Shown here piece by piece: positions 1 to 64,000 of a DNA stretch of 64,000 bases. Numbering within the stretch: the stretch's first letter is position 1; the number at the start of each line of letters is the position of its first letter. Origin of the DNA: Escherichia coli (GTDB lineage: Bacteria; Pseudomonadota; Gammaproteobacteria; Enterobacterales; Enterobacteriaceae). The translations under genes were made by a program, and so were the position numbers. The notes below the pieces were generated by a model. The model was not told where the DNA came from. It ran no database searches and saw nothing but the letters and a program-made list of their open reading frames with translations. The stretch is taken from NCBI RefSeq assembly GCF_003334355.1, contig NZ_QOWP01000010.1, one strand, 5' to 3'.

Positions 1-114
1 ATGCTTCCATCGGAAACGATGATCTGGCAGCCTGAGTTCACAGATAAAACACTCTCCAGGAAACCCGGGGCGGTTCATATCAGTCGTTATTATCTCAGGT
101 ACGGGATATGGTAG
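1..114 (+). CDS. possible 3' end of a gene truncated by the window edge; product not identifiable
   Basis: Frame +1 is open from nt 1 to a TAG at 112-114, while the other two + frames hit stops within about 35 nt. Too short to identify. Confidence 0.2.
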   Translation: MLPSETMIWQPEFTDKTLSRKPGAVHISRYYLRYGIW

Positions 115-160
115 ATGCACTATAAGATGTGTTAAAAACGCTGTAGCAGAATGAAGCGCG

Positions 161-194
161 GAATAAAAAAGCGGCAACTCAATAAAGTTGCCGC
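161..194 (-). terminator. rho-independent terminator downstream of pflA
   Basis: Perfect 9-bp inverted repeat gcggcaact/agttgccgc (171-179 / 186-194); on the minus strand it is followed by a U-run (complement of aaaaaa at 165-170). Confidence 0.6.
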
Positions 195-206
195 TTTACG
201 GGGAAA

Positions 207-947
207 TTAGAACATTACCTTATGACCGTACTGCTCAAGAATGCCTTTCACGCGTTCCATGGTCTCTTTCTTCGGTGGTTTAACACCGTCGAGTTTGTAC
301 TCTTCACCCATTGCCACCCATTTGTGTTTGCCCAGCTCGTGGTAGGGGAGAAGCTCGATTTTCTCAACGTTGCCCATATCACGGGTAAATTCACCGAGGC
401 GATGCGCTGAATCGTCATCGTCAGACCAGCCTGGGACAACAACGTAGCGGATCCACACCTTCACATTTTTGTTCGCCAGATATTTAGCGAACTCCAGCGT
501 GCGGTGGTTGGAAACTCCAACCAGATTTTGGTGGATCTCGTCGTTCATCTGTTTGAGATCGAGCATTACCAGGTCGGTTACTTCCAGCAGTTCATCAATC
601 ACCGGATCGTAACGACGAACAAAACCGTTGGTGTCCAGACAGGTATGAATGCCTTCTTTTTTGCAGGCGCGGAACCAGTCACGAACAAACTCAGCTTGCA
701 GGATTGCTTCACCGCCGGATGCGGTAACGCCGCCGCCGGAAGCGTTCATAAAGTGGCGATAGGTCACCACTTCCTTCATCAAATCTTCAACGGTAACTTC
801 TTTACCGCCATGCGTGTCCCAGGTGTCGCGGTTATGACAATACAGGCAGCGCATCAGGCAGCCCTGGAAAAAGGTGATAAAGCGAATACCCGGGCCGTCT
901 ACGGTTCCACAGGATTCAAAGGAGTGAATGCGACCAATAACTGACAT
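207..947 (-). CDS. pflA: pyruvate formate-lyase activating enzyme (radical SAM)
   Basis: Track ORF 207..974 trimmed to the internal ATG at 945-947, giving the known N-terminus [23 protein letters not shown] (246 aa); radical-SAM CxxxCxxC motif (CLMRCLYC). Confidence 0.95.
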
Positions 948-1070
948 TGCGGTGTTTCTCCAGATGTGGCCCATCTGAGGCCGTGTTGGTGCGCAGCTCG
1001 AAGGCTACGTCGAGTCTGTTTTGGCAGTCACCTTAAAGTATAGATAGCTGACAAAAAAGGCTCTCGCGCT

Positions 1071-1096
1071 AAAAAAGGCCCCACTTTCGTGGAGCC
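1071..1096 (-). terminator. rho-independent terminator downstream of pflB
   Basis: Imperfect hairpin ggccccac/tttc/gtggagcc (1077-1096) preceded on + by aaaaaa, i.e. a U-run after the hairpin on the minus strand. Confidence 0.5.
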
Positions 1097-1138
1097 TTTA
1101 TTGTACGCTTTTTACTGTACGATTTCAGTCAAATCTAA

Positions 1139-3421
<2,283 letters not shown>

Positions 3422-3475
3422 GTAACACCTACCTTCTTAAGTGGATTTTTTATTTACTGCGTACTTCGACAACCA

Positions 3476-4333
3476 TTAATGGTGGTCGTTTTCACGCAGG
3501 TAAATGACCCAGTATGTCAACCCAACCAACAAACCACCACCGATAATGTTGCCGATCGTAACCGGAATCAGGTTATCAGTGATGAAATTCATCACGGTCA
3601 GGTGAGAAAAATTTTCCGGTGCAGAACCGACTGCGGTCCAAAATTCCGGGGATGCGAAGTCGCGGATTACAATACCCATCGGGATCATAAACATGTTTGC
3701 GATACTGTGCTCAAAACCGCTGGCAACAAACATCGCGACCGGCAGCACCATAATGAACGCTTTGTCCATCAGGCTGCGGCCAGAATAACTCATCCATACT
3801 GCCAGACATACCATCAGGTTTGCCAGGATACCAAGACAGACGGCCTCAATAAAAGTATGGTGCACTTTGTGGTCGGCGGTTTGTAGGACGTTTAGTCCCC
3901 ATTGACCATTTGCGGTCATATACTCGCCGGAAAGCCACATTAAAAGTACAAACAGCAGTGCGCCGACCAGGTTGCCAAAATAGACATTTAGCCAGTTTTT
4001 CGCCAACTGACCCCAGGTGATGCGCCCACTCGCCTTAGCAACAACAATCAACACGGTGGAAGTAAAGAGATCGGCTCCGCAGACAACACAAAGAATCAGC
4101 CCCAGAGAGAAGCAAATGCCGCCAACCAGTTTTGCCATGCCGAAGGGCATTGTGCCTGTGCCAGTGGTTGCTGTGATATAGAAGACGAATGCGATTGAGA
4201 TGAAAACACCGGCGGTAATCGCCAGATAGAAAGTCTTAAGCGGATGTTTCGTTGCTTTATAGACACCCGCCTCTTCGGCCACTTTGGCCATTGCAGCAGG
4301 AAGTAAAAGATCAAAAGGGTTGTCAGCTTTCAC
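3476..4333 (-). CDS. focA: formate channel FocA (formate/nitrite transporter family)
   Basis: Track ORF is 343 aa; trimmed to the GTG at 4331-4333 (complement cac), which gives the known 285-aa protein starting (M)KADNPFDLLLPAAMAKVAEEAG. Confidence 0.9.
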   Translation of the reverse strand: MKADNPFDLLLPAAMAKVAEEAGVYKATKHPLKTFYLAITAGVFISIAFVFYITATTGTGTMPFGMAKLVGGICFSLGLILCVVCGADLFTSTVLIVVAKASGRITWGQLAKNWLNVYFGNLVGALLFVLLMWLSGEYMTANGQWGLNVLQTADHKVHHTFIEAVCLGILANLMVCLAVWMSYSGRSLMDKAFIMVLPVAMFVASGFEHSIANMFMIPMGIVIRDFASPEFWTAVGSAPENFSHLTVMNFITDNLIPVTIGNIIGGGLLVGLTYWVIYLRENDHH

Positions 4334-4393
4334 ACTAACTCTCTCTTTATTAAGTCGGCGACGAGATACTAACAAAGCATTATAGATGAGAAA

Positions 4394-4407
4394 TTGATAT
4401 AGATCAT
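4394..4407. promoter_or_regulatory. FNR-like binding site (TTGAT-N4-ATCAt)
   Basis: ttgatatagatcat at 4394-4407 matches the FNR consensus TTGAT-N4-ATCAA in 9 of 10 positions; lies about 60 bp upstream of the focA start. Confidence 0.45.
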
Positions 4408-4664
4408 ATCTCGCCTGGCTTATAGGCCCGTAACTCGCATGGTTTTTATGCAAATACGGAGTAAATATTTGATTATCCAAATAAAAATAAATTTTAAAAA
4501 TTAACAAATGAGTTGAATTTTTTCCGCATCCTCCGCTAAAACAGTTAATTAAAAGGGAGCATCAGGCGAATAAAGTAACAATATCGATCGTATTTATTAA
4601 ATACAAATTACCGATATTTAACCTTATAATTACAATTATTTTATTAATGCAAATATATGTAAAG

Positions 4665-4730
4665 CGGGGCATTAAAAAAACGCCCCGTAATATAACTCAG
4701 ACTAATCATTAAGCCTACATTGCGTAGGCT
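4665..4730 (-). terminator. hairpins immediately 3' of ycaO (putative terminator)
   Basis: Perfect hairpin agcctac/attgc/gtaggct (4712-4730) directly after the ycaO stop, then cggggc/gccccg stem (4665-4686) with a U7 run on the minus strand within its loop. Confidence 0.3.
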
Positions 4731-4738
4731 ATTTGATT

Positions 4739-6499
4739 TTATTTTGCCCAGAATGCTGCTTTGGCGCGCTGCAGCTTTTCGTAGGCCTTCAACAACGACT
4801 GATGTGCAGCAAACGCGTGCAGATCGCTATCTACCGGTTGCAGGCCGTAAAACGCCGCTTCGCCGCTCATTGCCGCACTGGCGGCTTCTACGGCATCTGC
4901 GCCGTACATGCGAACAAACGCATTCAGATATTGCAGCGGCTGGCGATCTTCTTCCTGTGCCAGTAATAACAACGTTTGCAGGCAGCGATAATAGTTGGCG
5001 CGTTCCGGACTAAATACTGATGAGTTAAACTCCATCGTCCATTCGGTCCAGACCAGAGCCTGTTCCAGATCGCCACCAGCCAGCGCCAGCATGGCTTTTA
5101 ATTCACCGATACGCAGGGTGTACCAACCGTTATCCGACCCGGTCGCCAGACCCAACAGCTCACGCACGCGGGTAAAGTCATCAAAACCTTCTTCATCCAG
5201 TTGCTCGATGAGGTTCAGGTAATCTTCTTTTTCCCACTCGCTGCCTGGTAGCGAAAGAATCGTTTCACGTAAATGGCTGCCCATACTGTTATTCGCGAGC
5301 CACAGATCTTCAGCCGGATAAATATCGGACATGCCAGGCACGATAATACGGCAAGCATAAACGCCCAGATGCTCGTAATCGGCAATATAAACTTCTTTAT
5401 CTTCTTTGTTGAAGATAGCCATCAGTGTGGCGAACTCTTCTTCCGTGGTGCCGGAGAAATTCCAGTCCACAAACGGATAATCGGCATCCTGCTTGAACAG
5501 GTCCCAGGAGATTAAACCGCTGGAATCGATAAAGTGCGTTTCGAGGTTGGTATGTTCAGCGACTTCTTCATCATCGAAGGTTGGCGGAGTAAACACATCC
5601 AAATCTTTCAGGCCACGACCTTGCAGCAGCTCGGTCACGGTACGTTCCAGTGCTACGCCAAAATCAGGATGCGCACCGAAAGAGGCAAAGCAGGTACCGT
5701 TAGCAGGATTGAACAGTACCACGCAAATCACCGGATACTGGCCGCCAAGCGAACCGTCATAAGCGAAGATTGGGAAACCCTCCGCTTCCAGCGTTTCGAT
5801 GGCTTCAACTACTGCTGGGTAACGCGCCAGCACGTCTGCCGGGATCTCTGGCAGGCTGATGCTTTCAGCAATAATGCGGTTTTTCACGTAGCGTTCGAAA
5901 ACTTCAGACAATCCCTGAACGCGTGCTTCGTTGCGGGTATTACCTGCGGACATACCGTTGGAGACGTACAGGTTACCAATGATATTCATCGGAATATAAA
6001 CGGTCTGATTGTCGGACTGACGCGTAAACGGCAGGCCGCAAATACCACGATCTTCGTTACCGGATTGTAGGTCAATCAGCATGCTGCCGGTCAGTTCATT
6101 CTCCGGATCATAAAACGCGCGCAGACGGTCATCGAGCAGCCCTTCTGGCACATCGTCATTTTCGGTCAGTGGGAACCATTTTTCGTTGGGATAATGCACG
6201 AACGGACCGTTGGCGATGGTTTCGCCCAGCCAGAAGTCCGCAAAAAAGTAGTTGGTTGAGAGACGCTCGAAATATTCACCGAGTGCAGAAGCCAGCGCCG
6301 CTTTCTTGGTTGCGCCTTTACCGTTGGTAAAACACAGTGCGCACTCTTTGTCGCGAATATGTACAGACCAGACGTTAGGCACGGGATTCAGCCAGGAGGC
6401 CTCTTCAATCTGAAAGCCGAGGTCTGAAAGTTTTTGCTGGAAGCGAGCGATGGAATCTTCCAGAGCGGCATCTTTGCCGGGGATAAATGTTTGCGTCAT
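4739..6499 (-). CDS. ycaO: YcaO protein (YcaO-domain ATP-dependent enzyme; S12 methylthiolation accessory factor)
   Basis: Track ORF is 597 aa; trimmed to the ATG at 6497-6499, giving MTQTFIPGKDAALEDSIARF (586 aa). Confidence 0.9.
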   Translation of the reverse strand: MTQTFIPGKDAALEDSIARFQQKLSDLGFQIEEASWLNPVPNVWSVHIRDKECALCFTNGKGATKKAALASALGEYFERLSTNYFFADFWLGETIANGPFVHYPNEKWFPLTENDDVPEGLLDDRLRAFYDPENELTGSMLIDLQSGNEDRGICGLPFTRQSDNQTVYIPMNIIGNLYVSNGMSAGNTRNEARVQGLSEVFERYVKNRIIAESISLPEIPADVLARYPAVVEAIETLEAEGFPIFAYDGSLGGQYPVICVVLFNPANGTCFASFGAHPDFGVALERTVTELLQGRGLKDLDVFTPPTFDDEEVAEHTNLETHFIDSSGLISWDLFKQDADYPFVDWNFSGTTEEEFATLMAIFNKEDKEVYIADYEHLGVYACRIIVPGMSDIYPAEDLWLANNSMGSHLRETILSLPGSEWEKEDYLNLIEQLDEEGFDDFTRVRELLGLATGSDNGWYTLRIGELKAMLALAGGDLEQALVWTEWTMEFNSSVFSPERANYYRCLQTLLLLAQEEDRQPLQYLNAFVRMYGADAVEAASAAMSGEAAFYGLQPVDSDLHAFAAHQSLLKAYEKLQRAKAAFWAK

Positions 6500-6628
6500 G
6501 AAAATCACTTTAGTCGTACGGAAAGCGCGCAATAATACGGGTTTTATCTCAAAGGCGCTATCACCGCCGCCATGCCGATGAACTGTTGACTATGCTTTTA
6601 GCGGATAAACCACGTTAAGAGCATAAAA

Positions 6629-7321
6629 ATGAAGGCGTTCGATCTCCACCGTATGGCATTTGATAAAGTGCCTTTTGATTTCCTTGGCGAAGTTGCACTA
6701 CGTAGTCTTTATACCTTTGTACTGGTCTTTTTGTTCCTCAAAATGACCGGAAGACGCGGTGTGCGGCAGATGTCGCTGTTTGAAGTTTTAATCATTCTGA
6801 CGCTGGGATCAGCGGCGGGAGATGTGGCGTTTTATGATGATGTGCCGATGGTCCCGGTACTTATCGTCTTTATTACTCTGGCGTTGTTATACCGCCTGGT
6901 AATGTGGTTGATGGCGCACAGTGAAAAACTGGAAGATCTTCTGGAAGGCAAGCCAGTTGTCATTATTGAAGATGGCGAGCTGGCCTGGTCGAAACTCAAT
7001 AACTCCAACATGACGGAATTTGAGTTCTTTATGGAGCTACGATTGCGTGGCGTGGAGCAGCTGGGGCAGGTACGTCTGGCGATTCTCGAAACCAACGGGC
7101 AAATCAGTGTCTATTTCTTTGAAGATGACAAGGTGAAACCGGGTTTACTTATTTTACCCAGTGATTGTACGCAGCGTTACAAAGTGGTGCCGGAGTCGGC
7201 GGACTATGCCTGTATTCGTTGTAGTGAAATCATTCATATGAAAGCGGGGGAAAAACAATTATGTCCGCGCTGTGCAAATCCAGAATGGACGAAGGCAAGT
7301 CGGGCAAAACGGGTGACCTGA
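6629..7321 (+). CDS. ycaP: DUF421-family inner membrane protein
   Basis: 230-aa ORF with hydrophobic N-terminal segments; recognised as YcaP. Confidence 0.85.
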   Translation: MKAFDLHRMAFDKVPFDFLGEVALRSLYTFVLVFLFLKMTGRRGVRQMSLFEVLIILTLGSAAGDVAFYDDVPMVPVLIVFITLALLYRLVMWLMAHSEKLEDLLEGKPVVIIEDGELAWSKLNNSNMTEFEFFMELRLRGVEQLGQVRLAILETNGQISVYFFEDDKVKPGLLILPSDCTQRYKVVPESADYACIRCSEIIHMKAGEKQLCPRCANPEWTKASRAKRVT

Positions 7322-7367
7322 CAGTAAAAACATCGGCTTTTTGCTAATAATCCGAGAGATTCTTTTG

Positions 7368-7383
7368 TGTGATGCAAGCCACA
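7368..7383. promoter_or_regulatory. CRP-like site upstream of serC
   Basis: tgtgatgcaagccaca resembles the CRP consensus TGTGA-N6-TCACA (one mismatch in the right half); about 140 bp upstream of serC. Confidence 0.3.
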
Positions 7384-7519
7384 TTTTTGCCCTCAACGGT
7401 TTTACTCATTGCGATGTGTGTCACTGAATGATAAAACCGATAGCCACAGGAATAATGTATTACCTGTGGTCGCAATCGATTGACCGCGGGTTAATAGCAA
7501 CGCAACGTGGTGAGGGGAA

Positions 7520-8608
7520 ATGGCTCAAATCTTCAATTTTAGTTCTGGTCCGGCAATGCTACCGGCAGAGGTGCTTAAACAGGCTCAACAGGAACTGCGC
7601 GACTGGAACGGTCTTGGTACGTCGGTGATGGAAGTGAGTCACCGTGGCAAAGAGTTCATTCAGGTTGCAGAGGAAGCCGAGAAGGATTTTCGCGATCTTC
7701 TTAATGTCCCCTCCAACTACAAGGTATTATTCTGCCATGGCGGTGGTCGCGGTCAGTTTGCTGCGGTACCGCTGAATATTCTCGGTGATAAAACCACCGC
7801 AGATTATGTTGATGCCGGTTACTGGGCGGCAAGTGCCATTAAAGAAGCGAAAAAATACTGCACGCCTAATGTCTTTGACGCCAAAGTGACTGTTGATGGT
7901 CTGCGCGCGGTTAAGCCAATGCGTGAATGGCAACTCTCTGATAATGCTGCTTATATGCATTATTGCCCGAATGAAACCATCGATGGTATCGCCATCGACG
8001 AAACGCCAGACTTCGGCGCAGATGTGGTGGTCGCCGCTGACTTCTCTTCAACCATTCTTTCCCGTCCGATTGACGTCAGCCGTTATGGTGTAATTTACGC
8101 TGGCGCGCAGAAAAATATCGGCCCGGCTGGCCTGACAATCGTCATCGTTCGTGAAGATTTGCTGGGCAAAGCGAATATCGCGTGTCCGTCGATTCTGGAT
8201 TATTCCATCCTCAACGATAACGGCTCCATGTTTAACACGCCGCCGACATTTGCCTGGTATCTATCTGGTCTGGTCTTTAAATGGCTGAAAGCGAACGGCG
8301 GTGTAGCTGAAATGGATAAAATCAATCAGCAAAAAGCAGAACTGCTATATGGGGTGATTGATAACAGCGATTTCTACCGCAATGACGTGGCGAAAGCTAA
8401 CCGTTCGCGGATGAACGTGCCGTTCCAGTTGGCGGACAGTGCGCTTGACAAATTGTTCCTTGAAGAGTCTTTTGCTGCTGGCCTTCATGCACTGAAAGGT
8501 CACCGTGTGGTCGGCGGAATGCGCGCTTCTATTTATAACGCCATGCCGCTGGAAGGCGTTAAAGCGCTGACAGACTTCATGGTTGAGTTCGAACGCCGTC
8601 ACGGTTAA
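7520..8608 (+). CDS. serC: phosphoserine aminotransferase
   Basis: 362-aa ORF; [26 protein letters not shown] recognised. Confidence 0.97.
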
Positions 8609-8627
8609 TGCCGAAATTTTGCTTAAT

Positions 8628-8656
8628 CCCCACAGCCAGCCTGTGGGGTTTTTATT
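8628..8656 (+). terminator. intercistronic hairpin + T-run between serC and aroA (partial terminator/attenuator)
   Basis: Perfect 8-bp stem ccccacag/ctgtgggg with loop ccagc, followed by tttttattt; sits in the 70-bp serC-aroA spacer. Confidence 0.6.
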
Positions 8657-8678
8657 TCTGTTGTAGAGAGTTGAGTTC

Positions 8679-9962
8679 ATGGAATCCCTGACGTTACAAC
8701 CCATCGCTCGTGTCGATGGCACTATTAATCTGCCCGGTTCCAAGAGCGTTTCTAACCGCGCTTTATTGCTGGCGGCATTAGCACACGGCAAAACAGTATT
8801 AACCAATCTGCTGGATAGCGATGACGTGCGCCATATGCTGAATGCATTAACAGCGTTAGGGGTAAGCTATACGCTTTCAGCCGATCGTACGCGTTGCGAA
8901 ATTATCGGTAACGGCGGTCCATTACACGCAGAAGGTGCCCTGGAGTTGTTCCTCGGTAACGCCGGAACGGCAATGCGTCCGCTGGCGGCAGCTCTTTGTC
9001 TGGGTAGCAATGATATTGTGCTGACCGGTGAGCCGCGTATGAAAGAACGCCCGATTGGTCATCTGGTGGATGCGCTGCGCCTGGGCGGGGCGAAGATCAC
9101 TTACCTGGAACAAGAAAATTATCCGCCGTTGCGTTTACAGGGCGGCTTTACTGGCGGCAACGTTGACGTTGATGGCTCCGTTTCCAGCCAATTCCTCACC
9201 GCACTGTTAATGACTGCGCCTCTTGCGCCGGAAGATACGGTGATTCGTATTAAAGGCGATCTGGTTTCTAAACCTTATATCGACATCACACTCAATCTGA
9301 TGAAGACGTTTGGTGTTGAAATTGAAAATCAGCACTATCAACAATTTGTCGTAAAAGGCGGGCAGTCTTATCAGTCTCCGGGTACTTATTTGGTCGAAGG
9401 CGATGCATCTTCGGCTTCTTACTTTCTGGCAGCAGCAGCAATCAAAGGCGGCACTGTAAAAGTGACCGGTATTGGACGTAACAGTATGCAGGGTGATATT
9501 CGCTTTGCTGATGTGCTGGAAAAAATGGGCGCGACCATTTGCTGGGGCGATGATTATATTTCCTGCACGCGTGGTGAACTGAACGCTATTGATATGGATA
9601 TGAACCATATTCCTGATGCGGCGATGACCATTGCCACGGCGGCGTTATTTGCAAAAGGCACCACCACGCTGCGCAATATCTATAACTGGCGTGTTAAAGA
9701 GACCGATCGCCTGTTTGCGATGGCAACAGAACTGCGTAAAGTCGGCGCGGAAGTGGAAGAGGGGCACGATTACATTCGTATCACTCCTCCGGAAAAACTG
9801 AACTTTGCCGAGATCGCGACATACAATGATCACCGGATGGCGATGTGTTTCTCGCTGGTGGCGTTGTCAGATACACCAGTGACGATTCTTGATCCCAAAT
9901 GCACGGCCAAAACATTTCCGGATTATTTCGAGCAGCTGGCGCGGATTAGCCAGGCAGCCTGA
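8679..9962 (+). CDS. aroA: 3-phosphoshikimate 1-carboxyvinyltransferase (EPSP synthase)
   Basis: 427-aa ORF; [35 protein letters not shown] recognised. Confidence 0.97.
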
Positions 9963-10001
9963 ATGAACAACGGGCAATAAATAGCCAAATCTTTCTTTAT
10001 C

Positions 10002-10032
10002 AAAACGTCGGCACATTGTCGGCGTTTTTTTT
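10002..10032 (+). terminator. aroA rho-independent terminator
   Basis: Stem cgtcggc/gtcggcg (with two G-U pairs) around loop acatt, followed by T8 (10025-10032). Confidence 0.5.
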
Positions 10033-10130
10033 CGGACCTTGTGAGTCATTTTGATTAATGGTAGCGTCGCTTGTCAATGTAAGTTGTTGATACATAATAT
10101 TTATATATGATTAATCAACGGATGATTCAC

Positions 10131-10895
10131 ATGAAGAATACTAAATTACTGCTGGCGATTGCGACCTCTGCAGCATTACTGACAGGGTGTCAAAATACCC
10201 ACGGTATTGATACCAATATGGCTATCAGCTCCGGTTTAAATGCCTATAAAGCAGCAACATTAAGCGATGCCGATGCAAAAGCGATTGCCAATCAGGGCTG
10301 TGCCGAAATGGACAGCGGCAATCAAGTCGCAAGTAAATCCAGCAAGTACGGTAAACGTCTGGCAAAAATCGCCAAAGCATTGGGTAACAATATTAATGGC
10401 ACGCCGGTCAACTATAAGGTTTATATGACCAGCGACGTCAACGCATGGGCGATGGCGAACGGCTGTGTTCGTGTCTACAGTGGCCTGATGGACATGATGA
10501 ATGACAACGAAATTGAAGGCGTTCTGGGCCATGAACTGGGCCACGTCGCGTTGGGTCACTCGCTGGCTGAAATGAAAGCTTCTTATGCGATCGTTGCCGC
10601 ACGCGATGCCATTTCAGCTACCAGCGGTGTGGCTTCCCAGCTTTCCCGCTCACAATTAGGTGATATCGCAGAAGGCGCTATCAATGCTAAATACTCCCGT
10701 GATAAAGAGTCCGAAGCAGATGATTTCTCCTTTGATCTGTTGAAGAAACGTGGCATCAGCACCCAGGGGCTGGTTGGCAGCTTTGAAAAACTGGCTAGCC
10801 TGGATGGCGGTCGCACCCAGTCCATGTTTGACTCTCACCCACCATCAACAGAGCGTGCGCAACACATCCGTGATCGTATCGCCTCTGGTAAGTAA
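10131..10895 (+). CDS. ycaL: M48-family zinc metalloprotease lipoprotein
   Basis: Trimmed to the ATG at 10131, giving MKNTKLLLAIATSAALLTGC (lipobox LTGC); HELGH zinc motif present; 254 aa. Confidence 0.9.
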   Translation: MKNTKLLLAIATSAALLTGCQNTHGIDTNMAISSGLNAYKAATLSDADAKAIANQGCAEMDSGNQVASKSSKYGKRLAKIAKALGNNINGTPVNYKVYMTSDVNAWAMANGCVRVYSGLMDMMNDNEIEGVLGHELGHVALGHSLAEMKASYAIVAARDAISATSGVASQLSRSQLGDIAEGAINAKYSRDKESEADDFSFDLLKKRGISTQGLVGSFEKLASLDGGRTQSMFDSHPPSTERAQHIRDRIASGK

Positions 10896-11067
10896 ATCAT
10901 TGTCATCTTTCGGGCTGGTCTTCTGCCAGCCCGCTATAATTGCGCAATAAATCCCCATCTGAATACAGACAAAACTGGTTTTTGCACACAACGTTAACGA
11001 TTTGTGGCGTCGGCGCGTATAATGCGCGCGGTTATGTTAACGGTACGCCTGTTTTAAGGAGATAAAG

Positions 11068-11751
11068 ATGACGGCAATTGCCCCGGTTATTACCATTGAT
11101 GGCCCAAGCGGTGCAGGGAAAGGCACCTTGTGTAAGGCTATGGCGGAAGCGTTGCAATGGCATCTGCTGGACTCGGGTGCAATTTATCGCGTACTGGCAT
11201 TGGCGGCATTACATCACCATGTTGATGTTGCGTCGGAAGATGCGCTGGTACCGCTGGCATCCCATCTGGATGTACGTTTTGTGTCGACCAATGGCAATCT
11301 GGAAGTGATCCTCGAAGGGGAAGATGTCAGCGGCGAAATTCGTACTCAGGAAGTGGCGAATGCAGCTTCACAAGTCGCGGCATTCCCACGCGTTCGTGAA
11401 GCATTATTGCGTCGCCAACGCGCGTTTCGCGAATTACCAGGTCTGATTGCCGATGGCCGCGACATGGGAACGGTGGTATTCCCTGATGCACCAGTGAAAA
11501 TTTTCCTTGACGCCTCCTCGGAAGAACGTGCGCATCGCCGCATGCTACAGTTGCAGGAGAAGGGCTTTAGTGTTAACTTTGAGCGCCTTTTGGCCGAGAT
11601 CAAAGAACGCGACGACCGCGATCGTAACCGAGCGGTAGCGCCACTGGTTCCGGCAGCCGATGCTTTAGTGTTGGATTCCACCACCTTAAGCATTGAGCAA
11701 GTGATTGAAAAAGCGCTACAATACGCGCGCCAGAAATTGGCTCTCGCATAA
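11068..11751 (+). CDS. cmk: cytidylate kinase
   Basis: 227-aa ORF; P-loop GPSGAGKGT; recognised as Cmk. Confidence 0.95.
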
Positions 11752-11861
11752 GCGACCGAATTTGCAGTACCCCCGTTGCAATGGAATGACAGCGGGTATG
11801 TTAAACAACCCCATCCGGCATGGAGCCAGGTGGACGTTAAATATAAACCTGAAGATTAAAC
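11752..11861 (+). promoter_or_regulatory. rpsA leader / translational-operator region
   Basis: 110-bp leader with no obvious Shine-Dalgarno sequence immediately upstream of the rpsA ATG; rpsA is known to be autoregulated through its leader. Confidence 0.4.
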
Positions 11862-24189: not shown

Positions 24190-25508
24190 GTGAATTTTCC
24201 CAGACAGTCCCCGAACTGGTTGCCTGGGCCAGAAAAAATGACTTCTCCATCTCGCTGCCGGTAGACCGACTCTCTTTTCTGCTGGCGGTTGCCACGCTGA
24301 ACGGCGAGCGTCTGGATGGTGAGATGAGTGAAGGCGAGCTGGTGGATGCATTCCGCCATGTGAGTGATGCGTTTGAGCAAACCAGCGAAACCATCGGCGT
24401 GCGCGCCAATAACGCGATCAACGACATGGTGCGTCAACGTCTGCTGAACCGCTTTACCAGCGAGCAGGCGGAAGGGAACGCAATTTACCGTCTGACGCCG
24501 CTCGGCATCGGCATTACTGACTACTACATCCGTCAGCGCGAGTTTTCTACGCTGCGTCTTTCTATGCAGTTGTCGATTGTGGCGGGTGAGCTCAAACGCG
24601 CAGCAGATGCCGCCGAAGAGGGCGGTGATGAATTTCACTGGCACCGTAATGTCTATGCGCCACTGAAATATTCGGTAGCAGAAATTTTCGACAGTATCGA
24701 CCTGACGCAACGTCTGATGGACGAACAGCAGCAGCAGGTGAAGGACGATATCGCCCAGTTGCTGAACAAAGACTGGCGGGCGGCGATTTCCAGCTGTGAA
24801 TTGTTGCTTTCGGAAACTTCCGGAACGCTGCGTGAATTGCAGGATACGCTGGAAGCGGCAGGCGACAAATTGCAGGCTAATCTGTTGCGCATTCAGGATG
24901 CGACGATGACCCATGACGATCTGCATTTCGTCGATCGTCTGGTGTTCGATCTGCAGAGCAAACTCGATCGTATTATCAGTTGGGGCCAGCAATCCATCGA
25001 CTTGTGGATTGGCTACGACCGCCACGTACACAAATTTATTCGTACCGCGATCGATATGGATAAAAACCGCGTCTTTGCTCAGCGGTTACGTCAGTCGGTA
25101 CAAACCTATTTTGATGAGCCGTGGGCGCTAACTTATGCCAATGCCGATCGTCTGCTGGATATGCGTGACGAAGAGATGGCACTGCGCGATGAAGAAGTGA
25201 CTGGGGAACTTCCTGAGGATCTGGAATACGAAGAGTTTAACGAGATCCGCGAACAGCTGGCGGCGATCATCGAAGAACAACTTGCCGTGTACAAAACCAG
25301 ACAAGTGCCGCTGGATCTTGGTCTGGTGGTACGCGAATATCTGTCACAGTATCCGCGTGCACGTCACTTTGACGTTGCGCGTATTGTTATTGATCAGGCG
25401 GTACGTCTTGGCGTAGCGCAAGCAGATTTCACCGGACTGCCAGCGAAATGGCAGCCGATTAATGATTACGGAGCCAAGGTACAGGCGCATGTCATCGACA
25501 AATATTGA
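24186..25508 (+). CDS. mukF: chromosome partition protein MukF (kleisin)
   Basis: 440-aa ORF; start overlaps the cmoM stop (ATGA); recognised as MukF. Confidence 0.95.
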
Positions 25509-26193
25509 ACAAGTGATGCCGGTTAAGCTGGCGCAGGCGCTGGCGAATCCGTTATTTCCGGCGCTGGACAGCGCCTTACGTTCAGGACGCCATATTGGCC
25601 TCGACGAACTGGATAATCATGCATTCCTGATGGATTTTCAGGAATATCTGGAAGAGTTTTACGCGCGTTATAACGTTGAGCTTATTCGCGCACCGGAAGG
25701 GTTCTTCTATTTACGCCCACGTTCCACCACTCTTATCCCGCGTTCCGTCTTGTCGGAACTGGATATGATGGTCGGGAAAATCCTCTGTTATCTCTATCTC
25801 AGCCCGGAACGGCTGGCGAATGAGGGGATTTTCACCCAGCAGGAACTGTACGACGAACTGCTCACCCTGGCCGATGAAGCAAAACTGCTGAAACTGGTGA
25901 ACAACCGTTCAACCGGTTCAGACGTTGACCGTCAGAAGTTGCAGGAGAAAGTACGTTCTTCGCTCAACCGTCTGCGTCGTTTAGGCATGGTGTGGTTTAT
26001 GGGCCACGACAGCAGCAAGTTCCGCATTACCGAATCGGTGTTCCGCTTCGGAGCCGATGTGCGTGCTGGCGACGATCCCCGTGAAGCACAGCGTCGCCTG
26101 ATTCGTGATGGCGAAGCAATGCCGATTGAAAATCATCTGCAACTCAACGATGAAACCGAAGAGAGCCAGCCAGATAGCGGAGAGGAAGAATAA
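25489..26193 (+). CDS. mukE: chromosome partition protein MukE
   Basis: Track ORF is 243 aa; start placed at the ATG at 25489 ([21 protein letters not shown], 234 aa). The start choice among nearby in-frame Met codons is uncertain. Confidence 0.85.
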
Positions 26194-29100
26194 TGATTGA
26201 ACGCGGTAAATTTCGCTCACTGACGCTGATTAACTGGAACGGCTTTTTTGCCCGAACTTTTGACCTTGACGAGCTGGTCACGACGCTTTCCGGCGGTAAC
26301 GGGGCGGGTAAATCCACCACGATGGCGGCGTTCGTTACGGCGCTGATCCCCGACCTGACCCTGCTGCATTTCCGTAACACTACGGAAGCCGGGGCCACCA
26401 GCGGTTCGCGCGATAAAGGTCTGCACGGTAAGCTGAAAGCGGGTGTCTGTTATTCGATGCTCGACACCATTAACTCGCGCCACCAGCGCGTGGTGGTCGG
26501 TGTGCGTCTGCAACAGGTTGCCGGACGCGATCGTAAAGTGGATATCAAACCATTTGCCATTCAGGGACTGCCGATGTCGGTGCAGCCGACACAGCTGGTG
26601 ACCGAAACCCTGAACGAACGCCAGGCGCGCGTGCTGCCGCTTAACGAGCTGAAAGACAAGCTCGAGGCGATGGAAGGCGTGCAGTTTAAACAGTTCAACT
26701 CCATTACCGATTACCACTCGCTGATGTTCGATCTGGGCATCATCGCGCGTCGTCTGCGCTCCGCATCTGACCGTAGCAAATTCTATCGTCTGATCGAAGC
26801 TTCGCTGTATGGCGGGATCTCCAGTGCCATTACCCGTTCTCTGCGCGACTACCTGTTGCCGGAAAACAGCGGCGTGCGTAAAGCGTTCCAGGACATGGAA
26901 GCGGCGCTGCGTGAAAACCGCATGACGCTGGAAGCGATTCGTGTCACCCAGTCGGACCGTGACCTGTTTAAGCATCTGATCAGCGAAGCTACCAACTACG
27001 TGGCGGCGGACTACATGCGTCACGCCAACGAGCGCCGTGTCCATCTCGACAAAGCCCTGGAGTTTCGTCGCGAGTTACATACTTCGCGTCAGCAACTGGC
27101 GGCTGAGCAGTACAAACACGTCGATATGGCGCGTGAGCTGGCAGAGCACAACGGTGCCGAAGGCGATCTGGAAGCGGATTATCAGGCGGCCAGCGATCAC
27201 CTGAACCTGGTGCAAACCGCACTGCGTCAGCAGGAGAAGATCGAACGCTACGAAGCGGATCTCGATGAGCTGCAGATCCGTCTGGAAGAGCAAAACGAAG
27301 TGGTGGCAGAAGCCATCGAACGCCAGGAAGAGAACGAGGCTCGCGCGGAAGCTGCCGAACTGGAAGTGGACGAGCTGAAAAGCCAGCTTGCTGACTACCA
27401 GCAGGCGCTGGACGTCCAGCAAACGCGCGCGATCCAGTATAACCAGGCGATTGCTGCACTTAATCGTGCCAAAGAACTGTGCCATCTGCCGGACTTAACC
27501 GCCGACAGCGCCGCCGAATGGCTGGAAACCTTCCAGGCGAAAGAGCTGGAAGCGACTGAAAAAATGCTCTCTCTTGAGCAGAAAATGAGCATGGCGCAAA
27601 CCGCGCACAGCCAGTTTGAGCAGGCTTATCAGCTGGTGGTGGCAATCAACGGCCCACTGGCGCGTAACGAGGCGTGGGATGTCGCTCGCGAACTATTGCG
27701 CGAAGGGGTCGATCAGCGTCACCTGGCAGAGCAGGTTCAGCCGCTGCGGATGCGATTAAGCGAACTGGAACAGCGTCTACGCGAGCAGCAAGAAGCTGAG
27801 CGTCTGCTGGCAGATTTCTGCAAACGTCAGGGCAAGAATTTTGATATCGACGAACTGGAAGCCCTGCATCAGGAACTGGAAGCACGCATTGCCTCTCTTT
27901 CCGATAGCGTGTCTAACGCCCGTGAAGAGCGCATGGCACTGCGCCAGGAGCAGGAACAGCTGCAGTCTCGCATTCAGAGTTTGATGCAGCGTGCGCCGGT
28001 TTGGCTGGCAGCGCAAAACAGTCTCAACCAGTTGAGCGAACAGTGCGGCGAAGAGTTTACCTCCAGCCAGGACGTCACCGAATATCTGCAACAGTTGCTG
28101 GAGCGTGAGCGAGAGGCGATTGTTGAACGCGATGAAGTGGGCGCGCGCAAAAACGCCGTCGATGAAGAGATCGAACGTTTAAGCCAGCCTGGCGGCTCTG
28201 AAGATCAGCGTCTGAACGCGCTGGCGGAGCGTTTTGGTGGTGTGCTGCTGTCAGAAATTTATGACGACGTTAGCCTGGAAGATGCGCCGTACTTCTCAGC
28301 GCTGTATGGCCCGTCACGCCACGCCATCGTGGTGCCAGATCTGTCACAGGTAACTGAACACCTGGAAGGCTTGACCGATTGCCCGGAAGATCTCTATCTG
28401 ATCGAAGGAGATCCGCAGTCATTCGATGACAGCGTGTTCAGCGTTGATGAGCTGGAAAAAGCGGTAGTGGTGAAAATCGCCGATCGTCAGTGGCGTTATT
28501 CACGTTTCCCGGAAGTGCCGCTGTTTGGTCGTGCTGCGCGTGAAAGCCGTATTGAAAGCCTCCATGCCGAGCGTGAAGTGCTTTCCGAACGCTTCGCCAC
28601 GCTCTCCTTTGATGTACAGAAAACTCAGCGTCTGCATCAGGCGTTCAGCCGCTTTATCGGCAGTCATCTGGCGGTTGCGTTTGAGTCTGACCCGGAAGCA
28701 GAAATCCGTCAACTGAACAGCCGTCGCGTCGAACTGGAGCGGGCGTTAAGTAATCATGAAAATGATAACCAGCAGCAGCGTATTCAGTTTGAGCAGGCGA
28801 AAGAGGGCGTTACGGCGCTGAACCGCATTCTGCCGCGTCTCAACCTGTTGGCTGATGACAGCCTGGCGGATCGCGTCGATGAAATCCGCGAACGTCTGGA
28901 TGAAGCCCAGGAAGCCGCGCGTTTTGTTCAGCAGTTTGGCAATCAACTGGCGAAACTGGAACCGATTGTTTCGGTATTGCAGAGCGACCCGGAACAGTTC
29001 GAACAGTTAAAAGAAGATTACGCGTACTCTCAGCAGATGCAGCGCGATGCCCGTCAGCAGGCGTTTGCCCTGACGGAAGTGGTGCAGCGTCGTGCGCACT

Positions 29101-30653
29101 TTAGCTATTCTGACTCGGCAGAAATGCTTAGCGGTAACAGCGATCTCAACGAAAAACTGCGTGAACGTCTGGAACAGGCGGAAGCGGAGCGTACCCGCGC
29201 TCGCGAAGCGTTGCGCGGTCACGCAGCGCAGTTGAGTCAGTACAACCAGGTGCTGGCTTCGCTGAAAAGTTCTTACGACACCAAAAAAGAGCTACTCAAC
29301 GATCTGCAACGTGAATTGCAGGATATCGGCGTGCGTGCTGATAGCGGGGCAGAAGAGCGGGCGCGTATTCGCCGTGACGAGCTGCATGCGCAACTGAGCA
29401 ATAACCGTTCACGCCGCAATCAACTGGAAAAAGCGCTTACCTTCTGCGAAGCGGAGATGGACAACCTGACCCGCAAACTGCGCAAGCTGGAGCGGGATTA
29501 CTTTGAGATGCGCGAGCAGGTAGTGACCGCCAAAGCGGGCTGGTGTGCGGTGATGCGCATGGTGAAAGATAACGGCGTTGAGCGCCGCTTACACCGTCGT
29601 GAGCTGGCTTATCTCTCCGCTGATGATTTGCGTTCCATGTCGGATAAGGCGTTAGGTGCGCTGCGTCTGGCGGTGGCGGATAACGAACATCTGCGCGACG
29701 TGCTGCGCATGTCGGAAGATCCGAAACGTCCGGAGCGTAAAATTCAGTTCTTCGTGGCGGTTTATCAGCATCTGCGTGAACGTATTCGTCAGGATATTAT
29801 TCGTACCGATGATCCGGTGGAAGCTATCGAACAGATGGAGATTGAACTTAGCCGTCTGACCGAAGAATTAACCTCCCGTGAACAGAAACTGGCGATCAGT
29901 TCCCGCAGCGTGGCGAACATCATTCGCAAAACCATTCAGCGCGAGCAGAACCGTATCAGTATGCTCAACCAGGGGTTGCAGAACGTATCGTTTGGTCAGG
30001 TGAACAGCGTGCGTCTCAACGTGAACGTGCGTGAAACGCACGCCATGCTACTGGATGTGCTCTCTGAACAGCACGAGCAGCATCAGGATCTGTTTAACAG
30101 CAACCGTTTGACCTTCTCGGAAGCGCTGGCGAAACTGTATCAACGTCTTAACCCGCAGATTGATATGGGGCAGCGCACGCCGCAGACCATCGGTGAAGAA
30201 CTGCTGGATTACCGCAACTATCTGGAAATGGAAGTTGAGGTTAACCGTGGTTCCGATGGCTGGCTGCGCGCAGAGTCTGGTGCATTGTCGACCGGTGAGG
30301 CGATTGGTACCGGTATGTCGATTCTGGTGATGGTGGTACAAAGCTGGGAAGATGAATCTCGCCGCCTGCGCGGTAAAGATATCTCTCCTTGCCGCCTGCT
30401 GTTCCTCGATGAAGCAGCGCGACTGGATGCTCGTTCTATCGCCACGCTGTTTGAATTGTGTGAGCGTTTGCAAATGCAACTCATCATCGCAGCGCCGGAA
30501 AATATCAGCCCGGAGAAAGGCACCACCTATAAACTGGTGCGTAAAGTCTTCCAGAATACCGAACACGTTCATGTCGTCGGCCTGCGAGGATTTGCGCCGC
30601 AACTCCCTGAAACGCTTCCAGGAACTGACGAAGCGCCTTCTCAGGCGAGTTAA
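26193..30653 (+). CDS. mukB: chromosome partition protein MukB (SMC-like condensin ATPase)
   Basis: 1486-aa ORF; Walker [10 protein letters not shown], long coiled-coil middle; start overlaps the mukE stop by 1 nt (TAATG). Confidence 0.97.
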
Positions 30654-30657
30654 AATT

Positions 30658-30688
30658 AAGGCGGCAGCAATGCCGCCTTTTCTTTTTC
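30658..30688 (+). terminator. mukB rho-independent terminator
   Basis: aaggcggca/gcaa/tgccgcctt perfect 9-bp stem followed by ttctttttcc. Confidence 0.65.
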
Positions 30689-30913
30689 CGAAAACTCCGT
30701 TTCTGCACTAAAAAAGTGGCACATTACGGCGCGCTTTTCTTTAAACTTCTTTACATTAGGTTATGTAAAAACGTATCGGCGTTTATATACTGAAGATAAG
30801 CCTGATGAGTAACAGGCTTGCTCGTCATACTTTCGTGAGTATTGGCGTTGTACAGGCAAGTCGTAAAATAACAGCCTGGCTATTCAGAGTATGATAAAAA
30901 CAGGGGGCAAGGG

Positions 30914-32761
30914 ATGTTGCTTAATATGATGTGTGGTCGTCGGCTGTCGGCAATCAGTTTGTGCCTGGCCGTAACATTCGCTCCACTGTTCAATGCGCAG
31001 GCCGATGAGCCTGAAGTAATCCCTGGCGACAGCCCGGTGGCTGTCAGTGAACAGGGCGAGGCACTGCCGCAGGCGCAAGCCACGGCAATAATGGTGGGGA
31101 TCCAGCCATTGCCTGAAGGTGCGGCAGAAAAAGCCCGCACGCAAATCGAATCTCAATTACCCGCAGGTTACAAGCCGGTTTATCTTAACCAGCTTCAACT
31201 GTTGTATGCCGCACGCGATATGCAACCCATGTGGGAAAACCGTGATGCTGTTAAAGCCTTCCAGCAACAGCTGGCAGAGGTGGCGATTGCCGGTTTCCAG
31301 CCGCAGTTTAATAAATGGGTAGAGTTACTGACCGATCCTGGTGTTAACGGGATGGCACGCGACGTGGTGCTCTCTGATGCGATGATGGGCTATCTCCATT
31401 TCATTGCAAATATTCCGGTCAAAGGCACTCGCTGGCTATATAGCAGTAAACCTTATGCACTTGCAACGCCGCCGCTCTCGGTGATTAACCAATGGCAGCT
31501 GGCGCTGGATAAAGGTCAATTGCCTACGTTTGTTGCAGGACTGGCACCGCAGCATCCGCAATATGCGGCGATGCATGAATCGTTACTGGCCTTACTCAGT
31601 GACACCAAACCGTGGCCCCAACTGACCGGCAAAGCAACGTTGCGCCCAGGGCAGTGGAGTAACGACGTACCGGCGTTGCGCGAAATATTGCAACGCACAG
31701 GCATGTTGGACGGGGGGCCGAAAATTACTCTACCTGGCGATGACACGCCAACTGACGCGGTAGTCAGCCCATCCGCTGTTACTGTTGAAACAGCAGAAAC
31801 TAAGCCGATGGATAAGCAAACGACGTCTCGTAGTAAACCTGCGCCTGCCGTTCGCGCCACCTACGATAATGAACTGGTGGAAGCCGTTAAACGTTTTCAG
31901 GCATGGCAAGGATTGGGGGCAGATGGTGCTATTGGCCCGGCAACACGTGACTGGTTAAACGTAACGCCCGCCCAGCGTGCTGGCGTGTTGGCTCTCAACA
32001 TCCAGCGATTGCGCTTGCTGCCAACAGAGCTTTCTACCGGGATCATGGTTAACATTCCGGCCTATTCGCTGGTCTACTATCAGAACGGCAATCAGGTGCT
32101 GGATTCGCGAGTCATTGTCGGTCGCCCCGATCGCAAAACGCCGATGATGAGCAGTGCCCTTAACAACGTAGTGGTAAACCCGCCGTGGAACGTACCTCCA
32201 ACTCTGGCACGCAAAGATATTCTGCCAAAAGTGCGCAACGATCCGGGATATCTCGAAAGCCATGGCTATACGGTGATGCGCGGCTGGAACAGCAGAGAAG
32301 CGATTGACCCATGGCAGGTTGACTGGTCTACAATCACGGCCTCGAATTTACCGTTCCGCTTCCAGCAGGCTCCAGGCCCACGGAACTCGCTGGGGCGCTA
32401 TAAATTCAATATGCCGAGTTCAGAGGCCATTTATTTGCATGACACGCCGAACCACAATCTGTTCAAGCGTGATACACGCGCATTGAGCTCAGGCTGTGTA
32501 CGAGTGAATAAAGCTTCCGATCTGGCGAATATGCTGTTGCAGGATGCAGGCTGGAATGACAAACGTATTTCTGATGCGCTGAAGCAGGGTGATACACGTT
32601 ACGTCAATATTCGGCAGTCGATTCCGGTGAATCTCTACTACCTGACGGCCTTTGTTGGTGCAGATGGTCGTACCCAGTATCGTACAGATATTTACAATTA
32701 TGATCTGCCTGCGCGATCCAGCTCGCAAATCGTATCGAAAGCGGAACAATTAATCAGGTAA
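30914..32761 (+). CDS. ldtD: L,D-transpeptidase (YkuD domain) with peptidoglycan-binding domain
   Basis: 615-aa ORF with signal peptide; catalytic-Cys motif region (LSSGCVRV) recognised as YcbB/LdtD. Confidence 0.9.
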
Positions 32762-32941
32762 ATGAAGTAGTTCGGGGAAATCAGTTGTCGTAATAATTAG
32801 CATGATTGGGGGCGATTCTCTGCAGCCCCCGTCACTGCTGGGGTTGAGTCATCTTGACGTCTGCTTTACGGGCGGTTAAGGTGCCTCTTGTGCGCCAGAA
32901 GTGCATATAAACGATAACATTGACCTGTAGACTTGATTATC

Positions 32942-33490
32942 ATGGACAAATTCGACGCTAATCGCCGCAAATTGCTGGCGCTTGGTGGCGTTGCACTCGG
33001 TGCCGCCATCCTGCCGACCCCTGCGTTTGCAACACTCTCTACCCCACGCCCGCGCATTTTGACACTCAATAATCTTCATACCGGAGAGTCAATCAAAGCG
33101 GAGTTTTTCGATGGCAGAGGCTATATTCAGGAAGAATTGGCAAAACTTAACCATTTTTTCCGCGATTACCGCGCGAACAAAATAAAGTCCATCGACCCAG
33201 GATTATTCGACCAGTTGTATCGCCTGCAAGGGTTGTTAGGCACGCGCAAACCGGTGCAACTCATTTCCGGTTATCGTTCTATTGATACCAACAATGAACT
33301 ACGCGCCCGCAGCCGTGGAGTAGCGAAGAAAAGCTATCACACTAAAGGCCAGGCGATGGATTTCCATATTGAAGGTATCGCGTTAAGCAATATTCGCAAA
33401 GCCGCGTTATCTATGCGCGCAGGTGGTGTAGGATATTATCCACGTAGTAACTTTGTGCATATTGATACCGGGCCAGCACGGCACTGGTAG
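32942..33490 (+). CDS. mepK: Tat-exported peptidoglycan endopeptidase (DUF882 / M15-like)
   Basis: Trimmed to the ATG at 32942 (MDKFDANRRKLLALGGVALGAA, twin-arginine signal; 182 aa). Confidence 0.85.
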   Translation: MDKFDANRRKLLALGGVALGAAILPTPAFATLSTPRPRILTLNNLHTGESIKAEFFDGRGYIQEELAKLNHFFRDYRANKIKSIDPGLFDQLYRLQGLLGTRKPVQLISGYRSIDTNNELRARSRGVAKKSYHTKGQAMDFHIEGIALSNIRKAALSMRAGGVGYYPRSNFVHIDTGPARHW

Positions 33491-33516
33491 TAATTGCTTA
33501 ACGAAACAGGGGCAGT

Positions 33517-34164
33517 ATGAACTATCGTATTATTCCGGTCACCGCATTCTCCCAGAACTGTTCATTAATCTGGTGTGAACAAACCCGTCTGGCCGCACTG
33601 GTCGATCCTGGCGGCGATGCGGAAAAAATCAAACAGGAAGTTGATGACAGCGGCCTGACACTGATGCAGATCCTGCTGACTCATGGTCATCTGGACCACG
33701 TTGGCGCAGCGGCGGAACTGGCGCAACATTACGGCGTGCCGGTTTTCGGCCCGGAAAAAGAAGATGAGTTCTGGCTGCAAGGCTTGCCTGCGCAAAGTCG
33801 TATGTTTGGTCTGGAAGAGTGCCAGCCGCTGACGCCAGATCGTTGGCTGAACGAAGGCGATACCATCAGCATAGGGAATGTGACTTTACAGGTGTTACAT
33901 TGCCCTGGGCATACGCCGGGTCATGTCGTGTTTTTTGATGATCGGGCAAAGCTGCTGATTTCTGGCGATGTTATTTTCAAAGGCGGAGTAGGGCGCAGTG
34001 ACTTCCCGCGTGGCGATCATAATCAACTGATTTCTTCAATCAAAGATAAATTGCTGCCACTGGGGGATGACGTGATATTTATTCCGGGTCACGGACCATT
34101 ATCCACACTTGGTTATGAACGCCTGCATAATCCCTTCCTGCAAGACGAAATGCCCGTCTGGTAA
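33517..34164 (+). CDS. gloC: metallo-beta-lactamase-fold hydroxyacylglutathione hydrolase (glyoxalase II-type)
   Basis: 215-aa ORF; HxHxDH motif (THGHLDHVG). Confidence 0.9.
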
Positions 34165-34170
34165 GGCACA

Positions 34171-34196
34171 TAAAAAAGCCCGCTTTTAATGCGGGC
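34171..34196 (-). terminator. rho-independent terminator for aspC transcripts
   Basis: Stem gcccgc/gcgggc (34178-34196) preceded on + by aaaaaa, giving hairpin + U-run on the minus strand. Confidence 0.5.
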
Positions 34197-34227
34197 CTGG
34201 ATTTCTGGCAAAGTGCGCTTTGTTTAT

Positions 34228-34325
34228 GCCGGATGCGGCACGAGCGCCTTATCCGGCCTACAAAATCGTGCAAATTCAAAATATTGCAGGGGACGCGTAG
34301 GCCTGATAAGCGTAGCGCATCAGGC
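34228..34325. repeat. BIME: two REP (repetitive extragenic palindromic) units in inverted orientation
   Basis: gccggatgcggcacgagcgccttatccggcctac (34228-34261) and gtaggcctgataagcgtagcgcatcaggc (34297-34325) match the E. coli REP consensus. Confidence 0.8.
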
Positions 34326-34349
34326 AATGTTGCGTTTGTCATCAGTCTC

Positions 34350-34380
34350 AGCCCGCTTTTCAGCGGGCTTCATTGTTTTT
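34350..34380 (+). terminator. hairpin + T-rich tail (terminator-like for + strand transcripts from gloC)
   Basis: agcccgc/ttttca/gcgggct perfect 7-bp stem followed by tcattgttttt. Confidence 0.4.
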
Positions 34381-34385
34381 AATGC

Positions 34386-35576
34386 TTACAGCACTGCCAC
34401 AATCGCTTCGCACAGCGGAGCCATGTTATCTGGTGTCATCCCGGCCACATTTACGCGACCAGAAGCAACCGCATATACGCCAAACTCTTCGCGCAGACGC
34501 AGCACTTGTTCTTTTGTCAGGCCACTGAAGGAGAACATGCCGTTCTGTTTGATGATAAAGCTGAAGTCGCGGTTTGCGCCTTTTTCCTGCAGCGTATTGA
34601 CGAACAACTGACGCATACGCTGAATACGCTGGCGCATATCAGTCAGCTCTTGTTCCCAAATCGCACGTAACGCATCGTTGCTCAGGATGGTGGCAACAAC
34701 AGAAGCGCCGTGTGCTGGTGGGTTAGAGTAGTTAGCGCGAATCGCCGCTTTCATTTGGCTGAATGCGCGATCAACGGTTTCACTGTCGGCAGCAACCAGA
34801 GTACAAGCGCCAACACGCTCGTTGTACAGGCCAAAGTTTTTAGAGTAGGAACTGGCAACAATCAGCTCTTTATGCATAGCCGCGAAAGCGCGCAGTCCTT
34901 CAGCATCTTCTTCCAGACCACGGGCAAAACCCTGGTAAGCGAAGTCAAACAGCGGTAACCAGCCTTTCTCAACGGAGAGTTGTGCCAGTGTTTGCCATTG
35001 TTCCAGCGTAGGGTCGATACCGGTTGGGTTATGGCAGCAGCCATGGAACAGCACTACGTCGCCAGCCTGAGCTTCATTCAGGCTGTTAATCAGTGCATCG
35101 AAGTCAAGAGTGTGATTTTCCGCATCATAATAAGCGTATTCACGAACTTCCAGACCTGCAGAGTTAAAGACGCTCTTATGGTTCGGCCAGCTTGGGTTGC
35201 TCACCCACACACGCTTAACGCTGGTATTTTTTGCCAGGAAATCGGCAGCCACGCGTAGTGCGCCAGTGCCCCCCGGAGTCTGTGCCGTGCGAGCACGTTT
35301 GTCATTGATCAGGGCGCTACCTTTACCAAACAGCAGTTCCTGAGTGCAGCGACCAAATTCAGGGATGCCGTCAATGCCGAGGTAATTTTTGGTGGTTTCA
35401 TTTTCGAGCAGATACTGTTCAGCCTTTTTCACGCTGGTCAGTACCGGGGTTTTGCCCGTCTCATCTTTATAGACACCAATCCCGAGGTTAATTTTGCCGG
35501 GACGTTCATCGGCACGAAACAGATCGGCCAGGCCCAGAATCGGGTCGGCAGGAGCGGCGGTAATGTTCTCAAACAT
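34386..35576 (-). CDS. aspC: aspartate aminotransferase
   Basis: 396-aa ORF; [36 protein letters not shown] recognised. Confidence 0.97.
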
Positions 35577-35705
35577 GACGAGGTTCCATTATGGTTACAG
35601 AAGGGAAGTCCGCTATCAGGGTAACGGGAGATTTACAAAATTCCAACTATTACTGATGAAAACTCAGGCTGTTTTTGCAAGACGTGAGATTGCTCTGGAA
35701 GGTAT

Positions 35706-35735
35706 AAAAAAAACAGGACCAAAGTCCTGTTTTTT
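35706..35735 (-). terminator. ompF rho-independent terminator (bidirectional-looking)
   Basis: aaaaaaa acaggac caaa gtcctgt ttttt: perfect 7-bp stem flanked by an A-run and a T-run. Confidence 0.65.
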
Positions 35736-35760
35736 CGGCATTTAACAAAGAGGTGTGCTA

Positions 35761-36849
35761 TTAGAACTGGTAAACGATACCCACAGCAACGGTGTCGTCT
35801 GAACCTACGCCCAGTTTGTTGTCAGAATCGATCTGGTTGATGATGTAGTCAACATAGGTGGACATATTTTTGTTGAAGTAGTAGGTTGCGCCCACTTCAA
35901 AGTAGTTCACCAGATCAACATCACCGATACCTTCTACGTCTTTCGCTTTAGATTTGGTGTAAGCGATGGACGGACGCAGACCGAAATCGAACTGGTATTG
36001 CGCAACTAACAGAACGTCTTGCGTTTTGTTGGCGAAGCCGCTGGTGTTTGTAAATTTATTAGTAATCGGCGTAGCGTTACGGGTTTCACCGTAGTTCGCT
36101 GCCAGGTAGATGTTGTTCGCGTCGTACTTCAGACCAGTAGCCCACTGTTCAGCTTTTTTACCGTTGCCAAGAGGTTGAGCTTCTTGCAGGTTGGTACGGT
36201 CAGCTGCACCATAAGCACCAACGATACCAAAGCCTTCGTATTCGTAGCTGATAGAACCGCCAACACCGTCGCCGTTAGAGCGGCGTGCAGTGTCACGCTC
36301 GTTTTTACCCAGGTACTGAACAGCGAAGTTCAGGCCATCAACCAGACCAAAGAAGTTGGAGTTACGATAGGTAGCAACGCCGCCAACACGACCAACGAAG
36401 AAGTCATCGCTGTATGCAGTATCACCACCAAATTCTGGCAGCATATCGGTGTAACCCAGTGCATCATAAACCACACCGTAGTTACGGCCGTAATCGAAAG
36501 AACCAATGTCAGCGTATTTAAGACCCGCGAATGCCAGACGCGTTTTGTTACCAGTTTGAGCGTCAGCGCCTTCAGAGTTGTTACCCTGGAAGTTATATTC
36601 CCACTGACCATAACCGGTCAGATCGGAATTGATTTGTGTTTCCCCTTTAAAACCAAGACGGGCATAAGTTTTGTCGCCGTTTCCGCCGTAACTGTTTACA
36701 CCATTGTCTTTAGAAAAATAATGCAGACCGACAGCTTTACCGTACAGATCTACTTTGTTGCCATCTTTGTTATAGATTTCTGCAGCGTTTGCAGTACCTG
36801 CTACTAACAGAGCAGGGACGATCACTGCCAGAATATTGCGCTTCATCAT
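35761..36849 (-). CDS. ompF: outer membrane porin F
   Basis: 362-aa ORF; [38 protein letters not shown] ... VGIVYQF recognised. Confidence 0.97.
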
Positions 36850-36959
36850 TATTTATTACCCTCATGGTTTTTTTTATGACACCTGCCACTGCCGTCAATA
36901 AGTTCTGTCAATAAAAATTTACGGAGCTATTGATGAGAGTTTGGTGTCTTTATGTGTCT

Positions 36960-37060
36960 GCAGGCATCTTTCCATTCAAACTAACGTTTCGCTACCGTGA
37001 AAGTGCTACAAAGATAAAGATTTGGTTTCAAAAAGAAAAAATATGTAACCAAAAGTAAAA
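36960..37060 (-). promoter_or_regulatory. ompF promoter with OmpR binding sites (F1-F3 region)
   Basis: Minus-strand sequence TTTACTTTTGGTTACATATTTTTTCTTTTTGAAACCAAATCTTTATCTTTGTAGCAC (complement of 37005-37059) matches the OmpR-box region of the ompF promoter as I recall it. Confidence 0.7.
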
Positions 37061-37410
37061 TTTAAGGAACTTTGTGAACACCGTCATATTTCCATAGAAG
37101 CGTGATGATATTTACAGCAATTTTTATCTATTTATATGATTTCCTTATATTTAAATTAACTAAACGGAAATTTTGTTTCTGATGGAAACTTTATCGACCT
37201 GGCACTAAATCCTCGTTCAGACATCCAGAATGCCAAAAAATAGTATGAAAATTGTGCTATCAGCTAAGAAAAAACTAATCCGCAATAAGAATCCAGGTTA
37301 TTTTTTGTGCGTAAATGTTGCAATGTAATATTCCGTAACAGGATGATCGTTATGGCGGGGTTGCAAATAGATTGCTTGACTTAACAAACAGATAACTTGA
37401 CAGAAAGGAT

Positions 37411-37436
37411 AAAAAAGAGCCAGCAGGCGCTGGCTC
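37411..37436 (-). terminator. asnS rho-independent terminator
   Basis: aaaaaa gagccagc aggc gctggctc: perfect 8-bp stem; the A-run on + gives a U-run after the hairpin on the minus strand; 15 nt beyond the asnS stop. Confidence 0.65.
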
Positions 37437-37450
37437 TTTGAGGAAGAAAA

Positions 37451-38851
37451 TCAGAAGCTGGCGTTGCGCGGAGTACGTGGGAACGGAATCACATCACGCA
37501 CGTTTTGCACGCCAGTTACGTAAGCAATCAGGCGTTCAAAACCAAGACCGAAACCTGAATGCGGAACAGTACCGTAGCGACGCAGATCGCGATACCACCA
37601 GTAATCTTCTTTATTCAGGCCCATTTCCAGCATACGCTCGTCCAGAACGTCCAGACGTTCTTCACGCTGGGAGCCACCAATGATCTCACCGATGCCCGGA
37701 GCCAGAACGTCCATAGCCGCAACGGTTTTACCGTCTTCGTTGAGGCGCATATAGAACGCTTTAATATCTTTCGGATAGTTTTTAACCACTACCGGTGCTT
37801 TAAAGTGTTCTTCCGCCAGATAACGCTCATGCTCAGAAGAGAGATCGACGCCCCAGTAAACCGGGTTTTCAAACTTCCTGCCGCAGTTTTCGAGAATGGT
37901 CACTGCGTCGGTGTAATCCACCTGCGCGAAATCGGCCTCAATGAAGCGTTCCAGACGTGAAACGGCATCTTTATCTACGCGTTCAGCGAAGAATTTCATG
38001 TCGTCTGCGCGTTCTTCGAGAACCGCTTTGAAGACATATTTCAGCATGGCTTCAGCCAGACCCGCGATATCGTTCAGGTTAGCAAACGCCACTTCCGGCT
38101 CCAGCATCCAGAACTCCGCCAGGTGACGGCTGGTGTTGGAGTTTTCAGCACGGAAAGTCGGGCCGAAGGTATAAATTTTGGATAATGCGCAAGCGTAGGT
38201 TTCGCCGTTCAACTGGCCAGATACGGTCAGGAAAGACTCTTTACCAAAGAAGTCTTTGTCGAAATCCACTTTGCCCTGATCGTTACGCGGCAGATTTTCC
38301 AGATCCAGCGTAGAAACGCGGAACATTTCGCCAGCCCCTTCGGTATCAGACGCAGTAATCAGTGGCGTTGAAACCCAGAAGAATCCCTGCTCGTTAAAGA
38401 AGCGATGCAGCGCCTGCGCCAGCGTATGGCGAACGCGCGCGACGGCACCAATCAGGTTTGTGCGCGGACGCAGGTGAGCGACTTCACGCAGATACTCAAT
38501 GCTGTGGCGTTTTGCCGCCATCGGGTAAGTGTCTGGATCTTCAACCCAACCAGCAACTTCAACCTTGCTGGCCTGAATTTCAAATTGTTGCCCCTGGCCC
38601 GGCGACGCCACGACTTTACCCGTCACAATGACCGAGCAACCGGTGGTCAGACGCAGGACGTCTTCATTGTAATTGGGCAGAGAATTATTGATGACAGCCT
38701 GTACAGGATCAAAGCAGGAACCGTCATAAACGGCGAGGAAGGAGATGCCAGCTTTTGAATCTCGGCGGGTACGTACCCATCCGCGTACGGTGACTTCGCT
38801 GTCAACGGCTACGCGGCCCTGGAGTACGTCGGCTACAGGCACAACGCTCAT
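37451..38851 (-). CDS. asnS: asparaginyl-tRNA synthetase
   Basis: Track ORF (481 aa) begins at a GTG; trimmed to the ATG at 38849-38851, giving [30 protein letters not shown] (466 aa). Confidence 0.95.
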
Positions 38852-38986
38852 AATATTCTCTCTGTTAATAGTCGGAAAAAATAAACACTTGTCCACCCGT
38901 AAATGGGGGGATACCTATGTTACCTGGCATCTGCAATCAGACAAGCAGAATTCGCAAATGCAGCGAAAGATTTCGGAATTAAAGGT

Positions 38987-39011
38987 AAAAAAAGGGAGCC
39001 GATTAGCTCCC
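38987..39011 (-). terminator. pncB rho-independent terminator
   Basis: aaaaaaa gggagc cgatta gctccc: perfect 6-bp stem; A-run on + gives a U-run on the minus strand. Confidence 0.55.
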
Positions 39012-39019
39012 TGATGATA

Positions 39020-40222
39020 TTAACTGGCTTTTTTAATATGCGGAAGGTCGAACGCTTTGCGCAGCGCCCGAACAAACGCTTTATCGTGGCAGATAGTTTT
39101 GCCAGGGCTGTCAGAAAGTTTCGCCACCGGTTTACCGTTACACTCTACCAACTTAATCACAATATTCAGGGGTTTTACCTGGGGGATATCGCAGGTCAGG
39201 CGAGTCCCAATACCAAAACTTAATTGCACGCGGGAAGAGAAGTGGCGGTATAGCTCAACCGCTTTGCGTAAATCCAGATTGTCAGAGAAAACCAGCGTTT
39301 TACTCTGTGGATCAATTCCCAGCTTTTCATAATGTGCAATGGCTTTTTCACCCCATTCAACCGGGTCGCCAGAGTCATGACGCAGGCCCTGATACCGACT
39401 AGCGAACTCGACACCGAAATCACGCAGGAAAGCATCCATAGTGATGCAGTCGGTTAATGCAATGCCAAGTTGGTCGGGATACTCTTCCAGCCAGGCAGCA
39501 AGTGCAGCTCGCTGGCTGTTGGCTAGATCCGGGCTGATTTGCTGATGTGCCTGGAACCATTCGTGTGCCTGTGTTCCCATCGGCGTGAGGGAAAGCCGAC
39601 GCGCCAGATCGTAGTTGCTGGTGCCCACAAACCAGGATTCCTGTTGCAGACGCTTAACGATGGTTTCTTGTACTTCGCGAGAAAAACGGCGACGGGTGCC
39701 AAAATCCATCAGATGGAAGCGCGACATATCAAGACCGGCGGTTAACGCCGAGAAGTCGACTAATTTGCTTTCCAGCGTGTCGAGGGCTTGCGCAACGTCG
39801 GCCTGCGGTGAGCGATAGCGATGTACCATTTCACTGATAACCGCCAGCAAAGGAACTTCCCAGAGGATGACTTCACGCCACGGGCCGCTTAAACGAATAT
39901 CCAGCTTGCCATTATCGTTGGACACGGTGACTTGTTCCGGGTTAAAGCGGAACTCGCGTAACCAGTTAAGATAGTCGGCCTTAAAGAAAGGCAGGGCAGA
40001 AAGCCACTGATATTCATCATCCTGCAGGCGCAGGTGCTGCATCGCCTGAACCTGTTCACGAATAGCATCGGCATAAATACCCAGCAGATCGTCACCTCGG
40101 CAACGAAACTCCGCCGCGACATGCACATCGTAATAGTGATGAAACACGGCTTGCTGCATATGCAACTTATAAGCATCTGTATCCAGCAACGAGTGCAGAA
40201 CAGGAGAAGCGAATTGTGTCAT
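39020..40222 (-). CDS. pncB: nicotinate phosphoribosyltransferase
   Basis: Track ORF is 416 aa; trimmed to the ATG at 40220-40222 ([27 protein letters not shown], 400 aa). Confidence 0.95.
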
Positions 40223-40252
40223 AGGTGCGCAGTAGCGTCCTCGTACAGGAGC

Positions 40253-40268
40253 GTTTAGTACAATAAAC
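40253..40268. promoter_or_regulatory. candidate NadR operator (NAD box-like inverted repeat)
   Basis: gtttagtacaataaac: GTTTA-N6-TAAAC inverted repeat about 30 bp upstream of the pncB start; pncB is a known NadR-repressed gene. Confidence 0.35.
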
Positions 40269-40487
40269 ATCTTCAGGAACTGCTGGAGTATACCTTGTTT
40301 CGCAATTTATTGAACCCCGATCACACCATATGCCACCTTTCTGGTCGATGGCATTACGCGGTGTATGTTATAAAAATGTAGCAATAAAGGCGTTTGTACC
40401 TGAAAAGATGAAGATTCTGCATAGCGCGATTTACGCAACAGGAATAGACTGAACACCAGACTCTATAAAAGATGCTAAAGGTTATTT

Positions 40488-43100
40488 ATGACTCAACAGC
40501 CACAAGCCAAATACCGTCACGATTATCGTGCGCCGGATTACCAGATTACTGATATTGACTTGACCTTTGACCTCGACGCGCAAAAGACGGTCGTTACCGC
40601 GGTCAGCCAGGCTGTCCGTCATGGTGCATCAGATGCTCCCCTTCGTCTCAACGGCGAAGACCTCAAACTGGTTTCTGTTCATATTAATGATGAGCCGTGG
40701 ACCGCCTGGAAAGAAGAAGAGGGCGCACTGGTTATCAGTAATTTGCCGGAGCGTTTTACGCTTAAGATCATTAATGAAATAAGCCCGGCGGCGAATACCG
40801 CGCTGGAAGGGCTTTATCAGTCAGGCGATGCGCTTTGCACCCAGTGTGAAGCCGAAGGTTTCCGCCATATTACGTATTATCTCGACCGCCCGGACGTGCT
40901 GGCGCGTTTTACCACCAAAATTATTGCCGATAAAATCAAATATCCCTTCCTGCTTTCCAATGGTAACCGCGTTGCGCAAGGCGAACTGGAAAACGGACGC
41001 CATTGGGTACAGTGGCAGGACCCGTTCCCGAAACCGTGCTACCTGTTTGCGCTGGTGGCAGGCGACTTTGATGTACTGCGCGATACCTTTACCACGCGTT
41101 CTGGTCGCGAAGTAGCACTGGAGCTGTACGTCGATCGCGGCAACCTTGATCGCGCGCCGTGGGCGATGACCTCGCTGAAAAACTCCATGAAATGGGATGA
41201 AGAACGCTTTGGCCTGGAGTATGACCTCGACATCTATATGATCGTCGCGGTGGATTTCTTCAATATGGGCGCAATGGAGAATAAGGGGCTGAATATCTTT
41301 AACTCCAAATATGTGCTGGCCCGCACCGACACCGCCACCGACAAAGATTACCTCGATATTGAACGCGTTATCGGCCATGAATATTTCCATAACTGGACCG
41401 GTAACCGAGTGACCTGTCGCGACTGGTTCCAGCTCAGCCTGAAAGAAGGTTTAACCGTCTTCCGCGATCAGGAGTTCAGCTCTGACCTTGGTTCCCGCGC
41501 AGTTAACCGCATCAATAATGTACGCACCATGCGCGGATTGCAGTTTGCAGAAGACGCCAGCCCGATGGCGCACCCGATCCGCCCGGATATGGTCATTGAG
41601 ATGAACAACTTCTACACCCTGACCGTTTACGAGAAGGGCGCGGAAGTGATTCGCATGATCCACACCCTGCTTGGCGAAGAAAACTTCCAGAAAGGGATGC
41701 AGCTTTATTTCGAGCGTCATGATGGTAGTGCAGCGACCTGTGACGACTTTGTGCAGGCGATGGAAGATGCGTCGAATGTCGATCTCTCCCATTTCCGCCG
41801 TTGGTACAGCCAGTCCGGTACACCGATTGTGACCGTCAAAGACGACTACAATCCGGAAACCGAGCAGTACACCCTGACCATCAGCCAGCGCACGCCAGCC
41901 ACGCCGGATCAGGCAGAAAAACAGCCGCTGCATATTCCGTTTGCCATCGAACTGTATGATAACGAAGGCAAAGTGATCCCGTTGCAGAAAGGCGGTCATC
42001 CGGTGAATTCCGTGCTGAACGTCACTCAGGCGGAACAGACCTTTGTCTTTGATAATGTCTACTTCCAGCCGGTGCCTGCGCTGCTGTGCGAATTCTCTGC
42101 GCCAGTGAAACTGGAATATAAGTGGAGCGATCAGCAACTGACCTTCCTGATGCGTCATGCGCGTAATGATTTCTCCCGTTGGGATGCGGCGCAAAGTTTG
42201 CTGGCAACCTACATCAAGCTGAACGTCGCCCGTCATCAGCAAGGGCAGCCGCTGTCTCTGCCGGTGCATGTGGCCGACGCCTTCCGCGCGGTGCTGCTCG
42301 ATGAGAAGATTGACCCGGCACTGGCGGCAGAAATTCTGACTCTGCCATCCGTCAATGAAATGGCTGAACTGTTCGATATCATCGACCCGATTGCTATTGC
42401 CGAAGTACGCGAAGCACTCACTCGTACTCTGGCGACTGAACTGGCGGATGAGTTGCTGGCTATTTACAACGCGAATTACCAGAGCGAGTACCGCGTTGAG
42501 CATGAAGATATTGCAAAACGCACTCTGCGTAATGCCTGTCTGCGCTTCCTTGCTTTTGGTGAAACGCATCTGGCTGACGTGCTGGTGAGCAAGCAATACC
42601 ATGAAGCAAACAATATGACCGATGCGCTGGCAGCGCTTTCTGCGGCGGTTGCTGCACAGCTGCCATGCCGTGACGCGCTGATGCAGGAGTACGACGACAA
42701 GTGGCATCAGGACGGTCTGGTGATGGATAAATGGTTTATCCTGCAAGCCACCAGCCCGGCGGCGAATGTGCTGGAGACGGTGCGCGGCCTGTTGCAGCAT
42801 CGCTCATTTACCATGAGCAACCCGAACCGTATTCGTTCGTTGATTGGTGCGTTTGCGGGCAGCAACCCGGCAGCGTTCCATGCCGAAGATGGCAGCGGTT
42901 ACCAGTTCCTGGTGGAAATGCTTACCGACCTCAACAGCCGTAACCCGCAGGTGGCTTCGCGCCTGATTGAGCCGCTGATTCGCCTGAAACGTTATGATGC
43001 CAAACGTCAGGAGAAAATGCGCGCGGCGCTGGAACAGTTGAAAGGGCTGGAAAATCTCTCTGGCGATCTGTACGAGAAGATCACCAAAGCACTGGCTTAA
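40488..43100 (+). CDS. pepN: aminopeptidase N (M1 family)
   Basis: 870-aa ORF; zinc motif HEYFHNWTGN...E and GAMEN motif. Confidence 0.97.
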   Translation: MTQQPQAKYRHDYRAPDYQITDIDLTFDLDAQKTVVTAVSQAVRHGASDAPLRLNGEDLKLVSVHINDEPWTAWKEEEGALVISNLPERFTLKIINEISPAANTALEGLYQSGDALCTQCEAEGFRHITYYLDRPDVLARFTTKIIADKIKYPFLLSNGNRVAQGELENGRHWVQWQDPFPKPCYLFALVAGDFDVLRDTFTTRSGREVALELYVDRGNLDRAPWAMTSLKNSMKWDEERFGLEYDLDIYMIVAVDFFNMGAMENKGLNIFNSKYVLARTDTATDKDYLDIERVIGHEYFHNWTGNRVTCRDWFQLSLKEGLTVFRDQEFSSDLGSRAVNRINNVRTMRGLQFAEDASPMAHPIRPDMVIEMNNFYTLTVYEKGAEVIRMIHTLLGEENFQKGMQLYFERHDGSAATCDDFVQAMEDASNVDLSHFRRWYSQSGTPIVTVKDDYNPETEQYTLTISQRTPATPDQAEKQPLHIPFAIELYDNEGKVIPLQKGGHPVNSVLNVTQAEQTFVFDNVYFQPVPALLCEFSAPVKLEYKWSDQQLTFLMRHARNDFSRWDAAQSLLATYIKLNVARHQQGQPLSLPVHVADAFRAVLLDEKIDPALAAEILTLPSVNEMAELFDIIDPIAIAEVREALTRTLATELADELLAIYNANYQSEYRVEHEDIAKRTLRNACLRFLAFGETHLADVLVSKQYHEANNMTDALAALSAAVAAQLPCRDALMQEYDDKWHQDGLVMDKWFILQATSPAANVLETVRGLLQHRSFTMSNPNRIRSLIGAFAGSNPAAFHAEDGSGYQFLVEMLTDLNSRNPQVASRLIEPLIRLKRYDAKRQEKMRAALEQLKGLENLSGDLYEKITKALA

Positions 43101-43107
43101 TAAATAA

Positions 43108-43137
43108 CCGAATGGCGGCAATAGCGCCGCCATTCGG
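43108..43137. terminator. bidirectional terminator between convergent pepN and ssuB
   Basis: Perfect 12-bp inverted repeat ccgaatggcggc/gccgccattcgg around a 6-nt loop, filling most of the 42-bp spacer; T-rich on + side (ggatttt). Confidence 0.7.
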
Positions 43138-43142
43138 GGATT

Positions 43143-43910
43143 TTACCCCTGTTTTCTCAGGCGAGTTTCAGACTCACCACGCTGCATTACCCGTTGCAAC
43201 ACTTCCGCTTCCAGCTCCGCTAATCGCACCGACCCTAACCGGCGCGGACGGGGGATATCCACCGTCAAATCCAGACCAATTTTTCCCTCTTCAATTAACA
43301 ACACCCGGTCAGCCATTGCTACCGCTTCGCTCACATCATGCGTCACCAACAGTACGGTAAAGCCGTGCTCCTGCCAAAGTGACACAATCAAATCCTGCAT
43401 CTCGAGTCGCGTTAAGGCATCCAGCGCACCGAGCGGTTCATCAAGCAACAATAAACCCGGTCGATGAATCAACGCTCTTGCCAGCGCCACTCGCTGTTTC
43501 TGCCCGCCAGAAAGTGCGGCAGGCCATTCCCCGGCGCGATTCTCCAGTCCTACCGCAGCCAACGCTCGACGTGCGGCATCGCGCCACTGGCCTTTAAGGC
43601 CTAACCCAACGTTATCAATCACCGATTTCCACGGTAGCAGACGCGCATCCTGAAACATCATTCGCGTGTCTTCCTGAATTTCAGCCAGCGGTGTGGTGCC
43701 CGCTAACACATCGCCTGCGGTTGGCGTTTCCAGACCTGCCAGCAGGCGCAGCAGGGTACTTTTGCCACCACCGCTGCGGCCCACCACCGCCACAAACTGA
43801 CCTGCCGGAATATGTAAATCCAGTTGGTTCAGGACGATATTTTCCGCGTAATGTTTGCTTACTGCATTGAGCAACAATGGTGTGCCCTGGTTCAGACGAG
43901 CAGTATTCAT
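43143..43910 (-). CDS. ssuB: aliphatic sulfonate ABC transporter ATP-binding protein
   Basis: 255-aa ORF; Walker [10 protein letters not shown], signature LSGGQKQR. Confidence 0.93.
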
Positions 43911-44698
43911 ACCGTGGCCTCCTTCAAATGATAAGCCGGGTTCCAGCGCAACCAGAGGCGCTCTAACAGCTGCGCGCTGACGTCAGCCAGTTTGCCGAGC
44001 AGGGCGTAAAGAATAATAGCGACTACCACCACGTCCGTTTGCAAAAACTCCCGCGCATTCATCGCCAGATAACCAATGCCGGAATTGGCAGAAATGGTTT
44101 CGGCAACAATCAGCGTCAGCCACATCAGGCCCAACGCAAAACGCACTCCGACCATAATTGAGGGCAGGGCACCAGGCAGGATCACATGGATAAACAGCGG
44201 TATGCCGGATAATCCATAGCTACGCGCCATCTCCACCAACCCGCGATCGATATTACGGATGCCATGCCAGGTGTTGATATAAATGGGGAATAGCGTACCG
44301 AGCGCCACCAGAAAGATTTTTGCGGATTCATCAATGCCAAACCACAAAATCACCAGCGGGATCAGCGCCAGATGCGGCACGTTGCGCAACATCTGAATTG
44401 AGGTATCCAGCAGCCGTTCTCCCCAGCGAGATAGCCCGCTAATCAGTCCCAAAATCAACCCCAGCGATCCGCCAATTGAAAAGCCAATCAGCGCCCGCCA
44501 GGAGCTGATCGCCAGATGCTGCCACAGTTCGCCGCTGGCGGAGAGCGTCCAGAACGCCGTCACCACTCCTTCCGGTGAAGGCAAAATACGCGTCGACAGC
44601 CAGCCAACCGAGGAGGCCAGTTGCCACACCGCCACGATGCCCACCGGTAAAAACCAGGGGGCAACGCGCAATAACCACTTCTTCACTGGCGTTGCCAT
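43907..44698 (-). CDS. ssuC: aliphatic sulfonate ABC transporter permease
   Basis: Trimmed to the ATG at 44696-44698 ([16 protein letters not shown], 263 aa). Confidence 0.9.
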
Positions 44699-44708
44699 TA
44701 TTTCTTCC

Positions 44709-45854
44709 TTAGCTTTGCGCGACTTTACGGGGGATAAAATCATTCGCCACCGCTTCGCCTTGCGGATTCAGCGGCTGCGGCTGGGGAATTTCCGGGATGG
44801 CGACATCCAGAAGCGGGAACAGCAACTCGCCAACCCGATACGCTTCTTCCAGATGCGGATAGCCCGAAAGCACAAAACTGTCGATGCCAAGCGCGGCATA
44901 TTCGTTGATTCGCGCAGCGACCGTAGGACCATCGCCCACCAGCGCCGTCCCGGCACCGCCGCGCACTAAGCCAACGCCCGCCCATAAATTGGGGCTGATC
45001 TCCAGATTGTCGCGCTTGCCGTTATGTAACGCCGCCATTCGCTGTTGCCCTACGGAATCCGTCCGGGCGAATGCGGCCTGTGCTTTGGCGATAGTTTCAT
45101 CATCAAGATGCGAGATTAACCGCTCGGCGGCCTGCCACGCTTCGTCGTTAGTTTCACGAACAATCACATGCAGACGAATACCGAAACGAATTTTGCGTCC
45201 ATGCGCGGCAGCTTTCGCCCGCACTTGTTCGATTTTCTCTTTAACCAGTTCCGGCGGTTCGCCCCAGGTGAGGTAGAGATCAACCTGTTCTGCCGCCAGC
45301 TCCTGGGCGACATCTGACGATCCGCCAAAGTAAAGTGGCGGATACGGCTGTTGAATCGCCGGGAAGAGCAGTTTTGCTCCGCGCACATGAATATGTTTAC
45401 CGTTGAAATCGACGGTTTCTCCCTGCAATAAACGCCGCCAGACCTGGGTAAATTCCGCCGAGGCTTCGTAGCGCTCGCTATGATCAAGGAACACTCCGTC
45501 GCCTGCCAGCTCTTGTGGATCGCTGCCTGTGACCAGGTTAAACAACGCACGTCCATTTGAGAGACGGTCAAGCGTGGCGGCCAGGCGGGCGGCAACGGTA
45601 GGTGAGGTTACGCTGGGACGCAGGGCGACAAGAAACTTCAGCCGCTGCGTCACCGGGATCATCGATGCGGCAACCAGCCACGCATCTTCGCAGGAGCGCC
45701 CCGTTGGAATTAGCACACCGGTATAGCCAAGACGATCCGCCGCTTGCGCAATTTGTTGCAGATAACCGTGATCAACCGGGCGTGAACCTTCTTCCGTTCC
45801 CAGATAATGCCCGTCACCGTGGGTCGGTAAAAACCAGAACATATTCAGACTCAT
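44709..45854 (-). CDS. ssuD: FMNH2-dependent alkanesulfonate monooxygenase
   Basis: 381-aa ORF; luciferase-like monooxygenase; [19 protein letters not shown]. Confidence 0.95.
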
Positions 45855-46810
45855 AATTGTTTTCCTTCCAGTTGAGTGGGCTGCCAGATGCGCTGGCGAA
45901 TATCGACTTTTTTCGGCACCAGACGATTTTCATAAAACAGATCTGCCGTTTGCTGCTGTAAGGCGGCAACCTCGGCGTTAACCGGTTTGATGGTGGTAGG
46001 AGGGCGATGATCTAAGTAAGAGGCAATCACCGGTGCCGGTAAGCCCATCGTTTTTGCCAGTAAAGCGATGCTTTGCTCGCGCTGGCTGCGGGTTAACGCA
46101 TCGGCCTCACTAAAGGTTGCCAGTACGCCCTGAATAAAAGCGCCGTTTTTTTCTGCATAGGGACGAGCTGCCAGATAAAACGATCCAGTTTGATTGAGAT
46201 CGGTGCCGTCTTTCAGCACCCGCACGCCGCCCTGTAATAATGCAGCAGAGTAGTAGGGATCCCAGATAGCCCAGGCGTCAACGTTACCTTGCTGGAACGC
46301 GGCGCGGGCATCAGCGGGCGTCAGGTAAGTGGGTTGGATATCGGTAAACTTAAGTCCGGCCTGACGCAGTGCACGCAGTAAAAGGTTGTGTGAACTGGAA
46401 CCTTTCTGAAAGGCAACTTTGTGACCTTTAAGATCGGCTACGGTTTTGATCGGGCTGTTTTCTGCCACCAGAATCACTTCGGCTTTGGGCTTCGGTGGCT
46501 CGACGCCCACGTACACCAAATCAGCCCCGGCAGCCTGGGCAAAGATTGGCGGAATATCCCCGGTACTGCCGAGATCAATACTGCCAACGTTTAACGCTTC
46601 CAACATTTGCGGACCCGCGGGGAACTCCACCCAGGAGATTTTTGATTCCGGATAGCGTTTTTCCAGTAACTGGTGGCTTTTTGCCAGCACCATACCAATA
46701 CTGCCTTTCTGATAGCCTATACGTAACGCTTCAGGCGAGGATTCTGCAGCAACCGCAAAAGTAGAGACGCTAAGCAATCCCGCCAGCGCCAGTTTAATGA
46801 TGTTACGCAT
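45851..46810 (-). CDS. ssuA: aliphatic sulfonate periplasmic binding protein
   Basis: Trimmed to the ATG at 46808-46810 ([22 protein letters not shown] signal peptide, 319 aa). Confidence 0.9.
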
Positions 46811-47378
46811 GGGCATTACCTCGCAGAGACAGAAGGTCAGGAACCTGAACATCGCGGCGGTGCAATGCCTGCCAGAAAGTTTCTAGCGCGGTATCAAGAC
46901 GGGTTTGCAGATTTGGCGTGAACTGGGGTCTGTGATGGTAATCAATTACTTGTGAGTCATCGGCAAACACGCCGTGCAGGATCTCCTGAGCTTTCAGTGC
47001 GCTTAAAACTGGTTTAAGGGCATAATCGACCGCCAGCAGATGGGCCACGGTACCGCCCGTCGCCAGCGGTAGCACCACTTTGCCTTGCAAAGCGCGTTCT
47101 GGCAGCAGGTCGAGCAGGGTTTTCAACGCACCGGAATAGGCGGCTTTATACACAGGCGTGGCGACAATCAGCCCATCGGCCTGTTGCAGCTGTTCGGTGA
47201 AGGTCTTGAGTGCCGGACTATCGAAACGAGCATAAAGTAGATCTTCCGGGGCGAAGTTTTGCAGATTCCAGTGATAAACCTCTACATCCAGGCCATTTAG
47301 TTTTTCCCGCGCATATTCCAGCAAGGAGCTGGAGCGAGAAGGAAAGCGAGGACTACCCGCCAGGGTGATGACACGCAT
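46803..47378 (-). CDS. ssuE: NAD(P)H-dependent FMN reductase
   Basis: 191-aa ORF; MRVITLAGSPRFPSRSS; overlaps the ssuA start by 8 nt. Confidence 0.93.
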   Translation of the reverse strand: MRVITLAGSPRFPSRSSSLLEYAREKLNGLDVEVYHWNLQNFAPEDLLYARFDSPALKTFTEQLQQADGLIVATPVYKAAYSGALKTLLDLLPERALQGKVVLPLATGGTVAHLLAVDYALKPVLSALKAQEILHGVFADDSQVIDYHHRPQFTPNLQTRLDTALETFWQALHRRDVQVPDLLSLRGNAHA

Positions 47379-47733
47379 ACTCTCTCCTTATAACCAATTG
47401 TTCTTTTTTTGTTAACATTGATAACAATTCGGTCAGTCTGTCGGAGAGACAAGAAAATTCCAAATATAAATTTTGTGTATCTTTTTCTGAAAATAAACTA
47501 AAGAAAGGGCTTTATATATCACGCATATTTATTTATTGGATAGTCATTAGATGTTGAATCAATGAATTACTCGTTCAGTTAATATTTAAATATTCATGAA
47601 ATCTATAAATTAAAGATTTGTCACTTATTGGATTTAGTATGCTTGATTTAAATGGCGGACAATTATTGTTATTATTAAGTCTAATGTCATTTAAAGGCAT
47701 TATCATATTTACGAAGAGATCAGGATGATAACG
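47379..47733. promoter_or_regulatory. divergent AT-rich control region between ssuE and elfA
   Basis: 355-bp strongly AT-rich spacer between divergent operons; the ssu promoter (sulfate-starvation control) and the elf promoter are expected here. Function is inferred. Confidence 0.4.
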
Positions 47734-48273
47734 ATGAAAAAAAGTGTATTGACGGCGTTTATAACTGTGGTATGTGCAACGTCCAGCGTTATGGCTGCTG
47801 ATGATAATGCTATCACGGATGGCTCAGTAACATTTAATGGTAAAGTTATTGCTCCAGCTTGTACCCTGGTAGCTGCGACGAAAGATTCCGTGGTGACTTT
47901 GCCAGATGTTAGTGCCACGAAGTTGCAAACCAATGGTCAGGTTTCTGGCGTGCAAATTGATGTGCCAATTGAATTAAAAGATTGTGATACTACCGTAACA
48001 AAAAATGCAACGTTCACCTTTAATGGCACTGCGGATACTACTCAGATTACAGCGTTTGCTAACCAGGCCTCATCTGATGCTGCTACAAACGTGGCCCTGC
48101 AAATGTATATGAATGATGGTACAACGGCCATCACGCCAGACACAGAAACTGGGAACATTTTGTTGCAGGATGGAGATCAGACGTTGACTTTTAAAGTTGA
48201 TTATATCGCTACGGGGAAAGCGACTTCAGGTAATGTGAATGCGGTAACAAATTTCCATATTAACTATTATTAA
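47734..48273 (+). CDS. elfA: fimbrial major subunit (chaperone-usher pilus)
   Basis: Trimmed to the ATG at 47734 (MKKSVLTAFITVVCATSSVMA signal peptide, 179 aa); fimbrial-subunit C-terminus. Confidence 0.85.
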   Translation: MKKSVLTAFITVVCATSSVMAADDNAITDGSVTFNGKVIAPACTLVAATKDSVVTLPDVSATKLQTNGQVSGVQIDVPIELKDCDTTVTKNATFTFNGTADTTQITAFANQASSDAATNVALQMYMNDGTTAITPDTETGNILLQDGDQTLTFKVDYIATGKATSGNVNAVTNFHINYY

Positions 48274-48304
48274 TAGAACTCATTAATTGTTTTATTAATT
48301 AGTA

Positions 48305-48341
48305 CCCCTCCAGTGTTCTGGAGGGGATATTCATATTTTTT
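48305..48341 (+). terminator. intercistronic hairpin after the fimbrial major subunit gene (attenuator-type terminator)
   Basis: Perfect 9-bp stem cccctccag/ctggagggg with loop tgtt, followed by atattcatatttttt; sits in the 82-bp elfA-elfD spacer. Confidence 0.55.
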
Positions 48342-48355
48342 AAGAGTGACTATTT

Positions 48356-49057
48356 ATGAAAACTTGCATAACAAAGGGAATTGTGACCGTAAGTTTAACG
48401 GCAATATTACTCAGCTGCTCATCCGCATGGGCGGCAGGTAAAGGCGGGATTGGACTTGCAGCAACACGTCTTGTTTATTCAGAAGGTGAAGAGCAAATTT
48501 CACTGGGTGTACGTAACACCAGTCCGGATGTTCCTTATCTTATTCAGTCATGGGTGATGACCCCAGATAATAAAAAATCAGCAGACTTTATTATTACACC
48601 ACCGCTATTTGTGCTGAATCCGGCAAATGAGAATCTGTTACGCGTTATGTACATTGGAGCGCCGTTGGCGAAAGACAGAGAAACCCTTTTCTTCACTAGC
48701 GTACGGGCAGTCCCTTCAACAACGAAGCGGAAAGAGGGAAATACCCTGAAGATTGCCACACAAAGCGTCATCAAACTTTTCTGGCGACCAAAAGGTTTAG
48801 CGTATCCCTTAGGCGAGGCTCCGGCGAAACTGCGTTGCACTTCGTCAGCTGACATGGTTACGGTCAGTAACCCAACACCTTATTTCATTACCCTGACAGA
48901 CCTGAAAATAGGTGGAAAAGTAGTTAAAAATCAAATGATTTCCCCCTTTGATAAATACCAATTTTCTCTGCCAAAGGGGGCCAAAAATAGCAGCGTAACG
49001 TATCGAACCATCAATGACTACGGGGCGGAAACGCCGCAACTCAACTGTAAATCGTAA
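48356..49057 (+). CDS. elfD: periplasmic pilus chaperone (PapD-like)
   Basis: 233-aa ORF with signal peptide and chaperone fold motifs. Confidence 0.85.
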   Translation: MKTCITKGIVTVSLTAILLSCSSAWAAGKGGIGLAATRLVYSEGEEQISLGVRNTSPDVPYLIQSWVMTPDNKKSADFIITPPLFVLNPANENLLRVMYIGAPLAKDRETLFFTSVRAVPSTTKRKEGNTLKIATQSVIKLFWRPKGLAYPLGEAPAKLRCTSSADMVTVSNPTPYFITLTDLKIGGKVVKNQMISPFDKYQFSLPKGAKNSSVTYRTINDYGAETPQLNCKS

Positions 49058-49081
49058 GCCGTCTTCAGTTAAGAGAGCGAG

Positions 49082-52743
<3,662 letters not shown>

Positions 52744-52754
52744 CGCGTGAACGT

Positions 52755-53297
52755 ATGAAGAAAAAAACGATATTTCAGTGCGTTATCTTGTTCTTTAGCA
52801 TTCTTAACATCCATGTCGGGATGGCTGGGCCTGAACAAGTTAGTATGCATATTTATGGGAATGTGGTCGATCAGGGCTGTGATGTCGCCACCAAAAGTGC
52901 ATTACAAAATATTCATATTGGTGATTTTAATATCAGTGATTTTCAGGCCGCGAATACCGTAAGCACTGCTGCTGATTTGAATATCGATATCACCGGTTGT
53001 GCCGCTGGTATTACTGGCGCGGACGTCCTTTTTAGCGGCGAGGCTGACACCCTTGCGCCGACACTGCTCAAACTAACTGATACAGGCGGAAGCGGTGGTA
53101 TGGCAACGGGGATTGCCGTGCAAATTCTTGATGCGCAAAGTCAGCAAGAAATCCCGCTCAATCAGGTCCAGCCTCTTACGCCCTTAAAAGCCGGGGATAA
53201 CACACTCAAATATCAACTTCGTTATAAGTCCACAAAGGCGGGAGCAACGGGCGGTAATGCGACGGCGGTTCTCTATTTTGATCTGGTTTACCAGTGA
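52755..53297 (+). CDS. ycbU: fimbrial subunit-like protein
   Basis: 180-aa ORF with signal peptide and fimbrial C-terminal motif. Confidence 0.8.
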   Translation: MKKKTIFQCVILFFSILNIHVGMAGPEQVSMHIYGNVVDQGCDVATKSALQNIHIGDFNISDFQAANTVSTAADLNIDITGCAAGITGADVLFSGEADTLAPTLLKLTDTGGSGGMATGIAVQILDAQSQQEIPLNQVQPLTPLKAGDNTLKYQLRYKSTKAGATGGNATAVLYFDLVYQ

Positions 53298-53304
53298 AAG
53301 AGTG

Positions 53305-53820
53305 ATGTTGAAACGGATAATCTGGATTCTGTTCTTATTGGGATTAACGTGGGGCTGTGAGCTATTTGCCCATGATGGCACGGTCAACATTAGCGGATCG
53401 TTTCGCCGTAATACATGCGTGCTGGCACAGGATAGCAAGCAAATCAATGTGCAGTTAGGCGATGTCTCGCTGACACGTTTTTCTCATGGGAATTATGGCC
53501 CGGAGAAATCTTTCATCATTAATTTGCAGGATTGCGGAACAGATGTCAGCACGGTTGACGTCACCTTTTCAGGAACCCCCGACGGAGTGCAGAGCGAAAT
53601 GTTGTCCATTGAAAGTGGTACGGATGCAGCCAGCGGGCTGGCAATTGCGATTCTGGATGATGCGAAGATATTGATTCCGCTTAACCAGGCGAGTAAAGAC
53701 TACAGCCTACATAGCGGTAAGGTGCCATTAACTTTTTATGCGCAATTGCGACCTGTCAATAGCGATGTGCAGTCGGGTAAAGTGAATGCCAGCGCGACAT
53801 TTGTACTTCATTATGACTAA
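53305..53820 (+). CDS. ycbV: fimbrial subunit-like protein
   Basis: Trimmed to the ATG at 53305 (MLKRIIWILFLLGL, 171 aa). Confidence 0.75.
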   Translation: MLKRIIWILFLLGLTWGCELFAHDGTVNISGSFRRNTCVLAQDSKQINVQLGDVSLTRFSHGNYGPEKSFIINLQDCGTDVSTVDVTFSGTPDGVQSEMLSIESGTDAASGLAIAILDDAKILIPLNQASKDYSLHSGKVPLTFYAQLRPVNSDVQSGKVNASATFVLHYD

Positions 53821-54523
53821 TACGTGGAACAGATTGGCGCTCTTGATTTTCGCCGTTTTATCGCTGCTGGTGGCGGGTGAATTGCAGGCAGGAGTGGTGG
53901 TCGGCGGAACGCGATTTATCTTTCCGGCAGACAGAGAATCGATATCTATTTTACTGACTAATACCAGTCAGGAATCCTGGCTTATTAACAGTAAAATCAA
54001 CCGCCCAACGCGTTGGGCCGGGGGGGAAGCGTCGACAGTGCCAGCACCATTACTGGCCGCTCCGCCACTTATTCTCCTGAAGCCCGGTACGACAGGCACG
54101 TTGCGCTTGCTGAGAACGGAAAGCGACATCTTGCCTGTGGATCGCGAAACGCTATTTGAGTTAAGCATTGCCAGCGTGCCATCCGGCAAAGTTGAAAATC
54201 AGAGCGTAAAAGTGGCGATGCGCTCGGTATTTAAACTGTTCTGGCGACCCGAAGGTTTGCCGGGCGACCCGCTGGAAGCTTATCAACAATTACGCTGGAC
54301 ACGGAATTCGCAGGGTGTACAACTCACTAACCCAACGCCTTATTACATTAACCTGATTCAGGTGAGTGTAAATGGTAAAGCGTTAAGTAATGTGGGAGTT
54401 GTGCCGCCTAAAAGCCAGCGTCAGACAAGCTGGTGTCAGGCAATCGCACCGTGTCATGTCGCCTGGCGGGCGATAAATGATTACGGCGGGTTGAGTGCAA
54501 AGAAGGAGCAAAATCTGCCCTGA
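53813..54523 (+). CDS. ycbF: periplasmic pilus chaperone (second chaperone of the operon)
   Basis: Trimmed to the ATG at 53813 (MTNTWNRLALLIFAVLSL, 236 aa); PapD-like. Confidence 0.8.
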   Translation: MTNTWNRLALLIFAVLSLLVAGELQAGVVVGGTRFIFPADRESISILLTNTSQESWLINSKINRPTRWAGGEASTVPAPLLAAPPLILLKPGTTGTLRLLRTESDILPVDRETLFELSIASVPSGKVENQSVKVAMRSVFKLFWRPEGLPGDPLEAYQQLRWTRNSQGVQLTNPTPYYINLIQVSVNGKALSNVGVVPPKSQRQTSWCQAIAPCHVAWRAINDYGGLSAKKEQNLP

Positions 54524-54532
54524 AACAGGTTC

Positions 54533-54548
54533 GGAAAACGTTTGCGTT
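54533..54548. promoter_or_regulatory. PurR box upstream of pyrD
   Basis: ggaaaacgtttgcgtt: its complement aACGCAAACGTTTTCc matches the 16-bp PurR operator consensus (ACGCAAACGTTTTCNT). Confidence 0.6.
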
Positions 54549-54633
54549 TTTTTTGCCGCAGGTCAATTCCCTTTTGGTCCGAACTCGCACATAATACGCC
54601 CCCGGTTTGCACACCGGGAATCCAGGAGAGTTC

Positions 54634-55644
54634 ATGTACTACCCCTTCGTTCGTAAAGCCCTTTTCCAGCTCGATCCAGAGCGCGCTCATGAGTTTACTT
54701 TTCAGCAATTACGCCGTATTACAGGAACGCCGTTTGAAGCACTGGTGCGGCAGAAAGTGCCTGCGAAACCTGTTAACTGCATGGGCCTGACGTTTAAAAA
54801 TCCGCTTGGTCTGGCAGCCGGTCTTGATAAAGACGGGGAGTGCATTGACGCGTTAGGCGCGATGGGATTTGGATCGATCGAGATCGGTACCGTCACGCCA
54901 CGTCCACAGCCAGGTAATGACAAGCCGCGTCTCTTTCGTCTGGTAGATGCCGAAGGTTTGATCAACCGTATGGGCTTTAATAATCTTGGCGTTGATAACC
55001 TCGTAGAGAACGTAAAAAAGGCCCATTATGACGGCGTCCTGGGTATTAACATCGGCAAAAATAAAGATACGCCAGTGGAGCAGGGCAAAGATGACTATCT
55101 GATTTGTATGGAAAAAATCTATGCCTATGCGGGATATATCGCCATCAATATTTCATCGCCGAATACCCCAGGATTACGCACGCTGCAATATGGTGAAGCG
55201 CTGGATGATCTCTTAACCGCGATTAAAAATAAGCAAAATGATTTGCAAGCGATGCACCATAAATATGTGCCGATCGCAGTGAAGATCGCGCCGGATCTTT
55301 CTGAAGAAGAATTGATCCAGGTTGCCGATAGTTTAGTTCGCCATAATATTGATGGCGTTATTGCAACCAATACCACACTCGATCGTTCTCTTGTTCAGGG
55401 AATGAAAAATTGCGATCAAACCGGTGGCTTAAGTGGTCGTCCGCTTCAGTTAAAAAGCACCGAAATTATTCGCCGCTTGTCACTGGAATTAAACGGTCGC
55501 TTACCGATCATCGGTGTTGGCGGCATCGACTCGGTTATCGCTGCGCGTGAAAAGATTGCTGCGGGTGCCTCACTGGTGCAAATTTATTCTGGTTTTATTT
55601 TTAAAGGTCCGCCGCTGATTAAAGAAATCGTTACCCATATCTAA
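54634..55644 (+). CDS. pyrD: dihydroorotate dehydrogenase (quinone)
   Basis: Trimmed to the ATG at 54634 ([23 protein letters not shown], 336 aa). Confidence 0.95.
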
Positions 55645-55676
55645 TTATTTCTTCGAATTCCTCTTTATAAGATAAT

Positions 55677-55707
55677 CAGGGCTTTATTTTCAGCCCTGGT
55701 TGTTTTA
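55677..55707 (+). terminator. pyrD rho-independent terminator
   Basis: cagggct/ttattttc/agccctg perfect 7-bp stem followed by gttgtttta. Confidence 0.55.
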
Positions 55708-55817
55708 TATTCATCTCTGTTGCTTATTTAGACATTTTGTACTTTTATTGTTGAGGTTATTAAGCGAAGCGACAATGGATTGTGTTGCTGCGGTTTTATA
55801 GGGTAGGGGAGAGGCAG

Positions 55818-56360
55818 ATGCGAATTAAACCAGACGATAACTGGCGTTGGTATTACGATGAAGAGCACGATCGAATGATGCTCGATTTAGCCAATGGTAT
55901 GCTATTTCGCTCACGTTTTGCGCGCAAGATGTTGACTCCAGATGCCTTTTCTCCCGCAGGCTTTTGCGTTGACGACGCCGCGCTCTATTTCTCTTTTGAA
56001 GAAAAGTGCCGCGATTTTAATTTATCTAAAGAACAAAAAGCCGAACTGGTGCTGAATGCACTGGTAGCAATTCGCTATCTCAAACCGCAAATGCCGAAAA
56101 GCTGGCATTTTGTTTCCCATGGTGAAATGTGGGTGCCCATGCCGGGCGATGCGGCCTGCGTTTGGTTGAGCGATACTCACGAGCAGGTCAATTTGCTGGT
56201 CGTTGAATCTGGCGAAAATGCCGCACTATGCCTGCTGGCACAACCCTGCGTTGTTATTGCGGGTCGCGCGATGCAGTTGGGCGACGCCATTAAAATCATG
56301 AACGACAGGCTGAAACCGCAGGTTAATGTTGACAGCTTCAGCCTCGAACAGGCAGTCTAA
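55818..56360 (+). CDS. zapC: cell division protein ZapC
   Basis: Trimmed to the ATG at 55818 ([24 protein letters not shown], 180 aa). Confidence 0.9.
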
Positions 56361-57466
56361 CGCGCCAACTTAAGTGCAGTCTTCGGTACACAGCTACAGC
56401 AAAGAATGGTGCCATCATCGCCCATTGCTGATTTTTTCAGCGGCGTGACTTCGCCTTCTAAAAGCTGAACACGGCAACTTCCACAAATGCCCGCGCGGCA
56501 AGAATAAGGGATACGAATTCCCTGATTTTCTAATTGCTCCAGCAACACCTGTTGGTTATTTCCACGAAATGCCTGTCCCTGCCAGTCAATATCTACATTT
56601 GCGTCCGGTTGTTGCGTGATGTTGGCGGTATCATCAGCGGCAGCTGCGCCGTAAATTTTTGCCGGAGCCGTTGCCAGAATTTCCACCTCATCGCCAACGC
56701 GAATCACGCCGCTATTACGGGCAATTAAATTCTGACCAAAATCGACATCGCCGTTATCCTGGGCAGTGCGGAAAGATTGCAATGTTTTTAATGGTTCGCC
56801 TGCCGGATGTTTTTGCCCTTTTTCTGGGCTGACGGTGGTGAAAATACAGCGGCTACAAGGTTTAACCACATCAAACACCACATCACCAATGCGAATCACT
56901 TTCCAGCGATCTTCTTCCCAGGCTGACGCGCCGGAAACCACCAGATTGGGGCGGAATTGCTCCATTTTTACACTGGCCGGACAACGTTGTTGGAGATCAC
57001 GTAACGAGGCTTCGTTAGCAAGAAGGTAAGGATAGCCATCAGCAAATGACAGAGGTACAGTGTTGTGGCGTTTCACGCGCCGGGTCATTTGTGGCCCCAC
57101 CCAGCGTAATTGCACTTCGCGGGAGAAAAATCCACTTAGCCATTTGTTGATCGCGTCTGGCGCAATTCGCGCGGTAAAATGTGTGCCCCAAACTTCGGTT
57201 GGTGCGTCTTGTGTGGCGAAATCAGCAAAACGAACATATGCGCTACTGCCATCTGGTGCGGTGAGATGCAAGCCATCATGCACAGGTGAAGGAGTAAACC
57301 GTACCATCTGGGGAAACTGGCGAGCGGTAATAAACGTACCGTCAGGTTCCGTGATCATAAAGATGCGATCGAAGGCCAGACCACTGACATCTGCCAGAGC
57401 ATGTGTAAGACCAATGCCGCGCATCGATTTAACAGGATGAATAAAAAGCCGGATTAATGTCGCCAC
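56357..57466 (-). CDS. ycbX: MOSC-domain protein with C-terminal 2Fe-2S ferredoxin-like domain
   Basis: 369-aa ORF starting at a GTG (complement cac at 57464-57466); [17 protein letters not shown]; C-terminal Cys cluster CRAGICGSC. Confidence 0.85.
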
Positions 57467-57503
57467 GGTGCGGTCCTCAAATGAAAATAAGCCCTCAACT
57501 TTA

Positions 57504-57530
57504 TGACATGACGCGCTTATTAGCTATAAT
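57504..57530 (+). promoter_or_regulatory. candidate sigma70 promoter (TGACAT / TATAAT) facing rlmL
   Basis: tgacat (57504-57509), 15-bp spacer, perfect -10 hexamer tataat (57525-57530); about 180 bp upstream of rlmL. Confidence 0.3.
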
Positions 57531-57709
57531 GCGCAACAATTTTCTTAGCGCCTGTCCCATTAGGCTATTTTATTTGTCAGTTTGGCCCTGGGTTATGCTC
57601 GAAATCCTCACGTACTTGTGTACGCTCCGGTTTCTCCGCGCTGTCCATGTCCAGACTGACTGCAACAATTACGCCTACTGCGGTAGGCTCTTAGAGTAAA
57701 AGTGACGAT

Positions 57710-59818
57710 ATGAATTCTCTGTTTGCCAGTACGGCCCGTGGGCTGGAAGAGCTGTTAAAAACTGAACTGGAAAACCTGGGGGCCGTTGAATGCCAGGTGG
57801 TTCAGGGTGGGGTCCATTTCAAGGGCGACACACGGCTTGTTTACCAGAGCCTGATGTGGAGCCGCCTGGCCTCGCGTATTATGTTGCCGCTGGGCGAGTG
57901 TAAGGTTTACAGCGATTTAGACCTCTATCTCGGTGTTCAGGCGATCAACTGGACAGAGATGTTTAATCCTGGCGCGACCTTCGCTGTCCACTTCAGTGGT
58001 TTGAATGACACCATCCGCAACAGTCAGTACGGCGCGATGAAAGTGAAAGACGCGATCGTCGATGCTTTCACGCGGAAAAATCTGCCGCGTCCAAATGTTG
58101 ATCGCGATGCGCCGGATATCCGCGTTAACGTCTGGCTGCATAAAGAAACCGCCAGTATCGCTCTTGATCTGAGTGGTGATGGTTTACATCTGCGTGGCTA
58201 TCGCGATCGTGCTGGTATTGCGCCGATCAAAGAAACCCTGGCAGCCGCTATTGTGATGCGATCCGGCTGGCAGCCAGGAACACCGCTGCTCGATCCGATG
58301 TGTGGTTCCGGTACGTTGCTGATTGAAGCAGCGATGCTGGCGACCGATCGCGCACCAGGCTTGCACCGTGGGCGTTGGGGCTTTAGCGGCTGGGCGCAGC
58401 ATGATGAAGCTATCTGGCAGGAAGTGAAAGCGGAAGCGCAAACTCGCGCCCGTAAAGGCCTGGCTGAGTATAGCTCTCATTTTTACGGTTCGGACAGCGA
58501 CGCACGGGTGATTCAACGTGCACGCACTAACGCCCGTCTTGCGGGGATTGGTGAACTGATCACCTTTGAGGTGAAAGATGTCGCGCAACTGACCAATCCG
58601 CTGCCGAAAGGGCCGTACGGCACAGTGTTGAGCAACCCGCCATACGGGGAACGTCTGGACAGCGAACCGGCGCTGATTGCGCTGCATAGCCTGCTGGGTC
58701 GGATCATGAAAAACCAGTTTGGTGGCTGGAATCTCTCTTTGTTTAGTGCCTCGCCGGATCTGCTAAGCTGCTTGCAGCTGCGTGCAGACAAACAGTACAA
58801 GGCGAAAAACGGCCCGCTGGACTGCGTACAGAAAAATTACCACGTTGCCGAAAGCACTCCAGACAGCAAACCGGCGATGGTAGCGGAAGACTACACCAAC
58901 CGCCTGCGTAAGAACCTCAAAAAATTCGAGAAGTGGGCTCGCCAGGAAGGGATTGAATGTTACCGCCTGTATGACGCCGATCTGCCAGAATATAACGTTG
59001 CCGTTGACCGTTATGCCGACTGGGTGGTGGTGCAGGAGTATGCGCCGCCAAAAACTATTGATGCTCACAAAGCGCGTCAGCGTCTGTTCGATATTATCGC
59101 TGCAACCATTTCGGTACTGGGGATTGCGCCAAACAAACTGGTGCTGAAAACCCGTGAACGCCAGAAGGGCAAAAACCAATACCAGAAACTGGGCGAGAAG
59201 GGCGAGTTTCTTGAAGTTACCGAATATAACGCTCACTTGTGGGTGAACCTGACGGATTATCTCGATACTGGTCTGTTCCTCGATCACCGCATCGCCCGTC
59301 GTATGCTCGGTCAGATGAGCAAAGGCAAAGATTTCCTCAACCTGTTCTCTTATACCGGCAGCGCCACCGTGCATGCGGGATTAGGCGGTGCACGCAGCAC
59401 CACCACCGTGGATATGTCGCGTACTTATCTGGAATGGGCAGAACGCAACCTGCGTCTGAATGGCCTGACCGGGCGTGCGCATCGCCTGATTCAGGCCGAT
59501 TGCCTGGCGTGGCTGCGTGAGGCAAATGAACAGTTCGATCTGATCTTTATCGATCCGCCAACCTTCTCTAACTCAAAACGAATGGAAGATGCGTTTGATG
59601 TTCAGCGCGATCATCTGGCGCTGATGAAAGATTTGAAACGTCTGCTGCGTGCAGGTGGGACGATCATGTTCTCGAACAACAAACGTGGCTTCCGTATGGA
59701 TCTCGACGGCCTGGCAAAACTGGGACTGAAAGCACAAGAAATTACGCAAAAAACGCTCTCCCAGGATTTCGCCCGTAACCGCCAGATCCACAACTGCTGG
59801 CTGATTACCGCAGCCTGA
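57710..59818 (+). CDS. rlmL: bifunctional 23S rRNA methyltransferase (m2G2445 / m7G2069)
   Basis: 702-aa ORF; THUMP domain plus two methyltransferase domains; [25 protein letters not shown]. Confidence 0.93.
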
Positions 59819-59829
59819 AAGGAATAGTA

Positions 59830-61737
59830 ATGTCATTAATCAGTATGCATGGCGCATGGCTGTCGTTCAGCGACGCGCCGCTTCTCGATAACGCAGAACT
59901 GCATATCGAAGATAACGAACGTGTTTGTCTGGTGGGCCGCAACGGCGCAGGCAAATCGACGTTAATGAAAATCCTCAACCGTGAACAAGGGCTGGATGAC
60001 GGTCGCATTATTTACGAGCAAGATTTGATTGTAGCGCGTCTGCAACAGGATCCGCCGCGTAACGTTGAGGGTAGCGTTTATGATTTCGTTGCCGAAGGCA
60101 TTGAAGAACAAGCGGAATATCTGAAACGCTATCACGATATTTCGCGCCTGGTGATGAACGACCCGAGCGAGAAAAATCTCAACGAACTGGCGAAGGTTCA
60201 GGAACAGCTGGATCACCACAACCTGTGGCAGCTGGAAAACCGCATCAACGAAGTGCTGGCGCAACTGGGGTTAGATCCTAACGTTGCGCTGTCGTCGCTT
60301 TCCGGCGGCTGGTTGCGTAAAGCGGCATTAGGACGCGCGCTGGTGAGTAATCCGCGCGTGCTGTTGCTTGATGAACCGACAAACCACCTGGATATTGAAA
60401 CCATCGACTGGCTGGAAGGGTTTTTGAAAACTTTCAACGGGACGATTATTTTCATCTCCCACGACCGTTCGTTTATCCGCAATATGGCGACGCGCATTGT
60501 TGATCTCGATCGCGGCAAGCTGGTGACCTATCCAGGGAATTACGACCAGTACCTGCTGGAAAAAGAAGAAGCCCTGCGCGTGGAAGAATTACAAAATGCC
60601 GAGTTCGATCGCAAACTGGCGCAGGAAGAGGTGTGGATCCGCCAGGGGATCAAAGCACGCCGTACCCGTAATGAAGGCCGCGTACGCGCCCTGAAAGCGA
60701 TGCGTCGCGAACGTGGTGAACGTCGCGAAGTGATGGGTACCGCAAAGATGCAGGTGGAAGAGGCCAGCCGCTCCGGTAAAATCGTTTTCGAAATGGAAGA
60801 CGTTTGCTACCAGGTTAACGGTAAGCAACTGGTGAAAGATTTTTCTGCCCAGGTTCTACGTGGCGACAAAATTGCCCTGATTGGTCCGAATGGGTGCGGC
60901 AAAACCACGCTGCTAAAACTGATGCTCGGTCAGCTTCAAGCGGACAGCGGGCGTATTCACGTTGGCACCAAACTGGAAGTGGCTTATTTCGATCAGCACC
61001 GCGCGGAACTGGATCCCGATAAAACGGTGATGGATAACCTTGCCGAAGGTAAGCAAGAGGTGATGGTTAACGGCAAGCCACGCCACGTATTGGGCTATTT
61101 GCAGGACTTTCTGTTCCATCCGAAACGGGCGATGACGCCGGTACGTGCGCTTTCTGGCGGTGAGCGGAACCGCTTGCTGCTGGCGCGTTTGTTCCTCAAA
61201 CCAAGCAACTTATTGATTCTTGACGAACCGACCAACGATCTTGATGTCGAAACGCTGGAACTGCTGGAAGAACTGATCGACAGCTATCAGGGCACGGTAT
61301 TGCTGGTTAGCCACGATCGTCAGTTTGTCGATAACACCGTTACAGAATGTTGGATCTTCGAAGGCGGCGGTAAAATTGGTCGTTATGTCGGCGGTTATCA
61401 TGATGCCCGTGGTCAGCAAGAGCAGTATGTGGCGCTCAAACAGCCTGCGGTGAAAAAAACCGAAGAAGCCGCCGCGGCAAAAGCAGAAACTGTAAAACGC
61501 AGCAGTAGCAAACTAAGCTATAAATTGCAGCGCGAACTGGAGCAGCTACCGCAATTGCTCGAAGATCTGGAGGCGAAGCTGGAAGCCCTACAGACGCAAG
61601 TGGCGGATGCTTCCTTCTTCAGTCAGCCGCATGAGCAGACGCAAAAAGTGCTTGCTGATATGGCTGCTGCAGAGCAGGAGCTGGAGCAAGCCTTTGAACG
61701 CTGGGAGTATCTTGAAGCGTTAAAAAATGGTGGCTGA
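59830..61737 (+). CDS. uup: ABC-F family ATPase
   Basis: 635-aa ORF with two ABC cassettes (GRNGAGKST / GPNGCGKTT; LSGGWLRK / LSGGERNR) and a C-terminal coiled-coil. Confidence 0.95.
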   Translation: MSLISMHGAWLSFSDAPLLDNAELHIEDNERVCLVGRNGAGKSTLMKILNREQGLDDGRIIYEQDLIVARLQQDPPRNVEGSVYDFVAEGIEEQAEYLKRYHDISRLVMNDPSEKNLNELAKVQEQLDHHNLWQLENRINEVLAQLGLDPNVALSSLSGGWLRKAALGRALVSNPRVLLLDEPTNHLDIETIDWLEGFLKTFNGTIIFISHDRSFIRNMATRIVDLDRGKLVTYPGNYDQYLLEKEEALRVEELQNAEFDRKLAQEEVWIRQGIKARRTRNEGRVRALKAMRRERGERREVMGTAKMQVEEASRSGKIVFEMEDVCYQVNGKQLVKDFSAQVLRGDKIALIGPNGCGKTTLLKLMLGQLQADSGRIHVGTKLEVAYFDQHRAELDPDKTVMDNLAEGKQEVMVNGKPRHVLGYLQDFLFHPKRAMTPVRALSGGERNRLLLARLFLKPSNLLILDEPTNDLDVETLELLEELIDSYQGTVLLVSHDRQFVDNTVTECWIFEGGGKIGRYVGGYHDARGQQEQYVALKQPAVKKTEEAAAAKAETVKRSSSKLSYKLQRELEQLPQLLEDLEAKLEALQTQVADASFFSQPHEQTQKVLADMAAAEQELEQAFERWEYLEALKNGG

Positions 61738-61866
61738 TCGCAAAATAGTCGATTTAAACAGAGACAGCTGACAACGGTAAAATTGCCTGATGAACTGGGT
61801 TTATCAGGCATGAAAACCAACACTTTGTTAGTCATCTGTAAAATAGCGCATCATTAAGGAGTACCA

Positions 61867-63120
61867 ATGTGCGAACATCATCATGCCGCGAAGCACATCC
61901 TGTGCTCGCAGTGTGACATGCTGGTGGCGTTACCGCGCCTTGAGCATGGTCAGAAAGCGGCATGTCCCCGGTGTGGCACAACGTTAACCGTGGCGTGGGA
62001 TGCCCCTCGGCAGCGTCCCACCGCCTATGCGTTGGCTGCACTGTTCATGCTGTTGCTGTCCAACTTGTTTCCTTTTGTGAATATGAACGTTGCAGGAGTT
62101 ACCAGTGAAATTACATTACTGGAAATTCCCGGCGTGCTTTTTTCTGAGGACTACGCCAGCCTCGGCACCTTTTTCCTGTTGTTTGTGCAACTGGTTCCCG
62201 CGTTTTGTCTGATAACCATTCTGTTACTGGTGAATCGCGCGGAATTACCGGTCCGTTTAAAAGAGCAACTGGCACGGGTGCTTTTTCAACTCAAAACTTG
62301 GGGAATGGCGGAGATTTTCCTCGCTGGTGTGCTGGTCAGTTTCGTTAAACTGATGGCTTACGGCAGCATTGGGGTAGGCAGCAGCTTTCTCCCCTGGTGT
62401 TTATTTTGTGTCCTGCAACTGCGCGCTTTTCAGTGCGTTGATCGTCGCTGGTTATGGGACGACATCGCCCCGATGCCAGAACTGCGCCAGCCGCTAAAAC
62501 CAGGCGTCACGGGGATACGTCAGGGGCTGCGTTCGTGCTCCTGTTGTACGGCAATCCTTCCTGCTGATGAACCCGTGTGCCCGCGTTGTAGTACCAAAGG
62601 GTACGTTCGGCGTAGAAACAGCCTGCAGTGGACACTCGCGCTGCTTGTAACGTCCATCATGCTGTATCTTCCGGCTAATATTTTGCCCATCATGGTGACG
62701 GATTTATTAGGCTCGAAGATGCCGTCGACGATTCTCGCTGGGGTCATTCTGTTATGGAGCGAAGGCTCTTATCCCGTCGCTGCGGTGATCTTTCTGGCCA
62801 GTATTATGGTGCCAACGTTAAAGATGATCGCCATCGCGTGGCTGTGTTGGGATGCCAAAGGGCATGGCAAGCGCGACAGTGAAAGAATGCATTTGATTTA
62901 TGAAGTTGTTGAGTTTGTAGGCCGCTGGTCGATGATTGACGTTTTCGTTATCGCGGTGCTCTCGGCGCTGGTGCGTATGGGAGGTTTAATGAGTATTTAT
63001 CCGGCAATGGGTGCATTAATGTTTGCTTTAGTCGTCATAATGACAATGTTTTCTGCTATGACGTTTGACCCGCGTTTGTCGTGGGATCGTCAACCTGAAT
63101 CAGAGCATGAGGAGTCCTGA
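61867..63120 (+). CDS. pqiA: paraquat-inducible protein A (inner membrane, two zinc-ribbon/TM repeats)
   Basis: 417-aa ORF; duplicated CxxC...CxxC plus membrane-helix modules. Confidence 0.93.
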   Translation: MCEHHHAAKHILCSQCDMLVALPRLEHGQKAACPRCGTTLTVAWDAPRQRPTAYALAALFMLLLSNLFPFVNMNVAGVTSEITLLEIPGVLFSEDYASLGTFFLLFVQLVPAFCLITILLLVNRAELPVRLKEQLARVLFQLKTWGMAEIFLAGVLVSFVKLMAYGSIGVGSSFLPWCLFCVLQLRAFQCVDRRWLWDDIAPMPELRQPLKPGVTGIRQGLRSCSCCTAILPADEPVCPRCSTKGYVRRRNSLQWTLALLVTSIMLYLPANILPIMVTDLLGSKMPSTILAGVILLWSEGSYPVAAVIFLASIMVPTLKMIAIAWLCWDAKGHGKRDSERMHLIYEVVEFVGRWSMIDVFVIAVLSALVRMGGLMSIYPAMGALMFALVVIMTMFSAMTFDPRLSWDRQPESEHEES

Positions 63121-63124
63121 CAGT

Positions 63125-64000: not shown

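Follow-up and report, generated by a model that had tools for sequence, protein, structure and literature searches.

The closest described system is the focA-pflB (pfl) regulatory region of Escherichia coli K-12 with its promoters P6 and P7, which was reportedly characterised by Sawers and Boeck (1989), Sawers and Suppmann (1992), Sirko et al. (1993) and Drapal and Sawers (1995); in vitro footprints and a requirement for IHF are said to have been published for this region as well, those for IHF by Sirko et al. (1993). The FNR 14-mer, the ArcA cluster and the genes, including their orientation, are those of the K-12 region, and the spacer analysed here is almost certainly the anaerobic control region already known for focA-pflB of E. 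coli. It controls the enterobacterial switch of pyruvate metabolism to formate when oxygen runs out, and metabolic engineers use its P6 promoter to drive expression under anaerobic conditions. The biology of the focA-pflB spacer is already known and nothing new follows from it; the value of the spacer is that of a positive control, where a sequence-only reading correctly identified an FNR site that is bound in experiments, together with the nature of its surroundings. That reading, referred to below as the earlier note, described a multi-promoter, AT-rich and A-tract-rich control region with a palindrome of the FNR type and IHF-type binding, and proposed matrix scans for FNR, ArcA, IHF and NarL sites.

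The window, i.e., the whole stretch of DNA that was analysed, is 64,000 nucleotides (64 kb) long. The spacer and the genes that surround it are as follows:

Minus strand: pflA, as in the RefSeq annotation of matching E. coli genomes.
1139-3421, minus strand: pflB, as in the RefSeq annotation.
3476..4333, minus strand: focA coding sequence, 285 aa, with a GTG start at 4333..4331.
4334..4738, minus strand: ycaO-focA intergenic spacer, 405 bp, 30.9% GC, the focA-pflB regulatory region.
4739..6499, minus strand: ycaO coding sequence, upstream of focA and in the same orientation.

The gene set and the order pflA, pflB, focA, ycaO are the same in RefSeq for the matching E. coli genomes, and the spacer occupies exactly 4334-4738, since the focA GTG lies at 4333..4331 and 4739 is the end of the ycaO stop codon. 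Its sequence matches positions 954467-954871 of E. coli K-12 MG1655 (NC_000913.3) with 100% identity. Of 5426 complete E. coli genomes, 5424 contain the spacer, with at least 99% identity in 5016 of the 5425 matching records. The boundaries and the gene identities agree with the earlier note, which had placed a 405-bp control region upstream of focA. Two of the complete E. coli genomes had no match to the spacer, one genome contained 20 matching places, and nine matches to PLSDB 'plasmid' entries were to megabase-sized or mislabelled chromosomal records. The spacer of E. coli TUM14668 contains an IS1 at ~4616, within the ArcA direct-repeat cluster, which cuts P6 off from the upstream part of the region.

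A search based on FocA retrieved 80 loci from Enterobacteriaceae, and an alignment of 30 genera was used to calculate identity to E. coli. In all retrieved loci that extend far enough, ycaO is located upstream of focA, and in 75 enterobacterial species the spacer measures 382-407 bp, most often 404-406 bp. A long open reading frame at 3476-4507, which would extend focA across the FNR site, was rejected in view of the RefSeq GTG start and of indels of 1 and 2 nt in the upstream alignment; these indels indicate that the region ahead of the focA GTG is non-coding.

The central element of the spacer is the FNR site:

4394..4407, reading ATGATCTATATCAA on the focA-sense strand: FNR binding site TTGATATAGATCAT, identified by matrix score, conservation and the ChIP-seq of Myers et al. 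(2013).

Published positions were transferred to the window in two steps: 777 was added to U00096.2 coordinates at the focA locus, giving NC_000913.3 coordinates, from which 954467 was subtracted and to which 4334 was added; the published focA site and the FNR-like site at 15697 both fall exactly on the sequences found. In Table S6 of Myers et al. (2013; PMC3688515), the identical 14-mer TTGATATAGATCAT has the coordinate U00096.2 953750 (window 4394) and carries the flag '+', which marks a site beneath an FNR ChIP-seq peak; for the FNR ChIP-seq and ChIP-chip peak, the same study gives a centre of U00096.2 953741/953746 (window 4385-4390). Table 1 of that study places the site at -40.5 and records FNR-dependent activation with raised anaerobic sigma70 occupancy; focA-pflB is classed as 'Activated' in both Table 1 and Table S8, and the aerobic expression in Table S12 is lower, approximately 7-fold for focA and 5-fold for pflB. 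The palindrome at 4394-4407 is the published, in vivo bound FNR site of the focA-pflB promoter, and the inverted repeat, its position, the in vivo occupancy and the FNR-dependent anaerobic expression are those of a class II FNR promoter. The earlier note had named a lack of FNR occupancy at 4394-4407 as the observation that would refute its reading; the occupancy is documented by the ChIP-seq of Myers et al. (2013), a published FNR peak covers these positions, and the refutation therefore fails.

The promoter elements between the FNR site and focA are the following:

4379..4384, minus strand: -10 hexamer TATAAT of an overlapping promoter, with the start at 4370 (Kim et al., 2012).
4366..4371, minus strand: -10 hexamer TAGTAT of the FNR-dependent promoter P6, read from the sequence and invariant in 30 genera.
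4334..4360, minus strand: focA 5'UTR from P6, 27 nt.
4339-4347, minus strand: Shine-Dalgarno-like AAGAGAGAG ahead of the focA GTG.

The P6 start was placed at 4360 because Myers et al. (2013) give a distance of -40.5 from the centre of the site, and TAGTAT lies 6 nt upstream of this literature-derived start. Kim et al. (2012) reported an aerobic focA transcription start at U00096.2 953726 (window 4370) with a 37-nt 5'UTR and an upstream sequence that ends in ...CTATAATGCTTTGTTA; this is the only start within the spacer in their aerobic list, and focA is not mentioned in Federowicz (2014). Start 4370 is situated 10 nt upstream of the P6 start, and relative to it the centre of the FNR site falls at -30.5, over the promoter spacer and the -35 region. 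We take the promoter with this start to be 'P6A', an overlapping promoter that Kaiser and Sawers (1997) are said to have found in use when FNR or its site is missing. This position and the promoter so described would both suit an FNR site that is mainly an operator, repressing the overlapping TATAAT promoter rather than activating, but such a role as the main one is very improbable: overall, FNR activates focA-pflB, sigma70 occupancy becomes approximately 7-fold higher under anaerobic conditions, and -40.5 from the second start is the classical activating position. Repression of the overlapping promoter is a complement to the activating role rather than a true rival of it, since both roles probably coexist.

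The activating FNR site is accompanied by an anaerobic sigma70 ChIP-seq peak at U00096.2 953697 (window 4341), where the signal increases from 285 with oxygen to 2026 without it (Myers et al., 2013; PMC3688515). The 53 bp from TATAAT to the focA GTG (4334-4386) are 97% identical across the 30 genera, as against 51% for the fourfold-degenerate sites of focA and 83% for focA coding DNA overall; this level of conservation suggests that the region may be under constraints beyond those of a promoter, e.g., from translation or RNA processing. Further downstream, starts of pflB and a sigma70 peak were located within the focA coding sequence, at 3516, 3677 and 3775: Kim et al. (2012) list one pflB start at U00096.2 953131 and another with a 256-nt 5'UTR, both inside focA, and a sigma70 peak at U00096.2 952872 falls inside the focA coding sequence as well. 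These starts and this peak fit the internal pfl promoters of the literature.

In sequence terms, TTGAT-ATAG-ATCAT at 4394-4407 is a 9/10 match to TTGAT-N4-ATCAA, with a single mismatch, and both the coordinates and the mismatch count coincide with those given in the earlier note. A bare consensus match of this kind is not above chance, because three sites with no more than one mismatch occur in the 64 kb, compared with 2.83 expected, and AT-rich spacers are full of TTGAT-like words. An FNR matrix was built from 62 ChIP-bound sites listed in Myers et al. (2013), with the focA site left out. It assigned 16.68 bits to 4394-4407, the best score in the window (runner-up 12.33) and above the median of the training sites (15.3); a shuffled window is expected to yield approximately 0.08 sites with a score this high, and 16.68 bits was reached in 9 of 5000 shuffled versions of the spacer. 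The proposed FNR scan thus puts the palindrome at the top of the 64-kb window. Its half-sites are invariant across 30 enterobacterial genera; of the four bases between them, two vary. A chance origin of the palindrome, as an FNR-like match in AT-rich DNA that plays no regulatory role, retains practically no probability against this score and this pattern of conservation, and it is already refuted by the published ChIP-seq occupancy, alongside which stands the FNR-dependent expression.

Table 1 of Myers et al. (2013; PMC3688515) counts two FNR sites at focA-pflB. The FNR matrix revealed no second canonical site in the spacer, where the next best score is 3.6 bits; GTAATATAACTCAG at 4687-4700, which has this score, was rejected as a second FNR site, and so was TTGATTATCCAAAT at 4469-4482 (-1.6 bits), which is the IHF core instead. 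Two other FNR-like 14-mers of the window, at 15697-15710 near ycaI and at 46932-46945 within ssuE, are predicted sites that have no ChIP-seq peak in Myers et al. (2013; PMC3688515), and both serve as internal negative controls for FNR binding.

The alignment of the 30 genera delimits conserved blocks along the whole spacer, with the following identities to E. coli:

Fourfold-degenerate sites of focA: 0.51.
Spacer stretches between the blocks: 0.35-0.46.
4334-4386, P6/P6A region, 5'UTR and ribosome binding site: 0.97.
FNR site: 0.96.
Block 4408-4428: 0.89-0.95.
AT tract beside the IHF core (17 bp at 4482-4498): 0.97.
ATAATCAA of the IHF core: 0.88.
TTTTAATTAAC: 0.92.
TGTTACTT: 0.89.
TATATTACGGGGC: 0.93.

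The functional blocks are 0.83-0.97 identical over the 30 genera. As to base composition, the GC content of the spacer is 30.9%, compared with 50.7% for the window, which places it in the lowest 0.3% of 405-bp windows; runs of at least four A or T number nine, and shuffles that keep the composition have 7.6 +/- 2.4. The spacer is AT-rich and has no more A-tracts than its composition gives, so that, of the description in the earlier note as AT-rich and A-tract-rich, the former part holds and the latter does not. That the spacer might be chiefly H-NS-bound, silenced or horizontally acquired DNA, with a low GC content of no specific regulatory meaning, fits this GC content and Table S3 of Myers et al. 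(2013; PMC3688515), where two H-NS regions from anaerobic ChIP-chip, U00096.2 953171-953853 and 953975-954657, extend into the spacer, but it has a negligible probability given that synteny, spacer length and discrete sequence blocks are kept across Enterobacteriaceae, that the operon is highly expressed anaerobically and that Table S6 of the same study records no overlap with nucleoid proteins at the FNR site.

Upstream of the FNR site, the spacer contains a candidate site for IHF:

4462..4474, minus strand: IHF core AATCAAATATTTA, a perfect match to WATCAANNNNTTR, ~108 bp upstream of P6.
4482..4500, minus strand: near-invariant AT tract TTTTTAAAATTTATTTTTA, on the 5' side of the IHF core.

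This core is the only perfect match in the spacer; nine such matches occur in the window, compared with 2.65 expected. In the 30 genera, TCAA and TTA of the core are conserved and its four N positions vary, a pattern that one would expect for IHF binding. The AT tract at 4482-4500 probably forms the AT-rich arm of this site, and a perfect core with an AT-rich segment on its 5' side is what defines an IHF site at the level of sequence. A passage of Park et al. (2013; PMC3798270) cites an in vitro IHF footprint by Sirko et al. (1993), and Table S4 of Myers et al. (2013; PMC3688515) contains no IHF ChIP-chip peak at U00096.2 953600-954099 in anaerobic glucose medium. The IHF-type binding put forward in the earlier note is supported by the perfect, conserved core at 4462-4474, with the lack of an IHF ChIP-chip peak at the locus as a caveat.

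Elements of the ArcA type lie further upstream and are listed below:

4593..4646, minus strand: ArcA-P direct-repeat cluster TTGTAATTATA AGGTTAAATAT CGGTAATTTGT ..., with 11-bp phasing (Park et al., 2013).
4572..4581, minus strand: further ArcA-type repeat TTGTTACTTT, scoring 9.7 bits with a single-repeat matrix and having an identity of 0.83-0.89.
4544..4554, plus strand: conserved element, TTTTAATTAAC in the focA sense and GTTAATTAAAA on the plus strand.

Park et al. (2013; PMC3798270) reported an ArcA ChIP peak, 'focA2', at U00096.2 953962-953967 and predicted a four-repeat ArcA site at U00096.2 953949-954002, which corresponds to window 4593-4646. A two-repeat ArcA matrix, derived from 66 other sites of Table S4 in Park et al. 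(2013), gave 18.59 bits at 4615-4635 on the minus strand, the best score in 64 kb; the pair with this score is TTGTAATTATAAGGTTAAATA, composed of TGTTAA-like repeats with a centre-to-centre spacing of 11 bp. The top match of the ArcA scan proposed in the earlier note is therefore inside the published cluster. In the alignment of the 30 genera, GTAAT, GTTAA and GTAA are kept at 11-bp phasing, and a third phased repeat, GGTAA, is conserved across genera. The phased repeats, together with in vivo occupancy (the peak of Park et al., 2013, overlaps the predicted site), are those of an ArcA-P operator. With the single-repeat matrix, another repeat was detected at 4498-4507, and the plus strand scored 6.05 bits at 4542-4551. 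On the opposite strand, the conserved TTTTAATTAAC (4544-4554) becomes AGTTAATTAA; judging by its sequence, it is a probable ArcA box in inverted orientation, and we take it to fit the older ArcA consensus WGTTAATTAW. As for function, Park et al. (2013; PMC3798270) found no ArcA-dependent change in focA-pflB expression in the conditions used and called the activation mechanism unknown; focA-pflB is described there as bound and as differentially expressed in just one of the two data sets (FNR and ArcA), and a passage of the same paper cites earlier work that reports activation.

Two further conserved blocks of the spacer are:

4408..4428, minus strand: GGCCTATAAGCCAGGCGAGAT, adjoining the FNR site on its upstream side.
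4440-4446: AAAACCA, with an identity of 0.89-0.95 in the 30 genera.

Neither GGCCTATAAGCCAGGCGAGAT nor AAAACCA matched any of the factor consensus patterns that were tested, and the strict CRP half-site, the PdhR half-site and the Fis patterns had no matches in the spacer. Nitrate repression of focA-pflB has been reported in the literature; the NarL scan proposed in the earlier note found no strict heptamer TACYYMT on either strand of the spacer and one relaxed match only.

The part of the spacer adjoining ycaO contains the following elements:

4712..4730, minus strand: first hairpin of the ycaO 3'UTR, GCCUAC-GCAAU-GUAGGC, obtained by folding, of which only the 3' arm GTAGG is conserved.
4689..4694, minus strand: -10-like TATATT within CTATATTAC (4687-4695), kept in 26 of 30 genera.
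4665..4687, minus strand: hairpin of the ycaO intrinsic terminator, CGGGGCGUU-loop-AAUGCCCCG, with a T-rich tail.

The hairpin at 4665-4687 was assigned as the ycaO terminator because it combines a GC-rich, covarying stem with a run of T in most genera: the consensus stem has seven pairs, three of which show compensatory changes, the covariation extends over 19 genera, and most genera have a run of 6-8 T, while the tail in E. coli is only CTTTACATATATTT. A search against Rfam revealed no structured RNA in the spacer other than a sub-threshold match to DapZ at 4657-4733 on the minus strand (25.3 bits against a gathering score of 56 bits, E 0.1), which was rejected; the resemblance to DapZ is probably that of the two ycaO 3'UTR hairpins only.

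Directly 5' of the terminator stem, abutting its 5' arm, lies CTATATTAC. A second anaerobic sigma70 ChIP-seq peak, at U00096.2 954040 (window 4684), rises from 329 aerobically to 1955 anaerobically (Myers et al., 2013; PMC3688515); it is situated ~340 bp upstream of the peak at 4341, coincides with CTATATTAC and is most simply explained as the upstream promoter P7 of the literature. With the sigma70 peaks at 4341 and 4684 and the aerobic start at 4370, the multi-promoter region proposed in the earlier note is supported. TATATT was considered a candidate -10 element, since the terminator does not need CTATATTAC to be conserved and the sigma70 peak coincides with it. It is possible, albeit somewhat doubtful, that TATATT at 4689-4694 is the -10 element of an upstream anaerobic promoter and that the blocks at 4408-4428 and 4440-4446 bind a further factor. 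If so, the start of the upstream promoter would be at ~4682, inside the 5' arm of the terminator; transcripts of ycaO would stop at the hairpin, the new transcripts, having no 5' arm, would run into focA, and one stretch of DNA would be both a terminator and a terminator-proof promoter. The only match to the sigma70 consensus in a simple scan, TTTACA-17-AATAAT (4663..4635), was not preferred as the upstream promoter, as it is unconserved outside E. coli.

The sequence features, their conservation, the occupancy by FNR, ArcA and sigma70 and the FNR-dependent expression come from the present analysis or from published genome-scale data, and they are best explained by the mechanism already established for this region. 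When oxygen is lacking, dimeric [4Fe-4S] FNR binds the palindrome at 4394-4407, centred approximately 40.5-41.5 bp upstream of the P6 start (4360), which is the class II position; FNR bound there overlaps the -35 region and recruits RNA polymerase to the TAGTAT -10 element. The same FNR dimer, lying at -30.5 of the TATAAT promoter with its aerobic start at 4370, would be expected to occlude that promoter. ArcA-P occupies the phased repeats at 4593-4646, 210-290 bp upstream, with the extra boxes at 4572-4581 and 4544-4554, and IHF, bound at 4462-4474 and the AT arm between the ArcA cluster and FNR/P6, presumably bends the DNA and lets the upstream complex reach the promoters. A higher-order complex of ArcA-P and IHF, with DNA looped by IHF as we infer, would then boost anaerobic transcription. 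A second anaerobically induced sigma70 site lies at ~4684, beside the ycaO terminator, where a further anaerobic promoter would sit at the far end of the spacer.

Among other E. coli promoters, that of yfiD (grcA) has in common with focA a class II FNR site at -40.5 and ArcA sites upstream (Table 1 of Myers et al., 2013; Table S4 of Park et al., 2013), as well as the control of a glycyl-radical or pyruvate formate-lyase function. It differs in having two strong FNR sites (PatSer 17.25 and 13.87), whereas the focA spacer has one canonical site and, unlike yfiD, a predicted IHF site and several promoters. At the nirB and narG promoters, IHF is the upstream architectural partner. Both of these promoters share with focA an FNR site at ~-41.5 and a site for an architectural protein upstream, but they depend on NarL/NarP heptamers, whereas the focA spacer has no strict TACYYMT and its upstream partner is ArcA. 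Between the spacer and the focA-pflB region of K-12 there is no difference; the two are the same locus, base for base.

Follow-up and report, generated by a model that had tools for sequence, protein, structure and literature searches.

YcaO Locus and Gene Product

What does a YcaO enzyme do when no biosynthetic partner is encoded beside it, and on what does it act? The Escherichia coli gene ycaO raises both questions, and we addressed them in a 64-kb window (the whole stretch of DNA analyzed here) that derives from the E. coli K-12 MG1655 chromosome; a 3.5-kb query around ycaO was 100% identical to K-12. Both the locus and its function are already known, the function having been published in 2026. 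The reading that we favor, and consider very probable, is that ycaO encodes a stand-alone thioamidase of residue Met82 in ribosomal protein uL16, the function being taken from one laboratory's 2026 paper together with a 2020 structure. The ycaO query was matched in every one of 5426 complete E. coli genomes (5426/5426), with at least 80% query coverage in 5420 of them. The features of the region are as follows.

4739..6499, minus strand: ycaO coding sequence for 586 aa, with its stop codon; very probably an ATP-dependent uL16 backbone thioamidase (ORF, RefSeq, PDB identity, NF040716, PMC13063428)
5327..6325, minus strand: YcaO catalytic domain (aa 59–391), ATP/Mg2+ binding (PF02624, residue conservation, variants in PMC13063428)
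4757..5281, minus strand: YcaO_C domain (aa 407–581), TPR-like; dimerization and a possible contribution to uL16 binding (PF18381, Discussion of PMC13063428)
4665..4738, minus strand: two terminator-like RNA hairpins that begin where ycaO ends (RNA fold, sequence)
4334..4664, minus strand: AT-rich ycaO–focA spacer, the upstream regulatory region of focA-pflB (composition, small-ORF listing, PMC7550191)

The ycaO reading frame lies on the minus strand, running from an ATG at 6499 to a TAA at 4739–4741, and its product comprises 586 aa. A mechanical list of ORFs starts the gene further upstream, at a TTG at 6532; we prefer the 586-aa start because it gives a residue-for-residue match to PDB 4Q84 from position 1 to 586. 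The product (hereafter EcYcaO; UniProt P75838) is the protein of PDB entries 4Q84, 4Q85, and 4Q86 across its full 586-residue length, and thus has the same sequence as the nucleotide-bound crystal structures 4Q85 and 4Q86. RefSeq likewise places ycaO at 4739–6499 on the minus strand, naming its product “S12 methylthiotransferase accessory factor.” By the ORF, the RefSeq annotation, and the identity to 4Q84, the original prediction had both the coordinates and the identity of the gene exactly right.

The protein has two domains, a YcaO domain at aa 59–391 (Pfam PF02624, E-value 4e-75) and a YcaO_C domain at aa 407–581 (Pfam PF18381, E-value 3.5e-65). EcYcaO scored 574.8 bits against the YcaO superfamily model TIGR00702 (cutoff 75.65), placing it in the superfamily, and 917.2 bits against the NCBIfam equivalog NF040716 (cutoff 700). 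The superfamily ligands of ATP and Mg2+ (E75, E78, E199, E202, R203, R286, and E290) are all present, and each is kept in at least 89% of relatives, as computed on 56 full-length representatives of the EcYcaO clade. The protein is strongly acidic, with a computed pI of 4.38 (92 Asp plus Glu vs. 42 Lys plus Arg); the computed values of its relatives range from 4.5 to 5.7. EcYcaO thus combines the three features by which we recognized the uL16-thioamidating clade, namely the match to NF040716, the YcaO_C domain, and the strongly acidic pI.

Thioamidation of uL16 Met82

The function is drawn from published work on this same protein, in which genetic and in vitro evidence showed that EcYcaO thioamidates the backbone of uL16 at Met82 using ATP and sulfide (Rice et al., Biochemistry 2026, PMC13063428). 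When EcYcaO was screened proteome-wide against 4,403 E. coli proteins with AlphaFold3, three confident partners emerged, uL16, uL29, and EcYcaO itself, of which only uL16 sits in the active site of EcYcaO (ipTM 0.81 for the EcYcaO–uL16 pair; PMC13063428). Ribosomes from a ycaO deletion strain lost the +16 Da mark at uL16 Met82, and high-resolution MS/MS at this residue fitted a substitution of sulfur for oxygen with an error of 0.1 ppm, vs. 11.2 ppm for loss of oxygen (PMC13063428). Co-expression of uL16 with EcYcaO gave complete modification; E202A and other variants of the ATP site left thioamidation incomplete (PMC13063428). With purified MBP-EcYcaO, modification of full-length uL16 required Na2S, MgCl2, and ATP together (PMC13063428). 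Folded uL16 was bound with a Kd of 9.8 nM and no partner protein was necessary, and uL16 loop peptides of 11–24 residues were neither bound nor modified (PMC13063428). The Klebsiella pneumoniae and Pseudomonas aeruginosa orthologs each thioamidate their own uL16 (PMC13063428).

The same authors regard a strongly acidic pI, near 4.4 and thus a complement to the basic uL16, as the defining trait of uL16-modifying YcaO proteins, and they describe EcYcaO as a homodimer whose subunits are joined through the TPR-like C-terminal domain (PMC13063428). The computed pI and the conserved ATP/Mg2+ ligands reported above agree with the features that they stress. The thioamide itself had been visible in a 2.0 Å cryo-EM map of a 2020 structure, and it is present in aerobically grown cells (PMC7550191). 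Deletion of ycaO alone leaves growth normal; in a roxA deletion strain, which grows slowly in minimal medium, it acts epistatically and rescues growth (PMC13063428).

In the scheme that we favor, EcYcaO works as an acidic homodimer on a substrate whose gene, rplP, lies far from ycaO. Folded, free uL16 is held tightly through a broad, charge-complementary surface of the enzyme, as binding and substrate-scope experiments show (PMC13063428), and, following the AlphaFold3 model, the loop that carries Arg81-Met82 would enter the active site. A sulfide equivalent would attack the Met82 carbonyl, ATP would phosphorylate the tetrahedral oxyanion, and departure of the phosphate would leave a C=S thioamide; the requirements for ATP, Mg2+, and sulfide are published, and the presumed order of these steps is that of the general YcaO mechanism. 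The resulting thioamide adjoins the peptidyl-transferase center, and modification of uL16 would presumably precede ribosome assembly. With recognition built into EcYcaO itself and a conserved housekeeping protein serving as substrate, neither an E1-like, RRE, or TfuA partner nor a precursor peptide is necessary.

The S12 Annotation

The name under which the gene is annotated points to a different substrate. According to this annotation, EcYcaO mainly helps RimO to methylthiolate Asp88 of uS12, and the original prediction had followed it in proposing a role in S12 modification rather than natural-product synthesis. We consider this unlikely to be the main function, although the name is carried by RefSeq, by NCBIfam NF040716, and by the PDB, and although two published observations speak for a connection: tagged uS12 co-purified EcYcaO, and deletion of ycaO reduced uS12 methylthiolation from 99 to 84% (PMC13063428). 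Against it, RimO by itself suffices in vitro for modification of an S12 peptide, and deletion of rimO removes the uS12 mark completely (PMC13063428). AlphaFold3 ipTM values with EcYcaO were 0.31 for uS12 and 0.16 for RimO, compared with the much higher value for uL16 (PMC13063428). An ATP-dependent active site that activates amides has no obvious part in radical-SAM methylthiolation, rimO is absent from the annotation of the window, and the small effect on uS12 could come indirectly from altered ribosome maturation. The effect of ycaO on S12 is probably minor and indirect. What holds of the original prediction is that the enzyme acts on the ribosome and not in natural-product synthesis; its S12 role reflects an old annotation, and uL16 Met82 is the demonstrated substrate.

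Genomic Neighborhood and Search for Partners

In the RefSeq annotation, ycaO is followed downstream by focA (3476–4333, minus strand) and faces the divergently transcribed ycaP (6629–7321, plus strand) upstream. Farther out, pflB and pflA lie beyond focA, and serC, aroA, ycaL, cmk, and rpsA are found on the other side. The flanking genes fall into unrelated families by NCBIfam (FocA, PflB, PflA, SerC, AroA, and a LoiP-type protease), and YcaP is a YetF/DUF421 membrane protein. The gaps between the genes around ycaO measure 405, 129, and 198 bp, leaving little room for hidden genes. Ten non-annotated ORFs of 43–750 aa in the flanks had no meaningful NCBIfam match, the sole one having an E-value of 0.095. 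The 750-aa ORF, itself without a meaningful match, runs antisense to pflB.

Intergenic small ORFs near ycaO were not rich in Cys, Ser, and Thr, their highest fraction being 0.28, compared with 0.20 ± 0.09 in the background (104 small ORFs of 15–120 aa from the ycaO region). A search of positions 1–14000 against Rfam returned no families, and the curated K-12 reference lists neither a small protein nor an sRNA adjoining ycaO. No E1-like, RRE, or dehydrogenase genes were found in the flanks, and the annotation of the whole 64-kb window contains no TfuA, ThiF/E1-like, ThiS, rimO, rplP, or roxA; E. coli as a whole encodes no TfuA (PMC13063428). The sulfur-related genes of the window, ssuEADCB and ycbX, lie 37–51 kb from ycaO, belong to unrelated pathways, and were set aside as candidates. 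The original prediction had described ycaO as standing alone between focA and ycaP, a description that the RefSeq positions and the unrelated families of the flanking genes bear out. It had also seen no precursor peptide nearby, in agreement with the absence of any convincing candidate among the intergenic small ORFs, and no E1-like or TfuA-like gene, as the NCBIfam assignments of the flanks and the window annotation confirm. A precursor ORF or a partner domain adjoining ycaO, either of which it had named as contrary evidence, was looked for in the flanks and not found.

The same isolation is seen in other genomes. The neighborhoods of five diverse YcaO relatives were all different and contained no TfuA, ThiF, ThiS, or rhodanese, and when ORFs were clustered over 80 related loci, no neighbor family occurred in more than 9 of the 80. 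With nothing recurring above this level in either comparison, we rejected a hidden conserved partner of YcaO. A solitary context is general among YcaO relatives.

A functional link to the neighbors, either focA-pflB-pflA (anaerobic formate metabolism) or ycaP, appears very improbable to us. Synteny of ycaO with focA-pfl has been reported across Gammaproteobacteria (PMC7550191), and ycaO and focA share a strand in the window. However, this synteny is confined to some Gammaproteobacteria and is lost in other lineages, the thioamide is formed in aerobic cells as well (PMC7550191), and the AlphaFold3 ipTM of YcaP with EcYcaO is 0.11 (PMC13063428). The region between the two genes also speaks against a link. 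Immediately 3′ of the ycaO stop codon lie two stable hairpins, at 4704–4738 and 4665–4687, the second trailed by CUUU...; the region folds at −30.1 kcal/mol (z = −4.67), and none of 200 shuffled sequences folded equally well. By their sequence and predicted fold, these hairpins look like terminators, which is consistent with transcription of ycaO apart from focA-pflB, and focA-pfl has been found to be transcribed independently (PMC7550191). Consensus scans for promoters and terminators across 4200–7600 did not rise above chance, finding 4 and 3 sites where 5.0 and 4.0 were expected. The 405-bp intergenic region has a GC content of 0.31, and the small-ORF listing contains no convincing peptide ORF in the spacer. 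The spacer at 4334–4664 is the focA-pflB regulatory region and lies outside any ycaO system.

We can practically dismiss the reading of EcYcaO as a cryptic enzyme of RiPP synthesis, a cyclodehydratase that would form azolines, amidines, or thioamides on a small precursor encoded nearby or elsewhere: it belongs to a superfamily whose characterized members mostly act on RiPP precursors (PMC13063428), but its flanks hold no small ORF that is rich in Cys, Ser, and Thr or convincing in another way and no E1-like, RRE, or dehydrogenase gene, it scores 43.7 bits against the TOMM SagD model TIGR03604 (cutoff 219), it is core to all 5426 E. coli genomes, unlike an accessory biosynthetic cluster, and its substrate is folded uL16, not the loop peptides (PMC13063428).

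Comparison With Known YcaO Systems

As a stand-alone uL16 thioamidase, EcYcaO can be set beside four known groups. The first is its own database entry (P75838; 4Q84, 4Q85, and 4Q86; NF040716), with which the gene studied here shares its sequence, the K-12 locus, and the two-domain architecture; only the database name is outdated. The second comprises fusions of an OsmC domain to a YcaO domain, described by TIGR03549. Like EcYcaO, these have a YcaO plus YcaO_C core (54% identity), are acidic (pI 4.7), and lack conserved neighbors; unlike EcYcaO, they carry an N-terminal module of ∼125–140 aa with an OsmC/Ohr fold and three invariant cysteines. EcYcaO aligned only to positions 148–722 of the TIGR03549 profile and, at 682 bits, stayed under its cutoff of 900, so that it falls outside the fusion type.

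The third is the methanogen enzyme that modifies a glycine of McrA (TIGR03266; Methanocaldococcus jannaschii MJ1094, PDB 6PE3), with which EcYcaO shares the chemistry, an ATP-dependent exchange of backbone oxygen for sulfur in a full-size protein (PMC13063428), and a distant similarity in the ATP-binding core. The methanogen enzyme lacks the YcaO_C/TPR domain, takes short McrA peptides, and often occurs with TfuA and a ThiS-like carrier, whereas EcYcaO requires folded uL16 and functions in an organism without TfuA (PMC13063428). The score of EcYcaO against TIGR03266 was 39.1 bits (cutoff 365), placing it outside the TfuA-associated type. The azoline-forming enzymes SagD, McbD, BalhD, and LynD/TruD (TIGR03604) have in common with it the YcaO fold and ATP-dependent O-phosphorylation of a hemiorthoamide (PMC13063428). 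They differ in using a side-chain Cys, Ser, or Thr nucleophile and in receiving their precursor through an E1-like/RRE partner, the genes lying together; EcYcaO has neither precursor nor partner and, by its SagD score, is not of the TOMM type.

An OsmC-Like Module in a Sister Clade

Because the published in vitro reaction needs non-physiological sulfide, a component is likely to be missing from it. A lead on its nature came from outside the window. When representatives clustered at 50% identity were searched exhaustively, the third-best match to EcYcaO was a 729-aa protein (P0003) with 54% identity over the full length of EcYcaO and ∼147 extra residues at its N-terminus. It has a pI of 4.72 and the Pfam architecture OsmC plus YcaO plus YcaO_C. 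A full-length OsmC–YcaO fusion was present in all of the 80 best loci of 594 matches (one genome per species), a total that includes bare YcaO forms, one search pattern being common to E. coli. The hosts included Shewanella, Marinomonas, Marinobacter, Colwellia, Legionella, Idiomarina, Pseudoalteromonas, Microbulbifer, and Vreelandella, and further fusions came from a Nitrosomonas MAG and from Bacteriovoracia and Myxococcota MAGs. In a neighbor-joining tree (no bootstrap), the fused proteins formed one tight clade, sister to the bare E. coli-type group; at least 80 species belong to it.

The module is very strongly conserved. Cysteines C50, C59, and C112 (P0003 numbering) were invariant among 78 fused proteins, and columns at least 90% conserved made up 55% of the module vs. 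46% of the catalytic part. A structural model of the module, of moderate confidence (pLDDT 75), matched only OsmC/Ohr-family structures in the PDB. The YcaO domain itself offers no candidate for a persulfide site, with no invariant cysteine across the 56 clade members (C383 is kept in 75% and C53 in 66%).

One of the enzymes with validated activity seems to be of this type. The cloning primer for the P. aeruginosa ortholog PaYcaO (Table S4 in Rice et al., PMC13063428) encodes MVEVKVNFL, the N-terminus of the module, and in several loci it fits the beginning of the module ORF with 3–4 substitutions. Because the primer encodes this N-terminus and matches the module ORF starts, the validated P. 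aeruginosa uL16 thioamidase (PaYcaO, Q9I2H8) appears, judging by sequence, to be a fused protein. The word OsmC is absent from the main text and the supporting-information document of the paper, apart from an entry for E. coli OsmC in the ipTM tables; the OsmC-like module thus goes unmentioned in PMC13063428, and our observation of it is a lead beyond the window.

The candidates compared here as a separate counterpart of the module were rejected. A six-frame search of the window with a module HMM gave no match (best E-value 0.99; positive controls scored 269–271 bits). A homolog search for a free-standing module yielded mostly fragments of fusions on short contigs, and two short “OsmC” genes in complete genomes (P0172 and P0198) were frameshifted fusions whose out-of-frame tails overlap ycaO. 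Two E. coli proteins, YhfA and OsmC, were compared with the module: YhfA aligned by BLASTP over 28 residues only (E-value 0.002 in a single comparison) and was negative with the module HMM; OsmC had no BLASTP match, was likewise negative with the HMM, and has an AlphaFold3 ipTM of 0.15 with EcYcaO (PMC13063428).

We tentatively raise the idea, doubtful as it is, that bare E. coli YcaO may be one half of what the sister clade has as a two-module thioamidation machine, the fused form being carried by many other Pseudomonadota. By analogy, the module could take up a persulfide and then release sulfide, or hand it over, where ATP has activated the amide, while a resolving cysteine closes a disulfide. 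ThiI, with its two-cysteine chemistry in 4-thiouridine synthesis, provides the parallel. If this were true, E. coli and its relatives would depend on free sulfide, or on an unlinked carrier acting in trans, as their source of sulfur. Alternatively, the module may be a peroxidase that guards the thioamide or the enzyme, a possibility that we rate as less interesting.

Implications

For E. coli, the main consequence is a correction: a core gene still named “S12 methylthiotransferase accessory factor” actually encodes, by the published evidence, a uL16 thioamidase, the source of one of the only two backbone thioamides known in proteins. For the family, EcYcaO illustrates that a YcaO enzyme can dispense with genomic partners, given that it acts on a conserved housekeeping protein. 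The fused OsmC-like cysteine module, which concerns related genomes and not the ycaO locus described here, offers a testable lead on how sulfur is delivered.

Genomic surroundings of ycaO

Two very stable hairpins (z = -4.67) lie directly 3′ of the ycaO stop codon. Neither was called on the minus strand by a consensus terminator scan, which reported the first palindrome after ycaO on the plus strand only. The neighboring ycaP product carries a CxxC-x16-CxxC motif (CIRC...CPRC) at its very end (amino acids 194–226). Pfam searches gave only weak zinc-ribbon matches to this motif (E 0.07–0.7), and the tail may be a cytoplasmic zinc-binding element. Antisense to pflB, over nearly its whole length, runs a 750-aa ORF. 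Since no NCBIfam family matches this ORF, it is most likely not a gene but the shadow ORF of a gene with high expression and codon bias. Two sulfur-related loci, ssuEADCB and ycbX, are located 37–51 kb from ycaO, and nothing connects either of them with thioamidation; the ycbX product is a MOSC-domain protein.

Features of the window
1148-3400, plus strand: 750-aa ORF antisense to pflB
4665-4738, minus strand: two hairpins 3′ of ycaO
6629-7321, plus strand: ycaP, YetF/DUF421 membrane protein
43144-47379: ssuEADCB, sulfonate-sulfur utilization operon
56358-57467: ycbX, annotated as 6-N-hydroxylaminopurine resistance protein YcbX

In E. coli KFu015 (NZ_CP147130.1), the region corresponding to window positions 4000–7500 matches as two pieces, and an IS1A-family element is annotated among ycaO, ycaP and focA. 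This strain is a rare case of disruption or insertion at a locus that is otherwise universally conserved.

Cysteines of the YcaO part

No invariant cysteine was found across the wider radiation of YcaO proteins lacking an OsmC-like module. Two cysteines of the E. coli protein (EcYcaO) are common to E. coli and the clade of OsmC-YcaO fusions, Cys56 in 76 of 78 fused proteins and Cys383 in all 78. Position 70 lies beside two residues of the ATP site, S71 and E75; 74 of the 78 fused proteins have Cys here, whereas E. coli has Ala.

EcYcaO residues in the window
about 6332-6334, minus strand: residue 56
about 6290-6292, minus strand: residue 70
about 5351-5353, minus strand: residue 383

An OsmC/Ohr-fold module in the sister clade

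In the sister clade of EcYcaO, an OsmC/Ohr-fold module of ∼125–140 aa is fused N-terminally to YcaO (best 80 loci, L011–L090; 729-aa representative P0003). At least 90% conservation was seen in 55% of the module's columns across Gamma- and Betaproteobacteria, Bacteriovoracia and Myxococcota. In two complete genomes a frameshift in the linker caused the fusion to be called as two overlapping genes with out-of-frame tails rich in Arg/Pro/Gly; the fetched loci have a GC content of 59–62%, and the frameshift is either a sequencing error or genuine pseudogenization or splitting.

OsmC-YcaO fusion loci
L058:8001-10157: example, Shewanella xiamenensis
L093:5001-7203: frameshifted, CP162753.1
L094:5001-7206: frameshifted, CP162825.1

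The primer used for the P. aeruginosa orthologue (PaYcaO) encodes the N-terminus of the OsmC-like module, a domain discussed nowhere in that paper (PMC13063428). The module has three invariant cysteines, and its role could possibly be sulfur relay or protection.

Follow-up and report, generated by a model that had tools for sequence, protein, structure and literature searches.

Gene organisation at the Escherichia coli ldtD-mepK-gloC locus suggests a separate ldtD unit followed by a bicistronic mepK-gloC operon

The window analysed here, a stretch of 64,000 nt of Escherichia coli DNA (NCBI RefSeq assembly GCF_003334355.1, contig NZ_QOWP01000010.1), carries three consecutive genes on the plus strand.

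30914–32761, plus strand: ldtD (ycbB), 615 aa; periplasmic L,D-transpeptidase, predicted to form 3-3 (mDAP-mDAP) cross-links; N-terminal signal sequence; Scaffold, PG_binding_1 and YkuD domains
32942–33490, plus strand: mepK (ycbK), 182 aa; Tat-exported Zn metallopeptidase of the DUF882 / Peptidase_M15_2 type, cleaving 3-3 cross-links
33517–34164, plus strand: gloC (ycbL), 215 aa; cytoplasmic MBL-fold hydrolase, with a minor glyoxalase II activity expected by analogy

The gap between ldtD and mepK measures 180 bp and that between mepK and gloC 26 bp, and the gene order and both distances given in the first-pass annotation of this DNA are exactly those of the open reading frames. The start of mepK is taken as the ATG at 32942, which is annotated and conserved across genera; a mechanical ORF list gives the TTG at 32933. 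Matches were obtained in 5426/5426 complete E. coli genomes; in 5422 of the 5426 the arrangement is present, with 80% or more of the query covered at a single place, and DNA identity to many complete genomes is 99.9%. Annotation of the matching genomes gives the chromosomal order mukB / ldtD / mepK / gloC / aspC. In E. coli K-12 the same locus is represented, in another strain, by ldtD (ycbB, b0925), mepK (ycbK, b0926) and gloC (ycbL, b0927); it agrees in gene order, gene lengths and gaps and shows no material difference. The earlier description of the locus is correct, and the underlying biology is textbook-level, already published or held in databases, rather than a discovery. Regulon membership, enzyme activities and synthetic lethality are taken from the literature; the coordinates, identities, synteny and conserved promoter and hairpins come from the present analysis.

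The family assignments made earlier for the three products, including DUF882 membership and a Tat signal for MepK, agree with family models and with catalytic and export motifs that are intact in LdtD, MepK and GloC. LdtD matches the NCBIfam equivalog NF007891 over residues 1–615 (1199 bits, cut-off 425) and contains the Pfam domains Scaffold (93–224), PG_binding_1 (313–348) and YkuD (376–542, E = 7.7e-26). The active-site motifs are HDTP (residue 509) and SSGC, which contains the catalytic Cys528, and PDB entry 6ntw (YcbB) matches residues 31–615. By catalytic motif, domain architecture and full-length equivalog match, LdtD is a YkuD L,D-transpeptidase of the YcbB/LdtD type; that it forms mDAP3-mDAP3 cross-links would be expected from the literature.

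MepK scores 274.9 bits against the NCBIfam equivalog NF053624 (cut-off 185), and Peptidase_M15_2 (PF05951) covers residues 33–182 with E = 3.3e-61. Its Zn motif, SYHTKGQAMD at 131–140 (S131-x-H133-x2-G-x-A-x-D140), is completed by H173, and no substitution of H133, D140 or H173 occurs in 65 homologues. At the N-terminus, the Tat signal N-R8-R9-K-L-L is followed by a hydrophobic stretch and by AFA at 28–30; among the homologues R9 never varies, and conservation of R8 is 90% or higher. Zn motif with distal His, Tat signal and equivalog score together identify MepK as a DUF882 L,D-endopeptidase, and both its activity and, by experiment in Salmonella, its Tat dependence have been reported (PMC8262268). 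DUF882 proteins of 500–730 aa were considered as possible Rosetta-stone fusions, but their extra sequence has no BLASTP similarity to LdtD or GloC, and the extra part of those inspected is a low-complexity Ala/Pro-rich tail. DUF882 genes carried on plasmids (31–37% identity) were likewise set aside, as they belong to a different paralogue group and lie in plasmid-backbone contexts with no Ldt or GloC nearby.

GloC matches chain 2xf4, the solved structure of Salmonella YcbL, with E = 4.5e-136. Lactamase_B at residues 9–192 (E = 2.4e-41) is its only strong Pfam domain, no second domain having been found, and the metal site consists of H56-G-H58-L-D60-H61 (HxHxDH) together with H132, D151 and H192. 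No signal peptide is seen in the protein sequence. The MBL fold, the HxHxDH site and S-lactoylglutathione hydrolysis are shared with canonical GloB (TIGR03413 / PRK10241). Unlike GloB, whose models are 248–251 positions long, GloC falls short by about 35 residues, has no C-terminal helical domain and is less active; it reaches 110.3 bits against TIGR03413 (GSH_gloB; cut-off 200.8), aligning to model positions 1–164 of 248 only, and 73 bits against PRK10241 (cut-off 421). Scores under the GloB cut-offs and the missing C-terminal domain therefore mark GloC as a distinct YcbL-type MBL hydrolase, not a member of the GloB family. Published work describes YcbL as devoid of the C-terminal helical domain, as hydrolysing S-lactoylglutathione more slowly than a typical glyoxalase II and as having no beta-lactamase activity (PMC8431146), and Salmonella GloC/YcbL as a minor glyoxalase II (PMC7884692). 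By analogy with the Salmonella protein, the GloC encoded in the window may hydrolyse S-D-lactoylglutathione as a minor activity.

Upstream of ldtD, a gap of 260 bp separates the gene from mukB and contains two features.

30658–30679, plus strand: intrinsic terminator of mukB, a 9-bp stem followed by a T-run, from a terminator scan; upstream border of the ldtD unit
30740–30764, minus strand: candidate CpxR boxes, two overlapping GTAAA-N5-GTAAA-like matches (1 and 2 mismatches), from a pattern search

ldtD has been reported as a gene of the Cpx regulon (PMC12729407), and the candidate boxes lie about 150–170 bp 5′ of its ATG. The same pattern, with up to 2 mismatches, occurs 71 times in the whole window against 51 expected, which is near chance level, so the boxes give weak support for a CpxR site at this position.

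The 180-bp gap between ldtD and mepK is more informative about the organisation of transcription.

32798–32840, plus strand: hairpin of about -21 kcal/mol with the core GGGGGC...GCCCCC at 32808–32830, between ldtD and the mepK promoter
32854–32882, plus strand: candidate sigma-70-type promoter of mepK-gloC, with -35 TTGACG at 32854–32859, a 17-nt spacer and -10 TAAGGT at 32877–32882
32891–32905, plus strand: small conserved stem-loop TGCGC-CAGAA-GTGCA, seen in alignments and in the fold, near the predicted 5′ end of mepK mRNA

The gap as a whole folds at -70.6 kcal/mol (z = -4.3). From its position, the hairpin at 32798–32840 is likely to be the terminator of ldtD or a stabiliser of its 3′ end. 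In E. coli it has no U-tract, the next letters being GGGGTTGAG, and transcription could therefore run on from ldtD into mepK, which would blur a division into two units. Per-sequence hairpin detection found a hairpin of differing sequence at the same position of the gap in every locus folded, with T-rich tails on its 3′ side in Rahnella, Erwinia and Pantoea. RNAalifold predicted no pairs on a MAFFT alignment of the gap, since the hairpins are out of register between sequences, and an Rfam search of 30000–36000 returned nothing within the gap, its only matches being REP-related and located between gloC and aspC. The gap contains the pattern TTGAC[GT]-N17-TA[ATC][GT]GT in 67/77 loci, and the pattern has only 2 matches in the remaining 1.88 Mb, both strands included; the spacer is 17 nt in every sequence but one (18 nt). 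This distribution supports the view that ldtD and mepK have separate promoters, and on grounds of conservation TTGACG-N17-TAAGGT is put forward as the candidate mepK-gloC promoter. The stem-loop at 32891–32905 may serve as a stabiliser of the mRNA 5′ end. No published ycbK promoter sequence or named mepK promoter was found in the papers that the literature search covered. A precisely placed and strongly conserved candidate promoter, together with the hairpins, offers a guide for reporter or mutagenesis work.

In an array study, 'ycbK ycbL, b0926-7' was listed as one sigma-E-induced operon, up 9.7- and 6.6-fold (PMC2731931, Bury-Mone et al. 2009); the table of that study also flags Rhodius et al. 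2006 and Kabir et al. 2005 for ycbK-ycbL. A sigma-E ChIP-seq peak at ycbK has been found in Salmonella (PMC4577112). Compared with this published sigma-E operon, the strongly conserved promoter of the gap is sigma-70-like, and a motif scan of the 180-bp gap in E. coli for the canonical sigma-E promoter (GGAACTT-N16(±1)-TCAAA/TCTGA) gave no good match. Two sequences resembling such a promoter lie further upstream.

32382–32415, plus strand: sigma-E-like match GGAACTC-N17-TCAAT inside ldtD, the best canonical match in the region; not counted as a functional part
32763–32792, plus strand: candidate sigma-E promoter TGAAGTA...TCGTA (TCGTA at 32788–32792), conserved in position, directly 3′ of the ldtD stop codon

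The match within ldtD was rejected as a conserved element, its synonymous positions varying in other species, in Salmonella arizonae and in a divergent E. coli (L003); it is probably a by-product of a conserved 10-residue coding stretch of ldtD. At the second site, TCnnA recurs at a fixed +29 from the ldtD stop codon in about 46 of 79 distinct sequences. The Photorhabdus version, GCAACTA-N17-TCATA, is sigma-E-like, as is that of one further group of loci (L016), and the E. coli version has a degenerate -35 part. We infer that 32763–32792 is the best candidate for the sigma-E promoter, though not a securely located one.

Downstream of mepK, the sequence is consistent with continuous transcription into gloC.

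33491–33516, plus strand: mepK-gloC spacer, 26 bp, with the Shine-Dalgarno sequence AGGGG at 33508–33512
34176–34198, no strand assigned: GC-rich hairpin just 3′ of gloC, from a terminator scan; 3′ end of the operon
34222–34304, no strand assigned: REP-type repeats between the convergent gloC and aspC; Rfam ES036 at 34262–34304, 53 bits against a gathering score of 37.6

The spacer holds no hairpin, and no terminator-like or promoter-like site was detected between 33440 and 33560. With both genes on the same strand, a short spacer holding a ribosome binding site and neither terminator nor promoter between them, mepK and gloC form a bicistronic operon. Their co-transcription, proposed earlier from the spacing, is borne out by a spacer that holds only the Shine-Dalgarno sequence, by the published sigma-E operon and by a second transcriptome study in which ycbK and ycbL share an identical 1.56-fold change (PMC4924334). 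Since gloC lies downstream on the same transcript, insertion mutants in mepK may be polar on gloC. Among the best 80 loci of the survey described below, the mepK-gloC gap does not exceed 30 bp in 32 of the 80 species, and a hairpin is present in only 1 of those 32. The hairpin at 34176–34198 is followed by a T-run on the minus strand only and would thus be a weak terminator on the plus strand; the ycbL terminator has been used in experiments and is described as Rho-assisted (bioRxiv 10.1101/2022.07.21.500918). E. coli genomes contain the REP query region at a median of 18 places each.

Taken together, these findings are very probably best explained as a whole by two transcription units: ldtD alone, and a bicistronic mepK-gloC with its own promoter, on which GloC is a passenger. 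The first unit would be driven from the mukB-ldtD gap, be activated by Cpx and end at the hairpin at 32798–32840, and the second would be driven by the sigma-70-type promoter at 32854–32882 with the additional sigma-E input documented in the literature. The proposal that ldtD and mepK have separate promoters, first made from their distance, gains from the hairpin and the promoter conserved in 67/77 loci behind it, and from the assignment of the genes to the Cpx and sigma-E regulons respectively. An unlikely alternative is a single stress operon, in which the hairpin after ldtD is weak, Cpx-induced read-through raises MepK and GloC, and the internal promoter supplies only basal MepK. The missing U-tract in E. 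coli fits such an operon, as does the fact that in 80 species the three genes follow one another directly on one strand, and the lethality of LdtD without MepK (see below) would make automatic coupling by read-through useful. However, ldtD and ycbK-ycbL belong to different regulons, the sigma-E table includes ycbK-ycbL without ycbB, the T-rich tails give the hairpin the look of a proper terminator in several genera, and a strongly conserved, dedicated mepK promoter lies on its 3′ side.

Conservation of the neighbourhood was surveyed in the best 80 loci, all of them from Enterobacterales and with species whose locus is cut by a contig end left out. The order ldtD-mepK-gloC, on one strand and with no gene between, was found in 80/80 of these species, and the adjacency is therefore not a chance feature. 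In 59 of these best 80 loci the whole block mukFEB-ldtD-mepK-gloC-aspC-ompF is kept in the same order. One could accordingly read the adjacency as having no functional meaning, being simply inherited along with a stable mukFEB...ompF block in Enterobacterales; the retention of the unrelated mukB, aspC and ompF points that way, and because such genes are kept too, conservation within one order is by itself no proof of selection on either pair. We nevertheless consider this reading improbable, given the demonstrated genetic dependence of LdtD on MepK, the documented shared transcript of mepK and gloC, and the situation outside the order. Fourteen non-enterobacterial loci were gathered singly, a small and unsystematic sample, and in 7 of these 14 a YcbB-type L,D-transpeptidase adjoins a MepK homologue, the lineages concerned belonging to the alpha-, beta- and gammaproteobacteria. 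Ldt-MepK neighbours persist where mukB, aspC and ompF are not nearby, as in L083, L084, L089, the Cupriavidus locus L096 and the Paracoccus locus L097. The evidence assembled here thus describes the adjacency of maker and cutter as old and the link to gloC as lineage-restricted; in the papers covered on the LdtD-MepK pair, no remark was found on the two genes being neighbours, on how far this is conserved or on the layout of promoters between them.

A functional basis for the pairing comes from Voedts et al. 2021, who reported that a strain deleted for mepK does not survive the production of YcbB/LdtD (bioRxiv 10.1101/2021.02.12.430937) and who cite Chodisetti and Reddy 2019 for LdtD/YcbB and MepK as a functional pair. 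The division of labour in their pair is that of the proteins encoded here, one making and the other cleaving 3-3 cross-links. Under envelope stress, LdtD would make 3-3 cross-links, while MepK would fold with Zn in the cytoplasm, leave by the Tat pathway and cleave such cross-links, so that the sacculus could still expand. The lethality of LdtD production without MepK accounts for the two genes staying neighbours across Proteobacteria, and the make/break pairing is both old and functional. The balanced remodelling module suggested in the first-pass annotation is upheld by this lethality and by the recurrence of an Ldt gene beside MepK in three proteobacterial classes, with the provision that ldtD (Cpx) and mepK (sigma-E) lie in different stress regulons and the module is therefore not one co-regulated unit. 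As the LdtD/MepK pair underlies beta-lactam bypass cross-linking and wall repair under outer-membrane stress, its regulation is clinically relevant.

The reason for coupling gloC to mepK, not evident when the locus was first described, is still not evident. Most likely the two genes are linked for co-expression and do not act in one biochemical pathway, with GloC as a cytoplasmic glyoxalase II of low activity that would ride on the mepK transcript. A competing proposal, to which we give little credence, is that GloC is not primarily a glyoxalase but is tied to the envelope or to peptidoglycan metabolism, acting alongside MepK in the envelope stress response, for instance as a hydrolase of some thioester or peptide-like metabolite that arises during peptidoglycan remodelling or recycling, and that its glyoxalase II function is a side activity; if true, a shared pathway would lie behind the operon link, the induction by sigma-E and the repeated occurrence of mepK-gloC in distant gammaproteobacteria. 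Such a role would fit the failure of GloC to reach the GSH_gloB cut-off, its missing C-terminal domain and low rate of S-lactoylglutathione hydrolysis, and its sigma-E induction together with mepK. It would also fit a GloC-like gene directly after the mepK homologue in three distant lineages (about 47–66% MepK identity), in one of which, L082, the two genes overlap; adjacency in three such lineages exceeds accident, so the word passenger may understate a real link. On the other hand, GloC is cytoplasmic and has no signal peptide, whereas MepK acts in the periplasm, and glyoxalase II activity has been measured for GloC and beta-lactamase activity is absent. The linkage is also missing in 11 of the 14 distant loci, and in 27 of the 80 Enterobacterales species (best 80 loci) a stable hairpin separates mepK from gloC, terminator-like in 8 of the 27. 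The association of gloC with mepK does not extend beyond Enterobacterales and a few relatives, and in many genera this intercistronic hairpin loosens it.

The window derives from the E. coli chromosome. With 4 kb surrounding the three genes as query, 5426/5426 complete E. coli genomes matched and 5422/5426 had one place spanning ≥80% of the query; the best matches (99.9% identity) are annotated mukB, ldtD, mepK, gloC and aspC. The ORF list and the sequence place the genes as follows.

30914-32761, plus strand: ldtD, 615 aa
32942-33490, plus strand: mepK, 182 aa
33517-34164, plus strand: gloC, 215 aa
34386-35576: aspC, downstream of gloC and convergent with it

The mechanical ORF of mepK begins at TTG 32933, but annotation places the start at ATG 32942, and no other start is conserved across other genera. 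Gaps of 180 bp (ldtD-mepK) and 26 bp (mepK-gloC), as given in the first-pass annotation, match these coordinates exactly. REP-type repeats occupy 34222-34304, between the convergent gloC and aspC, with an Rfam ES036 (CssrF) match at 34262-34304 (53 bits; gathering score 37.6) and a weak naRNA4 match at 34222-34258. Presumably owing to these repeats, the query matches at 4-41 places in each E. coli genome, with a median of 18.

LdtD matched its NCBIfam equivalog model over the full length (1199 bits; cut-off 425), contains Scaffold, PG_binding_1 and YkuD domains and an SSGC motif with Cys528, and has YcbB (6ntw) as its counterpart among solved structures. MepK, a Peptidase_M15_2 (DUF882) member, exceeded the cut-off of the curated MepK model (275 vs 185 bits). 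Its zinc motif is S131-x-H133-x2-G-x-A-x-D140 plus H173, and its twin-arginine signal is R8R9, followed by AFA at 28-30; R8R9 and the zinc ligands are invariant or almost so in 65 diverse homologues, and Tat export of MepK has been published (PMC8262268). Sequence search detected no solved PDB structure related to MepK or DUF882, the lone match, a leucine-rich-repeat protein (E = 7e-4), being judged spurious. Across the Enterobacterales loci L002-L081, LdtD has diverged far more rapidly than the adjacent MepK and GloC, with identities to E. coli of ~80%, ~97% and ~91%, respectively, in Citrobacter and ~57%, ~80% and ~70% in Serratia; in one genome labelled E. coli (L003), LdtD is just 94% identical and MepK 98%. 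The proposal that the pairing of a maker and a cutter of 3-3 cross-links is meaningful holds genetically: published work shows that YcbB production kills cells deleted for mepK, and that MepK is one of the smallest set of endopeptidases needed to grow with 3-3 cross-links (bioRxiv 10.1101/2021.02.12.430937).

The 26-bp mepK-gloC spacer holds solely a Shine-Dalgarno sequence, AGGGG (33508-33512); scans for terminator-like and promoter-like sites were negative there. In a global envelope-stress study, ycbK-ycbL (b0926-7) is listed as one σE-induced operon (9.7- and 6.6-fold), flagged as identified earlier by two other groups (PMC2731931). Salmonella σE ChIP-seq places a binding site at ycbK (PMC4577112), ycbK and ycbL show an identical 1.56-fold change in another transcriptome study (PMC4924334), and ldtD is described as a Cpx regulon member (PMC12729407). 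The spacer content, the published operon and the differing regulon of ldtD thus bear out both the co-transcription of mepK with gloC and a mepK promoter separate from ldtD, each already documented. The gloC terminator has also been used experimentally (bioRxiv 10.1101/2022.07.21.500918). Overall, the earlier description and interpretation of the locus are supported, and the finding is ordinary, all its central points having been known before: the gene identities, MepK export by Tat, the make/break relation with its synthetic lethality, the mepK-gloC operon and its σE induction, Cpx control of ldtD, and the oddness of YcbL. The increment contributed here is the conserved arrangement of promoter and hairpins in the ldtD-mepK gap, together with the contrast between Ldt-MepK adjacency, which is widely distributed, and the GloC link, which is narrowly so.

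The ldtD-mepK gap was compared in the locus from 80 Enterobacterales species (MepK identity 69-98%). It measures ~171-189 bp in most genera, and alignment revealed four conserved elements, located in E. coli as follows.

32763-32769 and 32788-32792, plus strand: element 1, TGAAGTA (a poor -35) and TCGTA, in the block from the ldtD stop codon
32798-32840, plus strand: element 2, stable hairpin, ~-21 kcal/mol
32854-32859 and 32877-32882, plus strand: element 3, predicted σ70-type promoter, TTGACG and TAAGGT with a 17-nt spacer, recognized by conservation
32891-32905, plus strand: element 4, short stem-loop at the predicted mRNA 5′ end

Element 3 was missed by a simple promoter scan because its -10 hexamer fits only 3/6 consensus positions. 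TTGAC(G/T)-N17-TA(A/T/C)(G/T)GT occurs in the gap of 67/77 loci, against two matches in the remaining 1.88 Mb of the same loci (both strands), and the spacer is 17 nt in every sequence but one (18 nt). The element 2 hairpin varies in stem sequence by genus and is constant in position; a T-rich tail follows it in Rahnella, Erwinia and Pantoea, but not in E. coli. The entire gap folds better than its own shuffles (z = -4.3), and an Rfam search of it gave no match. Eight loci (L012, Salmonella arizonae; L033, L034, L035, L038, L039, L053 and L059) carry 70-125 extra bases between the element 3 motif and the mepK ATG, and their mepK 5′ untranslated region would be much longer than that of E. coli. 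A CpxR-box-like match with two mismatches, TTAACCGCCCGTAAA (32865-32879, minus strand), lies within the mepK promoter spacer; since such matches are near chance at this stringency (71 found in the window vs 51 expected), it is probably meaningless.

Of the canonical σE matches in the region, the best is GGAACTC-N17-TCAAT (32382), within ldtD and over the codons of a conserved 10-residue motif. Its synonymous positions vary in Citrobacter, Salmonella arizonae and a divergent E. coli genome, which speaks against a conserved element; the match is therefore probably fortuitous, though it could be functional in this strain. Element 1, which reads TAAATG(A/C)AG... and in ~46/79 distinct sequences has TCnnA at a constant +29 position, is a better-conserved σE candidate, but weak in E. 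coli, and the promoter is not securely located. In Photorhabdus, where the gap is just 76-162 bp and element 3 is missing, element 1 reads GCAACTA-N17-TCATA, reasonably taken from its sequence as a σE-type promoter. Just 3′ of it, a tandem heptamer, GTGACCA, in ~8-12 copies depending on the species, enlarges the otherwise short gap (P. bodei, L079, ~6040-6100; P. caribbeanensis, L080, ~6040-6130).

The order mukB, ldtD, mepK, gloC, aspC, ompF is identical in all those loci of the 80 Enterobacterales species that are not cut by a contig end, with ldtD in 77/77 loci having upstream DNA and gloC directly 3′ of mepK in 80/80. Outside the order, a small, non-systematic sample of 14 loci encoding MepK-type proteins (42-66% identity) was inspected. 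A YcbB-type L,D-transpeptidase gene immediately adjoins the mepK homologue in seven (L082, L083, L084, L089, L091, L096 and L097), including the betaproteobacterium Cupriavidus metallidurans (L096) and the alphaproteobacterium Paracoccus ferrooxidans (L097, divergently oriented). Since most of these seven loci lack mukB, aspC and ompF, the gene arrangements indicate that Ldt-MepK adjacency predates the enterobacterial synteny block. In only three of the 14 (L082, where the two overlap, L085 and L091) is mepK directly followed by a GloC-like gene (50-54% identity); in L083 such a gene lies 3 kb away, and none was found in the remaining ten.

Within Enterobacterales, the mepK-gloC spacer ranges from 13 to 327 bp. 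It is at most 30 bp in 32/80 species, just one of these having a hairpin, and longer in 48, with a stable hairpin in 27, eight of them terminator-like with a T-rich tail (e.g. Hafnia, Edwardsiella). From these lengths and hairpins, tight coupling as in E. coli is typical of the Escherichia-Citrobacter-Salmonella-Enterobacter group, and the gloC:mepK expression ratio is probably lower in other genera. Inserts with long imperfect inverted repeats enlarge the spacer to 181 bp in Yersinia thracica (L039; containing GCTCACCCCAGTCACTTAGCTATCTAAGCTTCTGGGGATT) and to 327 bp in Providencia vermicola (L072); the former presumably resembles an ERIC/IRU-type intergenic repeat.

GloC has an MBL fold in which the HxHxDH site is intact, and its match among solved structures is Salmonella YcbL (2xf4; E = 4.5e-136). 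It falls below the curated cut-offs for GloB-type glyoxalase II (110 vs 200.8 bits for TIGR03413, 73 vs 421 for PRK10241), and its TIGR03413 match covers the N-terminal two-thirds of the model only, in agreement with published YcbL, which lacks the C-terminal helical domain and beta-lactamase activity (PMC8431146). Published work describes YcbL as a glyoxalase II that is atypical and less active (PMC7884692, PMC8431146). GloC has no signal peptide, and we consider the alternative of an envelope-linked substrate for it improbable. The two proteins occupy different compartments, GloC the cytoplasm and MepK the periplasm, and among 150 diverse representatives none fuses DUF882 to an Ldt or MBL domain; gloC is thus most likely a passenger co-expressed on the mepK transcript.

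Long MepK-type proteins (500-730 aa) with an N-terminal DUF882 comprise P0148, P0165, P0173 and ~25 other representatives. In three sequences read, a low-complexity Ala/Pro-rich tail of 400-500 residues follows DUF882; no second domain was found by Pfam (P0148) or NCBIfam (five proteins). DUF882 proteins on plasmids or chromids account for 261 records, 148 from Pseudomonas, those listed being mostly on large plasmids. Five copies inspected (L098-L101 and L103; 31-37% identity) are set among plasmid-backbone genes and hypothetical proteins, with no L,D-transpeptidase or GloC gene nearby, and look like a separate paralogue group. A dsbG annotation coincides with the DUF882 match in two Pseudomonas plasmids among the records listed, and in the Variovorax locus (L100) dsbG is located ~3.5 kb downstream.

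Follow-up and report, generated by a model that had tools for sequence, protein, structure and literature searches.

Results

The asnS-ompF gap is the ompF control region

What does the long AT-rich stretch between asnS and ompF contain, and how much of it, especially of the half distal to the ompF promoter, can be accounted for by what is known of ompF control? In the window analyzed here, a 64,000-nt (64-kb) stretch of Escherichia coli DNA, positions 36850-37450 coincide exactly with the 601-bp asnS-ompF intergenic gap, with the ompF start codon ending at 36849 and the asnS stop codon beginning at 37451, both on the minus strand. The open reading frames and their translations define the genes around the gap as follows.

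34386-35576, minus strand: aspC
35761-36849, minus strand: ompF
37451-38851, minus strand: asnS

The gene order aspC-ompF-asnS-pncB, all on the minus strand, agrees with the RefSeq annotation of the matching loci in K-12, ATCC 8739, and other genomes. The window as a whole is colinear with E. coli ATCC 8739 at 99.6-99.97% identity, and by the annotation of that genome the asnS-ompF gap is the longest intergenic gap in the window (601 bp), followed by ycaO-focA (405 bp) and elfA-ssuE (355 bp); an earlier note on this DNA had ranked it among the two longest non-coding stretches. The GC content of the gap is 34%, compared with 51% for the window. Of 5426 complete E. coli genomes, 5425 contain the gap, with identities of 95-99.8%, and it carries no annotation there. 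The best-matching genomes reached 99.7-99.8%, and K-12 was 97.3% identical over the full length. Both the gene order and the 97.3% identity to K-12 point to the ompF regulatory region, and the identification of the 601 bp as the ompF upstream region in the earlier note is confirmed. We are highly confident that the gap, read on the minus strand, holds the promoter, regulatory sites, and leader of ompF, an E. coli porin gene, and that it works according to the loop model described below. The identification itself is of an already known, textbook region.

Throughout, position -N denotes window position 36959+N on the ompF strand, with the transcription start at 36959. The gap differs from K-12 by ~16 substitutions and one 1-bp indel, which cluster just after the asnS stop codon and at about -316 to -301, -291, -245 to -236, -155, and -130; none falls within the OmpR sites F1-F4, the CRP box, or the -10 element. 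The locus and its architecture are thus those of the K-12 ompF regulatory region, with F1-F3, F4, the CRP box, the IHF-like box, the -10 element, the Shine-Dalgarno sequence, and the MicF target shared base for base.

Natural disruptions of the locus were also encountered. Some E. coli genomes carry an IS1 element inside the asnS-ompF intergenic region, and one E. coli locus lacks ompF and has an IS200C element in the interval from asnS to aspC. SNPs of the asnS-ompF region have been used as host-source markers (PMC5007776).

Core promoter, OmpR activator sites, and CRP box

The transcription start was placed at 36959, 110 nt upstream of the ATG, from the distance of an OmpR ChIP-exo peak and the MG1655 ompF coordinates, assuming a +777 offset between genome versions. 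The promoter-proximal elements are arranged as follows.

36959-36994, minus strand: core promoter, with the start at 36959, the -10 element AAAGAT at 36966-36971, and a poor -35 element near 36989-36994
37000-37019, minus strand: OmpR activator site F3, identical to K-12
37020-37039, minus strand: OmpR activator site F2, identical to K-12
37040-37059, minus strand: OmpR activator site F1, identical to K-12 (F1-F3 together span -100 to -41)
37073-37088, minus strand: CRP box TATGA-CGGTGT-TCACA (TATGACGGTGTTCACA), centered at -121.5, directly upstream of F1

The K-12 ChIP-exo peak in question spans 986373-986432, and its center is given as 87.5 bp upstream of where ompF transcription begins (PMC5438342 supplement). 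The -10 element is invariant in 13 Enterobacteriaceae sequences. The earlier note had recognized an F1-F3 cluster at 37005-37059; this assignment stands, with the full extent being 37000-37059, and matches to the OmpR consensus occur in the cluster at -100 to -85 and -90 to -75. As the consensus we used a ChIP-derived repeat, GTTACANNNNGTTACA (PMC5438342), and counted matches with no more than two mismatches. Four such matches were found in the 64 kb, two of them in the gap and on the ompF strand, one in F1 (37044-37059) and one in the distal site F4 (37324-37339). Two or more matches were reached in 0.25% of composition-matched shuffles of the gap. Two further patterns overlap the cluster: a CpxR-like GTAAC-N5-GTAAA on the bottom strand over F1 (37045-37059) and an IHF-like core with one mismatch at 37015-37027 (-68 to -56).

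The CRP box, which deviates from TGTGAN6TCACA at one position, is one of four such matches in the 64 kb. Its mean pairwise identity is 0.81 among 11 Enterobacteriaceae genera, and its position is kept across the Enterobacterales. In the Y. pestis ompF orthologue, CRP gives a DNase I footprint at -131 to -109 that abuts the OmpR sites (PMC3050693), and genomic SELEX also recovered ompF, already known as a target of CRP (PMC3105977).

On this arrangement, the weak promoter starting at 36959 would depend on phosphorylated OmpR (OmpR-P) bound in tandem to F1-F2-F3 (-100 to -41), CRP would bind just upstream of these sites at -121.5, and CpxR could compete at F1. OmpR, IHF, and CRP binding as well as the loop are taken from the literature on K-12, and it is at the level of sequence that their sites are recognized here.

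A distal OmpR site and the repression-loop model

F4, the weak repressor site of the loop model, reportedly lies at about -380 to -350 (Huang et al., 1994), which would correspond to the following interval.

37310-37339 (-380 to -351), minus strand: distal OmpR site F4, GTTACGGAATATTACATTGCAACATTTACG

Within it, the motif scan found the consensus match GTTACGGAATATTACA at 37324-37339 (-380 to -365), with two mismatches to GTTACANNNNGTTACA. A candidate OmpR site is thus present in the distal region and inside the reported F4 interval, in line with the DNA looping to a distal OmpR site that the earlier note had envisaged. F4 is the same in this strain as in K-12, and most Enterobacteriaceae genera retain its core, TGTTAC.

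Four OmpR sites have been described at E. coli ompF, with the weak F4 lying ~260 bp upstream of F1-F2-F3 and a loop blocking transcription at high osmolarity (PMC3050692); F4-dependent loop repression at high osmolarity is likewise stated elsewhere (PMC10581057, PMC543474). According to this model, the larger amount of OmpR-P present at high osmolarity would also fill the weak distal F4 (-380 to -351). OmpR bound at F4 and at F1-F3 would then interact, looping out ~260-280 bp of AT-rich, intrinsically curved DNA that contains an IHF-type bending site, and the loop would shut the ompF promoter off.

Other observations on F4 were less favorable. A small position weight matrix built from F1-F3 and C1-C3, the OmpR sites of ompC-micF, scored F4 below background, and its top hits did not exceed those in shuffles; with so few sites the matrix is uninformative. 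The poor score is consistent with a weak site and lends F4 no independent support. In the K-12 ChIP-exo table, the one peak for ompF lies over F1-F2, and F4 has no entry (PMC5438342 supplement). The F4-to-F1 spacing, taken as 280-291 bp, does not correspond to an integral number of helical turns, which counts against the loop as the best explanation; no report of helical-phase dependence for ompF was found in the literature that we looked at.

An IHF-like box and predicted DNA curvature

The best-conserved distal element resembles an IHF site.

37127-37155 (-196 to -168), minus strand: IHF-like box, TTAAATATAAGGAAATCATATAAATAGAT

Its mean pairwise identity is 0.79 among 11 genera. In E. coli the box matches the IHF core WATCAANNNNTTR only with two mismatches (at -188 to -170), and the cross-genus consensus, read by eye from the alignments, matches it with one (TATGAAnnnnTTA, bottom strand). 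Erwiniaceae and Pectobacteriaceae have the box as well, equally far from the promoter. IHF is reported to bind upstream of ompF and to be required for the negative osmoregulation of the gene (PMC4393010).

The IHF-like box adjoins the strongest bend predicted in the gap, at 37122. Curvature was calculated with a wedge model, with roll, tilt, and twist values after Bolshoy et al. (1991); the controls behaved as expected, with 26 deg/turn for phased A6 tracts and 4.5 deg/turn for out-of-phase tracts. The maximum predicted for the entire 64-kb window, 22.3 deg/turn, falls at 37122 (-163), against a window mean of 6.2 and a standard deviation of 3.5, and a second peak of 16.8 deg/turn falls at -276. 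Across 13 sequences, the bin from -300 to -280 is the most consistently curved, with a mean predicted value of 13.1 deg/turn, and it is curved in most genera. Of the two features on which the earlier note had let its reading depend, the distal OmpR match is present as described above, and curvature is predicted by this model, at the window maximum.

The phasing of A-tracts was less pronounced. The earlier note had described the distal region as AT-rich with phased A-tracts. A-tracts show a periodicity near 10-10.75 bp in the distal part (-451 to -100), and 1.4% of dinucleotide shuffles attained the phasing score of this part (maximum over 10-11 bp), compared with 4.4% when the gap was taken as a whole. 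Phasing is thus modestly above chance, in sub-windows that we chose ourselves.

Gap length and spacing across the Enterobacterales

With AsnS as the probe, the locus was retrieved for each species from a single genome. In every Enterobacterales locus that we looked at, asnS is followed by a porin gene, and the gaps between the two genes are of two types.

Enterobacteriaceae (12 loci and the window, ~11 genera): gap of 591-618 bp, except Mangrovibacter (544 bp) and Superficieibacter (786 bp, with a repeat-like insert)
Erwiniaceae, Pectobacteriaceae, Yersiniaceae, and Morganellaceae (13 loci, 10 genera): gap of 245-324 bp, mostly 294-306 bp

The short type is seen for instance in Yersinia, Serratia, Erwinia, Pantoea, Pectobacterium, and Photorhabdus. 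Its alignment to E. coli covers the 300 bp nearest the promoter, namely the leader, the -10 element, F1-F3, the CRP-type box, and the IHF-like box, ATAAGnAATTCATATA. It differs from the E. coli type not only in length but also in where the asnS terminator lies. In short-type gaps the ATAAGnAATTCATATA box lies in the asnS 3' UTR, between the asnS stop codon and the terminator, so that the terminator stands between the IHF-like and CRP boxes, while the distance of the box from the promoter is as in E. coli. F4 and three further conserved boxes (boxes 3-5, described below) are absent from the short-type gaps of the 10 genera sampled in the four families.

In the Enterobacteriaceae, an extra module of ~300 bp stands between the asnS stop codon and the IHF-like box, and consists of the terminator, F4, and further DNA. 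The old terminator position is occupied there by non-hairpin sequence of equal length. The terminator within the module has the following form in the window.

37406-37439, minus strand: asnS intrinsic terminator, with an 11-bp perfect stem, a 4-nt loop, and a T-tail, 12 nt past the asnS stop codon

Its hairpin (37414-37439), detected by a terminator scan and an inverted-repeat search, is 100% complementary and is kept in the Enterobacteriaceae. The 786-bp gap of Superficieibacter electus is due to a ~190-bp GC-rich palindromic insert, similar to REP/BIME elements, between the asnS stop codon and the terminator (positions 5402-5630 of that locus).

An alignment of 13 Enterobacteriaceae sequences from ~11 genera consists of conserved islands divided by nearly random sequence: mean pairwise identity among 11 genera is 0.52 for F4 (-382 to -342) and 0.27-0.37 for the spacers between the islands. 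The distances in the same 13 sequences were as follows.

asnS terminator to F4: 50-80 bp, sd 8.1
F4 to F1: 286-292 bp, sd 1.6
box 3 to box 4: 29-31 bp, sd 0.49
box 4 to box 5: 26-27 bp, sd 0.38
box 5 to IHF-like box: 84-88 bp, sd 0.93
IHF-like box to F1: 99 bp in 13 of 13, sd 0

With only 36-37% identity left in the spacers, their sequence is free while their length is fixed, as a looping or phasing constraint predicts. Together with the predicted curvature, this conserved spacing fits the published model in which OmpR-P would bind at F4 and form a repression loop. The confinement of the F4 module to one family, the frozen spacing, and the three conserved boxes are the new observations made here; they sharpen the tests that can be made of the loop model and leave the overall picture unchanged. 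We infer that the ~300 bp of the distal half form a module peculiar to the Enterobacteriaceae and that selection acts on its length, since the geometry of the loop matters.

The distribution of the module matches what has been published for Yersinia, which lacks F4 and in which ompF is not repressed at high osmolarity, with Y. pestis ompF being induced under that condition (PMC3050692). As a tentative and rather doubtful scenario, the Enterobacteriaceae may have acquired the module at their base, as a discrete insertion that separated the asnS stop codon from the older IHF-like box. Boxes 3-5, at their invariant spacing, would then serve as factor sites or shape elements needed for the loop, and this gain may have converted ompF from an osmo-induced gene, as in Yersinia, into an osmo-repressed one, as in E. 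coli.

Three further conserved boxes in the distal half

The earlier note had regarded the distal 400 bp as largely unexplained. This no longer applies: published work together with the pattern of conservation accounts for F4, the IHF-like box, and the CRP box, and only three conserved boxes are left to which we could assign no factor.

37275-37290 (-332 to -317), minus strand: box 3, TCTTATTGCGGATTAG, column majority ~0.8 in 13 sequences
37248-37261 (-302 to -289), minus strand: box 4, AATAGCACAATTTT, within the stretch for which curvature is predicted most consistently across genera
37216-37234 (-275 to -257), minus strand: box 5, GGCATTCTGGATGTCTGAA, an imperfect dyad, G.CAT.C.G.ATG.C

Among 11 genera, mean pairwise identity is 0.55 for box 3 (TCTTATTGCG..TTAG), 0.64 for box 4 (ATAGCACAATTTT), and 0.58 for box 5 (GGCAtTCtGGAtGtC). 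Pattern scans for OmpR, CRP, IHF, CpxR, RstA, PhoB, Fur, and Lrp gave no match that explains the boxes; hits to the CpxR, RstA, PhoB, Fur, and Lrp patterns lay only over F1 or F4 or were weak. A sigma-54 promoter, a mar/sox/rob box, an OxyR site, and a Fis site were also considered for boxes 4-5 and dropped as poor matches by eye. A literal literature search with six sequence strings from the gap found no paper.

We considered whether boxes 3-5 could be sites for one or more further regulators or architectural proteins that build or tune the loop, a reading that extends the loop model and that we regard as a real possibility without favoring it. The boxes form three conserved islands at fixed spacings of 29-31 and 26-27 bp, box 5 reads as an imperfect 15-bp dyad, and box 4 coincides with the predicted curvature peak that is most conserved across genera. 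However, none of the eight patterns scanned fits them, the sequence-string search returned no literature on their positions, and their conservation could instead reflect sequence-dependent DNA shape.

It is also conceivable, but in our judgment improbable, that only F4, the IHF site, the CRP box, and F1-F3 matter, and that the other distal DNA, boxes 3-5 included, is neutral spacer that owes its conservation and constant length to shared ancestry. The lack of a fit to any known factor motif tested would agree with this, as would the identity of the boxes (0.55-0.64), which is lower than the ~0.8 of the IHF-like and CRP boxes, and the origin of all 13 sequences from one family. Yet in these same sequences identity has fallen to 27-37% in the neighboring spacers, and up to 30 bp have been gained or lost between the terminator and F4, while box-to-box distances vary with an sd of <1 bp. 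Neutral decay that scrambles sequence but fixes length in one part only is hard to explain without selection on spacing.

Finally, although the distal region is long and conserved in patches and carries a 32-codon ATG ORF on the plus strand (37230-37328) that overlaps boxes 3 and 4 and reaches into the upstream edge of box 5, we consider it most improbable that it encodes an unannotated small RNA or small protein, given that positions 35000-39500 gave no Rfam match even at E = 1, that on neither strand does its folding energy differ from that of shuffled sequence (z = -0.13 and +0.09), that it has no internal terminator and no promoter-like sites above chance, that its conservation runs in blocks rather than codon periods, and that this ORF, the only ATG ORF there, is not conserved across genera, losing its start in E. 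albertii and containing stop codons in most genera. The loop model, with F4 as the distal OmpR site, is the reading that we retain for the distal half.

Close to the asnS end of the gap, just downstream of the asnS terminator, lies a pair of direct repeats.

37364-37380 and 37385-37401, minus strand: two 17-bp direct repeats (GTCAAGnnATCTnTTTG), 82% identical and exactly 21 bp apart

They are kept in E. albertii and were seen only in Escherichia, the other genera not being alignable here. An origin of the distal module by duplication was rejected, since blastn found no second copy in E. coli genomes and internal repeats are short and weak except for this 17-bp pair.

The ompF leader and MicF pairing

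Downstream of the transcription start, the gap contains the ompF leader, the end of which overlaps the target of the MicF antisense RNA.

36850-36958, minus strand: ompF 5' leader, 110 nt, with 83% pairwise identity across genera
36839-36866, minus strand: MicF target (-17 to +11 of the AUG), where MicF nt 1-34 pair with the Shine-Dalgarno sequence, the start codon, and the codons just after it

The leader is conserved across the order Enterobacterales and well beyond the MicF pairing site. It contains a predicted long-range GACAC/GUGUC pairing that almost never varies and so offers no covariation.

The identity of the MicF sequence was confirmed by its position between ompC and rcsD in E. coli genomes and by its match to Rfam RF00033 (114 bits). 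Full-length MicF gave a long spurious duplex with the leader that was no better than shuffles (z = -1.2), so it was replaced by MicF nt 1-35. With this 5' end, RNAduplex predicted an energy of -27.4 kcal/mol for the ompF target (z = -4.9 versus shuffled MicF), tied for the best of 2130 window tiles. The predicted pairing at -17 to +11 agrees with the description of the 5' UTR as a MicF target in the earlier note. Tiles at 43721-43840 (minus strand), 50521-50640 (plus), and 51421-51600 (plus) scored -25.6 to -26.7 kcal/mol, and these near-equal values mean that predicted energy alone does not single out the target in AT-rich DNA. Following transcription from the OmpR-dependent promoter, the 110-nt leader would be controlled at the level of translation by MicF pairing across the ribosome-binding site.

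One leader position sets this strain apart. At 36926 (minus strand, leader position +34), the strain carries C where K-12, the best-matching E. coli genomes, and 12 of 12 other Enterobacteriaceae carry T (ATAGTTCCG -> ATAGCTCCG). Of 5418 E. coli genomes, only 1 matched a 65-nt query around this base with an identity of at least 99%, and the base falls in a hairpin loop of the consensus leader fold. The variant may be a private mutation or a sequencing error.

Comparison with related systems

A related arrangement is that of the ompC-micF region, which like ompF has three tandem 20-bp OmpR sites at about -100 to -40, a weak promoter, and control by OmpR/EnvZ and IHF; we verified the sequences of its sites, C1-C3, in a fetched E. 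coli locus. Unlike ompF, it is without a distal fourth site and without loop repression, and ompC is activated at high osmolarity.

Classical loop systems, such as araBAD O2-I1, gal OE-OI with HU, and lac O1-O3, resemble ompF in that a weak distal operator acts together with promoter-proximal sites over a distance of a few hundred bp, that a bending protein or intrinsic curvature helps, and that spacing is constrained. In contrast with these systems, a single response regulator at ompF acts as both activator and repressor, depending on the number of sites filled, and it is for this dual action that ompF is a textbook case. OmpF levels also influence antibiotic entry. What the comparison of genomes usefully adds to this known system is the family-specific F4 module, spacers frozen in length but free in sequence, and three conserved boxes, which together enable direct, cheap tests of the long-assumed loop model and point to a possible binding place for an extra factor. 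As judged from colinearity with ATCC 8739, ihfB, the gene for the IHF beta subunit, lies in the same 64-kb window at ~13695-13979 on the plus strand.

What the first reader, a model, noticed from the sequence alone, without database searches (positions are those of the whole stretch)
48305..48341. Strong hairpin plus T-run between the fimbrial major subunit gene and the chaperone gene
A perfect 9-bp GC-rich stem (cccctccag/ctggagggg) followed by a T-rich tract lies between elfA and elfD. Other chaperone-usher operons use a partial terminator here to make more major-subunit mRNA than downstream assembly genes, so this may set subunit-to-machinery stoichiometry.
Basis: inference. Interest (0 to 1): 0.3.

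Follow-up and report, generated by a model that had tools for sequence, protein, structure and literature searches.

The report
Conserved RNA hairpin after elfA gene
A strong, evolutionarily maintained RNA hairpin sits right after the major fimbrial subunit gene elfA of E. coli, most likely letting the cell keep more elfA message than message for the assembly genes, which is an ordinary and already familiar design in fimbrial operons.

Summary
A perfect 9-bp stem (48305-48313 / 48318-48326, loop TGTT, 7 G-C pairs) lies in the 82-nt elfA-elfD spacer of a K-12-like E. coli. It is not a chance feature: about 0.3 such G+C-rich hairpins are expected per 64 kb. It is single-copy and present in 3,994 of 5,426 complete E. 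coli genomes. A hairpin at the same place is kept in every orthologous or related operon I recovered, through changes on both sides of the pairs. The T6 run starts 9 nt after the stem, the tail scores far below three canonical terminators in the same window, and the pattern scan did not call it. No orthologue outside Escherichia has a T tract. Fimbriae are made when a foreign promoter is fused at the elfA start codon, so any termination must be leaky. My best reading is a hairpin that defines the 3' end of an elfA-only mRNA. It would act mainly as a barrier to 3' exonucleases, with at most weak termination in Escherichia. This would raise subunit over machinery, as in pap and malEFG. No 3'-end data exist for this silent operon. 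It is a new member of a known kind, of low interest.

The parts
47734..48273 (+). elfA (ycbQ), major fimbrial subunit gene. Stop TAA at 48271-48273, followed in frame by TAG at 48274-48276.
   Evidence: ORF list. RefSeq annotation of K-12. Window coordinate + 950134 = MG1655 coordinate.
48282..48303 (+). Weak A/U-only imperfect hairpin (AUUAAUUG / UAAUUAGU) just 5' of the main hairpin. It is present in the MFE fold but not in the centroid.
48305..48326 (+). Core RNA hairpin: CCCCUCCAG-UGUU-CUGGAGGGG, 9 perfect pairs, about -18 to -19 kcal/mol.
   Evidence: Structure kept with compensatory changes in orthologues.
48327..48341 (+). A/U-rich tail AUAUUCAUAUUUUUU with a T6 run at 48336-48341. It carries three low-information RNase E-like RN|WUU matches at 48327, 48333 and 48335. 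The block ATATT(C/G)A(T/C)AT is shared with Escherichia sp. E1V33 and C. freundii.
48342..48358 (+). elfD ribosome-binding region (AAGAG, 9-nt spacing) and ATG start at 48356.
48356..49057 (+). elfD (ycbR), periplasmic chaperone gene. It is the first of the downstream assembly genes elfD-elfC-elfG-ycbU-ycbV-ycbF.
   Evidence: Pfam PapD_N/PapD_C on homologues.

Best explanation
The hairpin is an RNA element that marks the 3' boundary of an elfA-only message within the elfADCG-ycbUVF transcript.

Shown here:
- It is a stable, single-copy hairpin, more stable than chance allows.
- It lies 31 nt past the elfA stop codon, outside the footprint of a terminating ribosome.
- It sits in the only long spacer of the operon.
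- The structure, not the sequence, is maintained in related operons.

Inferred mechanism: RNA polymerase mostly reads through. The polycistronic RNA is then cut in the A/U-rich stretch just behind the hairpin or further downstream, probably by RNase E. PNPase and RNase II degrade the elfD-and-beyond part but stall at the G-C stem. The elfA segment therefore outlives the assembly-gene segment, and ElfA is made in excess. In Escherichia, the A/U-rich tail plus T6 run may add a weak, leaky intrinsic termination with the same outcome.
For: - Stability: the hairpin is real and improbable by chance.
- Copy number: one per genome, in 3,994 of 5,426 complete E. coli genomes. The spacer is at least 95% identical in nearly all of them, although elfA alleles fall to 80-90% identity.
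- E. coli variants spare the helix: C48311T gives a G-U pair, and C48318A only opens the loop-closing pair.
- Conservation: every related subunit-chaperone spacer recovered has a hairpin at this place with different arms. These are Escherichia sp. E1V33, L018, L019, L020, L021, L033, C. freundii (syntenic with ssuE), two Pseudocitrobacter lineages and L034.
- Orthologue statistics: the best 40-nt hairpin against 300 shuffles gave p = 0.003-0.12 in nine spacers, Fisher combined 2e-8.
- Covariation: with arms put in register, 6 of 9 pairs change on both sides and 93% of cells pair. None of 500 shuffles reached the covariation score.
- The T tract is not conserved, while the hairpin is.
- Other operons: K-12 yadN, ybgD, yfcV, yraH and ygiL also carry a strong hairpin directly after the subunit gene. 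So do distant operons in Ursidibacter and Caballeronia.
- Literature: 3' stem-loops protect the upstream cistron in malEFG and many other operons, and papA mRNA carries an RNase-resistant 3' structure (PMC5927463).
- Read-through: Ptet fused at the elfA start codon of the Sakai operon gives fimbriae only on induction, so read-through is substantial (PMC7098969).
Against: - There is no transcript, 3'-end or half-life measurement for elf. The operon is silent in laboratory K-12 and absent from the held Term-seq supplements.
- Several single orthologue spacers are not individually significant (p about 0.11 for L009, L010 and L021). The orthologues are not independent samples.
- I set the register used for the pair count from each sequence's own hairpin, which favours pairing.
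- The RNase E motif matches are low-information in A/U-rich sequence.
- A hairpin of this strength with an A/U-rich hybrid could still terminate a useful fraction of transcripts, so the split between decay and termination is undecided.
Confidence: 0.55

Rival explanations
1. It is a leaky Rho-independent terminator. A fraction of polymerases releases the transcript in the A/U-rich tail after the hairpin forms, and this termination is the main cause of excess elfA mRNA.
For: A G-C-rich 9-bp stem with a tetraloop is followed by 10 T in 15 nt. An extended helix brings the T6 run to within 2 nt of the stem. The first 8 nt of hybrid, AUAUUCAU, contain a single G/C pair. The tail block and T run are kept in Escherichia sp. 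E1V33. Pap offers a precedent of partial termination between papA and papH (PMC6524683). The site is placed beyond the ribosome footprint.
Against: The terminator scan did not call it. The tail score nT is 1.39 and the discriminant about -13, against +7 to +17 for three canonical terminators of the same window (formula recalled from d'Aubenton-Carafa 1990, with modern energies). The T run is broken in one E. coli allele. The tract is lacking in Pseudocitrobacter, L018, L020, L033 and L034, where the hairpin persists. In every lineage the U count in the 8 nt after the stem is no higher than the spacer's composition gives.
Confidence: 0.25
2. The spacer is the precursor of a small stable RNA cut out of the operon transcript, like FimR2 from the fimA-fimI spacer, and acts in trans.
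For: MG1655 carries an annotated sRNA, FimR2 (b4838), at the equivalent position in the fim operon. FimR2 is RNase E-processed and needs its stem-loop for stability (PMC9723502). The elf hairpin is flanked by A/U-rich RNase E-like motifs.
Against: There is no sequence similarity to FimR2: local alignment score 6, reached by 205 of 500 shuffles. The loop UGUU has no GGA motif. There is no Rfam match. The sequence 5' of the hairpin, which would be the seed, is not conserved outside E. coli. No expression data exist.
Confidence: 0.08
3. The element has no RNA function. It is either a chance palindrome or a DNA-level feature such as a protein-binding inverted repeat, a recombination breakpoint or a remnant of a repeat element.
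For: elfA alleles are mosaic while the spacer is nearly invariant. This could reflect a recombination boundary rather than selection.
Against: The chance expectation is about 0.3 per 64 kb. The element is not repeated in the genome. Orthologues keep complementarity while changing sequence, which is the opposite of what a protein-binding site does. Unrelated arms occupy the same position in L020, L033 and L034.
Confidence: 0.06
4. It is a translational control element for elfD. The hairpin and tail would shape access to the elfD ribosome-binding site, either by a U-rich S1 enhancer or by long-range pairing of ACUC (48278-48281) with GAGU in the Shine-Dalgarno region.
For: The MFE fold of the spacer pairs 48278-48281 with 48345-48348. 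The T run lies directly 5' of the Shine-Dalgarno sequence.
Against: That pairing is absent from the centroid structure and has low ensemble frequency. It is not reproduced in E1V33. The distance from hairpin to start codon varies widely among orthologues.
Confidence: 0.06

Closest known systems
The papA-papH intercistronic terminator and stable papA mRNA of P-pilus operons
   Same: A stem-loop lies directly after the major-subunit gene of a chaperone-usher operon and before the minor-subunit and assembly genes. It gives more major-subunit mRNA than downstream mRNA, and the 3' structure resists RNases (PMC6524683; PMC5927463).
   Different: In pap, partial termination was shown experimentally, and a 5' RNase E processing step between papB and papA contributes. 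For elf nothing is measured, the U tract is sub-canonical, and there is no upstream papB-like cistron.
3' protective stem-loops in differential operon decay (malE-malF spacer; Dar and Sorek 2018)
   Same: A stable hairpin lies at the 3' edge of the first, most needed cistron. The structure is conserved across enterobacteria, and no U tract is required.
   Different: The malE-malF element is a repeated REP sequence, whereas the elf hairpin is single-copy. Most of the elements described by Dar and Sorek lie inside the downstream ORF, whereas this one is intergenic. Decay was not measured here.
FimR2, the RNase E-processed sRNA from the fimA-fimI spacer
   Same: It occupies the same position in a sister gamma-1 fimbrial operon of the same genome. 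It is a short stem-loop without a U tract.
   Different: There is no sequence similarity, no GGA loop, and no evidence that an elf-derived small RNA exists.
Canonical Rho-independent terminators
   Same: It has a G+C-rich hairpin with a short loop downstream of a stop codon, followed by a T-rich region.
   Different: The T run is displaced by 9 nt. The tail score is well below that of canonical terminators in the same window. The site lies inside an operon whose downstream genes must be transcribed through it.

Membership tests
Rho-independent (intrinsic) terminator | Stable G+C-rich stem-loop with a short loop | tested here: met
   9 perfect pairs, 7 of them G-C, tetraloop, about -18 to -19.6 kcal/mol.
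Rho-independent (intrinsic) terminator | U tract of about 7-9 nt starting 0-2 nt after the stem | tested here: not met
   The first 8 nt are AUAUUCAU (4 U), and the T6 run starts 9 nt after the stem. The site was not listed by the scan. nT is 1.39 and the discriminant about -13, against positive values for three canonical terminators in the window. The criterion is met only if a bulged, A-U-based extension of the stem is accepted.
Rho-independent (intrinsic) terminator | RNA 3' ends or transcript release at the site | not testable with these tools
   No elfA entry in the held Term-seq supplements. The operon is silent in laboratory K-12.
Pap-type intra-operon attenuation after the major-subunit gene | Stem-loop located between the major-subunit gene and the next gene of a chaperone-usher operon | tested here: met
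   The same layout is seen in five other K-12 operons.
Pap-type intra-operon attenuation after the major-subunit gene | Downstream genes are still transcribed from the same promoter (read-through) | not testable with these tools
   Literature only: the Ptet::ycb operon of O157 Sakai yields fimbriae only on induction (PMC7098969). No promoter-like site was found in the spacer.
Pap-type intra-operon attenuation after the major-subunit gene | Major-subunit mRNA more abundant than downstream mRNA | not testable with these tools
   No expression data were found.
3' protective (exonuclease-blocking) stem-loop of differential operon decay | Stable structure at the 3' boundary of the upstream cistron, conserved as a structure in related species | tested here: met
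   Fisher 2e-8; 6 of 9 pairs with changes on both sides.
3' protective (exonuclease-blocking) stem-loop of differential operon decay | Longer half-life of the upstream segment, dependent on the stem | not testable with these tools
   This needs rifampicin-chase RNA-seq or Northern blots.
FimR2-like spacer-derived sRNA | Sequence or motif relatedness to FimR2 (GGA-containing loop, shared sequence) | tested here: not met
   Local alignment is no better than shuffles. The loop is UGUU. No Rfam match.
FimR2-like spacer-derived sRNA | Accumulation of a processed small RNA | not testable with these tools
   No data.
REP/BIME or other repeated extragenic palindromes | Many copies per genome | tested here: not met
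   Median one place per genome in 3,994 genomes.

The most novel reading that the evidence does not exclude
The elfA-elfD hairpin, and by extension the hairpins that follow the major-subunit gene in most enterobacterial chaperone-usher operons, is released as a small stable RNA with trans-acting regulatory functions. FimR2 from the fim operon does this. Each fimbrial operon would then broadcast its expression state to other surface-structure programmes.
Probability: 0.08. Interest if true: 0.5.

Novelty: new member of a known kind. Interest (0 to 1): 0.2.

Why it matters
If confirmed, it would explain how the ELF (Ycb) fimbrial operon makes far more shaft subunit than chaperone and usher from one promoter. 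It would also add a clean, single-copy example to a general rule. In E. coli and its relatives, a structure-conserved hairpin, usually without a U tract, follows the major-subunit gene of most chaperone-usher operons. This points to mRNA 3'-end protection rather than classical termination as the common device. The practical value is modest. The hairpin should be kept, or deliberately removed, when elf operons are expressed from foreign promoters. It is also a candidate natural part for tuning ratios within operons.

Tried and rejected
- Rfam search of 47300-49300 at a permissive E-value gave only two chance-level hits, with E of 3.2 and 9.6, far below gathering scores.
- Published 3'-end maps (Adams 2021, TERMITe 2025, Dar and Sorek 2018): the held supplements have no elfA, elfD or ycbQ entry. 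Two other papers had no supplements held as text.
- MAFFT alignment of the orthologous hairpins with their loops did not put the arms in register. I therefore aligned the arms alone, with the register chosen by me. That makes the pairing percentage partly circular. The counts of changes on both sides are the informative part.
- Repeat-element idea (REP-like): rejected, because the element is single-copy.
- FimR2 homology: rejected.
- Internal promoter in the spacer: none found by the scan.
- The genome-contig scan returned few Escherichia species and not E. coli itself. I reached further lineages through protein homologues and their contigs instead. The organisms behind the Logan and ENA contigs L018-L021 and L033 are unknown. 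Orthology is uncertain for the relatives at 52% ElfD identity or below, apart from the syntenic C. freundii locus.
- The classical terminator discriminant was computed from a formula recalled from memory with modern energy parameters, so only the contrast with canonical terminators in the same window should be trusted.

Full report
**Where we are.** The window is E. coli, 99.9% identical to K-12 over this stretch. The finding lies in the elf (ycb) chaperone-usher fimbrial operon, downstream of the divergent ssuEA genes. The genes are elfA 47734-48273, elfD 48356-49057 and elfC 49082-51682, followed by elfG, ycbU, ycbV and ycbF. A window coordinate plus 950134 gives the MG1655 coordinate.

**The observation.** The sequence reads CCCCTCCAG (48305-48313), TGTT, CTGGAGGGG (48318-48326), then ATATTCATATTTTTT (48327-48341).
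- The stem is perfect, with 9 bp of which 7 are G-C.
- It folds at -19.6 kcal/mol with z = -4.1, and 0 of 200 dinucleotide shuffles fold as well.
- It is the only element present in the centroid structure of the whole spacer.
- In the 64-kb window I found 8 distinct perfect hairpins of at least 9 bp with loops of 3-8 nt. These give 15 hits when nested loop variants are counted. Dinucleotide shuffles gave 1.9 hits on the same counting, and 0.31 hits with at least 7 G/C in the arm. One falling by chance in an 82-nt spacer is very unlikely.

One detail matters for the interpretation. The T6 run begins 9 nt after the G-C stem. The 8 nt next to the stem hold 4 T, which is about the composition of this A/T-rich spacer. 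The terminator pattern scan did not list the site. Only a bulged extension by four A-U/G-U pairs brings the T run next to the helix.

**Is it a maintained structure?**

Within E. coli:
- The 61-nt segment around the hairpin is single-copy and present in 3,994 of 5,426 complete genomes.
- It is at least 95% identical in nearly all of them, although elfA itself occurs as alleles down to 80-90% identity.
- The variants seen spare the helix. C48311T, in the common 89% allele, gives a G-U pair. C48318A, in O157:H7, opens only the loop-closing pair. One allele interrupts the T run as TTTGTT.

Outside E. coli, I recovered related operons through a genome scan and through ElfD homologues. Each has a hairpin just after the subunit gene:

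| Lineage | Hairpin | Sequence 3' of the stem |
|---|---|---|
| Escherichia sp. E1V33 | UAUCCCCAUC-11 nt-GAUGGGGAUA | UUCACAUUUUUAU |
| L019 | CCCCUUC-11-GAAGGGG | AUGAUUUAAUUGCUU (no T run) |
| L018 | UCCCCCUUUUG-7-CGAAAGGGGGA | no T run |
| Pseudocitrobacter (L010, L011) | CCCCUUCA-9-UGAAGGGG | GGAGAGCC |
| P. vendiensis (L009) | A/U-rich hairpin | no T run |
| C. freundii (L022, syntenic with ssuE) | GCCCUUUUAU-9-AUAGAAGGGC | AUAUUGAUAUCG |
| L020, L033, L034 | unrelated arms at the same place | no T run |

- Against 300 shuffles of each spacer, the best 40-nt hairpin had p between 0.003 and 0.12 in nine spacers, with a Fisher combined p of 2e-8. The lineages are not independent.
- With the arms placed in register, 6 of 9 pairs show changes on both sides, for example U-A to A-U and C-G to U-A. 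93% of cells pair, and no shuffle out of 500 reached the covariation score. I chose the register, so the pairing percentage is partly circular.

The hairpin is thus selected as a structure, which argues for an RNA function and against a protein-binding palindrome.

**Is it a terminator?** I scored tails with the d'Aubenton-Carafa scheme. The formula is recalled from memory and used with ViennaRNA energies, so only the contrasts are meaningful.
- The elf tail scores nT = 1.39 with a discriminant of about -13.
- Three canonical terminators in the same window score nT = 3.5-4.8 with discriminants of +7 to +17.
- None of the elf orthologues passes. Several have essentially no U after the stem.
- Outside Escherichia the T run is absent, although the hairpin persists.
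- The element cannot be a strong terminator. A Ptet promoter fused at the elfA start codon of the O157 Sakai operon produced Ycb fimbriae only on induction. The chaperone and usher genes must therefore be transcribed through the hairpin (PMC7098969), and the scan found no promoter-like site in the spacer.
- A weak, leaky termination in Escherichia remains possible, because the hybrid after the stem is almost entirely A/U.

**Context in other operons.** I read the spacers after the major-subunit gene in eight other K-12 chaperone-usher operons.
- yadN, ybgD, yfcV, yraH and ygiL each have a strong hairpin right after the gene. Only yraH reaches a canonical terminator score.
- yehD has none, and sfmA has a long structured spacer.
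- The fimA-fimI spacer is annotated as the sRNA FimR2. FimR2 is a 35-nt RNase E-processed RNA whose stem-loop is needed for its stability (PMC9723502).
- Distant operons from Ursidibacter and Caballeronia also have a G-C hairpin without a U run after the subunit gene.
- The literature documents partial termination between papA and papH (PMC6524683).
- It also documents the RNase-resistant 3' structure of papA mRNA, and the general model in which a 3' stem-loop protects the upstream cistron after endonucleolytic cleavage (PMC5927463).

**Best explanation.** The hairpin defines the 3' end of an elfA-only mRNA species.
- I think the main mechanism is protection. The polycistronic RNA is cleaved in the A/U-rich stretch behind the hairpin, where three low-information RN|WUU matches lie at 48327, 48333 and 48335, or further downstream.
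- 3' exonucleases then remove the assembly-gene part and stop at the stem.
- In Escherichia some leaky termination may add to this.
- Both routes give more ElfA template than template for the chaperone, usher and minor subunits.
- The anatomy, the statistics and the conservation are shown. The cleavage, the exonuclease block and the effect on stoichiometry are inferred.
- Confidence is about 0.55. The pure leaky-terminator reading gets about 0.25.

**Other readings.**
- A FimR2-like small RNA is suggested only by position. There is no sequence similarity, no GGA loop and no Rfam match.
- A role in elfD translation rests on a low-probability long-range pairing that is not conserved.
- A chance or DNA-level feature is contradicted.

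**Novelty and interest.** I found no annotation of this element in RefSeq and no paper on it. The kind is familiar, however, so I rate it a new member of a known kind with low interest (0.2). The one observation with some wider value is that hairpins after the subunit gene in these operons usually lack U tracts. That point needs transcript data to matter.

Noticed in passing
L023 1675-1709 (MG1655 4543674-4543708): The equivalent spacer of the fim operon (fimA-fimI) is annotated as the small regulatory RNA FimR2 (b4838). It contains a short hairpin without a U tract.
   Followed up: partly
L026 1703-1799 (-), L027 5171-5229 (-), L029 5003-5083 (-), L030 4012-4090 (+), L031 2967-3025 (+): The K-12 operons yad, ybg, yfc, yra and ygi/yqi each carry a strong hairpin directly after the major-subunit gene. 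Only the yraH hairpin has a canonical U-rich tail. yehD-yehC has none.
   Followed up: partly
window 48327-48336; L007 about 2474-2483; L022 about 1471-1480: The block ATATT(C/G)A(T/C)AT directly 3' of the hairpin is shared by E. coli, Escherichia sp. E1V33 and C. freundii, although the stems differ. It could be an RNase E site or part of an extended helix.
   Followed up: no
L018 912-1099: In one 85%-identical relative, the spacer between the subunit and chaperone genes is 217 nt as called. It contains an extra, highly structured insert of unknown nature ahead of the conserved hairpin. The whole region folds at about -69 kcal/mol.
   Followed up: no
L034 about 1428-1461: The hairpin in the Dryocola-like relative is preceded by an A7 run. 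On the opposite strand it therefore reads as a canonical terminator, possibly a block to antisense transcription. The P. vendiensis hairpin (L009 2421-2452) is flanked symmetrically by T6 and A6.
   Followed up: no
L008, L012, L013: Very short contigs (241-766 nt) in assemblies labelled Colwellia sp. TT2012 and Amycolatopsis orientalis encode ElfD at 99% identity to E. coli. This is almost certainly E. coli contamination of those assemblies.
   Followed up: no
L006 3099-4723; hit H1: IS1 activity at the locus. In strain 2017.11.01CC an IS1B copy replaces elfA through part of a downstream fimbrial gene. Strain MB06021 has an IS1 within the matched elfA region.
   Followed up: no
E. coli genome collection: About 1,400 of 5,426 complete E. 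coli genomes have no match to the elfA-elfD segment even in the sensitive mode. The operon start is therefore absent or very divergent in a quarter of the species.
   Followed up: no
window 168-197, 13618-13641, 14006-14028, 30658-30679, 35708-35735, 37414-37439, 43108-43137: These are the seven other perfect hairpins of at least 9 bp in the window. Several are flanked by an A run and a T run, like bidirectional terminators.
   Followed up: no
window 48271-48276: elfA ends with tandem in-frame stop codons, TAA TAG.
   Followed up: no
window 48282-48303: A second hairpin made only of A-U and G-U pairs lies immediately 5' of the G-C hairpin. It is invariant among the E. coli alleles compared but not recognisable in other genera.
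   Followed up: partly

Follow-up and report, generated by a model that had tools for sequence, protein, structure and literature searches.

Purine and pyrimidine control elements in the promoter and leader region of Escherichia coli pyrD

Described control of pyrD, pyrC and carAB

Two classic forms of regulation meet in front of pyrD: cross-pathway control, since a pyrimidine gene is here subject to the purine repressor, and the sensing of the CTP/GTP ratio by RNA polymerase, which responds to it by choosing where to start. The literature on the pyrD leader reportedly comprises Frick et al. 1990, Sorensen et al. 1993, Vial et al. 1993 and Wilson & Turnbough 1990, with Larsen & Jensen 1985 said to be a further primary paper on the gene, and the related pyrC system is reportedly due to Wilson et al. 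1992 and Choi & Zalkin 1990.

Regarding the pyrimidine side, a 2019 review (PMC6524683) describes that transcription of pyrC and pyrD in E. coli and Salmonella begins preferentially at C residues six to seven nucleotides past the Pribnow box when the CTP/GTP ratio is high, that the extra C residues let a stable 5' hairpin form which inhibits translation initiation, and that a low ratio leads to starts at G residues without the hairpin. The lowered translation also changes the decay of the pyrC transcript (PMC6524683). This start switching at pyrC and pyrD was reportedly shown in Salmonella, to judge from the title of Sorensen et al. 1993 and from the summary in PMC6524683. Regarding the purine side, a PurR ChIP-chip peak has been reported at pyrD by Cho et al. 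2011 (PMC3159470), where binding was detected only with exogenous adenine and where the direct repression of pyrD by PurR is described as shown earlier. Both PMC3159470 and PMC6245113 credit Choi & Zalkin 1990 together with Wilson & Turnbough 1990 with the finding that PurR represses pyrC and pyrD weakly, and Charlier et al. 2018 (PMC6245113) describe this repression as comparable to the three- to four-fold repression at carAB P1. Footprints or ChIP signals of PurR at this site, as well as the loss of purine repression upon mutation of the central CpG, are reported in the literature on which PMC3159470 draws.

E. coli pyrC shows the same two-layer logic as pyrD: a PUR box (AGGAAAACGTTTCCGC), then C and G starts, and then a CCGG...CCGG hairpin before the start codon. 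The two genes differ in how these elements are spaced. The pyrC box abuts the core promoter, whereas that of pyrD is located about 40 bp further upstream with its centre at about -61. The pyrC hairpin overlaps the Shine-Dalgarno sequence GGAG with its 3' arm (GCCGGAG), whereas the pyrD hairpin ends 5 nt before the one of its own gene. The pyrC promoter is also devoid of the invariant GGTCAATTCC block found in pyrD. The carAB P1 promoter likewise belongs to the pyrimidine pathway, and PurR represses it weakly through a PUR box that precedes the core promoter (PMC6245113); this box has its centre at -128.5 and functions as part of a larger nucleoprotein complex, while the pyrD box, at about -61, lies beside a T-tract.

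In the window, by which we mean the whole 64 kb stretch of E. coli DNA analysed here, pyrD is found on the + strand at 54634..55644, with its ATG at 54634; it encodes a quinone-dependent dihydroorotate dehydrogenase of 336 aa according to the open reading frame and the RefSeq annotation of identical DNA. In the matching E. coli genomes the annotation at this place reads ycbF (fimbrial chaperone) followed by pyrD, and the ycbF stop codon occupies 54521-54523. The window is identical to K-12 MG1655 over the 131 bases upstream of pyrD, which cover the entire ycbF-pyrD intergenic region, and positions 54380-54760 find a match in all 5,426 complete E. coli genomes of the collection, many at 100% identity. 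The closest described system is the promoter-leader of pyrD in Salmonella typhimurium and E. coli (RF02373). It is the same element, already known from Rfam RF02373, PurR ChIP-chip and the classical pyrC/pyrD literature. The region almost certainly represents pyrD's own promoter and leader in E. coli, on which two characterised controls, one by purines and one by pyrimidines, are superimposed.

In vivo PurR occupancy, purine repression and nucleotide-sensitive start switching are taken here from the literature, the fold-repression and the starts coming from reviews and reference lists. The elements themselves, their uniqueness, Rfam membership, the start-dependent hairpin energy and the family-wide conservation were read from DNA. 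For the comparative part one genome per species was used, which gave 80 Enterobacteriaceae pyrD loci with 91-99% protein identity and, together with the window, 81 sequences. The region has a certain value for calibration, since a first-pass annotation made from the letters of the window had recovered an experimentally validated regulatory architecture with coordinates right to one base.

The PUR box and the promoter region

The PurR operator is a 16-bp near-palindrome at 54532-54547, centred on the CpG at 54539/54540, which reads CGGAAAACGTTTGCGT on the + strand and ACGCAAACGTTTTCCG on the - strand. The first-pass annotation had described a near-consensus PurR box on the complement of 54533-54548; the reverse complement of this interval is AACGCAAACGTTTTCC, in agreement with its quotation, and the box is indeed present with a single mismatch to the consensus, its coordinates needing a shift by one base. 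Compared to the classical consensus ACGCAAACGTTTTCNT, from which it differs at that one position, the box is the sole match in 64 kb even when three mismatches are allowed, and none of 100 shuffles contained a match at one mismatch or fewer. Compared to the looser ChIP-derived consensus ACGNAAACGTTTGCNT it has two mismatches, a level at which shuffled sequence yields a mean of 0.83 matches. As chance is not negligible with this second consensus, the case for PurR rests on position, published ChIP and conservation and not on the match alone.

Taking C54601 as +1, the box extends from about -69 to -54 with its centre at about -61, which is 87-102 nt ahead of the ATG of pyrD. The motif reported under the ChIP-chip peak at pyrD (CGGAAAACGTTTGCGT; Cho et al. 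2011, PMC3159470) corresponds letter for letter to the + strand of 54532-54547. In the alignment, 79 loci and the window share the box core G-AAACG-TTGC without any change, next to 16 upstream columns with about 0.05-0.4 bits. The proposal of PurR control over pyrD is therefore borne out by a published peak with the identical 16-mer, by the reported weak repression and by the conservation of the core.

The one locus with a degenerate PUR box belongs to a Pluralibacter MAG (L040), in which GGACAACGGTTGCC is found at the distal register, approximately 100-115 nt upstream of pyrD; a second weak box match is present further upstream, and T-tract, promoter and hairpin are intact. Throughout the compared loci (L003-L082) the box occupies one of two discrete registers, with either 12-13 or 22-23 nt separating it from the invariant GGTCAATT downstream, and the more distant one, 10 bp farther upstream, is that of Enterobacter, Klebsiella, Kosakonia and others. 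The spacing of one helical turn between the two registers suggests a constraint on the helical face.

Directly after the box, and overlapping its last base, the T8 run that had been pointed out earlier, with no role assigned to it, is present at 54547-54554 on the + strand, corresponding to about -54 to -47. It is part of a conserved upstream A/T tract, as all 80 aligned sequences have TTTnTTG (54549-54555 in the window) with constant spacing to the core promoter. Positions -54 to -47 are said to be the T-rich part of the distal UP subsite, reportedly after the work of Estrem et al. 1998 on UP elements. The tract is probably an UP-like element supporting a promoter with a weak -35.

The core promoter itself is composed of the -10 hexamer CATAAT (54590..54595, + strand), of which ATAAT is invariant in all 81 sequences and which is the Pribnow box of the start-site counting in the literature, and of a presumed -35, TTCCCT, at 54567-54572, a poor match separated from the -10 by a 17-bp spacer. 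This -35 is contained in the block GGTCAATTCCCTTT (54561..54574, + strand), which reads GGTCAATT(CCCTTT) in the alignment of 80 sequences, GGTCAATT being 100% conserved. A strict sigma-70 scan called no promoter at pyrD owing to the poor -35; this result was not taken to speak against a promoter, given the invariant -10 and a -35 that is merely weak. A weak TTCCCT would hardly seem to require the near invariance of GGTCAATTCCCTTT in 80 sequences, and the block might be a binding site for a further factor. By eye, GGTCAATTCC resembles a - strand TTGACC -35 or a sigma-E-like GGAATT; both candidates were dropped, as a -10 at the right spacing is missing.

Seen over the whole promoter, the comparative data add a clean phylogenetic footprint, in which box core, T-tract, GGTCAATT, ATAAT, hairpin arms and Shine-Dalgarno sequence are invariant and the intervening sequence drifts, and they add the modest question of how PurR represses from -61. 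In the purine control as we propose it, PurR with hypoxanthine or guanine bound would sit on 54532-54547, some 61 bp upstream of the start, and would modestly lower transcription. Since the box abuts the conserved T-tract (-54 to -47) next to a weak -35, we infer that the repressor may disturb the contacts that RNA polymerase makes upstream, of the kind between alpha-CTD and UP elements, and not occlude the core promoter. The explicit version, in which PurR displaces alpha-CTD from an UP-like T-tract (54547-54554) that compensates for the weak -35, is put forward tentatively and seems rather doubtful; the location of the box 10 bp farther upstream in many genera, where it would not overlap the T-tract, weakens it. 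UP displacement, the helical-face constraint and a factor binding GGTCAATTCCCTTT did not appear in the reviews and the ChIP paper, which were the sources covered.

It could be argued that the palindrome is a chance match or a non-regulatory relic and that pyrD is under pyrimidine control only. Chance alone provides approximately 0.8 matches per 64 kb to the ChIP-derived consensus at two mismatches, a centre at about -61 is unusually distant upstream for a repressor, and the repression reported is weak (PMC6245113). However, the classical consensus at one mismatch or fewer was matched in 0 of 100 shuffles, the in vivo PurR peak carries exactly the same motif (PMC3159470), and the core is invariant in 80 sequences with neighbouring columns at about 0.1-0.3 bits, and we regard this reading as next to negligible. 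Another reading would let the ycb/elf fimbrial operon upstream end at an intrinsic terminator made of palindrome and T8 together (54532-54554), which would then have no role in the control of pyrD, in line with a T run located 24 nt past the ycbF stop codon and with no other + strand terminator being found between ycbF and pyrD. Yet the stable stem expected before the T run is absent (54520-54556 folds with an MFE of -5.5 kcal/mol, z = +0.2), the terminator scan itself calls nothing on the + strand between ycbF and pyrD, and the tract is kept in many genera with a divergent ssuE upstream, where consequently no + strand transcript reaches it. The missing stem and the conservation of the tract without an upstream + strand gene rule out a terminator role for palindrome and T8, and a region serving the fimbrial operon instead of pyrD is extremely unlikely.

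Start sites, leader hairpin and ribosome binding site

Downstream of the -10, the sequence CCCGG at 54601..54605 (+ strand) is predicted to be the alternative start-site cluster, given that ATAAT-N5-CCCGG is present in 81/81 sequences and that the positions match those of PMC6524683. C54601 and C54602 lie 6-7 nt after the -10 (predicted CTP starts) and G54604 and G54605 9-10 nt after it (predicted GTP starts). The same CCCGG is the 5' arm of a GC hairpin which had been noticed in the first pass; arms and loop are as described there (cccgg 54601-54605, tttgcaca 54606-54613, ccggg 54614-54618), except that the hairpin ends at 54618 and not at 54617. According to Rfam structure, folding and conservation, the leader hairpin at 54601..54618 (+ strand) is CCCGGU/ACCGGG with the loop UUGCAC. 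The Rfam family RF02373 (PyrD_leader), whose structure has these six pairs CCCGGU/ACCGGG and a 6-nt loop, matches 54566-54639 over its full length (1-74) with 97.9 bits compared to a gathering score of 47. Other Rfam matches (RmaA and SNORA57) were discarded as noise, being far under their gathering thresholds with E values of about 0.7-0.9.

The stability of the hairpin depends on where the transcript begins. For starts at 54601, 54602, 54603, 54604 and 54605 the hairpin-only dG is -10.3, -7.2, -3.9, -1.9 and 0 kcal/mol, respectively, and the probability of the pair G54604-C54615 drops from 1.00 to 0.28 and to 0 as the start moves downstream. In the 81 sequences the mean hairpin dG is -9.2 for the C start and -1.9 for the G start. 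In these folding predictions the full hairpin forms only in C-started transcripts. The z-score of whole-leader folding is unremarkable (-0.7 to -1.0), and the hairpin owes its credibility to conservation and to its position relative to the -10 element, not to energy alone. The architecture ATAAT-N5-CCCGG-(7-8 nt loop)-CCGGG-AATCC-AGGAG-N5-ATG is found in 81/81 sequences. Covariation in the stem was not detected, as both arms are invariant in the 81 sequences, which is uninformative in either direction.

The Shine-Dalgarno sequence AGGAG is located at 54624-54628 on the + strand, exactly where the first-pass annotation had it, with the hairpin 5 nt upstream and the AUG 5 nt downstream of it, and AATCC-AGGAG-AGTTC-ATG is conserved in 78-80 of 81 sequences. 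Partition-function folding predicts no base pairing between hairpin and Shine-Dalgarno sequence, and the predicted unpaired probability of AGGAG is 0.21-0.28 at every start site; sequestration of the ribosome binding site by base pairing is thus unsupported for pyrD by this folding. With no such pairing and a constant accessibility, any translation block at pyrD would have to be steric or kinetic, exerted via proximity, a steric effect inside the 30S footprint being possible.

In the proposed pyrimidine control, RNA polymerase would start at C54601 or C54602 when CTP is high relative to GTP, and at G54604 or G54605 when CTP is low relative to GTP. The C-started RNAs would carry the full CCCGG arm, and the stable hairpin formed with it, ending 5 nt short of the Shine-Dalgarno sequence, would lower translation initiation; the G-started transcripts would be without the hairpin and well translated. 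The block of the ribosome site would in this scheme be steric and not due to base pairing. The transfer of the start switching from Salmonella to E. coli would follow from sequence identity, the Salmonella enterica locus (L014) being identical to the window from the -10 to the ATG. Nucleotide-sensitive start selection with a translation-limiting hairpin, as initially suggested for this leader, fits PMC6524683, RF02373 and the start-dependent folding, the mechanism itself being based on the literature.

As for the palindrome further upstream, alternative roles have to be considered for the inverted repeat at 54599-54620, which could mainly be a stabiliser of the mRNA 5' end, a palindrome bound by a protein at the DNA level or a terminator on the - strand. 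A scan flags the repeat as terminator-like on the - strand, RNA pairing is indistinguishable from conservation of a DNA sequence in a stem that is invariant, the hairpin is unpaired with the Shine-Dalgarno sequence, and the decay of the pyrC transcript is reported to be altered by reduced translation (PMC6524683). None of these roles, however, explains the register ATAAT-N5-CCCGG in 81/81 sequences, with C and G at 6-7 and 9-10 nt, the arms are kept while the loop varies between 7 and 8 nt, and no - strand gene converges on the repeat, pyrD itself running away from it on the + strand. The scan call of a - strand terminator at 54620-54599 was accordingly rejected, as it concerns the same inverted repeat and has no gene context. 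Together these alternatives are highly unlikely to be the main role of a repeat that we read as the start-dependent leader hairpin.

The fimbrial operon beside the box and genomic variation

The upstream side of the PUR box is variable within E. coli. About a quarter of the genomes (1,359/5,426) match only from window position 54534 rightwards. In two examples of this kind (L001 2990-3025 and L002 2990-3025) pyrD adjoins a divergent ssuE, and box and tract read AAGAAAACGTTTGCTA-TTTATT compared to CGGAAAACGTTTGCGT-TTTTTTT in the window. The T-tract is accordingly polymorphic in E. coli, with TATTTATT in the genomes not carrying the fimbrial operon: the form with the fimbrial operon as neighbour has GCG and T8 after the box, whereas the form with ssuE as neighbour has GC and TATTTATT. 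In most other genera too the upstream neighbour is ssuE, and ycbF is found in this place only in Escherichia sp. E1V33 and Pseudocitrobacter. With ssuE as the neighbour in some E. coli and in most genera, the ycb/elf fimbrial operon is to be considered an insertion between ssuE and pyrD. Its right edge, the ycbF stop codon, is 8 nt from the PUR box. The insertion altered the T-tract and the outermost positions of the box and left the core intact.

The 54380-54760 segment has 5,429 matching places in the E. coli genomes, four of them on plasmid-typed records, and three genomes carry two copies. Within the comparative set, one locus (L039, CACSKA010000002.1) is labelled 'Chryseobacterium sp. 18061'. 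It shows a typical Enterobacteriaceae ssuE-pyrD arrangement with 91% PyrD identity and an intact PurR box and leader, and the assembly is probably mislabelled or contaminated.

Follow-up and report, generated by a model that had tools for sequence, protein, structure and literature searches.

In Escherichia coli, the long leader of rlmL is very probably the product of an ordinary, conserved rlmL promoter that has been displaced by a 143-bp MITE (miniature inverted-repeat transposable element) inserted in the leader, with no dedicated regulator involved. The DNA analysed here, referred to as the window, is a 64-kb stretch that is identical to K-12-type E. coli genomes. Within it, ycbX and rlmL are divergently oriented about a spacer at 57467-57709, the 243-bp size of which, as given in an earlier note on this DNA, agrees with the limits of the two genes. 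That note described a near-consensus promoter far upstream of rlmL and a perfect palindrome close to the start codon, and suggested that a long structured leader on an rRNA methyltransferase gene could be either a regulatory element or a short independent transcript. The annotation of NC_000913.3 carries no feature at the ycbX-rlmL spacer. An 80-aa open reading frame called mechanically at 57457-57699, which begins inside ycbX on the opposite strand, spans both the spacer and the element; since it is impossible in alleles that lack the element, a genuine gene here is most improbable. The features of the region are collected in Table 1.

Table 1. Features of the ycbX-rlmL region, numbered by position in the window
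Feature	Position	Strand	Remarks
ycbX	start at 57466	-	Borders the rlmL spacer
ycbX transcription start and -10-like TAAAGT	57490..57503	-	Hexamer at 57498-57503, from sequence; start by SMRT-Cappable-seq
rlmL promoter	57503..57530	+	-35 aTGACA 57503-57508; 16-nt spacer; -10 TATAAT 57525-57530
Main transcription start of rlmL and rlmL-uup	57537..57538	+	Cappable-seq and SMRT-Cappable-seq; leader of 172-173 nt
Left TTA of target-site duplication	57545..57547	.	Single TTA in the empty allele
Miniature inverted-repeat element, imperfect palindrome, 143 bp	57548..57690	+	Transcribed within the rlmL 5' UTR
Left terminal inverted repeat, GCGCCTGTCCCATTAGGC	57548..57565	+	Family consensus end GAGCCTATCCCAT
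Minor transcription start	57579	+	Inside the left arm of the element; Cappable-seq 1006936, score 2.04
Conserved core	57589..57647	+	Stems 57589-57595/57641-57647 and 57602-57606/57629-57633; apical stem 57611-57615/57620-57624
Right terminal inverted repeat, GCCTACTGCGGTAGGCTC	57673..57690	+	Family consensus end TGGGATAGGCTC; holds the palindrome at 57673-57688
Right TTA of target-site duplication	57691..57693	.	Single TTA in the empty allele; family flanks
Minor transcription start	57696	+	14 nt before the ATG, just beyond the right end of the element; Cappable-seq 1007053, score 2.94
rlmL (rlmKL) coding sequence	57710..59818	+	From the open reading frame list and RefSeq records for identical DNA; gene to which the promoter and leader above belong

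The rlmL promoter and its two leader alleles

A promoter scan identified a site with 11 of 12 matches to the sigma-70 consensus, the sole such site in the region. The earlier note had placed a promoter here correctly but read it as TGACAT-15-TATAAT at 57504-57530, a register that is one base off, the better reading being aTGACA-16-TATAAT. Sites with at least 11 of 12 matches number two in the 64-kb window, against 0.7 expected, and we judge the rlmL promoter to be real because of its conservation and the mapping of its start rather than its match score. The promoter block, AACTTTATGACA-16-GCTATAATGCGCAnCAATTTTCTT, is invariant in E. coli, Escherichia albertii, Klebsiella pneumoniae, Klebsiella aerogenes and Yersinia pseudotuberculosis, and its distance from the ATG is fixed across genera wherever the element is absent. 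The other high-scoring site in the window, TTGACA-17-TGTAAT, lies at 13582 on the + strand.

Published Cappable-seq data contain a + strand start at 1006895 (U00096.2; score 5.55), which corresponds to 57538 in the window, and published SMRT-Cappable-seq data contain one at 1007671 (v3), corresponding to 57537, from which full-length transcripts cover either b0948 (rlmL) or b0948 together with b0949 (rlmL-uup). Transcription of rlmL begins 7 nt past the -10 hexamer. Start-site mapping, which had been proposed as the check on a leader of about 170 nt, therefore upholds that estimate, with reads from the main start running into rlmL and through the rlmL-uup operon. On the reverse strand, SMRT-Cappable-seq maps the start of ycbX (b0947) to 1007624. 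The divergent ycbX and rlmL starts are 47 nt apart, implying that their promoters overlap back to back. In a published study, the reverse strand of this spacer was transcribed preferentially in vitro by the sigma-S holoenzyme.

When the spacer sequence was searched against 5426 complete genomes of E. coli, these fell into 4191 in which the site is filled and 1235 (approximately 23%) in which it is empty, the spacer in the latter matching in two pieces. The empty-allele spacer is 97 bp long (strain U13A). Alignment of the two alleles gives TTTTC-TTA-(GCGCC...GGCTC)-TTA-GAGTAAAAG for the filled state and TTTTC-TTA-GAGTAAAAG, with a single TTA, for the empty state. When the search was reversed, using the empty junction as the query against a sample of 45 genomes, two states only were found, with spans of 101 nt or 247 nt, and every filled genome in this sample differed by exactly 146 bp. 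The element is likewise absent from K. pneumoniae, K. aerogenes and Y. pseudotuberculosis, which have spacers of 98-99 bp and keep the same promoter, giving a leader of around 27 nt. Conservation of the promoter in these short-spacer genera implies that the ancestral rlmL leader was also about 27 nt long. The type strain of E. albertii is filled, with junctions identical to those of E. coli, and hence the insertion either predates the split between these two species or was exchanged across it. The empty allele found in E. coli could represent precise loss of the element, a retained ancestral allele, or spread or re-acquisition by recombination.

On the reading that we favour, the ancestral state would have been a sigma-70 promoter for rlmL-uup, with a start about 27 nt before the ATG, the ycbX promoter lying back to back with it. 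Within the E. coli/E. albertii lineage, a non-autonomous 143-bp MITE would then have entered a TTA located 8 nt downstream of the start and duplicated it, leaving the promoter 146 bp farther from rlmL. The element now belongs to the transcribed 5' UTR, its predicted fold there being a single long hairpin, and the palindrome lies within its right terminal repeat. Any effect on rlmL, whether through mRNA stability, access of RNase III or access of ribosomes, would be incidental rather than the outcome of evolved regulation.

Structure and dispersal of the element

The two ends of the element are imperfect inverted repeats: when the right end is reverse-complemented and set against the left, 13 of 18 positions agree. 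In agreement with the structured leader proposed previously, the region from 57549 to 57694 is predicted to fold as a single hairpin (-51.1 kcal/mol, z = -4.5); the opposite strand of the element is also predicted to form one hairpin (-50.9 kcal/mol, z = -4.2). The 6-bp perfect palindrome, GCCTAC/TGCG/GTAGGC, is present in the sequence as described, with the correction that it ends 21 nt rather than 22 nt before the ATG. Perfect 6-bp hairpins occurred in 25% of resampled 243-nt spacers, so the palindrome taken alone does not exceed chance. In the predicted fold, it appears as part of the right terminal repeat, pairing with the left end of the element, and not as an independent stem-loop.

The element is dispersed in E. 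coli, with a median of 5 copies per genome (range 1-8) and 6 copies in K-12-like genomes. Additional copies, which align with the element in the rlmL leader, are located between qseE and qseG (sense), pheM and pheS (antisense), pyrH and frr (antisense), and ucpA and cysP. The rlmL-leader copy is the only one in the 64-kb window. The pheM-pheS copy (L006, 1501-1648) occupies, in the antisense orientation, the interval that separates the pheST attenuator from the start codon of pheS. With this locus as query, coverage of at least 80% was obtained in 4782 of the 5426 genomes and fell below 80% in the remaining 644, suggesting that this copy may also be polymorphic.

Comparison of 30 copies with recognisable ends gave a family element length of 143-145 bp. 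The left flank is TTA or TAA in 27 of these 30 copies, and the 3-nt flanks are identical in 21, where 10 would be expected and none of 2000 shuffles gave more than 19. The element was also found in 161 plasmid records and in a few phage records. Among the plasmids, records H45-H55 (Klebsiella, Citrobacter and E. coli) contain copies of approximately 84% identity beside or within genes annotated as RND efflux permeases. The phage records include H78 and H79 (Yersinia phage vB_YenM_42.18) and H89, one Yersinia-phage copy being located inside a gene annotated as 'hypothetical protein'.

No orientation bias was detected relative to co-directional neighbouring genes (24 sense and 26 antisense, based on crude gene calls), and clustering of the open reading frames within 2.5 kb of 120 listed copies revealed no recurrent neighbour protein. 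The clusters that were obtained comprised generic ABC ATPases, sigma-54 activators and pseudo-open reading frames that read through the element. Together with the broken core pairs of the rlmL-leader copy described below, the absence of both an orientation bias and a recurrent neighbour is as expected of selfish or neutral DNA. Additional matches to the terminal repeats, considered as a possible autonomous parent, turned out to be deletion derivatives. Among the loci listed, no transposase-sized open reading frames are present between paired copies, and neither a cognate transposase nor an autonomous element with matching ends was found among the neighbouring open reading frames, or between paired ends, at the 120 listed loci.

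The element is thus small and non-coding, has terminal inverted repeats, is flanked by a TWA target-site duplication that is evident from the filled and empty sites, and occurs as dispersed and polymorphic copies, a combination that identifies it as a MITE. Members of the IS5 / PIF-Harbinger superfamily typically produce a 3-bp TWA (TTA or TAA) duplication. Judged by this duplication alone, a DDE transposase of that type would have mobilised the element in trans.

A conserved core and its relation to sX9

Relatives of the element were sought by scanning a single genome from each species for an exact word, which returned at least 120 loci. The word corresponded to the right half of the core, so that the invariance of the core is partly a matter of ascertainment and only the conservation of its left half is free of this effect. 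Full-length copies among the matches listed are found in many Enterobacterales and in Aeromonas, while those sharing only the core come from Burkholderiales, Xanthomonas, Lysobacterales, Silvimonas and many Chlorobium and Chlorobaculum assemblies. In the non-enteric copies, a core of approximately 45-55 nt is 80-93% identical to the E. coli element, whereas the arms and termini are lineage-specific.

Conservation of the core across phyla, beyond what would be expected of a neutral relic, and covariation in its stems allow for some function of the element in its own right. On this alternative, the sX9-like core would be a functional module of structured RNA or single-stranded DNA, with a role of its own wherever the element is inserted. 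We consider this unlikely. In its favour, the three core stems form pairs in 97.9% of the cells of a 106-sequence alignment, which holds 133 double changes where shuffles gave 34.6 and slid controls 8-16, and in which a T.G wobble is kept in 102 of the 106 copies. The Rfam model of sX9 (RF02228), an RNA detected in Xanthomonas, aligns in the same orientation to the family's right half (apical hairpin through 3' arm), and two Burkholderiales copies score 49.8 and 46.6 bits, above its gathering score of 44. Other relatives, including that of Serratia oryzae, score 41.6, 39.6, 38.0 and 37.1 bits. On the other side, transcription shows no bias towards one orientation of the element, folding energies do not favour the sX9 strand, and the invariance of the right half, which served as the search pattern, is in part a product of the search.

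Two further observations weigh against a functional core. Chlorobium sp. PL23b contains a short subfamily of 109-117 nt with the same terminal repeats, in which GGATAGGAGAGG stands in place of the core's apex. These short copies occur at five or more loci (L050:2644-2752, L052:3394-3510, L054:3197-3313, L055:8446-8557 and L051:7220-7335), suggesting that the apex is dispensable for spread in that genome. In addition, the rlmL-leader copy has TTA in place of CAG at 57593-57595, which breaks two core pairs; CAG is present both in the family consensus and in the E. albertii orthologue, and the pair-breaking TTA points to decay of the copy in E. coli. A different departure from the common structure is seen in Pluralibacter, Pectobacterium, Yersinia and Klebsiella (L015, L017, L025, L058, L078 and L087), where approximately 60 nt (…TTTGAACGCCCTTCAGGGCGGCCCnnAGGGTGAGCGnAGCGAATAA…) replace or interrupt the core-side left arm. 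This segment resembles another small unit, itself able to form a hairpin, lodged within the element.

In the Rfam search of the spacer, no family reaches its gathering score; the match of sX9 to the window copy covers 57610-57675 with 25.8 bits (E = 0.014). Elsewhere in the window, gathering-level matches were obtained to the PyrD leader at 54566-54639 (97.9 bits), upstream of pyrD, and to the ES036 (CssrF) sRNA at 34262-34304 (53 bits). Rfam curates sX9 as a 76-nt sRNA rather than as one half of an inverted-repeat element 143 bp long and flanked by target duplications, and the arms of the enterobacterial element differ from those in Xanthomonas and Burkholderiales. According to a published review, sX9 is among the most prevalent of bacterial 'sRNAs', a prevalence that fits a repeat. 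sX9 seems to represent one half of an inverted repeat that is mobile, which changes how its matches are to be read.

Tentatively, these relatives could be brought together as a superfamily of 3-bp-duplicating MITEs in Enterobacterales, Aeromonas, Xanthomonadales, Burkholderiales and Chlorobi, with varied ends and a common core of around 55 nt that has covarying stems, invariant internal loops and the T.G wobble. The E. coli copy would be a decayed member, sX9 would correspond to the right half of the element, and the core would be a functional single-stranded DNA or RNA module of undescribed role, carried about by differing transposon ends.

Readings of the leader and likeness to known repeats

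The second suggestion of the earlier note, a short independent transcript, corresponds to the possibility that the rlmL promoter makes an sRNA, predicted in Shigella as Ssr8, which ends at a terminator-like hairpin at 57550-57575. Directly after the start site, the left terminal repeat and the T-run that extends to 57575 do resemble a weak intrinsic terminator (57550-57565 plus TATTTTATTT), and in a published study Ssr8 was predicted in the SF0948/rlmL spacer of Shigella flexneri and was positive by RT-PCR. However, RT-PCR cannot separate Ssr8 from the leader of the rlmL mRNA, full-length reads from the same start traverse rlmL and uup, and the Term-seq supplements contain no entry for rlmL or for coordinates 10076xx-10077xx and hence no 3' end in the leader. 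Moreover, the hairpin is weak (4-5 bp), the predicted fold joins the left end of the element to its right end instead, and the product would be only about 38 nt long. We consequently regard this sRNA as improbable; the sRNA predictions in this spacer, Ssr8 among them, are likely to be artefacts of the leader or of the repeat.

The regulatory role that was suggested for the leader fares poorly. A dedicated cis-regulatory RNA of rlmL, be it an attenuator, a riboswitch or a feedback site for ribosome assembly, would be in keeping with the length of the leader and its very stable predicted fold, in which the hairpin base comes within approximately 13-19 nt of the ATG. Against this, the 146 bp concerned are the insertion of a dispersed repeat, and the structured part is precisely absent from the E. 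coli genomes with the empty allele and from Klebsiella and Yersinia, all of which retain the promoter and the ribosome-binding region. The same sequence also recurs at unrelated loci in both orientations, the cis-regulatory families of Rfam give no match, and no premature 3' end in the leader is listed by Term-seq. Regulation of this kind is very improbable.

If the leader is instead a conserved promoter displaced by a MITE, as we favour, the distant promoter and the palindrome require no special regulatory explanation, and the finding at rlmL is an ordinary one. The element may nonetheless have a regulatory side-effect on rlmL, and the natural E. coli alleles, with leaders of approximately 27 nt and 173 nt for the operon of an rRNA methyltransferase and uup, offer a ready test of the influence of a MITE hairpin in a 5' UTR. 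Only the wider family, with its conserved core that is partly represented in Rfam as an sRNA, might repay further work.

Amongst known systems, the Tourist-type MITEs (PIF/Harbinger-IS5) resemble the element in their small size, terminal inverted repeats and 3-bp TTA/TAA duplication. In contrast to these, it is the central core and not the termini that is conserved across phyla here, and no IS5-family partner was found at the loci listed. RSA, a dispersed intergenic repeat of enterobacteria, is an imperfect palindrome of approximately 150 bp, present in about 6 copies in E. coli K-12. We take the element in the rlmL leader to be, probably, this RSA (BEE95) repeat, given an insertion of 146 bp that occupies 6 places in K-12-like genomes, a likeness in size and copy number rather than one of aligned sequences. 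The title of Bachellier and Hofnung (1996), as cited in PMC3751351, equates 'BEE95' elements with RSA.

The repeats YPAL/RU-2 and RU-3 (the latter REP-type) were also considered and are unrelated, the best matches to the sequences printed in PMC2759123 being chance ones of 7-8 nt. No REP motif is visible in the spacer sequence. Membership of a classical E. coli family other than RSA is extremely improbable, since although REP/BIME, ERIC/IRU and YPAL repeats are likewise intergenic, palindromic and dispersed, the first and last of these lack similarity to the element as just described and a 143-bp length with a TWA duplication is unlike ERIC.

ERIC (IRU) is a 127-bp enterobacterial MITE, the sequence of which is presumably unrelated to that of the rlmL-leader element. 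The two are distinguished by length (127 bp versus 143 bp) and by the TWA duplication of the element described here. They are alike in being imperfect palindromes that reside in transcribed intergenic regions in either orientation, where each is predicted to give one long RNA hairpin, and ERICs in Yersinia have been reported to change the expression of neighbouring genes via such hairpins.
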